Positions 1 through 64,000 of a stretch of 64,000 nt of DNA are shown in pieces. The notes beneath the pieces were generated by a model. It was not told where the DNA came from. It saw only the letters and a program-made list of their open reading frames with translations, and did no database searches. How positions within the stretch are numbered: position 1 is the stretch's first letter; each line of letters starts with the position of its first letter. The position numbers were made by a program, and so were the translations under genes. The stretch is from Squalus acanthias (taxonomy: Eukaryota), in contig CM059432.1 in assembly GCA_030390025.1 (NCBI GenBank), forward strand, positions 28,398,001 through 28,462,000, given 5' to 3'.

Positions 1-24
1 ACATGTGGAAATGCTGAATGTCTA

Positions 25-462
25 TCTGGCGCATTAGGTAACACATTCATCTCAGAATGAGAAGGTTGCAGATTCAAGTCACACTCCAGGACTCGAGCAC
101 ATAATCGAGGCTGATACTCCCGTGTACGACTGAGGGAGTGCTAAATTGCCAGAGATGCTGTCCTTCGGCTGAGTCATTAAACTGCCTGCTCCAGTTAGCC
201 AGCTGATCAATAAGTTTCCATCGCGCTATTTTTTAAAAAAGCCAGAAGGTTTCCCTGGTATTCTTGTAAAACATTCCCTCCCTTCAAGCAAATGTTCATT
301 CACCTCAGTACTATTTATGGGATCCTTTGGAGTACAAAATGGCTGCCACATTTGCCTACATAACAGTCACCACATTTCAAAGTCATCCAGTGTATGTAAA
401 GTGTTTTGAGATGTTTCTGAGAGTTGTGATAGGGTATTAATTAAATACATTTCTTTGCTTCT
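25..462 (+). mobile_element. Deu-domain tRNA SINE (SacSINE1/AmnSINE1-like), diverged
   Basis: Colinear with the intact copy at 48285-48762. Confidence 0.75.
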
Positions 463-479
463 TGTGATTTTTAAAAAAG

Positions 480-1490
480 ATTCATTCTTGGAATATGGGC
501 ATCGCTGGCAAGGCCAGCATTTATTGTCAATTCCTAGTTGCCCTTGAGAAGGTGGTGGTGAGCTTTCTTCTTGAACTGCTGCAGCCATTGTGGTAAAGGT
601 GCTCCCACTGTGCTGTTAGTGAGTTCCAGGATTTTGACCCAGTGACAAAGAACAGTGATATATATCCCAGTTGGGTTGATCAGTGACTTGAAGGGGAAGT
701 TGGAGTTTCCAGTCATCTGCTGCTCTTCTAGGTGGTGGACGGCGTGGATTTGGGAAGAGCGGTCAAAGAAGCCTTGGTGACTCGCTGCAGTGCATCCTGT
801 ATACAGTGCACACTCAAACCACGGTACACCGGTGGTGGAGGATGTGGATGTTTAAGCTGGTGGATGGGAATCAAGTGGACTGCTTTGTCCTGGATGGTTT
901 CAAGCACCTGTAGTATTGTTACAGCCATCTAGGCAAGTGGGGAGTATTCCATCACACTCCTGACTTCTGTCTTGTAGGTGATGGAGAGGCTATGGGGAGT
1001 CAGGAGGTGATCCACTTGGTGTAGAATACCCAGACATTGACCTGCTCTAGTAGCCATGGCATTTATGAGACAGGTCCAGCTGAGTTTCTGGTCAATGGTG
1101 ACCCCCCCCAGGATGTTGATGGTGAGGAACTCTGCGATGGTAATGCCACTGAAACTCAAGGGGAGGTTGTTAAGCTCTCTCTTATTGGAAATAGTTATTG
1201 CCTGGCACTTGTGTGGCACGAATGCTACGTGCCACGTATCAGCCCAAGCCTAGATATTGTCCAGGTCTTGCTGCACACAGGCATGGATTGCTTCATTATC
1301 TGAGGAATTGAGAATGGAGCTGAACATTGTGCAATCATCAGCAAACAGCTTCATAGCTGACTTCATAATGGAGGGAAGGTCATTGTTGAAGCAGCTGAAG
1401 ATATATGGGCCTAGGACGCTGCCCTGAGAAACTGCTGTAGCGATGTCCTGTGGCTGAAATTATTGGCCTCCAAGGACCACAAACATCTTC
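480..1490 (-). mobile_element. 3' part of the tRNA-headed LINE family (RT C-terminus plus tail)
   Basis: Reverse complement matches 53900-54870 (TINILGGVTIDQKL, HHHLLKGN tail). Confidence 0.85.
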
Positions 1491-1494
1491 CTTT

Positions 1495-2860
1495 GCCCAT
1501 CTTTCCCGCAATTCCATGTTTGAATCCCTCCAATCAGGTTTCTGCCCTTGCCACAGTACCAAAACGGCTCTCATCAGTCACAAATGACATCCTCTGTGAC
1601 TGTGACAAAGATGAAGTATTCCTCCTTGTCCTTCGACACGGTTTACCACTCCATCCTTCCCCAACGCCTCTCCACCGTTGTCCAGCTGGGTGGGACTGCA
1701 CTCGCTTAGTTCCATTCTTATCTATCTAATCGTAGCCAGAAAATCACTTTCAACGACTTCTGTTCCCGCTCCCACATTGTTACCTCTGGTGTCCCCCAAG
1801 GATCTATCCTTGGCCTCCTCCTATTTCTCATCTACATGTTGCCCCTTGGTGACATCATCCAAAAACAGTGTCAGTTTCCACATGTACGCTGACGACACCC
1901 AGCTCTACCTCACTACCTCTTCTCTTGACTCCTCCACGGTCTCTAAATTATCAGACTTCTTGTCCGACATCCAGTTCTGCATGAGCAGAAATTTTCTCCA
2001 ATTAAATATTGGGAAGAACTAAGCCCTGCCACAAACTCTGTTCCCTAGCCACAGACTCCATCCCTCTCCCTAACATCTGTCCGAGGCTGAACCACACGGT
2101 TCGCAAACTTGGTGTCATATATGACCCTGAAATGAGCTTCCAACCACATATCTGCAGCATAACTAAGAGCGCCTATTTCCACCTCTGTAACATCGCCTGT
2201 CTCCGCCCTTGCCTCAGCTCATCCACTGTTGAAACCCTCATCCATGCCTTTGTTACCTCTAGACTTAACTATTCCAACGCATTCCTGGCTGGTTTCCCAC
2301 ATTATACCCTATGTAAACTTGAGGTCGTCTAAAACTCGGCTGCCCGTGTCCTAACTTGGACCAAGTCCCGTTCACCCATCACCCCTGTACTCGCTGACCA
2401 ACATTGGCTCCCCATTAAGTAACGCCTCGATTCCAAAATTCTCATCCTTGTTTTCAAATCCCTCCATGGCCTCGCCCCTCCCTATCTCTGTAATCTCCTT
2501 CAGCCCCACAACCCCCCACCCCGAGATATCTGCGCTCCTCCAATTCTGCCCTCTTGAGCATCCCTGATTATAATCGCTCAACCATTGGTGGCCGTGCCTT
2601 CTGTTGCCTAGGCCCGAAGCTCTGGAACTGCCTGCCTAAACCTTTCCGCCTCTCTACCTCTCTTTCCTCCTCTCTACCTCTCTTTCCTCCTTTAAGACGC
2701 TCCTTAAAACCTACTTCTTTGACCAAGCTTTTGGTCACCTGCCCTAATTTCTCCTTATGTGGCTCGGTGTCAAATTTTTTGTCTTTTAATACTCCTGTGA
2801 AGCGCCTTGGGACATTTTACTACGTTAAAGGCGCTATATAAATACAAGTTGTTATTGTTT
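1495..2860 (+). mobile_element. L2 LINE 3' fragment
   Basis: FHMYADDTQLYL and ETLIHAFVTSRLNYSNA motifs; tail aaggcgctatataaatacaagttgtt. Confidence 0.9.
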
Positions 2861-3184
2861 GCGCCAGGTATGACACAATGATGTATTGCAATGGGTTGAA
2901 ATGGGTTGATAAGAAGATATTTCACCTTAGTATGTGGCAGAATGTACCTCAAGATACTCGTCGCTGCCTTCTTACGAGCAGTAACCCCAACTTTCTCTCT
3001 GCTAACCTTCCTGCCCAGCAGTGCATGAAATATCTCCGTGCATACGTGTTTGTGGCTGGAGTGTCTCAGTGCATGGAGTGTCTGTTTTACAAATTGCAAA
3101 TCTAGCAAAGCTTAGTTTAAGCATGAGACAGACAGTTGCTAGAGTGCTGATAACAGCCATGGCTACTGAACAGCACAATAGATG

Positions 3185-5269
3185 TATTCTGTTGCTTAAA
3201 CGTTTATTGTCTATTTAAAAAAAAAACACACTTTAGTGAATTGTTTTATACACAGAAATGAAATGAAATGGGGAGGAACTTCAGCTTCCAGAACTTTATA
3301 CACATAAGCCAAATATACACTTTTTTGAGATATACACTTACAGTCAACACACATTCTGATAGCACACAATTCTTTTGTTGTTCTAGTTCATGTGTTTCTG
3401 AACAACAGCAGCTGAGTATTCTGGCCGAGTAAAAAATAGTGAGGCCCCCCGCAATACTGTACACCTTATAAACTGATTTTATTTGCACTGCCATCAAATT
3501 TCATGTCTTTCTTTTAATATAACTACAATTTGTGGTTGTTGCACAGAGTATGATTGCAGGTGTTGGTGCCACTGAGCCGTTTCCGGTACAGCCACTCGCA
3601 GGAAAGCCCTTACGGGTTGCTGCACGCAAACTCCCGATTCAATGCACTTTCTGGACTCCACTTATTTTGCATGCCCTTAATTTTAAGCACCAATTTGAGA
3701 AACAAGTAAATTATGGGTATACAAAACACGTGTTTTTTGGGGGGGGGGGGGGGGGGGGGGGAGAAAGGATGGAAGGAGGTCTACAGCACAGATGGATGAA
3801 TTTTGTTTGCGTATTCTCCTACCTGCCTGCGACTGGTGCTCGGGTCCAAAATGCAGCGTGAAAATTTGCTCCATGGAGGTTGATGATACTTCCCAAAGTA
3901 ACTGGGGTGCAAGTGGTCTATTTACAAGCCAACCTCTCAGTTTAGGTGCTGCACAGTATATTGTTATATAGAATGAGATTATACCGTACAAAGCTACAGA
4001 CTCATCATAACGGAGGAGCTCAAATCCTTGGGGATTGTGTACAGTTTTGTGAACTGATCTCAGATCTGGGTGGGTATAAAATAGTGAGGTCCCCTGCAAT
4101 GCTGTCACCTCATAAACTGATTTTATTTGCACCACCGTTAAGTTAAGTCCTTCGCTAATTACAATAAGTTTGTGGTCGTTACACTGGTGATTCCATGTCT
4201 TAGACCGTGGTACTGAAACCAATGGATCCCACAGTCAGATTTTTCACCAGGAAGTTGGCCCTCAATGAAGCCCCGTTTCCTCCGCCTCCCCTTCTTACTC
4301 TCAAAAAGCCAGAAAATTTCAATATATTTCATTATCTTCCTCAGTCACAATCTGTGCAAATAGACAGGGTTTTTTTTTTCTCTCCAAATGAGAAAGTAGT
4401 ACTGTGTTGAGAATTCACAGAGGATTTATGGTTTGACCGCTGGGAACTACAGGAGATGGGAAGTCGCCTGTCCACGTTGCGGGAATGAGTATTCCTTTCT
4501 AAACTGCGCCTGGGGCAAGTAAGTTGAGCCTGCACTTTGCCGACCTACCACAAAGAACATAATGAATATCACTGCAGTGATTGAAAACAGGCTCAATTTG
4601 GCCCCATAATCTGCTCATTTCTGCATTATTTCATTGCCTATCAGACAATTCAGCTGTCAACTGGGAAAGTGATCGTTTTCCAGTACCTGACTTCAGGAGC
4701 AGTACTCTTCTGATGTGTTTCTAGCCTCTGTGGTAACAAATGCTAGAGTCACTTACTCCTAATAACAAAAAGCTGATGACCCCATCTGTGTTATCCTACT
4801 TCCATTGCTCATTTAGCAGCCAAGAGTCCTTCCACACTGTTACTAAGGAATTCACGACCAGCTAGGAAGGAGTGTGTGCACACTTGATCAGTGATTGTGA
4901 TGCTCTCTGTACTATATATGCATGGGGTCACAACATAATGGGGTCACTTTATGCTGACAAGTGCTGTGAATGAAAGTGAAGCTCTGTCTTAAGCTTGATG
5001 TTGTAGGATACCTAAAAGGTCCATATTTTCAGTTCAAGCCACTTCTTTTCCTCCAAATTTGCTATTAGAACTTAAATCCTTCTACACACAAGTTGTAGAA
5101 ACATTAGCTCCTCAATGGTTCCATTCTGCTTCCGCTGTGTGGTTTTCAGTCTGCTCCATTCCTTTTCCGCCACCCCCTTCCCACACTCAACAACTTGTCG
5201 CTTGTCGTTGTTAACGTGGCCCCTCCCTCTACCCCCCCTCCCCCTTACACCCCACCAATCATTGTCTTC
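3185..5269 (-). other. PHF20L1: Probable 3'UTR with AATAAA signals at 4122-4127, 3478-3483 and 3203-3208
   Basis: Repeat-free sequence downstream of the stop, with minus-strand AATAAA hexamers. The actual 3' end cannot be determined. Confidence 0.55.
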
Positions 5270-5412
5270 TCAAAGAGAGCAGCAGCTTGCCATTTGCTGC
5301 ACCTTTCCCAAGTCCGTCAGGAGTTGTTTGATGTGGCGTTTCAGCTGCGGAAGTCGTGCGAGTGGCTCCGGTGGTTCAAGTTCCCCGGAAAAATCCAGCC
5401 AGCTTTCCAGAA
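5270..5412 (-). CDS. PHF20L1: PHF20L1 last coding exon ([47 protein letters not shown])
   Basis: Acceptor tctcctag; TGA at 5270-5272. Confidence 0.96.
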
Positions 5413-6234
5413 CTAGGAGATTGCACGGGAGGGAGGACAAAGAAAGAAAAACTTTGTTACAAATTCAACCAGGGTCAAACATACAAAAGAGAACTTAGAA
5501 AATTAAAAACATGATTGGTTTAACTGTAAGTAAAAAGGGAACTTTCCTCTGTTAAATATGTTTAGTCATATTGCTTTGTTGGGAGTTTTACATCAGTACA
5601 ACCCTGAGAGAGGAATGTAGCTATTACAGACTTTACACTTCTAATTATTATTATTTGCTCTTTCATGGTGCTGCACACAGGGAGTTAAAACCAAGTATAG
5701 TCTTCAAATGAAGCACAATTCAGTCCCCGTTTTAAGTCAATATATTCGGTCCTAATTTTATACAGTACTTTTACTTGATATTATTTGTAGATAAACAGCA
5801 AAACCTATGGAAATTTGGGAAGCAGAGAAGTAGAGTTGGTTGGAGTATAGATATTTCTCTGCAGTTCAGGGAGACATAAAACTGAGATGCTACTGTGCCA
5901 CCAGCGGGAGTAGATTACACTTATAGCGTGACAAGTTTACATAGGCAATTGCCATTATAAATGTGGACATAGGGATTTAACATGGAAAAAAGATGATATC
6001 TAAGCGTGACAAAAACAGGAAAATAAGAATTACGGTTTTGCAAACAGTGCGTACAACCATAAGATCTTTAATATATTATAGATGAGAAACCGATTGTGTT
6101 GCTCCCACCACTGCTCCAGCTGAGATCAGCTAACTCAGCACAAACTGAGGTCGAACACAGGCCGTTTTCTGATCTGCTGTGGTGTAGTGTATTTACCCTC
6201 TGAATTATATGGGAGGGAGCAAATGAGAACCAAA

Positions 6235-6640
6235 ATCATAGGAACACGAGTAGGGCATTCAACCCTTCGATCCAGTTCCGTCATGGCTGATCTGTACCTC
6301 AAGTCCATTTTTCTGCCTTTGCTCCATATCCCTCGATACCCTTACCAACAAAAATCTATCGATCTCAGTCTTGAGTTTCAATTGTCCCAGCATCCACAGC
6401 CTTTTGGGGGAGCAAGTTCCAGATTTCCACTACCCTTTGTGTAAAAGGCTTCCTGATTTCATTCCTAAATGGCTTAGCTCTAATTTTAAGATTGTGCCCC
6501 CCTTGTTCTGGATTTCCCCACCAAAGAAAATAGTTTCTCTGTATCTACCCTATCAAATTCCTTTATCATTTTAAGCACCTTAATTAGATCACCCCTCAAC
6601 CATCTAAACTTAAAAGAATACAAACCAAGTTTATGCAACC
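6235..6640 (-). mobile_element. CR1 LINE 3' fragment
   Basis: Matches the 3' end of the CR1 at 44870-45220. Confidence 0.75.
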
Positions 6641-6735
6641 TGTATTATTCTGGTGAAATCTTGGATTAACATTTGACCAGCCCATAACGTAAATGTACAA
6701 GGGGATTTACAGTAGCACCGCAGTGCTGATTTTAC

Positions 6736-6913
6736 CATCCAGCTCTTTCTCAATGAGGTCCATTCTGTTGTTCACTTCGTTCTGCACGGCCTCAATGTGC
6801 GTAAGCAGGTTCAGCTGCCAGAGAAACTGTGGGTTAACATGCTCCTCTTCCGCAATCCCATCGCAGCTGCCATCATTTGAAATAGTAACTATCTCTTTAA
6901 TGTTGGTAGCCCC
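6736..6913 (-). CDS. PHF20L1: PHF20L1 penultimate exon (...[28 protein letters not shown])
   Basis: Acceptor ataacag, donor G|gtaaaa, 178 nt, phase 0-1. Confidence 0.94.
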
Positions 6914-7134
6914 CTGTTATGAACGAAGTGGTAGAAAAACAGTACGGTTAATTATAAATAAAAGACTTTTCTCTGTTTAAAAAAAAAAAAAATCAATGGG
7001 GGAGCCCAACTGCTGCAGACATAATGACAGTTAGTTCACGTCAAAAAGCAGCACATTGTGTAAATCGCTTGAGGCGATACGGTGATGTGACAATCTGCTA
7101 TCTGAATGCATGTTTCACTTCACTTTCCACATGT

Positions 7135-7460
7135 AGATCAGAGTTCCCAGGTTTGATCGCAAATCTGTGCTGAGATAGTTGATCTGGTGGCGCTACAGTT
7201 GGCCTAAACAGCTTGGATTAGAGAGGGAAAAATTGGCCAAGATTCCCACTCCTGGTTGCTATCTAGCAACCACTACTGGAACGAGCGGCTGTGGATGCCA
7301 GGTGAGGGCAGGGTCGTGTTCGGCTGTGATGTTCCCCATTTAGAAAAAGTCAGCCGACACTCAAGTGTCTGGGCTCACGCCTGAAGAATGGGTATCTGGG
7401 CCTGGCACCTGTGGAACCACACTTCATCGAAAGGGAGGATGGAAGTTCGCAGGAAAAAGG
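7135..7460 (+). mobile_element. Old SINE-like repeat (resembles AmnSINE2/MamSINE1 type); related copies near 19970-20160, 27620-27990, 30930-31280 (-), 56215-56490
   Basis: Shared motifs ctgtgctgag.tag.tgatct, tacaattggcc, ttgctatccagt. Family name from recall only. Confidence 0.5.
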
Positions 7461-7496
7461 AAGAAAAAAACAAAATAAAAATCAACAGAATACAGT

Positions 7497-7952
7497 AAAG
7501 AAAGACTTGCATTTCTATAGCACCTTTCACGACCTCAGGATGTCCCAAAGCACTTTACAGACAATGAAGTACTTTTAAAGTGTAGTCACTGTTAGAATGT
7601 AGGACACGCGACAGCCAATTTGTGTACAAGCTCCCCGCAATATGATAATGATCAGATAATCTTTTTTTTTTGGGTGATGTTGGTTGAGGGATAAATATTG
7701 ACCAGGACACCGGGGAGAACCCCCAAGCTCTTCTTCAAAATAGTGCATAGGATCTTTTACATCCACCTGAGTGACCAGACTAGGTTTAACGTCTCATCTG
7801 AAAGATGACATCTCCGACAGTACAACGCTCTCTCAGTACTACACGGGAGTGTCAGCCTGGATTTTGTGCTCGAGTCTCTGGAGTGGGAATTGAACCCACA
7901 AGCATCTGACTCCGAGGCAAGCGTGCTACCCACTGAGTCACAGCTGACACTC
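7497..7952 (-). mobile_element. Deu-domain tRNA SINE, near full length
   Basis: Head gtgtcagctgtgactcagt...ggttcaattcc; L2-like tail tatagaaatgcaagtc. Confidence 0.88.
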
Positions 7953-9121
7953 TACAGTAATTCAGTCTAAAAAATGTGACTTACATGCAGGCATAGTCTG
8001 AGATTTTAAAGGAACGGTCTCACCATTGGCAGCAATTTTTTTTTAAAAAGTCAGAAAGTAGCATTGCAGGGACAAATAAAAAACAAAATGCTGCAAATTT
8101 GAAACGGAAAAAGTTGGAAACACAGCGGGTCAGTCAGCATCTAGTTGGAGATGGTCACTGCCGAGCACTTGTGTTGCGCGAATGTTACTTGCCACTTATG
8201 TTGTCCAGGTCTTGCTGCATGCAGGCATGGACTGCTTCATTATCTGAGGAATTGCGAATGAAGCTGAACACTGTGCAAGCATCAGCAAACATCCCCACTT
8301 CTGAAGCTTACATCTAGTGTACGGTACAGAAACAGGCCATTAAGCCCAATTGGCCTGTGTGGTGTTTATGCTCCACACGACCTTATTATGGAGGGAAGGT
8401 CATCAATGGCCATATAGAAGTAAACTCTTTTTTTGATATAGCGCAGCAGCTAAATTAGGAAAGTCATCAGGGATGCTTCGAGTTTTTTTTTAAAACACAT
8501 TAATTAACACAAAGAAATAAAAAGAACGGACATGAGTAGCTTGGAGGGAAAAAACCCTGCTACATCCATATGTGCGACTTAGAAATGTGTTGTTCTCTTT
8601 CCTTATTCTTCCCCTTCCCCCACCACCAACAGTCCTGAACTAAACACACGTCAGGCGCATTAGTTAATGGTTGAAGTGCAACACTTCAGTGGACTGCAAC
8701 CGCTGACTCTGAGGTCAACGCTCAATAAAGTGCTGTAATCAACAGAGTAAAACTATTGTAACAGTACCTTTATAAACAAACCTAATCTTTGGCAAATAAC
8801 ATGCTAATTAAAGCAGATCAAACTCGAAAATCTATTTTCCTGCATCAAGTCAAAAGCTGAGTTCTTAAAATCATAAGAACTCCATTATCCACCTTTTCAA
8901 TCATATCCTCCAATCCTTCTCTCAGAAAACCAATCCATTTGTCAGCTAAATCCATTTGTAATGTCTACTTCAATGGCCTTCTCCGGTAGCTCAAAATTCA
9001 GTTTGGCTGAGTTGTTAGCACTCTCAATTCTGTCAGAATAGTGTGGGTTCAAGTCCCACTCTAGGTTGACACTTCAGTACAGTACTATGGAAGTGCTGCA
9101 TTGTTAGAGCTGTTATCTATT

Positions 9122-9467
9122 AACATAGGAACAGGAGCAGACCATTGAGCCCCTCAAGCAAGTTCCGCCATTCAATGAGATCATGGTTGATCTGTGATCT
9201 AACTTTGCCCCATATCGCTTAATACCTTTGGCTAATAAAAATTAATCAATCTCAGATTTAAAATTAACAATTGATCTAGCATCAACTGCCATTTGCGAAA
9301 GAGAGTTCCAAACTTGTACTACCCTTTGTTTGTAGAAGTGTTTCTGACCTTCACTCCTCATAGGCCTGGCTCTAATTTTTAGGTTATGCTCCCTAGTCCA
9401 AGACTCCCAAACCAGTGGAAATAGTTTCTCTCTATCTACCCTATCAGTTCCCCTTAATTTCTTGAAA
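9122..9467 (-). mobile_element. CR1 LINE 3' fragment
   Basis: DRVDREKLFPL...QRVVQVWNSL. Confidence 0.85.
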
Positions 9468-11011
9468 ACGCTGCAGGAGTTCCTCAGGGCAGTGTCCAAG
9501 GCCCAATCATCAATGACCTTCCCCCCATCATAAGGTCAGAAGTAGGGATGTTCGCTGATGATTGCACAGTGTTCAGTTCCATTCTCAACTCCTCAGATAA
9601 TGAAGCAGTCCGTGCCCGCATGCAGCAAGACCTGGACAACATTCAGGCTTGGGCTGATAAGTGCAAATAACATTCGCGCCTCACAAGTGCCATCTCCAAC
9701 AAGAGAAAGTCTAACCACTTCCCCATGACATTCAATGGCATTACCAATCATTGAATCCCCCACCATCAACATCCTGGGGGTCACCATTGACCAGAAACTT
9801 AACGGGACCAGCCACATAAATACTGTGGCTACAAGATCAGGTCAGAGGCTGGGTATTCTGTGGCGAGTGACTCACCTCCTGACTCCCCAAAGCCTTTCCA
9901 CCATCTACAAGTTACAAGTCAGGAGCTTGGATGAGTGCAGCTCCAACAACACTCAAGAAGCTCGACACCATCCAGGACAAAGCAGCCCACTTGATTGAAG
10001 CCCCATCCACCACCTTAAACATTTACTCCCTCCATCACCAACGCATCGTGTCTGCAAGGTATATCATCTACAACATGCACTGCAGTGACTCGCCAGGGTT
10101 TCTTCGACAGCACCTCCCAAATCCGCAACCTCTACCACCTAGAAGGACAAGGGCAGCAGGCGCATGGGAACACCACCACCTGCAAGTTCCCCTCCAAGTC
10201 ACACACCATCCTGACTTGTAAACATATCACCATTTCTTCATCATCGCTGGGTCAAAATTCTGGAACTCCCTCCCTTGCTACCCAGAGTGCTTCTTCCAAG
10301 TGGTGCTCAACATGGAGGAGTACTGATTCATCAGCTGAGGGAGGCTGTGGGTGGTAATCAGCGGGAGTTTTCCTTGCCCATGCTTGAGACTTCATGGGGT
10401 CCGGAGCCAATGTTGAGAACTCCTAGGGCCAATGCTTCCCGACGGCACAGCCATCTCTGGTGGGTCTGTCCTGCCGGTGGGACAGGACATACCCAGGGAT
10501 TGTGATGGAGGAGTCTGGGACATTGGATGGTATGATTCTGTGAGTATGACTATGTCAGGCTTGACTAGTCTGTGGGACAGCTCTCCCAATTTTGGCACAA
10601 GTCCCCAGATGTTAGTGAGGAGGACTTTTCCGTGTTCGAATCCAGTGCCTAGGTCGATGCCAGGTGGTCCATCCGGTTTTATTCCTTTTGTTTTTGATAC
10701 AACTGAGTGGCTTGTTAGGCCATTTCAGAGGGCAATTAAGAGTCTACATTGCTGTGGGTCTGAAGTCACATATAGACCAGATCGGGTAAGGGCGGCAGAT
10801 TTCCTTCCCTAAAGGACATTAGTGAACCAGATGGGTTTTATGACAATCCAGTAGTTTCATTTCTGATACTAGTTTTTTATTTCAGATTTATTTAATCAAC
10901 GGAGTTTAAATTCCACAGATGCTGTGGTGGGATTTGAACTCACGGCTCTGGATCATCAGTCCAGGCCGCTGGATTACTGGTCCAATAACATAACCACTAT
11001 GCTACCATTCC
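9468..11011. mobile_element. Rearranged tRNA-headed LINE: RT segment on + (9468-10274); tRNA head and APE on - (10275-11011)
   Basis: MFADD region on +. On -, the tRNA head runs into the endonuclease N-terminus NIWGLVPKLGELSHRLVKPDIVILTESY. Confidence 0.85.
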
Positions 11012-11713
11012 GTTTTTAGATTAGCTAACTCAGCACGGGCCAGAGATTGAATCTCAGCACAGAAGTAGGATCCTCAACCTACTGTGCCTGTGCTGGAGCT
11101 AGTTCCGCCTTTTTATATTTTCCTTCTACAAGTATTTATCTAATTCACGTTTAAATCATGTGATTTGTCCTCAATATCCACTTCTGGCCTCCCACTTTAT
11201 GTTTCTAATACTAGTCCTGTATTTATGCTGCTCCCTTATTACCAATTTACTGACCAGTGCAAGTAAGTTTTTACTATTTACCTTCTCAAACTTTTTCATG
11301 ATTGTGAATTGTCCTTGCTGACTTACATTGGCTCCTTGTTCCCCAACTTCTCCAATTTAAAATTCTTATCCTTGTGTTTAAATCCCTCCTTGGCCTCACC
11401 CCTTGCTATCTCTGCAACCTTTTCCAGCCCTACTAGCTCCTTCTCTAGCTCGGCAATCATTTTTGTCTGATTACACCTCTGTGAAGCACCTTGCGACCTT
11501 TTTTTTATTAGGTAAGGGATACTACATAAATGCAAGTTTTTGTATGGAGTAGCAATTGCATTAAAAGTGATGCAGACGCTCCTTCCAGTAGGGGTCCCTT
11601 TCAGTTGACGCAGATAATGTAGAGGAACCAAATTACAAGCATTGTTAAAAAATCTAAAGAGCAGGCAGAACACATAATCATGAGATAACAAAAATAGCAA
11701 TGCAACAACATAC

Positions 11714-12080
11714 CTGTCCAGACAGGCTGTCCACTTTCTGAATAGTGTGCCTTTCAGCTTTTTTGAATATAGGACTCTGATCCTCTTCATATTCGAAACT
11801 ACTGGTAGCCTCATCTTCTGAGCTGTTTTGATCTATTATGGCCCTCTGCTCTAGGCTGCAGCCCTGAGGTTTCTGGTAGCTGTGCTCACTTGTGATGTAG
11901 GCTCCTTCTATTCTCTGGCTGGGCTTCGACCTTTCTTTACGACTCTGATTATTACAGACTTTTTCAGGCTGCTTGAGACCGTCGATACATTCCGTGATCT
12001 TCTTTTCTCCCGCAGTTTGCTCTTGAGTAGATTTGATGCATGACTGAGCCCAGAGATGTAGATCAGGGTGCTTTCTGCTC
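11714..12080 (-). CDS. PHF20L1: PHF20L1 exon (SRKHPDLHLWA...YITSEHSYQKPQ...)
   Basis: Acceptor ctacctcaag, donor CAG|gtatgt, 367 nt, phase 2-0. Confidence 0.93.
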
Positions 12081-12712
12081 CTTGAGGTAGAAAGGACAAG
12101 AAGATGTCAGACCATTCTAATTCTCTAAAACTGTGTGAAGACATTTACCGATATAATAAAATCTTTTGTGCACGTCATGATTGTAGCCTGTTCAACCATA
12201 ACATCAAGATGTAGCATCACATTGCACCCACAGCACAGAACTGCCCAATTTAGTATTAATTTCACTCAAAGCAACAATAGGGCAGTTGGTGTGGGGTGTA
12301 GAAAAATATCATACTTCACTAGGGACTGCTCAGTTGCGTCTGAGGCATGTTGTTGGTGCACAGTACAGTGAATTATACTCTGAATTTAACTGTGCTAGAT
12401 ATAGGAGTGCTTGGTATACAAATAAAAAGACATACGCCATGCAGAACACAACAATGTGATGACTTATATGCCTAAAACCCACAAACTACTCATAAACTAC
12501 ATCTACAGAATAAGAGATATTTTCCTGCCATTCACTGTCCATTTTCTGGGTGGAAGTTCTGCGTAGTTCTATTGTGCAATCACTGTACAAGTTTAACGTT
12601 GGTGCAAAGCATTTTGAGCTTTACACTTACTTTGCACTACCTAAGTTTAGTGTAAGTGTGAAGGCCCAAACTGATACCGAAGCAAAGCGCAGCGAGAATT
12701 ATTCCTCTGAAG

Positions 12713-26203: not shown

Positions 26204-27374
26204 CTTTAGGAACATGAAATATAATCATTTTATCTCCCGTTTTCCAGTATTATTTAATCAGGAGGTTATCCTCTGCTACATCTATTCCTCCTGTACCCCA
26301 TCCCCCATGAAAAGTTTACGGTTCATAGTCTTTACACACGTGACATTCCTCAGAGACAGTTTGGTGTCTGCAGTACAGATATGATGTCTAGCTACTAACC
26401 TGCCTCTGCCTTCAAGGCCCCTGCTCCATTACAATGGGTCAATGGTCTAAATAAATGGATCCAGGTAATTGTAGCCGCTTGTAAACTTCTGAGGTCAGTC
26501 AGATGGTAATTGTAACTGCTTGTAAATTTCTGGATCCTGATCAATGGCTGGATTTCCATCCCTTTTTTAAGATCATTTTGCATGTGATGCTTTGAAGTGT
26601 GACATCTGAAGGTACATTTTCCTCTGGGGTTTCTCACTGGACGTCCGAAAGGTGCAGCACGCTTGAGGTGCACCGAGCCTGTCTAAAGTGAGTGGCCTCC
26701 AGCTGTACTTCTGGCGGGCTACATTGGAGCCTTAAAGTTAGTGCGGAGTGGAGGTGCGGTTTTAAGACAATTGGAACTTGCCTGCAAATTGTTGCGGCTG
26801 CTCCAGGATCTTCGCAGACCCTCCGGTTTGCAGAGAGCCCAGTGCAAGCCCTGTGTCAGGTTTCTGTGGGTGCTCCTTCGCTGGGGTGCCCAACGGTTGG
26901 CCAAGAAGGAAAGTGAGGCGGGAGGTCAGGAAAGATCCTCCTGCCCAGTTATTGTGGCATGTTGGGCCTACACCTTTTACAGGTGCAGGTCCTCTGACAA
27001 TAACTTTGTGAAGCCTGAAATGTTAACTTTTCTTTTCTCTTATCTGGTGCTGATGAGCCTGCTGTGATATGTCTGGAATTTTCTCATTTTATCTCAGATT
27101 TCAAGCATGCATCTTTGCATCAAAACAAGTTTATAAGGCAAATTAAGCATGGCAGCCTCGCTAGACAGGAGGACAGATTGGAGAACCAGGGACATAACGT
27201 TATAGCCCTATCTTCGACCCACGGTCCTGTCTGGCAAGGTTGTTCACCAGGAGCGAATCCTTGCTGAACTTGTCCTTATGAGTCTCGCCTCCTGTACTGA
27301 GTGGACATAAAGGAGAACATAAAAGTGTTAACACCAGACTTGAATGTATCTTAATATCTCACATTGCTTCATAC

Positions 27375-27425
27375 CAGGCAATGAGTTCTTCTCTTCATAC
27401 TTCATCTTCTTTTCGCTTTTCACTC
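27375..27425 (-). CDS. PHF20L1: PHF20L1 coding exon (GVKSEKKMKYEEKNSLP); acceptor may instead be at 27437
   Basis: Donor G|gtatga. Peptide resembles human ISKTEKKVKLEDKSS. In-frame cag acceptors at 27425 and 27437. Confidence 0.72.
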
Positions 27426-28612
27426 CTGTTGGAAGCACTGATAGTTTAATCTCCCGCCTCCAGGCGGATCTTCAACATTACCGAGTATCTACAGAAACAC
27501 ACTTGCGAAAAATTACCATTTAAACAAAAATCGTTGTAATTCTATTTTGACATATTCCCTTAGAATACACATTGATATAAAAAAAACAAGTTGCACTATC
27601 CAGTCTGATGCTAAGCCATAGAAACCAGGACGTTCAATCTCATTACGTATGCCTAGTTATTTGATGTTAGCTACGGTGATAGAAGGAATGCTACAATTAG
27701 TTATAGTAACCCTCGGCTAGGGAGGGGAAAGGTAGAAAAAATGTTCAGCTGTGGTTGCCACTCCCGATTGCTATCCAGTACTCCTGCTGGAAATGCTTGC
27801 GTGTGCTTGTTGGGCAAGGACAGGATTGGGCTCAACTGTGCTGTCCGCCACGCAGAGCCACAGAGCCTGCCGACACTCACTGTCGAGGCTCACACATGAA
27901 GAATGGCCACTTGGGTGAAGTACCGGAGTGCTGCTGACGCCCGTGGAACTGTGCTCCTAAGATGAACCTTCGGAAGATAAGGGGGAAAATTAGAGTAAGA
28001 AAATTTAAAATAAAAACAGTACTAAACTTGATACTAAACCTAACAATCCAGGATGCCTCTGAATGCATCTCCAGCTGTCAATAATAACTAAACTGAAAGT
28101 TAAGGAAGCATACGCCTTTACTCCACAAATGAGGGAAAAACTGACTTATGTTTTCCAGATTGTCGCTGAGCACCCAACACCCAGGTAATCCACCCGCCAC
28201 CTTTAATTTCAGCATAAAAGAAGTCACCTGAGTCTTATGGTTACTAACATTATATACCAAGATACCGATGATATTGGGAACTTGCTCTAGCAAGACTAGG
28301 GTCTCTAGACTTTTCCTCCGAGACTGCTGAAGACTTGATTTGGCCTGCAGATTCAGAGGCAAATTTATTCATCTCAGTTGTGCTTCAAATACACGTGATT
28401 GCACGAATGGCAATTTCTGATGTTAGAAGTAAATTTGATCAGAAAGAGATTTCCATGTGTAAAGGTTTACTATGAACAGTGGTAATACCAGTTTTTAACT
28501 AATTTGGGGGTGGAAGGGGGAGTTGTATCAATTTTAAGCAGAATTGGTTTGAACAAGGTTAATCACCGTAAGTCTGTTCCTGCTTCTATGGAATAACAGA
28601 AATGGTTTTTAC

Positions 28613-28828
28613 CAACTTCTGCATTTCTGTCTCTGTCGACACATTTCCTAAGTATCTTCTCGTGCACAGTCTCCATGCTCTTCTCCTTCACAGGGGGGGT
28701 GGGATGAGTGTCGGTCCCTTCCGTGCTGAATGACGCAGATGATCGCTTCTTCTTGCAGACTTTGGAGGGTTTGATGCTTATATCAAGAGGCATCTCCAGC
28801 TGCAAGGCAGGGAGATGGGATGATGGTG
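28613..28828 (-). CDS. PHF20L1: PHF20L1 coding exon (SPSSHLPALQLEMPLD...KKKRSSASFSTEG...NAEV)
   Basis: Acceptor ctaatcctctag, donor G|gtaaaa, 216 nt, phase 1-1, open frame. Confidence 0.82.
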
Positions 28829-29240
28829 CTAGAGGATTAGAATAGAGTACAATTGTAAAATTCAAAGCACTGTCATTTGCTGCTGAGTACAGTAGACAAA
28901 AGTTAATAAGCACCCAGTTGAAGAAGAATGTGTGTTAAACCGCTATGCATTGACTTCCTAATTCTAGCAGTGCCACCACGATAGTGTGTTGAAAGGCGGG
29001 CAAGGTCCCTTCCCCAAGGAGATGGAAGGTTCACCCTAGACCATTCTTGCATATTTGTAGCTCTTTTCAGACCAGCATTAACAGATCTGGGGACAGATTC
29101 TCCATTCTCCCTCTTATCCACAGATGGAGTTTGGCCCATGAAAATCAATGAAGAGTAACAGGAGCACAAACGGAAAAGAATCTTTGCAGAGGCAACAATT
29201 CATTTCGCAAACAGAAATGGAAAATGTACTGGTTTATTAG

Positions 29241-29504
29241 ACATGATGTGGAGATGCCGGTGTTGGACTGGGGTGGACAAATGTGAGAAGTCGCACAACA
29301 CCAGGTTATAGTCCAACAGCTTTATTTGAAATCACAAGCTTTCGGAGCTGCTGCTCCTTCGTCAGGTGAAGTGAAGCGATGCATATAGGAGATGCATATA
29401 TGCATCTCTTCACTTCACCTGATGAAGGAGCAGCAGCTCCGAAAGCTTGTGATTTCAAATAAAGCTGTTGGACTATAACCTGGTGTTGTGCGACTTCTCA
29501 CATT
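29241..29504. mobile_element. Penelope-like palindromic element with hammerhead-like cores
   Basis: 110-bp inverted arms (29278-29387 / 29397-29506, 2 mismatches); 11-bp TSD tggtttattag; CTGAYGA-AGGAGC-AGCA-GCTCC-GAAA on both strands. Confidence 0.8.
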
Positions 29505-31657
29505 TGGTTTATTAGTGGGGGAGGGGGGGGGAGAGTGAAGGGGGAGAATTCTGTCACTTACATCATGGTTTGACTAAGACCCAAAGATACACGGGGGGGG
29601 GGGGGGGGGTGAAATTGGTCTTCGCCAGTAGTGCGAAACGGGCCCATATTCTTGGACAAGAAAATCCGGCACAGTGTAAAACGAGCTGTCGATTTGCTAT
29701 GAGTCCATTTCACTCGACTAGCATAGACCCATTTCACCTCCATTGACTCAATATAAATGAACACACATGAGTGAAACAACACTGGTAGACAACATATAAC
29801 TTCTAAACAAAATATTGCAATAATGCTCTAAGTGGCAGGAGCTGCAGGCAGTTTGCATTAATGAGGGTGCTCAGCAAAACAAGATTCAGCATTAAGTCTG
29901 TCATACTGGCAGGTGTACAAATACAATTTTCAGTAAAATCCACTGCAGTGCTGTTGCTAATCATGCACTACAGCAACAAATGCACTTAAAGGGAAGGAAC
30001 TAGTGGAGCTAGTTTTTATTCAAGGTACTTTTTACTTTCAAAAAAATAATTGTGCTGACCAAGGTAACAGATGATAGTACTAGGAAATAGGACAGTTTCC
30101 ACTTCAGGCAACCAGTATCAGCATCAAGCACTCCCATGTCAGGTACAGCAAAGCTAGATGTAGAATAAAGCTCCCCCTCTCTGATCCAACCATAAACTGA
30201 GAAGAGTAGCTCCTAGTGTGATGTTTCCCCCCATTTTTTGACACCAACCATCCCTAGTCCTGTATGAATGACATTGCCAGTTAGTACCAAGTTCAGGGCA
30301 GTTTAGTGTTGCTGGCTCCACTGGGAAATGCATTGAGACTTTCTAAACTCATTTCTCAAAGGACAGCCAGGGAAGGGACTTTGATACTCGTCCCGGCTGG
30401 ATTTGAACCCTTGTCCCAGAGATGAAAGGTGGCCTGTACTCTGCCTTGTTAATGCAAGAAAAAAAATATAAACTCATCTTGCATTTATTTGTCGCTTTCT
30501 TAAAATTTCAATATTCCCGACAGCATGAAGGACCCTCAAGTGGGCTTTCATTCCCATCTGACCACCCCAGGTGATGCCAATTCTGGGTGTTCCAGACCAG
30601 CTCCACTAGTGGGGGTGCAGAAAGAGAAGTGTGTCTCACCCCAGGAAACCATGTTACAGCCTGGGAAATTTTGATTTCCCCTTGTTGCTAATGGAGCCAC
30701 TTGAAGGTGCTCCCAATAATCGTCATAACTGGAGTGGCCGAGCAGGGAGGGAAGCTCTAGTTGAGTTTTCATGCCAGCAGGGAAACAAACACAACAACTT
30801 GCATTTATGTGGCGCTTTTAACGTAGAAAAACATCCCAAGGCGCTTCACGACATGGGTTTATAATTTTCAATGCTTTTCCTTTCATTTAAGCTTCAATGC
30901 TGTGATGACTCATTTCTTATTCCAATTTCTCCCCTCCTCTCCTGAAGGTGTAAACTCTCACCGGGTACAGTTTCACAGATGCCAGCAGCCCCAGCCCCAC
31001 CCCCATACCCTGGTACACCGTTCTACACGTGCGAGTCTAAACAGTGAGTATCAGCACATTATTCAATACAGAGGGCATCGATACTATCCTCATCCAATAT
31101 CCACACATGCACATTTTTCTAGCAACAGTCATTGGATAGCATTGGGGCAAGGAGGTGGGGGCAGCAGCCTATATCATTTCTCCACCCCCTCTCTCCCCTC
31201 TTCCAAGCTTAGGGATGAGGAGGCCATTTGGGATGCCCAAGTAGGGCCCTAACTGAGATCAACCAGATCAGACTGAGGATCAAGCTTTGATTTGCGTTCT
31301 TTAGCATTATACCGGGTGCAGCTTGTATCCACTAGGCTATCGGAATAATATGGTTCTCTTAATTAATCAGTTCAAATTGCTGCCACTGCTAGTGACACGA
31401 ATATTTCACCAGTGTTGTACAGTTCAGAACACTCTACACAGAGGCAACCCAATTTTGGAAGGACAAAACCTATTAAAAGTGTTTTCTATGGTTCATGTAT
31501 ATTGAACAAAAAGATCAAACACCACTACACTTTACTGAATTCCCAGTGACAACACTAGCACAGGCAGGTCGTTTTTGTACCAGTGTTATGTTTGAAAGCA
31601 TAAATACACCCCATTTTATACAACACTTCAGATATTGGGTTTTGGCTTATAGTAGTC

Positions 31658-32195
31658 GGGGTACGGTAGCATAGTGGTTATGTTACTGGACTAGTAATCC
31701 AGAGGCCTAGACTAATGATCTGGAGACGTGAGTTCAAATCCCACCACGGCAGCTGGGGAATTTAAATTCAGTTAATTAAATAAATAGTGTCAATAATGGT
31801 GACCATGGCGAGGTGGGGGCAGCAGCCCTAATCATTTCTCCACCCTCCTCTCCCCTCTTCCAAGTTTAGGGATGAGGAGGCTATTTGGGATGCCCAAGTA
31901 GGGCCCTAACTGAGATCAACCAGATCAGACTGTTGATAAAAACCTATCTGGTTCACTAATGTCCTTTAGGGAAGGAAATCTATCGTCCTTACCTGGTCTG
32001 GTTTATATGTGAGTCCAGACCCACAGCAATGTGGTTGACTCTTAACCCTCTGAAATGGCTTAGCAAGCCACTAAACTGCTACTACAGCAGTTCAAGAAGG
32101 CAGCTCACCACCACCTTTTCAAAGCAATTAGGGATGGGCAATAAATGCTGGCCTTGCCAGCGACGCCCACATCCCAGGAACGAATAAAAAAAAAA
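31658..32195 (+). mobile_element. tRNA-Thr-like SINE with LINE-derived tail and poly(A)
   Basis: Box A tagcatagtgg, anticodon arm ctgga-ctAGTaa-tccag, box B gagttcaaatcc; tail nearly identical to 54760-54870. Confidence 0.88.
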
Positions 32196-34680
32196 GTACG
32201 TTCGACTGAAGCTCCAGAACACAGGGAAACAGATTATTAGCTGGTTCTACAAACCGCCCACTGACTGGATCAGTGGATGCTGATTAAATGAGTCTCACAG
32301 GCAACGCAAGCACTGTGCATGACTGCTGGCTTTGTCATGAGTGCTGAATTTGCTCTGAGTTTTCAGAGCAAATATGGTGTTTACATAGACTCTTGCTGTG
32401 CCCAAACACAGCCAATCCCTAACGATCTCAATAGGGTTGAGTTTACACAGTTGAATTATGTAATGTAAGCCTGATTTTACAGACAAGTTAATTACTCTAG
32501 GTTTTGAAGACAACATGGCAAATCACACCCTATTACTTTACACAATGCTTCAGTGCAAGTACAGAACTCCGAACCCTTATTTCCGAGCAGCCACCCATTA
32601 GTGTACATACCAATACCCTCCAACCTGCAAAGTTGAAAATCAGGGACAGGCTTTCATAATAAGGGTCAAATGGGGTGAAATCAGGTATACTTTATTTTAC
32701 TATGTATCACAGCGTTAATATTCAAATGATCTATCATTTTCACTTTTGTAAATACCAGAATCATTTAAGAAACAGTTGAATACTATGAATGTGACACTGT
32801 AGGTGCTTTCTTTATGAATGAACCAGGCCTTCATCATCTGTTATCTATCTTGTGATCTTATTAATTATCTGCTTCTGATGAATATAAAGCATTGCTGTGG
32901 TTTTCCCAAATCAGGAACAAATTAAGAGAGTTTCAGTCTGGCATGAGCTTAGTAACATAGGAATTACTCAGCACAAAAAAAGACCGAGGTCTATCTAGTT
33001 CGCCTTCTACCATCCTGGTAGTCGCATGATACAGCGATAATGGAGTTGTTGACTAATCGTAGCAACCAATCTCTATCAATTAGACTACAACAGAGCCAGA
33101 TATGACAAGAGGAAAACCCCAGTGGTTGTGAGCTTTGGGAACCATAGGTCCAAAGTCACCTGTTCCTCCCAAGCATGCTACACTTACCACATGTCATGCT
33201 TAATCTGTTTTCTATTTCAGATTTCTTAATAAAAAGGATTAATATCATAATCTGATGAAATTTACTTTACACTATGTAAAGAAAGAACTTGCATTCATAC
33301 AGGCCTTTCATGTCCTAGGATGTACGGAAGCACTTCACACCAATGAATTACGTTTTATATAAATAAGTGTTGCGTCTGAAAATGTGACGGCTAGTTGCAC
33401 ACAGCTAAATTCCACGAACAGAAAATTAGATAAATGACCAGTTAATCTGTTTCGGTGGTGAGACTGATGGATGAATATTGCCCAGAACCCTGGGAGAACT
33501 CTCCACTCTTCTTCATATAGTGCCATGGGATTTTTTTAATCCACCTGAACAAACAGATGGGATCATGATGTTATGGCCTAGATATTCGATAATGCCCGAA
33601 ATTGAGCACACAGGGGCAGGGTGCATGCTCGCGCCTGTTCACACAGTTCCAAGCAACATGTTAAAGTTGTGCTGGGGCCTCATTAAAATGATTCAGGTGT
33701 GATTTATTGGTTGCATGCATTGGGGTGTGGGGGGGAGGGGGGATGTGTGTGAAGACAACCAGTACCTCCTAAAGGGGAGGTGCACCATGGCTGCAGACAG
33801 CACAAAACGTTGTCAAAGGGCTAAAATGGCTGCAAGAGGTCAGACAGGGCACTCAGGTTCTGTGATGCTGCGTTGGAGGATCTGGTGCAGGAGGTGAACA
33901 GGAGGGAGGAGGTGAACAGGAGGGAGGAGATCCGGTTCCCTTCCAGGGTCCGAAACCCCTTCAGGACATCGTTGTAATGCCAAAAGAAGTTCAATAATCT
34001 GACCAGAGTTGTCAAGGTTAAGAATACTGCTCTCTGCTTACACCTCCAGCCTCACTACTCACAATACTCCTCTCCGCTGCTTCCCTTCACTCTCCTACAA
34101 TCACTGCACCACACTTTACTCCACCTCCTTCTCCTTATACTCACACACTCACCACTATCGCAACCCTCACTTCCCCTCATCTCCACATTGCACACCTCAT
34201 AAACTATTCGACCATGACAGGCACATTCTCTAAACATCTCACAAGGATGTCACTAATACACTCCCTCTTTCTCGCAGGAGAAGATCGCTCCAGAATGGAG
34301 GTCGAGCCTGCCTGCATACGCTCTCACCGTAGAACAAAACGTGCTGGCCATCACAGGCATGGGGAGAGCCATGGCAAGTGGCAAAGCTGGAGGAGACATC
34401 ACGCAGGGTTTCTTCACACCGTATCCTCTTTGTCCTTTCTTACTTCTATGTTGTTCTGTATGACAAACTGCAGCTGCTTTCACAGCCACTTCTTCCTCTG
34501 CTCTGCCTTCACACTAAAAGCTAAGTCTTGTCCCTCTCTTTCATTTCAGGTGTTGAAAATGTGGAGATACCTCTGCCACCAGGAAGAGGAGTCCGGTCTT
34601 CCTGAATGTGCAGCATCACTCCATCTGACCATAGCCAGCACCAGCTCAGAGACTGGCACCATGAGTACTTTAGAGACTAG

Positions 34681-35362
34681 GGGCTGGATTTTGATACTGG
34701 GGCGGGTTGGGGTCGTGTTATCCACCCGACTGCAATTGGATGTGGGAGATTGATGCAATTTTCACCTAATTGGGCAATTGAGTTCCAGCATGTGGGAACC
34801 CATGAACCAATTAGTGATTTCAGTGTGAAAGTCACCTCTGATGATGTCATCATTGCTGCTGCATTGAAGGACTGCAAAGACTGCCTGGCCTTTGCTGTGA
34901 GAGGACCTGGATGGAAGTCTGTTCCCAGATATTTTTGAGTTTGAGAGAGAAAGAGAGAAAGAAAGAAAGAGAGAGAAAGAGAGAGAGAGAGAGAGAAGCA
35001 GCCCTACGTCTGCTCCCACATATTTTCCTACTGCTTCTCCTTTGTAATAGTGGACCTGCAGATGATAGTCAGCTTTCGAAATGTGCTCCTGCCAGGTTTC
35101 ACAATCGTGTTTCAGAACAGGCGTGCTTCATGTAGAACAAGGGTTAAAATCACAAAGGCCTTTCAAATGGCATTATAGAGCCAATTTAGTGCTTGTTAAG
35201 GGCCTTAACAGCCCATCCCGCCTCTTAAAGGCGGGACGGAGTCGGGACCAGCAGACACGATTTAATGAAAATTGCATGGAGGCGGACTTGTACCCACCCG
35301 CCAGTTTTTGCAATTTTAACCCCCCACACGCCTCCAAACCCGGGTCAATGAAAATCCAGCCC
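34681..35362. mobile_element. Harbinger-type MITE nested in the Harbinger remnant
   Basis: TIR gggctggatttt / aaaatccagccc; 3-bp TSD tag. Confidence 0.88.
34940..34996. repeat. (GA/GAAA)n microsatellite
   Basis: Seen directly in the sequence. Confidence 0.9.
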
Positions 35363-35399
35363 TAGGTGAGAGGAGGAGTCTTCATGTAGTGAATCGCCA

Positions 35400-36300
35400 G
35401 GCACAAGTTGCAGGAGCTAGGGCAAGGGGATAAGATGCCACAGGTACCAGCTTGCTGGAGGGTGAGATTACACACAAGCTCGGCTGCAGAGGACTTAGAT
35501 GGTGATTTCGTGCGCCCAAACTACCAAGAAGGCTAATGGGCATACATCAGGAAATGCCAGGTGCACTGGGCAGCCTTCCAGCAAGCTTGCGCACAACGGT
35601 TCAGAGCATCGATGAGTCATGTTTCAACTTGTGTCGGGGCTTCATGTAGATCATGGAGAACGGTCTGTCCAACATGGACTGAGTGGTCAGCTCGATGAGC
35701 ACGACAGTGGTGCCCATCACGATGGAGCCTTTGTTGACAGCTTCCGTGGCAGCAAACACAGACCTCCATGATATGCTGCCTGTGGTCGTAAACAAGTTGG
35801 ACAATGAGGGAGTGGAATCCCTTTCTATTCAGAAAGATGTCAGAAAAGTGGAGAGAACATAAGGCAATTTAGGTGCAGTCTATGGCAACTTGGACCCTGG
35901 GGAAGCCTACAATGCAGGAGAAGCCTAGTGCTCTCTCATCCTGCTTCGCTCTGTCCATGACGAAAGAGATGTAGGTGTTCCTCCTGGCGTAGAGATCCGC
36001 GATGACCTCCCTGATACAACGATGGGCTGCAAGCTAGGAGATGTCGCTGATTTCCCCTGCTGCAGCCTGGAAGGAGCCAGATGCATAAATGTTTAGGGGC
36101 ACGGTGATCTTGACAGTCACAGACAGTCCATGTCCTGTTTCGAGGCTCGAGCTGTGGCTGTAACAGGTGATATAGCTCGGTGATAGCCTCCTTTATGAAG
36201 AGAAGGCACCTGAGACATGGCTCCTCAGGGAACTTCAGGTAGTAGATGTGCCTCCTGAACACCCGCTGTGGGTATGGCCTCCTGCACAATGTCCTCCTCC
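35400..36300 (-). pseudogene. Harbinger (HARBI1-like) transposase remnant, frameshifted
   Basis: RRPYPQRVFRRHIYYL..EEPCLRCLLF.KEAITELYHLLQPQLEP, continuing in other frames, includes GFPRVQVAIDCT. Confidence 0.75.
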
Positions 36301-36995
36301 TCCCTCATCTCTTGTTTTGAAAGTAGCCAAATATAGTGCAGCAGCACCAAAAAACTTCTTCTCAGAAGTAGGAATTCAATTATAGAAGGCTGAAAATAGG
36401 CCAAAACACACCCAGAAGGTAACCAGCAGTCTAAAAGGACAAACCAGCAACTAACTGTATGTAGTGAATGGTCCCTTTAAATAGCGCTGTTGGAGGGTCC
36501 TTGACAGATAGTGCCACAAGTTGCTGAGCGAGTTTATCACGTGGCGAGTCAAGCGCTGGGTCAGCCCAATTCAGAAAAGGGTCCGACAACAAACGTAGGA
36601 CCTGCAGTTAAATATTTTAATGAGCGCTTTAAAAACTTCTGGTTTGCGCCCTTGATGCCTACAGAGGAGCCCTATCTAATATGGTGGGTTGCGCAGGACG
36701 GGCATGTACACACGCGACGCCCACCATATTGAACATTAGGTGCACGTATTGTGTGTAAAACAGGCGCGGTGGCAACAAATTTCTACGTCAATGTCTTATC
36801 CGGAAGACAGCACCTCCAGCAATGCAATACTCTCCTCAGAGCATGGTCGTGGCCTGTGCCACTGCTATAAATAGGCAAATTCAAGTAATTCTAGCTACTA
36901 ATATACTGTTGACATCAATCAGTGAGCAGGTGTAGCTGCTTACAATTTTAAGCTCCAGGTCAATGACTGGCTTTCCTTCCCTTTTTCTAAAGATT

Positions 36996-37685
36996 GGGCC
37001 GTATTTTCCGATGCCTACGGGTGGGTACGGGCTGTGTACACACTCGTAGGGACATCAGAAATGCCGGTTTCAGGCCTGCGAAGCCCATGTGCTGAAAACC
37101 GGCATTTCCGATCTGTCAAGAATGCTCGACAGATCGGACGCCTGCCCTAGAGAAGGGCCTCTGCGGGCGATAGTTCCACTTTCTGGAGAACCTCTGCCTG
37201 CAGAAAACCCTTAGAAATCTTACGCCTGGTAAAAGCAGCATAAGAGTTGAAAAAAAGTTTAAAAAAAATGTTTTTTCACTCATTTATCATTTAAAATACT
37301 TTTAAAAAAGGTAAATTTATTTTTAGCCCCGTAAAAAACTTTAATCATTTTTTCAAAAAATTTAATTATTGTAATAATTTGAACTCATTTTAAAAAAGTG
37401 ATTTATTAAAAATAATTTATTTAATGTTTTACTGTGTTTTTGGGGTGATCTCCATTCATATATTTGACAGGTCTATCTGTCAAGTGTATGAAGGGAGATT
37501 CCCTTCTCCTATTGGCTCCCCATGGCCCACGTGATCCCAGGGACGCTTGCGAACCGCGAATTTCGAGTTTGGAGAGGCCCAGGAGAGGAAGTATACGCAC
37601 TTCGGGAGCCCTCAGGTAAGTTCGTAGATTTTTCCAGATCGGAGGCCTCCGCACGCAGGAAGCCTTCGATCGGAAAATACGGGCC
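36996..37685. mobile_element. Harbinger-type MITE (inverted relative of 46066-46744)
   Basis: TIR gggccgtattttccgat / atcggaaaatacgggcc; body homologous to the second copy; TSD not clean. Confidence 0.85.
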
Positions 37686-38418
37686 ACAGTTAGTAATAGC
37701 AGCATAAAAGTGCCATAACAAAGTGTGACGTCTGACCTGTGAGATCTGGTGACTGATGCACACACTCTACACACAAGAACGTAAGATTTTTGTATGGCAT
37801 GCATTTTGTCCATCACACTTCAGGTGTCACATCTGGATGTCACACTTTTCTACATGCAAAATCTGTGTCACACTTGTATTGAAAATAGAGAAAGGAAACC
37901 AATCATTTGTAATCTACATAGTAACTTCCCCAGCAAAAGAAAATACCTAATTCATACAGTGCATGTAGCCCCCTAATTCACCTCAGGATTTACAGTTAAA
38001 AAAAATGAAAGAGAAAGTCAATCTGACCTCTAACTGACCCAAGCATCTGCATTTCAAGAATACAGAATAATTATACCTTGTAGCCTTAAAGGAAAACTTT
38101 AGCAGCAGAAGAATATTGTGCATTGTATGGTTTAATACTCCTATCCTTATAAAACAACACATCCTCTTACTGTGACCAGCACCAGTGTCCTATTAGACTC
38201 CCACCCAATCTAAAAACAGTATATAAAACAGGCAAATGCTTCTTAGTGGGAGGGGTGGTCTTGCAATAAAAAGGGAATGCATGGGCTATAGTATAAGAGC
38301 AGCTGGTTCAAAACTGCCCCGAAATGTTCAAAATAAATTCTATCCACTCGTTCTTGCATTTGCGTGTAACTGTCCTTGAGAATATCTCTAGCAATCCAAT
38401 TACATTTTCTATACTTAC

Positions 38419-38706
38419 AAGAGGAATTCGACAGAGTTCTCCGTCTCTTCAGCTCCAGGCTGTCCACTGTTGATGCTGGCATGCTGGCTGAGGTGGCACG
38501 AGTCCGCATCCCACTCTCCAGTGAGCCAGTCTCTGAGTCGGATCCTTTCTCTGCATTGTGGTAATACTTTACGTGGTAATCTAGCAGCTTGGCTTTACGG
38601 AAAGCCTTGAAGCACCTGGGAAACTTGCACTTGAACTTGTTGTGGTCAAGCTCTATGACCAGTTCTTTGGGAGCTAATGGATCCTCTGTTTTTTTGGCAT
38701 TAGTTA
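38419..38706 (-). CDS. PHF20L1: PHF20L1 coding exon with C2H2 zinc finger (FKCKFPRCFKAFRKAKLLDYHVKYYH)
   Basis: Acceptor ccctcatctcag, donor T|gtaagt, 288 nt, phase 1-1. Zinc finger is PHF20-family like. Confidence 0.93.
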
Positions 38707-41251
38707 CTGAGATGAGGGCAGAAAGAAGCACCACATTAAAATGGGGAAAATAAATTGAAGAATATTACAAAATCACAAGATAAGTTCAGATGAAGAAGGC
38801 CCTTAGGTTCATTTGATTTCAACCATCCAGAATACCATTTCTTCTCACAAGGAGTCAACACATTCCAGTTGGTGATCACCCTCTCTCCTCAACTTGCCCA
38901 TCTCAAAACACAACCTGCCCCTCTTATCCTGCTGCTGTAACATATCAAAGTATTGTTTTGGGTTTGTTTTCTTTATCCTGTTATCAATATTATATTGTTA
39001 TGTCTCTGAGCACAAAAACAAGGGTTAGCCAAAGCAGTTTTTGGTAGTAACATCTTCCAGTACTGAGGAAAGGTCATTGACCTGAAACGTTAGCTCGGTT
39101 TCTCTCTCCACAGATGCTGCCTGACCTGCTAGTGTTTTCCAGCATTTTCTGTTTTTATTTCAGTTTTTGGCACTGATGCCTTAACTCTCAGAGGCTTTAG
39201 ACTTTTGGCCAAATTTCAGTTTCAATATTGGATCTAGTATGAGAAGATGGAATGAGAAAGGAACTTCGGCTCAGAGTTGTTGAGCTGGCGTCTGAGGTGC
39301 AGACATTGCAGGGCATCAGGGAGGGGAGAGTTACCTGGACACTTTGTTCCAGGAGGCAGTCACACTCCTTATGTTAAGTAGTACTTTAGCGTTCGTCAGT
39401 GGTCAGGGACAGGAGGGTGTGACTGCAAATCAGGAAGGTATGGGGACCCAGGATGTAGTGATGGAGGAGCCTCGGCCCTTGTCTTTGACCAACAGGTATG
39501 AGGTACTTGCTACCTGTGTGGATGAGAACAAGGACTGCAGGGTGGATGAGCAAACTGACCATGGCACCATGGTGCAGGAGTCCATTCAAGTGGGGGGAGT
39601 GAAAAGGAATATTGTAATGGTAGGCGACAGTATAGTCAGGGAATAGATACTGTTCTCTGCAGCCATGACCGGGAGTTCCGAAGGTTGTGTTGCCTGCCAG
39701 GGTTAAGGATATCTTGTCGCGGCTGGGAGGAAGGAGATTCGATTCATGGGACACTGGCATCAGTACTGGGGAAAGAGGGAGCTCTTCTGTTGGGATGGGC
39801 TCCACTTAAACCGGGCTGGAACCAGTGTCCTGGTGAATCGAATAACTAGGGCGGTAGATAGGGCTTTAAACTAATGAATGGGAGGGTGGGAGGATTCAGG
39901 AAAGGGTAAATTCAAAAGCAGTAAGAGAAATGTCAAGGCTGTAGAGCAGAGTAGTGATCTAGGTAAAGATAAGCAGACTGGGTCAGGAAGGGACAGAGAG
40001 ATTAATAAAGGTAACAGGGCACCAGTGACTAAAGTGACAACAGGGAAAAATAGAAAAAAGTTAAAGCTAAAGGTACTATATCTGAATGCAAGAAGCATTT
40101 GCAACAATATAGATGAATTAATAGCACAGATAGAAATAAATGGGTTTGATTTAATAGCCATTACAGAGACGTGGTTGCAGAGTGACCAAGGTTGGGAACT
40201 AAATATTTCAGGATATTTGACTTTTAGAAGAGACAGGCAGAATAGAAAAAGAGGGGGGTAGCCCTGATAATAAAGGAGGGAATAAAGACAGTAGAGAGAA
40301 AGGATCTTAGCTTGGAAAAACAAAATGTAGAATCAGTTTGGGTGGAGCTAAGAAAGAACAAGGGGCAGAAAACACTAGTGGGAGTAGTTTAAAGGCCCCC
40401 TAACAGTAGTTGTAATGTCAGGCAGAGTATAAATCAGGAAATTAGAGATGCATGTAACAGGGGTAATACAGTAATCATGGGGGACTTTAACTTTCATATT
40501 GACTGGGCAAACCAAATTTGCAGTAATAGTGCAGAGGAAGAGGTCATGGAATGCATTCAAGATAGTTTTCTAGATCAGTATGTCTAGGAACCTACTAGGG
40601 AATTGGCAATTTTAGATCTAGTACTGTGCAATGAGACAGGGTTAATTAATAACCTTGCAGTAAAGGAGCCTCTGGGGAGCAGTGATAATAATGATAGAAT
40701 TTTATGTTGAATTTTATGTTGAGTTTCAAAGTGATTTAGTTAAGTCCGAAACTAGGGTCCTAAATCGGAACAAAGCAAACTACGTAGGTATGAGGCGAGT
40801 TGGCTAAGGTAGGTTGGGAAACTACATTAAAAGATATGACAGTAGAAAAGCAATGGCAAACATTTAAAGAAATAATAATTCGCAACGAATATACATTCCA
40901 TTAAGGAATAAAAACACCACGGGAAAAATGATCCACCCGTGGCTAACAAGAGAAATTAAAGATAGTTATAGATTAAAGGAAGTGGCCTATAATGTTGTCA
41001 AAAAGAATAGTAAGCCTGAGGATTGGGAGGATTTTAGAATTCAGCAAAGGAGGACCAAGAAATTGATAAGGAAAGAGAAAAAAGAATATGAGAGTAAATT
41101 AGCAAGAGACATAAAAACAGATTGTAAACGTTTCTATAGGTATGTAAATAGGAAAAGATTAGCAAAAGTAAACGTGGGCCCCTTACAGACTGAGACAGAA
41201 AAAATTATAATGGGGAATAAGGATATGGCAGAGAAATTAAACAAATACTTT

Positions 41252-42059
41252 GGGCTGGATTTTCAATGACCCGTGGAGTTGGGTTTGGAGGCGGGGGTTA
41301 AAGTTGCAGATTCGGGGGTCCTGACCCCATCCCGCCTCCATGCCAGTTTCTCTGGCGGTGGGTACCTGACCTGTTCTGAGACCCGACTCCCCGAGGCGGG
41401 AAGGGATTAGTGACAATTAACTGCCTGTTAACAGGTAGTTAACAGACAGTTTTTTGCATAATCCCTATTTTAAAAAGAAAAGTGTGGGCTTCCCGACAGG
41501 TGGCAACCACGCCAAGTTATCGGGGCGGGCCGTGGGTCTGCAGGGGTCGATATGTCCGGTGGGCAGGTGAGTGATGGGTGCATGTGTGCAGAGGTAAGTG
41601 TGTAAGGTAAGTGCTAAGTGTTGGAAAAAGTTTTACTTACCTTAACTTCCTCCTGCAGGTGTCAGCCCTTCAGTTCTCGGGAGTTAGAAATCTCACCAGC
41701 ACAGAAAGCAGGAAAGCCGTGGTTCTGTCAGAAACTGCAGCCTTCTGTTTTCTGTGCTGGAATGATTTCTAACTCAGCCTGAAAGGAAGGACTGAAGTTA
41801 GAAATCATATTGTGAGTGTTTGACAGCTTCACAGAGCTGTCAAACGCTGATATTTCATCTGTCAAAAGCTCTTGACAGATGAAATGTCAGTCTGTGACGT
41901 CACCTGTTGCCGGGTGGCCCTTAATTGGCCTGCTGAGCCCACTGGGCGGGCTCAACAAGGTCAATCAAGGGAAAATACAGTGGGTTGGCCACATCTCGAT
42001 GGAGGCAGGTTCACAAGCCAGAATGTGTGATTCCCGACCCCAGATTCAAAATCCAGCCC
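41252..42059. mobile_element. Harbinger-type MITE in CR1 ORF2
   Basis: TIR gggctggatttt / aaaatccagccc; flanks ttt/ttc; CR1 frame resumes (NKYF|VSVFT). Confidence 0.87.
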
Positions 42060-42160
42060 TTCGTGTCTGTCTTCACGGAAGAAGACGTAAAAAAACATTC
42101 CAGAAATAGTGGAGAACCAAGGGTCTAGCGAGAATGAGGAACTGAAAGAAATTTGTATTA

Positions 42161-42585
42161 CAGGAAACTTTCGTTTATCCGGCACTCAAATATCCGGAAT
42201 TCTCGCTTAACCGGCAAAAATCATCCTCCGAAAACTCCTCTCAAATAACCGGCAATGTTGCCGAGTCGCAGTCGAGTCTCCGCAAACGCAGAGTGCTCCG
42301 AAAAATCCTCTCAAATAACCGGCAATGTTGCCGATCCCGAGTCCGAGTCCGAGTCCGCGAACGCCGATTTAGTCAGTAGGGGTACTTTTCAAAAGTACCA
42401 CTACTTGGCCTCCTGGCGCTGTCGCAAGTCCGAAACATTGCAGTAGCATGAGTAGATTCTCCCGTGCTGCTTGGAGTCTCTTTGTTAAAAATAGCCTCGG
42501 TAGATATAACTCTCTGTTATCCGGTACTTTCGATAAACCGGCACCACGCCGGTCCCGTCGATGCCGGATAAACGAAAGTTTCCTG
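42161..42585. mobile_element. Tc1/mariner (pogo/Tigger-like) MITE
   Basis: Perfect 24-bp TIR caggaaactttcgtttatccggca; TA TSD; CpG-rich. Confidence 0.9.
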
Positions 42586-42836
42586 TAGTAAGGAAATAGT
42601 ACTGGGGAAATTAATGGGACTAAAAGCCGATAAATCCCCATGACCTGATGGCCTACATCCTAGGGTTTTAAAAGAGGTGGCTATAGAGATAGTGGATGCA
42701 TTGGTTGTCATCTTCCAAAATTCCACAGATTCTGGAACGGTTCTCGCGGATTGGAAGGTAGCAAATGTAACCCCACTGTAGACCAATTAGCCTGACATCA
42801 GTAGTAGGGAAAATACTAGAATCTATTATTAAGGAC

Positions 42837-43974
42837 TGTTAGAAATCAGTGGTGTCCAAAATTAATATGGTTATGCGGATAAAATTGTGACGCGAATAAT
42901 GCTGTGTTTACATGATGGTATTAGAACTGGAGACAAAATGTCTCTTCGGACTAGTCTTAGAATAATTAGATAGATGCTTAGAATCTGCTTGTGTTTTGGT
43001 TCCCTGCGGATGTTAGAGCATTCTGCAGTGTGACGGTCATAAATAATCTTGTTTACAAGTTAGGATTTCAACTTTGTTTATATATCTCTAATTGGACCAA
43101 CTAAGGCTCAATGCCTACGTTTCTTCTATTATTGCTAATAACAACCATGATATAATGCTAAGGTAGGAATTGGAGTTAGCTTAACAAAACTGCGTGTAAG
43201 GATAATTAAAAGTTAATTGGGATAAAAGACATAGAATGAAAGGAATCTGAGGAGGTTAAGGTATCCATCTTAGGATGGGGCCGTTTGCTAGATGGAAGTG
43301 AGATAACAACTGGCTGAAGTGGGACAGCTCTGGCTTGGGCCTCCTGATTAAAAGGGTACGAGGTCAGGCCTTGTACTTGCTGTGCCAGGGAGGATAGGGA
43401 CAAAGAGAGATAAGACACGAATTCCAAAAGAAGAACCGTCGGAAAGAATAAACAATAAGACAAATTGAATGAGGTCATGGGACCCCTTTTGGGGAGGGCT
43501 TTCATTCAAGAATCGAGACAAAGAACTCGATGCCCCATTGGGTGATGAGGTTTTAGGGGAACCTCTATAGGTTAAATGGTCTTGTCAATAATTTGGCCTC
43601 AGGCCCACCCCTAAAAAGAGAATAAAAGTAACACCCTGAGTGCTTGCCCACACAGACGGTGGAGGGGAGAGCCAAGCAGAAGTTGGGCTGGTCGAACGCT
43701 CTTTTGAGAGTGATCCCATGCTCACCAACTCGGAGGTTCGAGACGAGAGGGAGAGAGGCCGGAAGCCAGAGAACTGTTCACGCACGCCAGCCATCGGTCC
43801 AATAGGGACTGGTACCAGCTGCTTGTCATAGTCGTATGTTTTTGCTGCATAACTAGCATGTTATATTTCGTCTTAAACTCTGATTAAACACAATATACCC
43901 ACCATATTACTTTGCAGTCGATCTTGATTATTTGAAAGACTAGAGATAAGCTACTGATTGGCATAATCTCAACA
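42837..43974. mobile_element. Solo LTR (Gypsy or class I ERV type)
   Basis: TGTT...AACA ends; 4-bp TSD ggac; CR1 sequence continuous across it (tattaaggac|gtagtaacagggcac). Confidence 0.85.
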
Positions 43975-46065
43975 GGACGTAGTAACAGGGCACATAGAAA
44001 GTAATAATAGGATTGGGCAGAATCAACACGGATTTATGAAAGGGAAATCGTGTTTGTAACTAGCAGGATAGATAAGGGGGAACCAGTGGATGTAGTGTAT
44101 TTAGATTTTCAGAAGGCATTCAAAAAGGTGCCACAAAAGAGGTTATTAAACAAAATTAGGGCTTATAGGATTGGGGGTAATATACTAGCATGGATTGAGA
44201 ATTGGTTAACAGACAGAAAACAGAGTAGGAATAAACGTGTAATTTTCGGGTTGGCAGGCTGTAACTAGTGGGGTACCGCAAGGATCAGTGCTTGGGCCTC
44301 AGCTAATTACAATTTGTATCAATGATTTGGATGAGGGGACCAAATGTAATATATCCAAGTTTGCTGATGATACAAAGCTAGGTGGGAATGTAAGTTGTGA
44401 GGAGGATGCAAACAGGCTGCCAGGGGATGTAGACAGGTTAAGCAAGTGGGCAAGAATATAGCAAATGGAATATAATGTGGAGAAATGTGAAGTTATCCAC
44501 TTTGGTAGGAAAAATAGAAAAGCAGAACATTTTTTGAATGGTGAGTGACTGGGAAATGTTTGCATTCAGAGGGACCTGGGTGTCCTTGTACATGAATCAC
44601 AGAAAGTTAACATGCAGGTACAGCAGGCAATTAGGAAAGCAAATGGTATGTTGGCCTTTATTACAAGAGGATTTGAGTAGAAGAGTAAAGACATCTTACT
44701 GCAATTATATAGGGCCTTGGTGAGACCAGACCTGGAGTATTGTGTACAGTTTTGGTCTCCTTACCTAAGGAAGGATATACTTGCCATAGAGGGAGTGCAA
44801 CGAAGGTTCACCAGACTGGTTCCTGGGAATGGGGATTGTCCTATGAGGAGAGATTGAGTAGACTAGGCCTATATTCTCTAGAGTTTAGAAGAATGAGAGG
44901 TGATCTCATTGAAACATACAAAATTCTTACAGGGCTTGACAGGGTAGATGCAGGGAGGATGTTTGCCCTGGCTGGGGAGTCTAGAACCAGGGGTCACAGT
45001 CTCAGAATAAGGGGTCGGCCATTTAGGACTGAGATGAGGAGAAATTTCTTCACTCAGAGGGTGGTGAATCTTTGAATTCTCTACCCCAGAGATCTGTGAA
45101 CGCTCAGTCATTGAGTATATTCAAGACAGAGGTCAATAAATGTTGGGGAATTAAGGGCTATGGGAAAAGTGCGGGAAGGTGGAGTTGAAGTAGAAGATCA
45201 GCCATGATCTTATTGAATGGCGGAGCAGGCTCAAAAGGGCCAAATGGCCTAATCCAGCTCCTATTTCTTATGTTTTTATGTTTTGGTGTAGAAAGCTCTT
45301 AAAACATTAAGCTCAAGTAGCTCTTCAAGTTTATCCAGTGAGTGATGCTAAGTTAACTGATCACACTAGGGTGTTGGTAGAGGTGCTAAAACTGGCCTCG
45401 GCACATGTGCACATGTTGTCAGTTAAGGACAAACTTGAATTCTCTACCCCAGAGGGCTATGGATGCTCAGTCGTTGAGTAGATTCAAGGCAGAGATCAAT
45501 AGATTTTGGATATTAAGGAAATCAAGGGATATGGGGATAGTGCAGGAAAGTGGAGTTGAGGTAGAAGATCAGCCATGATATTATTGAATGGCAGAGCAGG
45601 CTCGAAGGGCCAAATGGCCTACTCCTGCTCCTATTTCTTATGTTCAGTCAAGCATGCCCCCTCTTTCCACATATGCAATCTAACCTGACTCTAAAGGCAA
45701 AGAATCAGGCCATTACAGAAATCGCAGAGAACAGGCCAATTCAGCCCATCAAGCCCTTGCCAGTGTTTTTTTTCATGAGCCATTGAATCTAATCCCACTC
45801 TACTGCTCCCTCTCCATAGTATTTAATATTCCTTTGAAATTAAATTATCAAGTAACATAAAATAAAATAGTAAAATATTCTACAGGCACATAAATACAAA
45901 AAGGAAAGTCGGGATGGGAATAGGGCCACTAAGGGAATGGACAGGATAAAATCACAGATAGCGATAGCGAAAATGGCAGAAATATTAAATAATGACTTTG
46001 CTTCAGTATTTAACAGGGAGACAGATCAGGTGGACACGACATCAAAAGATGAGATTAGAAATGAT

Positions 46066-46744
46066 GGGCCGTATTTTCCAATCGGAGGCTTCCCGCGTCA
46101 GAGGCCTCCGATCTGGAAAAAATGTACGCACTTACCTGAGGGCTCCCGAGGTGCGTATAGTTCCGATGCTGGGCCTCTCCAACTCCAAGTGCGCAGGGCC
46201 CACGTATCCCAGGGGCGCATGCGGTTCGCAAGCGTCCCTGGGATCACGTGGGCCATGGGGAGCCAATCAAAGAAGGGAATCTCCCTTCATACACTTGACA
46301 GAGAGACCTGTCAAATATATGAATGGAAATCAATGAAAAAACATAGTAAAACTTTAAATAAATTTTTAAAAAACCCATCACCTTTTTAAAATTAGTTGAA
46401 ATTACAATAAATTAAATATTTTAAACAAAAATTTAATTTTTTGAAAAAAATAATTAAAGTTTTTTTATGGGGCTAAAAATAAACTTACCTTTTTGTTTTA
46501 AAAAGTAATTTTAAATGATAAATGAGTGAAAACATTTTTTAAAAACTTTTTTTCAACTCTTATCCTGGTAAAAGCAGGCGTAAGAATTCTAAGGGTTTTC
46601 TGCGGGCGGAGGGTCTCCAGAAAGCAGAACTATCCACCCGCAGAGGCCCTTCTGCACTGTGCATGCCTGAAACTGGCATTTCCGATGTCCCTACGGGTGG
46701 GTACACAGCGCATACACACCCGTAGGGATCGGAATATCCGGGCT
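46066..46744. mobile_element. Harbinger-type MITE in CR1
   Basis: TIR gggccgtattttcc / ggaatatccgggct (degenerate); 3-bp TSD gat. Confidence 0.85.
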
Positions 46745-48284
46745 GATATAACCGCATTTAATATAAAAAGAGGAGAAATGTTAAATAAACTAATCAAACT
46801 CAAAAGAGGATAAAACCTCTGGTCTGGACAGATTACATCCGTGCATTTTAAAAGAATCTAGGGAAGAGATAGCAGATGCACTATTACACATATTTAATAA
46901 TTTGTTAGAAGAAGGTGCAGTGCCAGAGGACTGGCAGATAGCTAACGTAATATCTATATTCAAGAAGGGAGATAGAACATGGCCAAGGAACTATAGACCG
47001 GTCAGCTTAACATCGGTGGTAGAAAAAATAATGAATTCCTCCTTAAGCAGAAAATAGCAAAAATGGAAAAACATCTAGAAACTAAAATTATAGTAATGAA
47101 TAGTCAGTGTGGATTTCAAAAGGGAAAGTCTTGCTTGATCAACCTCACTGAATTCTTTGACTAGGTAACAGAGAGAGTAGACAAGGGTAATGCAGTAGAT
47201 GTAATTGATCAATTTCCAAAAGGCCTTCAATAAGGTACCTCATAATAGATTGATGAATAAGGTGAGAGCATGTAGAGTCAGGGGTCAAGTAGCATAATGG
47301 ATAGTTAGCTGGCTTCAAAACAGAAACCATAGAGTAGGGGTAAAGGGTAGCTATTCAGAGTTGCAGAAGGTGGAAAGTGGGGTCCCACATGGATCAGTGC
47401 TGGGACCACTGTTGTTCACAATTTATATTAACGATTTAGACTTTGGAATCAAAAAAAGTTTCTAAATTTGCAGATGACACCAAATGGTTTTTTTTTTGGG
47501 GGGGGGGGGGGCAGTCAATACTGAGGAGGAGAACAAATTACAAGAATGGGCATATAATTGGCAAATGAATTCCAAGAATGGGCATATAATTGGCAAATGA
47601 ATTTCAACACAGATAAGTGTGAGGTATTACATTTTGGTAAGAAAAATAAGGAGATCACATATTACTTGGAAAATAAGAATCTAAATTGGGTAGAGGAACA
47701 AAGGGATCTCAGTACCAATACGCCAATCACTAAAAGTAGCAACAGGTTAATAAGGCCACAAAAAAGCAAACCAAGCACTGGGGTTTATTTCTAGAGGGAT
47801 AGAATTGAAAAGTAGTGAAGTTATGCTAAGCCTGTATTGAACCTTGGTTAGACCACACTTGGAGTACTGTGTACATTCTGGTCATCATATTATAAAAAGG
47901 ATGTATAGGCACTGAAGAGGGTGCAATAAAGATTTACAAGGATGATACCAGCAATGCGAGGGTATACCTATCAGGAAAGGATGAATAGGCTGGGTCTCTT
48001 TTCTCTTGAAAAGAGAAGCCTGAGGGATGACCTAATAGAGGTCTTTAAAATTATGGAAGGTTTTGACAGAGTAGACACAGAGAGAATGTTTCCACTTGTG
48101 GGGAAGAGCAAAACTAAAGGTCATCAATATAAGATAGTCACCAAGAAATCCAATAGGGAATTCAGAAGAAACTTCTTTACCCAGAGAGTGGTGAGAATGT
48201 GGAACTCGCTAGCACAGGGAGTGGTTGAGGCGAATAGTATAGAAGCATTTAACAGGAGGCTAGATATTCACATGAGAGGGAATA

Positions 48285-48762
48285 AAAAAGAAAGAAAAAA
48301 AAGACTTGCATTTATATAGCGCCTTTCTCGACCACCGGACGTCTCAAAACGCTTTACAGCCAATGAAATACTTTCGAAGTGGAGTCACTGTTGTAATATG
48401 GGAAACGTGGCAGCCAATTTGCGCACAGCAAGGTCCCACAAACAGCAATGTGATAATGGCCAGATAATCTGTTTTTGTTATGTTGGTTGAGGGATAAATA
48501 TTGGCCAGGACACCAGGGATAACTCCCCTGCTCTTCTTCGAAATAGCGCCATGGGATCTTTTACGTCCACCTGAGATCTCAGACGGGGCCTCGGTTTAAT
48601 GTCTTATCCAAAAGACGGCACCTCTGACAGTGCAGCATTCCCTCAGCACTGCACTGGAGTGTCAGCCTAGCTTTATGTGCTCAAGTCCCTAGAATGGGAC
48701 TTGAACCCATAACCTTCTGACTCAGAGGTGAGTGTGCTACCAACTGAGCCACAGCTGACACT
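48285..48762 (-). mobile_element. Deu-domain tRNA SINE, intact (SacSINE1-like)
   Basis: Box A tggctcagttgg, box B ggttcaagtcc, Deu body, tail aaaggcgctatataaatgcaagtc(ttt)n. Confidence 0.9.
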
Positions 48763-49537
48763 AGAGGGTTAATAGAGAGTTATGCTGATAGAATTAGATA
48801 AGGAAAGACAGGAGGAGGCTCAAGTGGAGCGTAAACGCCGGCATGGACTGGTTGGGCCGCATGGCCTGTTTCTTTGCTGTAAATTCTATGTAATTCCTCT
48901 TTTTCAAGCAACTATCTAATCTAACCAATAGAAATAGTGTCTGCAGTACTCTGGGCCTGTCATAAAGCAGTAGATCAGGCACTTCTATTCTATCTGAAAG
49001 GAAAGAAACATTGGTGAGTCACCCTAAGCTACTTCTAAAAATACCTTCTAGCGACAATCAGGAAACATTTTTTCGCACAAAGGGCAGTTGAAATCTGGAA
49101 TTCTCTCCCCCAAAATGCTGTGGCTGCTAGGACAATTGAAAATTTTCAGCCATGATCTAACTGAATGGTAGAGTAGGTTCAAGGGGCTGAATGGCCTACT
49201 CCAGTTCCAATGTAAATTCAAGGGTGGTACAGCAAGAGGGATGGAAAAAGTCCTCACTGGGGTATGGTTTCACATTGGTCAATCAATGATAATTCACCCA
49301 AGTGGCCATCGTTCATGTACAAAACTTGAGTGTCAGTAGGAGACTGAACTGTAGAGGGCACCACAGCCAAACTCAAGTTTGTCCTTAACTGACAACATGA
49401 ACCTAGGCCAATTTTAGATAGATATACACAAGCAGATTGCCCATTTCACGATGACAAGAGAATCATACAATGTAATAGGCAATATTTTGTTCTGCTGCCA
49501 AGGGGAAGCTGTGTCCCTTCAAAGGTCAAAGTGGAAC

Positions 49538-51210
49538 TTATAGAATCATAGAAAGTTACAGCACGGAAGGAGGCCATTTCGGCCCATCGTGTCCTCGCCG
49601 GCCAACAAAGAGCTATCCAGCCTAATCCCACTTCCCAGCTCTTGGTCCGTAGCCCTGCAGGTTAGAGCATCCCAAGAGCACATCCAAGTACTTTTTAAAT
49701 GTGGTTATGGTTCCTGCCTCTACCACCCTTTCAGGCAGTGAGTTCCAGACCCCCACAACCCTCTGGGTGAAGAAATTTCCCCTCAAATCCCCTCTAAACC
49801 TTCCCCCAATTACTTTAAATCTGTGCCCCCTGGTTTTTGACCCCTCTGCTAAGGGAAATAGGTCCTTTCTATCCACTTTATCTATGCCCCTCATAATTTT
49901 ATACACCTCAATAAGGTCTCCCCTCAGCCTTCTCTGTTCCAAGGAAAACAGACCCAGCTTATCCAGTCTTTACTCATAGCTAAGATTCTCTACTCCCGGC
50001 AACATCCTTGTAAATCTCCTCTGTACGCTCTCTTGTGCAATCACATCTTTCCTGTAATGTGGTGACCAGAACTGCACGCAGTACTCTAGCTGGGGCCTAA
50101 CTAGTGTTTTATACAGTTCAAGCATAAACCCCCTGCTCTTGTATTCTATGCCACGGCTAATAAAGGCAAGCATTCCGTATGCCTTCTTAACCACCTTATC
50201 TACTTGGCCTGCTATCTTCAGGGATCTGTGGACATGCACTCTAAGGTCCCTTTGTTCCTCTACACTACTCAGTGTCCTACCATTTAATGTGTATTCCCTT
50301 TCCTTGTTAGCCCTCCCCAAATGCATTACCTCACACTTCCCCAGATTGAATTCCATTTGCCACTGTTCTGCCCACCTGACGAGTCCATTGATATCTTCCT
50401 GCAGTCTACAGCTTCCTTCTTCAGTATCAACCACACAGCCGATTTTAGTATCATCTGCAAACCTCTTAATCATACCCCCTATATTCAAGTCAAGATCGTT
50501 GATATATACCACAAAAAGCAAGGGACCTAGTACTGAGCCCTGCGGAACCCCACTGGAAACAGCCTTCCAGTCACAAAAACACCCATCCCCTTTGCTTCCT
50601 GTCTCAGCGCCAGTTTTGAATCCAACTTGACACTTTGCCCTGGATCCCATGGTCTTTTACTTTCGTGACCAGTCTGCCATGTGAAACCTTATCAAAAGCC
50701 TTGCTAAAGTCCATATACACTACATCAAATGCACTACCCTCATCTACCCTCCTTGTTACTTCCTCAAAAAATTCAATCAAGTTTGTCAGACACGACCTTC
50801 CCTTAACAAATCCGTGCTGACTATCCTTGATTAATCCGTGTCTTTCTAAATTAAGATTTATCCTGTCCTTCAGAATTCTTTCCAATAATTTTCCTTTTCT
50901 CCCTTTTTAAACAAGGGTACCACATTAGCAGTCCTCCAGTCCTCCGGCACCACACCTGAAGCCAGAGAGGATTGAAAAATGATGGTCAGGGCCTCTTCTA
51001 TTTCCTCTTTTGCTTCGCTTAACAGCCTGGGATACATTTCATCCAGGCCTGGGGATTTATCCACTTTTAAAACTGCTAAACCCCTTAATACTTCCTCTCT
51101 CACTATGTTTATTTCATCTAATATTTCGCACTCCTCCCTCCCCCGATAGCAATGTCTGCTTCACCCCTCTCCTTTGTGAAAACAGACGCAAAGTATTCAT
51201 TAAGAACCCT
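49538..51210 (-). mobile_element. CR1 LINE 3' half, relatively young
   Basis: ORFs with VVYMDFSKAFDKV, GVPQGSVLGPLLF, FADDTK, LEYCVQFWSP; tail ctatgattctat. Confidence 0.93.
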
Positions 51211-51928
51211 ACTGATGTCATTACCAAACAGAAATATCCAAGTGGGGAAAACTTGCAGTTCTGCTGAAGATAGAGCCAATGTTCATAATTTTTTTTTTAA
51301 ATTGACAGTAAGTGCCTCCATGTGTACAATCTGGAGATATTTTACATAGAAGATCATACATCATTTGGACTCTGTCCCTGCTGAGAAGTTGCCACTGTGA
51401 TCCGATGGATCAAACACTGAGGACTTACAGCATTAACTTTGTCCCCTTCCCCATGAAGAGTTCTATTTTAACATAAACATCAGGTGCGAAGGATAGTGGG
51501 GCCCAATAGATTATAAAGCCATCAGCAACATTTTTTTTGACTGTGTTAAAACTGTACAACAGACAGAAGAATATAAGAGGGTGGGTGGAATGAGTGATGC
51601 CGCTTAAAGCAAACCCAGCTGGGTCGATGAAGAGCCAACACAACCACAGAGCATTTTATACGGTGCACAGTTGCAGCGTCACAACTTGAGGAGCGAGAAG
51701 AAAAACTGTTGAACCTTTTATATCTGCGCAAGGAATAACTCATGGGGCGAGGTGGGTGCATGGGCAGGTAAATCCTATGCATATTGACGGAGATTTTAAA
51801 TCATGTTCTACAGACTAGGTACAGATTCCAAATATACAGACTAGGTACAGATTCCAAATATGTATAAAAGCATTATCGGGAATGATACTGGGGCTTAGAG
51901 GGTTAATTTATAAAGACAGGTTGCCTAA

Positions 51929-54872
51929 GGGAACAGCAGCATAGTGGTTATGTTACTGGACTAGTAATCCAGAGACCTGGACTGATAAGCCAGAGCCGTG
52001 AGTTCAAATCCCACCATGGCAGCTGTGGAATTTAAACTCAGTTGATTAAATAAATCTGGAATAAAAAAAGCTAGTATCAGTAATGGTGACCATGAAACTA
52101 TCAGATTGTCATTCACTAATGTCTTTAGGGAAGGAAATCTGCTATCCTTACCTATGTGTGACTCCAGATCCACAGCAATGTGGTTGACTCTTAACTGCCC
52201 TCTGAAATGGCTTAGCAAGCCACTCAGTTGTACACAACCACTACGAAAAACAATAAGAAAAATAAATCCGGACGGACCACCCTCTGCACTGGCTTCAGAT
52301 ACGACAACGGCACGGGGGGAGTGGCCCTGGGAGTCCTCAACATTGACTCCGGACCCCATGAAGACTCATGGCTTCAGGTCAAGCATGGGCAAGGAAACAA
52401 CCTACTGCTCTCCCTCAGTACTCTTCCATGCAAGGGCACAAAATGTACTCTGGGTGGGGGACTTCAATGTCCATCACCAAGAGTGGCTCGGTAGCACCAC
52501 TACGAGCTGGCCGAGTCCTGAAGGACATAGCTGCCAGGTGGTGAGAGAACCAACACGAGGGAAAAACCTACTTGACCTCGTCCTCACCAATCTACCTGTC
52601 GCAGCTTTTGTTGGAAGTAGTGACAAAATCCCGTCTTCACACTGAGGACACCCTCCATCGTGTTGTGTGGCACCAGCACTGTGCTAAATGGGATAGATTC
52701 AGATCTAGCAGCTCAAAACTGGGCCATCAGCAGCAGAATTGTATTCCTTCCCAATCTGTGACCTCATGGCCCGGCATATCCCTCACTCTACCATTATCAA
52801 GCCAGGGGACCAACCCTGGTTCAATAAGGAGTGTAGAAGAGCATGCCAGGAGCAGCACCAGGCATGCAAATGAAGTGCCAACCTGGGGAAGCTGCAAAAC
52901 ATGACTACATGCATGCTAAACAGCGGAAGCAGCATGCTATAGACAGAGCTAAGCGATCCCACAATCAACGGATCAGATCAAAGCTCTGCATTCCTGCCAC
53001 ATCCAGTCGTGAATGGTGGTGGACAACTAAACAATTAACGGGAGGAGGAGGCTCTATGAATATCCGCATCCTCAATGATGACAGAGCCCAGCACGCGAGT
53101 GCAAAAGACAAGGCTGAAGCGTTTGCAACCATCTCAGCCAGAAGTGCTGAGTGGATGATCCATATCGGCCTCCTCCTGAGGTCCCCACCATCACAGAAGC
53201 CAGTCTTCAGCCAATTCGATTCACTCCACGTGATATCAAGAAACAGCTGAGCGCATTGGATACAGCAAAGGCTATGGACCCGGACAACATCCCAGCTGTC
53301 GTGCTGAAGACTTGTGCTCCAGAACTAGCCGCGCCTCTAGCCAAGCTGCTCCAGTACAGGTACAACACTGGCATCTACCTGACAATGTGCAAAAGGGCCC
53401 AGGTATGTCCTGTCCACAAAAAGCAGGACAAATCCAATTATCGCCAAATCAGCCTACTCTCAATCATCAGCAGTGATGGAAGCTGTCATCGACAGTGCTA
53501 TTAAGCGGCACTTACTCAACAATAATCTGCTCACCGATGCTCAATTTGGGTTCCGCCAGGACCACTCGGCTCCAGACCTCATTACAGCCTTGGTCCAAAC
53601 ATGGACAAAACAGCAGAATTGCAGAGGTGAGGTGAGAGTGACTGCCCTTGACATCAAGGCAGCAGTTGACTGAGTGTGGCATTAAGGAGCCCTAGTAAAA
53701 TTGAAGTCAATGGGAATCAGGGGGAAAACTCTCCACTGGCTGGAGTCATACCTAGCACAAAGGAAGATGGTTGTAGTTGTTGAAGGTCAATCATCTCAGC
53801 CCCAGATCAATCATCTCATCTCCAACAAGCGAGAGTCTAACCACCGCTCCTTGATATTCAACGGCATTACCATCGCTGCATGAGTTCCTCAGGGCAGTGT
53901 TCTGGGCCCAACCATCTTCAGCTGCTTCCTCAATGACCTTCCCTCCATCATAAGGTCAGAAGTGGGGATGTTCGCTGATGATTGCAGTGTTCAGCTCCAT
54001 TCGCAACTCCTCAAGATAATGAAGCAGTCCATGCCTGAATGCAGCAAGACCTGGATGACATTCAGGCTTGGGCTGATAAGTGGCAAGTAACATTCACGCC
54101 ACACAAGTGCCAGGCAATGACTACCTCCAACAAGCGAGAGTCTAACCACCGCCCCTTGACAGTCAACGGCATTACCATCGCCGAATCCCCAACCATCAAC
54201 ATCCTGGGGGGGGTCACCATTGACCAGAAACCTAACTGGACCAGCCACATAAATACTGTGGCTACAAGAGCAGGTCAGAGGCTGGGTATTCTGCAGCGAG
54301 TGTCTCACCTCCTGACTCCCTAATTCCACCATCTACAAGGCACAAGTAAGGAGTGTGATGGAATACTCTCCACTTGCCTGGATGAGTGCAGCTCCAACAA
54401 CACTCAAGAAGCTCGATACCATCCAGGACAAAGCAGCTCGCTTGATTGGCACCCCTTCCACCACCTTAAACATTCACTCCCTCCACCACCAGCGTACCGT
54501 GGATGCAGTGTGTACCATCTACAAGATGCACTGCAGCAACTCGCCAAGGCTTCTTCAGCAGCACCTCCCAAACCGCGACCGGAACCACCTAGAAGGACAA
54601 GGGCAGCAGGCACATGGGAACACCATCACCTGCAAGTTCCCCTCCAAGTTACACACCATCCTGACTTGGAATTATATCGCCGTTCCTTCATCGTCGCTGG
54701 GTCAAAATCCTGGAACTCCCTTCCTAACAGCACCGTGGGAGCACCTTCACCACACGGACTGCAGCGGTTCAAGACGGCGGCTCACCATCACCTTCTCAAG
54801 GGCAATTAGGGATGGGCAATAAATGCTGGCCTTGCCAGCGACGCCCACATCCCAGGAACATATATAAAAAAA
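51929..54872 (+). mobile_element. tRNA-headed LINE (CR1/L2 group), head to poly(A), internally deleted
   Basis: tRNA-like head; APE (GDFNVHHQEWL, REPTRGKNLLDLVLTN); RT (ALDIKAA, VPQGSVLGP, MFADD); tail and poly(A). Interrupts a contiguous CR1 fragment. Confidence 0.9.
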
Positions 54873-55857
54873 CTTGGCTCGTATTCCCTTGAGTATAGAA
54901 GATTGAGGCATGATCTGATCAAGGTGTTTAAACTGTTAAAAAGATTCAATAGGGTAGATACAGGGTAACTATTTCCTCTGGTAGGGGAATCAAGAACGAC
55001 GGGATATAATCTTAAAATTAGAGCTTGGCCATTCAGGAGCGAAATCAGGAAGAACCTTTTTACACAAAGGGACAGGATAAATCTTAATTTAGAAAGACAC
55101 GGATTAATCAGGGACAGTCAGCATGGATTTGTTAAGGGACGGTCATGTCCGACTAACTGAGGAGGTAACAAGGAGGGTCGATGAGGGTAGTGCGTTTGAT
55201 GAAGTTTAAATGGATTTTAGCAAGGCTTTTGATAAGGTCCCACATGGCAGACTGGTCACGAAAGTAAAAGACCATGGGATCCAAGGCAAAGTGGCAAGTT
55301 GGATCCAAAATTGGCTCAGAGGCAGGAAACAAAGGGTAATGGTCGAAGGGTGTTTTTGTGACTGGAAGGCTGTTTCAAGTGGGGTTCCGCAGGGCTCAGT
55401 ACTGGGTCCTTTGCTTTTTGTGGTATATCTCAATGATTTGGACTTGAATGTAGGAAGTATGATTAAGAAGTTTGCAGATGATACAAAAATTGGCCGTGTG
55501 GTTGATAATGAAGAAGAAAGCTGCAGACTGCAGGAAGATATCAATGGACTCGTCAGGTGGGCAGAACAGTGGCAAATGGAATTCAATCTGGAGAAGTGTG
55601 AGGTAATGCATTTGGGGAGGGCTAGCAAGGCAAGGGAATACACTATAAATAGTAGGACACTGAGAAGTGCAGAAGATCAGAGGGACCTTGGAGTGCATGT
55701 CAGGACTGGGATTGATAGATTTTTGTTAGGTAAAGGTATCAAGGGATATGGAGCTAAGGCGGGTAAAGGGTAGTTCAAGTACAGATCAGTCATGATCTAA
55801 CTGAATGGTGGAACAGGTTCGAGAGGCTGAATGGCCTACTCCTATTCCTATGATCCT
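54873..55857 (+). mobile_element. Composite CR1 fragments (RT segment 55071-55702 within another CR1 3' end)
   Basis: 187-aa RT ORF MDFSKAFDKVPHGRL...FADDTK. Confidence 0.88.
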
Positions 55858-57290
55858 AAAAAAAGACAGTTTTAGAGTCAAGATGAATTGCAAAAAACAG
55901 AATGAGCAAGAATTCAAACTATTAAAAACAAAGTATTTTCTTTAAAAGAAAATTTACCCCAACTCTTTCCTCCCCAGAGACGATTAAATATTTTGCAATT
56001 CAAATTCTAGTCGTGTTTTGGTGTCCATTATTTTATATCCATATTGTCTATCCTGTACTAGTAATTTACTGTCAATGGTTCGGCATCCATGACATTGTAG
56101 TAGAAGAACAAAGAGGGAAAGCACCAACTTTATCGAAACCACAGAGTTTCTTTTAAATCTGGGGACTTCCCCCATGATTCAATGAGTTTCCCCAGTGAGT
56201 AGTTGAGCTACTTTAACCAGGAAGGCGTCAGGTTCGATAGCTGGATCACAAGGATGGCAGGAGAGGGGTTATAACTGGACTCGGTGCCCGAGTTGGAGGA
56301 GGAGGGTGGGAATCAGTCCTGATCACTATTCACTGACCCCTGCTAATGTGTGAGCGTGGTCATACGAGGACAGGATCAGTCAGTTGTGATGTTAGATAGC
56401 TCACCAACTCTGCCAATGGCTACATGGGTGAGGATCAGCAGGCAGTGATACCTAAATTCAGTACATCTAGGAAAGGAGGGGCGGGGGGCAGTTAGCCAAA
56501 ATAAAAGTAGCTGACTTGCAATGATAGCTTTCCTGCATTATGGTTTTTATTGCTGCTCCCCAGAAATGCATCTTTTGAACTGTGTGCATGCAAGGCAGTG
56601 AGTAGTGTTCCATTCATTTTCTGTAGAAAGGAAATTTCCAGTGCCTGATAACATTGTATACCATACATCACCAAACACAGCACCACAACAATAAAATATT
56701 TTAAAGGAATTTGCCGCCATGTATATAATCGGCACTTAAACAGGTACCTCTGTGAATTTTGCACTGTGATATAACCTAAGGGCAGATGGAAACTATTCTG
56801 GTGTTTTAGATTATCAATTTTTGCTTGATTTACTGAGAGCTGTCTGTTCATCTTTATGCACACTCCGTTAAGGGTGTGCTATCCTCCCCGCTCAATTTTA
56901 CTCTATGTATCCGCCCAAGTGATCATTAATGCCCAAGTGCAAAAGAGATCAAATCTGTCCCGTTGACTCTATGATGCAGCTGCCCTTTATATCTCAGTGG
57001 TCATTATTCATACGTGAGCCTTGACAGTATGCACTGGCAGGTGCTCTGACTTGGCCAGAGAGCAAGACAGCAGCTGACAGTATAACTTGGGTATGTCGGC
57101 CATGTGTTGCTCCAGCCAGGAACGGTCTCCTGCTTCCAAAAGTTCTTGCATACTTATGCAATCTAAGATCTACAGCACTTTTCTGGTCCTAGGCCAGGGC
57201 CAACTGAATTGGTAGAAAATTCCTTGCTCACCACCACCTCCCCCCCCCCCGCCCGCAACAACTCATTTACTAGCAAAAATCAACACCAAC

Positions 57291-57488
57291 CTGATGAAGA
57301 GGAAGCCACGCTCGCATCAGTTATCATTTTAGAATGAGGTTTCATCGTTTGTTCTTTTTCAGGGGGTTGAAGAGAAGAAACAGATGCTGTGGTCTTGTGC
57401 CTAGAATGCTGGGAGAGGTCAAGAGGCACCAAGTCATTGAACTCAAGGCAATTGGACTCTCCGGGCAGAAGCTGGAAACTGTCAAAAT
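57291..57488 (-). CDS. PHF20L1: PHF20L1 coding exon (DFDSFQLLPGE...VPLDLSQ...ASSSSG)
   Basis: Acceptor ttttggttcag, donor G|gttggt, 198 nt, phase 1-1, open frame. The PLDLS motif resembles human PHF20L1. Confidence 0.85.
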
Positions 57489-60400
57489 CTGAACCAAAAC
57501 AGAAACAGCACAAGTGAATGACGTTGTACGTTGCCCAGTGGAATGCTTATGTATCACAGTACTAAGTAGGCATGGCAAATTGTTTGAAAACTCACCGACT
57601 ATCAATGTAATAAGTATGCCTGCCTAACAATAGTCTCTGCACTCCAAAAGTGTGAAGTACTTTGAGGGCTCAACAAAGTGATAAGCCACTATATAAATGA
57701 AAGTATTGTTAGGACAAGTTACGATATGCATGAAAATAGAGGGGCCACCTCACAACGTACAGCACCGCAACTTTCAGTCTACACTGCGCAGTAGCCCGTG
57801 GGTTGGAGAAAGGAAATCTGAATCGACACAAGAGGTCAGAGCTCTACAGCCGAGTGGCAAAAGGCAACCCCTGAAATTCAACATGTGAAAGAAAAACCAG
57901 AAAATGTTTGAAATGCACAGCAGGTCACAGTCAGCAGCTGAGAACAAAAGCTAGGTTAGCGTTTCAGGCGGGTAGTTCCAACAAATGCTTCCATTTGAAA
58001 CACTGACATTTGTGTACTGACCCTGCTGTATGTTTCCAGCATTTTCCTGTTTATTATTCCAGATTTCCAGCGTTCGTGTTGTTTCTTTTCATCACTAAAC
58101 TCCCAACATTGGCCCCAGCCACAATAATTATGTTGGCTCAATAGAACTTGCGAATACTTTGAATATTCTCAATATGATGAACATTGGCCGAAAAACACGT
58201 CGAAGCAAGCTAGCCGAGACTACAAAATGATTAGGCTGAGAATATGAAGTGTTCAAGCAGAAAAGTGCAGTGCATATTTAAAATGGGAATCATTCAATTC
58301 ATCCAACTAGCTAATGGAATTTGAGCCGACCTTCCACACTCTTATTGCAATAACGACCAAGTGCTCATTTTCCTCTTGCATACCCAACATTACTTTTCTC
58401 TTCAACAACTCTAATGCGCTATGAAAGCCAAGTTCATCTAGGACTGGGATACTGCTCCCATATCTGGGAGGCATTGCTAACGCCTCTCAACACTCCTGAA
58501 AAAGCTTGTCGTCTGACAAGATGGCACTGTTCTCCTCACTACTCTCTTTCTGTTACAGTCATTCTGTTACAGTCACAACATCATTTTTTTTCCCCCTTCT
58601 CATTTTATCAATACCACTGTGGATAGTTGTCTGCTAAATTATCGCTCTTCCCATGATACAAATTCTTACTGTGTGAAATCGAGGTTCATTACGCAGCCTG
58701 TACATCATTGGATGTGATGCACTTTAAGACATCCTGAGGACTTGGAAGGCACTACATAAATGCAAGGTTTTTTTTTTGCTTTTGCTACTCTTAACTACCT
58801 TATCTGGGACCTTAACACTGTGGAATTCCTTACTTCCCTCAGTCTTCCTTTCCTCCTCCAAGCTTGACGTCACCAATTCATTACTTCCTACTTTACCTCA
58901 TCTTCACTTCATGAACGTTTCTCAAATTTAAAAAAAGCCTGCGCTCGTCAGTTACATTGGAGCATCCACTCAACATTACTGTGTAATCGGAGAACTCTCT
59001 AACAGTAAACACAAAGTGCATACATATAGACAAGCAAGCTAGCAATATGAACAAAGCACACAATGAAGCATCCAGTGCATGGCTGAATATTGTACAAATT
59101 AGAATAGAAATAGATTTCTGCAATTTTGTTTTATGTAGGAACAGGCAATGTACTCTTAAACTGTGCAAATTAACTCTATTCTCTGCCTTTATTTAAAACA
59201 CTTTTTTAGATAAACAATCTCCCAATTCCAGAGAGTTTGCGCAATTACTTGTTTGATTCCGATTTACAATCACCTGACTTGCACTGAAGTCTGATATAAA
59301 TTTCACTTCCTCAGGGTGAAATCTCAGCATGGGACTGATATTCCCATCCTCTGGAATAAGACCAGACAATGCTGAAAATATGCAGTCATCAGCAAGGATA
59401 GCTTAACCTCTCGGGTGATCCGGTTCATCAGGACAGTTCTAATGAAGGGTCCCACCCAAAATGATCACCCATCTTTCCTTCAGATGCTGACTTACCTCTG
59501 TGCATTGCCAGCATTTTCTGCTCTTATTTTAGATTTCCATCATTTGCTCACCCACCTGTTTTGCACAGCAGCTTTCATCATTCACGTAAACTGACAACTG
59601 AATCAGCACTATTGCCAATAGCAGGTTTTGCATCTTGACACAATTGTTCACATTTAGTAAAAAAAATCTATTTTTGTGCTTGTGTTGTGCTAGGAATCCT
59701 AATGTTTGGTGCAGCACAAGTGAGGCATCTTATAAAGTTACCCCAATCTATGACTGGAACAAACTGTGTACAACAGCATCAAGCACCAGCATAAATAAAA
59801 GCAGCGGCCATTCAGACCAGCTAAGCAGATGCAGGATTGGCTTGGGCGGAGAGCAAATCTGGCCCCCATCCTCTGCACATTTGAAGTCACTGGCTCAAGC
59901 TGGGTTGTGATTCCACAAGGATCTCACCATAATTGGCCAGTCGCCACATGCGTTGGCCGTTATTTAACTGTAAGGGGCACTGCAGCCCTTGACCTTACTC
60001 GACATCCACAAGTCTATTTTACAGCAAGGGTCACTGGATGGGCAGGATGCAGGGCTCATCTGTTCCCCCTCCTCTCGACCAAGTTAGTTACAGGGTGCTG
60101 TGACCAAGTGCTACAACCCTACTGCTACCTAGGCTAAGATCATCTTACTCGGCACAGGTCAGCTTAGTTCCACACGAGACAGTGCATGTACCCACTAAGC
60201 GATCAGAAAAACCTCTGTGGGCTATTGTTGATACAGCAGAGGTGAAGCACCTTCTTGTAATTTTTAAAATGGAGAAATTTAAATACATACGTGACAAACT
60301 AATCTTTTTTCACAGCCAATGAATCACTTTTGAAATGTAATCACTTGCGTGACTACACTGCAAATGTTATTCATTGGCTGAAAGCAATTTTGGATATCCT

Positions 60401-63400
60401 GAGGACCTAAAAGTTGCTTTATAAATGCAAGTTCTTTGCTTCTTAAAACATTGATGCCTGCCAACAGTCTTTTTCTCATGTAAAAGATTACTCCTCAAAT
60501 TCTCAATTTTAGCTGCTTTAACCTTTAATTAAAACCACGTGTAGCCTCGCCAGTAACCAGCAAGATTCACTCCACTGATAGTTATACTCAACGAGCAGTT
60601 ATTTCAGGCAGCTCTTCGGTGTCACCTACAGGAAATTTCTCAGAAAATGGATATCCGAGGCTACAAGGCAGTAGAAACATCAAGGGAGTTAAATGACACT
60701 ACAAATCATGAGGGAAAAGCTGAAGGAGTGCGCAATTTTCTTCTGAACCTCAAGATTAGATTATTAGCTTGCAATCATTCATTTTTTTTTTAAATTTCAG
60801 GAGATGGGCCCTGGTATGGTCTTTATCTTCACTCCAAGTCTAAGAGGCACAAACTCGAACATACTTGGCACGCAACCAGTTTCGCCTCGACTGCATCGAG
60901 CTCTACCAGGTCTTGCTCGCCACTGCCAAAACTGACCACTACTCTACAACCATGCTGGAAGGGAAAGAAAGCCCCAGGCTCCTTTTCTTTACCACCAACC
61001 ACTTCCCCAAACCCCTCTCCCTAGCTATTAAGCCTCGAGGCTCTTCTCTAAACTGCCTCCAGAATACTATTCAGCTTTGGGCAGATTAACTGTGGCAGTA
61101 GTGGTCAGAGTACCTACTGCCACTACACTCCACATTGTTGGTGCAAAATTACTCCCTCTGGCACCAAGGAATTCCCACAACTCCTCCACTGCTAATGGTG
61201 TCCAAGATCGTCTTGTCCAAGTCAAACATTTGCCCCCCTGCCCCACATCCTTCAAACAATCCAACTTTCTATAAAGTCTGAAATACTGCTCTCATACCAA
61301 GGGGCTTTCTAGCACCTCCCTCCTAATCAACAGGATTTAACGAAAAAAAATCTTTTGATAGGTGATCATCCTCTGAACTCTAGCCTTCAAACTCTCTTTC
61401 CCAATTGCAACCTTTCTGCTCTCTGTTAAAGTCATTGTTCCTCTGAAGTTTCCTCCAATGTTCTTCCTCCTTTGCACCATCTCTGATCATCATTTCATAG
61501 GACCTCCCTCATTAAAAGCTTTTAAAATTCAAGCTTGAAATCTTCTAAATCACTACTGATTCATTTCCTTTGACTTTAATGGTGCTGTCCCTGCACGATG
61601 GGCCTTAGCCCTTCACCTAGGTATCCGAATTTTAACAAAAACGTCAAAGCATTGTAACATTAACTGAAGTCATTTTAGCAACAGAAAAGAGAGTTATCGC
61701 CAATTGCCAGGAATTTTTTCTAAACATATAGCTCAATTCAAATAAATTATAGCAGTCATTTGAACATTAAAAATATTCCAACTGTAGTAAACTATATATT
61801 AAATTCAACAGTTGGGAACTTTTCTGTAACTTTACAACTTAAGAAAAAAAACCCTGTTGATGCTGCAGTTCCCGTCATATAGTTTAATTAAAGATTCTGG
61901 TTACACGTCATAAAACTTGGAAATCACCTTCATGTTTCAGAATCAGAAAACTAACACCAGAAAAAATACCCACACCACAGACTGAATTTTTAAAAGAAAG
62001 TTTGCATGCATATAGATACCTCAAAATGAGTTTAAGGTTTGGGCAAGGTTTGTAATTTATTTGCGGTTTAGGGATATGAACTTTTGGTCTGGCTACTGCC
62101 AGATATCCAATATTATCTTATCTATCATAGCTGTGGCCATTCAGTAACGTGCAGAACCTTCGTCCCCATCCCCACTCTGAGTGGGTGATTCTGTTTGTGT
62201 ATGCCACTAATATGGCAGGGGAAAGCATCCCCCTTAAAATGGACCGCCTTTACCAGTCGTTTAAAAAGACTCATTCGTAAAAGTAAGTCTGAATCAGTGC
62301 TGCAAAGTAACAGATGTATGGGGTGTGCACAAGGTTCTAATCATACTCGAGGGGTTTGATTGATGCTATTAACCACAAGGCAGAGTTTTCAAAAAGTTAA
62401 TATTTTGAAAAATCCAGCATTTCTTCCTCCTGAGCGTTTCCTGTGGAGTTTAATCATAAGAGTTCCATTACTGACCCCAGTGTTGCCATTGAGAATGCAG
62501 AGTGTTGCCATGTGATCTTCAGTCATGTGCCAGGAAGTGTTTCAAACATTGATGCATTAGACCTGGGCTTTGATAGCACCAGCTGCTGGAAGAGAAGGTT
62601 TTAACGGCAGGAATGCACTTTTAGCAAGTTACAATATGTCATTATATGTAATTTAAATAAATTATTTAAGTCAGAGCAAAAGTGCTTTTAGAATCTGAAA
62701 AGCATGGCAGTTTTAATTCTTGGGAATGGCAAGGGGGGGGGGGGGGGGGGTGCTTGCCACTCCTATATCCTCCTCCCAGATATGGGTGCTGTTCCCATAA
62801 TCCCAACCCACTTCCCCACCTGCAAAAACTACACTAATTTAACTAATCTACTTTTTAATTCCCAACTGCCTCGCCACTACACTCACTATAACAAAACTTT
62901 TCTCTTGAAAGTCAGAGGGGCAAAAATAAGTCGGAGTGGGGGAGCAGCCATTTTAGAGGATAAGAACCCTGATGTTGAAGCCATCCTTGTGACTGCCAGA
63001 ATTACGTCCCACTTTTTTTTTTAAATTTAGGAAATAGGTAGATACCTTTGAACATGTGATAGACTTTTTGTGCTGTAATTGGTTAGATAGATCATGAGGA
63101 AGACCTCAAGTTTTTAACTAACAAAAAAAAGACAAACAGCAAGGGTTCTGCAATCCAACATAGTCATAACTTTTATTTTTTTTTTTCCTTTGTTTAGCAA
63201 GACAGTATTTTCCTCTTTTACAAAAAAAGTATAGCAGAATAAGTAATTAAAGTTTTATAAAAATTCTTCATGAGGTAGTGTACTTGGCAACAAGGCTCCC
63301 TGCATTACTGTACACACACTTGGTCCCGATGCACATATCCAGCGGTTTCCTTTCAGCGAATCGTAACACTACCTCGTGATGGATTTTTTAAAAATTGCTT

Positions 63401-64000
63401 TAAAAAAAAAGATGTACAACACATTGAATAAGTTCCTTGACAAAACAACCTCCTCTTCTGCCACTAATATGATCAATAGCTTACATTGACTTGACGTCAA
63501 AGACATCATGCGACTTATAGCCTTCACGCACCGACATCAAATGGCACGACTATAACATTGCTCAACAACATCAGAAGAGTACATTCAATTCAAGTAAGCA
63601 CCAATGGCATTGAGTGAGTTACAAGGCAGTTACACCAATCGTAGGCTTCAGATCAGGGTTCTTACTAGGAATTTTACTCTTTTTTTTCAAAAAAGGAAAA
63701 CGACTTATCTTTAGTCCCCTCAGAGAAAAGAAAAACAAAACAGCCTTTGGTTGCAAATATTCTTTTCATCAAAAGTTCATCTCATTCTCTTATTTCTCCC
63801 TTTCTCTACCCATTTCATGTTCTATTTAGCCCCAAACAATAAATCAACTGAAAATGTCAGTGGTAGAGAGCATGATTTCAGCCTGGTAGTCTATAAAGAA
63901 GCGAGAGATATGGGGAAAAAGAAACTGAATTTTGAAACAAATCCATTGTCCAAGTCAAGCCGTGCTTCTCTCAGTACCCAAGAGCAGCAATGACAGGACT

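Follow-up and report, generated by a model that had tools for sequence, protein, structure and literature searches.

The locus at 51929..54872 and related sequences in the window

The window, by which we mean the whole 64-kb stretch of DNA that was analyzed, harbors on its forward strand a decayed near-full-length copy of a tRNA-headed single-ORF LINE (51929..54872), delimited by alignment to the family majority sequence. The copy starts with a tRNA-derived head (51929..52020, the right edge being approximate), continues through a body with four predicted hairpins (52127..52230), in which an in-frame AUG at 52207 is followed by stops, and retains a broken single APE-RT frame (52234..54809; RT core 53213-54257, stop 54807-54809) and a 3' UTR (54810..54872) comprising an AATAAA (54818-54823), a predicted hairpin, and the A-tail. 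The preliminary description had proposed one insertion running from a tRNA-like head through a UTR and APE/RT coding sequence into poly(A), and this is borne out by a weak tRNA match, by boxes A and B, and by the Pfam domains RVT_1 and Exo_endo_phos found in a less broken natural copy (L082). Script-computed comparison with the family majority gave 2704 identical positions out of 2871 aligned nt (94%) and 439 deleted nt; reference nt 420-653, the APE N-terminus, are deleted, and 18 frameshifting indels disrupt the frame. With these deletions and frameshifts, the copy is dead. Inside it, 59 nt of a downstream RT segment were also found duplicated (53818-53876).

The element lies within an older CR1 fragment on the forward strand, the left half of which (51886..51928, left edge approximate) was read against a separate CR1-type copy of the window (6629-6530, reverse strand), and the right half of which (54873..55070) was aligned by tblastn to a CR1 control (50% over 66 aa, E 4e-19). 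Read against the copy at 6629-6530, the two flanks form one continuous CR1 fragment, as had been claimed. Any target duplication is at most 0-3 nt and could hide in the A-tail. Inverted CR1 copies, ~90% identical to each other, bracket the element (50231-50868 and 55070-55701).

An independent second copy with the same head running into APE, likewise claimed earlier, was recovered on the reverse strand at 10272..11011, where head, body, leader, and APE N-terminus (reference nt 2-831) are abutted by an inverted RT/C-terminal piece of the same family on the forward strand (9469..10275; reference nt 2312-3167). In this arrangement (9469-11011), a 5' piece is joined to a tail-less inverted 3' piece, an order unfit for twin priming, so it is likely to result from a later rearrangement. 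Two short forms are present on the forward strand: a SINE-like form in which the head and body are followed by the 3' tail and ~137 nt are inserted locally (31659..32190), and a 5'-truncated form with, as judged by eye, a diverged type-2 body, which ends in AAT-TTT-AAAAA (20367..20607). The insertion in the former (31843-31940) is a 93%-identical duplicate of 31186-31283, located 657 nt upstream. A near-perfect inverted repeat with arms of 110 nt and a spacer of 9 nt was additionally observed at 29278-29506.

Features of the tRNA-like head and the body

The match of the head to the tRNA profile reached 21 bits (E 0.077) with a 21-nt insertion, which falls below the profile cut-off of 29 bits, and ARAGORN reported no tRNA over the 64-kb window. 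Box A (51937-51947, the first base of which is changed from T to C in this copy) and box B (52002-52010) are both recognizable on the forward strand. The 21 inserted nt duplicate the anticodon arm in tandem (51956-51972, with the duplicated arm at 51977-51993, forward strand), and the spacing between boxes A and B is 21 nt longer in most copies; head variants with a single anticodon arm are also present in the family. When one anticodon arm was removed and the head was compared with four isotypes of the same genome's tRNAs, we obtained 47/73 identities to tRNA-Thr(AGT), 46/72 to tRNA-Gln(CTG), and 44-46 to the Lys and Cys isotypes. Judged from these alignments, the tRNA source is ambiguous, the head being about equally close to tRNA-Thr(AGT) and tRNA-Gln(CTG); the tRNA-like character assigned in the preliminary description stands, and its assignment to Thr does not. 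Long tandem arrays of tRNA-Gln-like and tRNA-Lys(TTT) genes were observed (G000:C21 ~3.34-3.41 Mb, G000:C2208, C29), with CTG/TTG motifs alternating approximately every 600 nt in the Gln-like arrays and the Lys arrays repeating approximately every 1.8 kb.

The family start is sharp at GGGAAC, which corresponds to the tRNA 5' end and provides a fixed +1. In the body hairpins, three subfamily variants preserve pairing as G-U and one breaks a weak pair, and no common compensatory change was found in them, the support being one-sided only. A home-made descriptor, run without a positive control, retrieved no HDV-like double pseudoknot in the family or in four relatives. By eye, the body exhibits a short, weak likeness to BivaMeta-SINE1, the Meta element used for comparison, and no likeness to the two UCON3 rows inspected. 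In starting with a tRNA head that has boxes A and B, the family shows a SINE2 feature; the short and non-coding character of that class is found in the short forms only, the long form encoding APE-RT.

Linkage between the head and the LINE body

Searches were conducted on 3.7 Gb of genome. A junction query comprising only the body end and the APE start yielded 9663 first-look candidates, of which 40 were scored and 30 fetched. The preliminary description had singled out headless copies, an intervening ORF1, and differing junctions as observations that would speak against it; we found the same junction with the head upstream in 28 of the 29 non-self loci selected in this way (displaced by an insertion in one of them), and no ORF1. 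Out of 29 non-self loci selected by the head, 21 run into the leader/ORF, six are short forms with head, body, and tail, one passes into the last 500 nt, and one stops early. Selection by RT, for which 40 of 150 listed matches were taken (20 of them by rank and 20 for their long open frame), produced 15 loci extending to the head, five ending in the body or linker, and 20 that stop or are broken up at a more 3' point. From the best 67 matches we fetched the 19 least-broken APE+RT copies, which are colinear up to scattered truncation points, their 5' starts lying at nt 1, 1, 1, 3, 53, 68, 134, 184, 208, 261, 270, 280, 324, 343, 343, 347, 351, 352, and 426.

Among 58 upstream flanks, junction-abutting sequence was common to one pair only (L085/L100), and neither an alternative shared 5' end nor an ORF1 was detected. 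The modal leader length is 153 nt. Across 60 copies, Bonferroni correction leaves 14 of 132 site pairs in which head and ORF variants are linked. In contigs from the coded organisms B, C, and D, the body is bridged to the leader or APE, and those from F and G show joints across a divergent linker. When we looked for an older LINE subfamily devoid of the head, what came back was a second subfamily of this family, three of whose 30 loci contain head pieces. The tRNA-derived head is an integral, fixed part of this LINE family. Because fragments of the family, with 67-87% identity, occur in three gene models named for two sharks, we refer to it as shark-type. One of these, a shark aldo-keto reductase gene model (P0002), includes ~215 residues of the family ORF at 85%, through either misprediction or exonisation.

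A single frame lacking an initiator Met and its coding constraint

Over its 3310 nt, the majority element has a single frame running from stop to stop, 973 codons long (nt 330-3251). The single ORF sought in the preliminary description was recovered in this majority sequence, and none of the best 67 matches is a full-length intact copy. Its UTR of "~300 bp" is revised to 329 nt if the non-coding 5' part is counted up to the stop preceding the frame, and to 440 nt if counted to the first APE motif. The first Met of the 973-codon frame is residue 287, past the APE domain, so translation would start at a non-AUG codon. The frame opens with a basic leader 37 residues long that has no Met; a similar basic stretch, there beginning with a called Met, is present in several homologues. 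Nine ATGs precede the APE motif and none opens the long frame, which would be awkward for scanning, and no open AUG-to-APE frame was found in the majority sequence or in the copies inspected.

Two candidate solutions were rejected. The in-frame AUG at nt 303 runs into TAG/TAA in 39 of 55 leaders, usually with a second stop six codons on, and it was dismissed as a start given that these stops follow in most copies and that type-2 bodies have GTG in its place. A -1 frameshift from an upstream 76-codon frame is contradicted by one subfamily with a stop in that frame. An apparent 874-aa open frame in one copy (L081) proved to consist of a tandem repeat to which the RT half is fused.

With CpG-type changes excluded, variants common to at least four of 38 copies comprise 31 synonymous and 19 non-synonymous changes, versus 355 and 897 among private variants (p=1.7e-6). 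The second subfamily differs by 27 synonymous and 13 non-synonymous changes and contains neither a stop nor a run of four T (T4). Coding constraint on the leader was not supported (2:4 vs 11:45, p=0.60). The mostly synonymous nature of the variants shared among copies indicates that the frame was under purifying selection and that the headed form was formerly autonomous. The earlier proposal of an autonomous single-ORF element with a tRNA head hence gains support from the common junction, the 973-codon frame, the synonymous excess, and the head-ORF linkage.

Placement among CR1-group elements

The family is placed with the non-LTR CR1 group by the common frame of its APE and RT and by its 3' A-tail. 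In an RT tree of 28 rows, it falls into a 99/98 clade with single-frame metagenome elements, and the classic CR1 of the host, used as a control, lies in a separate clade (96/90). The family therefore differs from classic two-ORF CR1 elements both in this separate RT clade and in having no ORF1 upstream. The RT phylogeny suggested in the preliminary description groups the family with Zenon-like rows in the 99/98 clade, yet places it outside their 96/95 subclade, in a tree built without a labelled Zenon reference. The APE of one relative (P0004/L211) matches that of Zenon-1_Hmel by eye (Fig. S3 of PMC6740152, as far as that source was available), and the single ORF is a feature shared with CR1-Zenon. 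The family protein retrieved no relative from metagenomes, and P0004 as query retrieved distant relatives only.

Invertebrate relatives of the family are also APE-RT single-frame elements, and upstream of four relatives, on contigs that may be 5'-incomplete, no tRNA/Rfam match was found. From these comparisons, the absence of ORF1 is likely ancestral to a CR1-Zenon-like clade rather than novel, and the tRNA head is likely a derived feature. The preliminary description had regarded the missing ORF1 as unusual, a view that is not supported, given that the relatives are single-frame as well and that single-ORF CR1/L2 elements have been published, namely ZfL2-2 (PMC4176376, in excerpt) and lepidopteran CR1 (PMC6740152). 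ZfL2-2 is an active vertebrate LINE, likewise with one ORF, but it belongs to the L2 clade, measures 4.2 kb, and has a 5' UTR containing repeats (same excerpt). CR1-Zenon (Zenon-1_Hmel)/Persaeus resembles our family in its single APE-RT frame, its length of ~3.3 kb, and its A-tail (Wang et al. 2019, PMC6740152), and Persaeus also in being a short derivative that joins the 5' region to the ORF end and 3' UTR; unlike the shark family, Persaeus is stated to have neither tRNA homology nor a Pol III promoter (PMC6740152). The relatives further differ by a Met near the APE start and by 7-24 T4 runs. For the whale shark, a CR1-Zenon-like class has been reported, with no head mentioned in the accessible portion of that report (10.1101/443036).

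Depletion of T runs and structure of the 3' end

The majority sequence contains no T4 in its 3310 nt, compared with 14 A4, 11 C4, and nine G4. In 19 real copies (57 kb), T4 occurs four times and A4 246 times, and the flanks of those copies (24 kb) have 109 T4 and 106 A4. Within the ORF, synonymous permutation revealed five T3 runs where 11.2 were expected (P=0.0045) and one window with four T out of five where 9.4 were expected (P=0.0055); the zero T4 count alone is not significant (P=0.12 by synonymous permutation, 0.19 by dinucleotide shuffle). The 329-nt non-coding head region, with 26% T, has no such window at all. The host CR1 control contains 11 T4 and exhibits no depletion, and six invertebrate relatives have 7-24 T4 each. 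Two headless ones among these relatives are also somewhat depleted of 4-of-5-T windows (P=0.001 and 0.005), yet hold 24 and 15 T4. Part of the pattern could come from a general strand bias, as the ORF has little T (19%) and much C. The Phe content of the family protein (1.8%) is the lowest of 90 proteins (the others ranging over 2.0-6.5%), and a selective loss of conserved Phe sites was not found (15 of 20 kept, p=0.48).

At the 3' end, 70 of 76 long copies retain an intact AATAAA. Before the tail, the boundary T-run of these 76 copies consists of one T in 35, two in nine, and at least three in 25 (at least four in 15 of these), with seven unscored; by comparison, three T occur at the interior GAATAAAAA site in 1/75 and four in 0/75. 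The check for oligo-T terminators proposed earlier thus returned none in the interior of the majority sequence and a variable T-run before the A-tail. T+ SINEs are defined by AATAAA plus a T terminator before the A-tail (PMC12984919, in the part available), an ending found in part of our copies, as expected where terminators are variably truncated. The same partial source notes, for old copies, that T-runs beside A-tails may grow after insertion, and the boundary T-runs next to long A-tails may likewise have expanded post-insertion. A headless relative (L212) also ends in GAATGAATT-poly(A).

Short SINE-like forms

In a survey of loci picked by one such junction, the body/tail joints of short forms recur near 328/3188, 340/3178, and 346/3182 (first-reference numbering). 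The diverged type-2 head/body is 89% identical to the LINE head, and of 30 type-2 loci none runs into APE and 27 run into the tail, a bias that could reflect a SINE-first order; some type-2 copies (L276, L306, L318) still have a handful of bases resembling the linker, together with longer ORF ends. A SINE older than the LINE was not supported, type-1 and type-2 differing little in age (0.904 vs 0.918 identity to their own majority). On our reading, the short forms likely arose by repeated internal deletions of headed LINEs; at the root, the LINE may instead have captured the head of a SINE.

We also observed that a 7-nt stretch at the leader start (reference ~332-338, window ~52236) is complementary to ~3205-3211 (window ~54765), near the ORF end, and that the commonest type-2 joint brings both stretches into one hairpin. 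On account of this joint, long-range pairing may guide the deletions.

Transcription of the family and alternative explanations

We consider it probable, at roughly 0.65, that the family represents a formerly autonomous single-ORF CR1-Zenon-like LINE with tRNA-headed full-length copies that were likely transcribed end to end by Pol III. The use of Pol III is suggested by boxes A and B at a fixed +1, by the T4-free sense strand, and by an AATAAA that, together with a T-run of variable length, precedes the A-tail. Weighing against it are the 21 nt added between boxes A and B in most copies, the non-significant T4 count, the window depletion seen in headless relatives, the GAATGAATT-poly(A) ending of L212, and the nine ATGs ahead of the APE motif. 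A more complete proposal, to which we give slightly better than even odds, would be an autonomous protein-coding retrotransposon made wholly by Pol III, combining a tRNA promoter, a terminator-purged 3-kb ORF, a 3' end in the style of T+ SINEs, cap-independent non-AUG translation, and SINEs produced by internal deletion. On the Pol III account in general, the polymerase would initiate at the first G of the head, read through 3.3 kb owing to the purging of terminators from the sense strand, and stop in the terminal T-run; polyadenylation via AAUAAA would follow, as for the RNAs of T+ SINEs, and the added poly(A) tail would serve target-primed reverse transcription. The weakest step would be translation of an uncapped RNA, starting within the short basic leader at a non-AUG codon, a step that the body hairpins might perhaps assist. 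In reporters, Pol III RNA can be translated, and the output rises when internal TTTT is removed (PMC8223928, in excerpt). The short forms, arising by repeated internal deletions, would remain mobile in trans as they retain the promoter.

An autonomous headed LINE transcribed by Pol II, through cryptic elements in the head or body or by read-through, would leave the head as a passenger and the T-poverty as a strand bias or an avoidance of U-rich signals. We regard this explanation as unlikely. In its favor, the absence of T4 is by itself not significant, the 3' AATAAA fits Pol II equally well, translation would be easier from a capped RNA, and the use of Pol III promoters by Pol II figures in the title of a reference cited in PMC8223928. 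It is less compatible with the sharp +1 at the tRNA 5' end, with a depletion of T clusters that exceeds codon usage and is absent from the host CR1, with the variability of the terminal T-run, and with a non-coding head region devoid of 4-of-5-T windows despite its T content.

Considerably harder to sustain is a scenario in which the headed form is a non-autonomous chimera moved in trans by a headless master with its own 5' UTR and an AUG or ORF1. It would explain why no in-frame AUG reaches APE in the majority and why no open AUG-to-APE copy was found, and five of the 19 good copies do start at nt 343-352; the upstream flanks of those five are unrelated, however, and the synonymous excess of shared variants and the head-ORF linkage across subfamilies both oppose it. 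Chance chimeras of a SINE beside a LINE, conceivable for two parts abundant enough to give thousands of first-look candidates, are refuted by the identical junction across loci with its modal leader length and by the linkage of head and ORF variants.

Relation to known systems and implications

The shark family shares with T+ SINEs (B2, Dip, Ves, Can, and rabbit C1) a head derived from tRNA that contains boxes A and B, and, ahead of the A-tail, AATAAA and a T terminator truncated to varying degrees; those SINEs are short, non-coding, and, according to the available part of PMC12984919, known from placental mammals alone, whereas the shark element measures 3.3 kb and encodes APE-RT. RTE-1_DAn and elements related to it are LINEs with tRNA-like sequence (one sentence in Kojima 2018, PMC5786205), but of the RTE clade. 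Helenus and Cassandra TRIMs also captured a Pol III promoter in a non-SINE retroelement, but they are non-autonomous LTR elements without protein (PMC10886601, in part). In cartilaginous fish, HE1/HER1, SacSINE1, and SINE2-1_CM/CR1-2_CM associate a tRNA SINE with a CR1-type LINE through a common 3' tail (PMC3747384, in part); in that source these pairs are listed as sharing tails and not heads. Our literature search found no description of the family or its architecture, which may nevertheless be catalogued in Repbase or Dfam.

Reviews assign LINEs to Pol II and SINEs to Pol III (PMC10886601, PMC5786205, both in excerpt), and non-LTR retrotransposons are stated to be Pol II-transcribed (PMC10886601, same excerpt). 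The family described here is real, and translation appears to be the weakest link of the Pol III account. If that account is true, the divide between Pol II for LINEs and Pol III for SINEs would be erased, and a LINE grown to high copy number on a Pol III promoter would show that, in a vertebrate, uncapped transcripts of Pol III can yield a 970-residue enzyme. Codon use could evolve to escape Pol III terminators, and AAUAAA-dependent polyadenylation of Pol III RNA would extend beyond placental mammals. Finally, a SINE could be born by simple deletion of its partner LINE, with no separate capture of a head.
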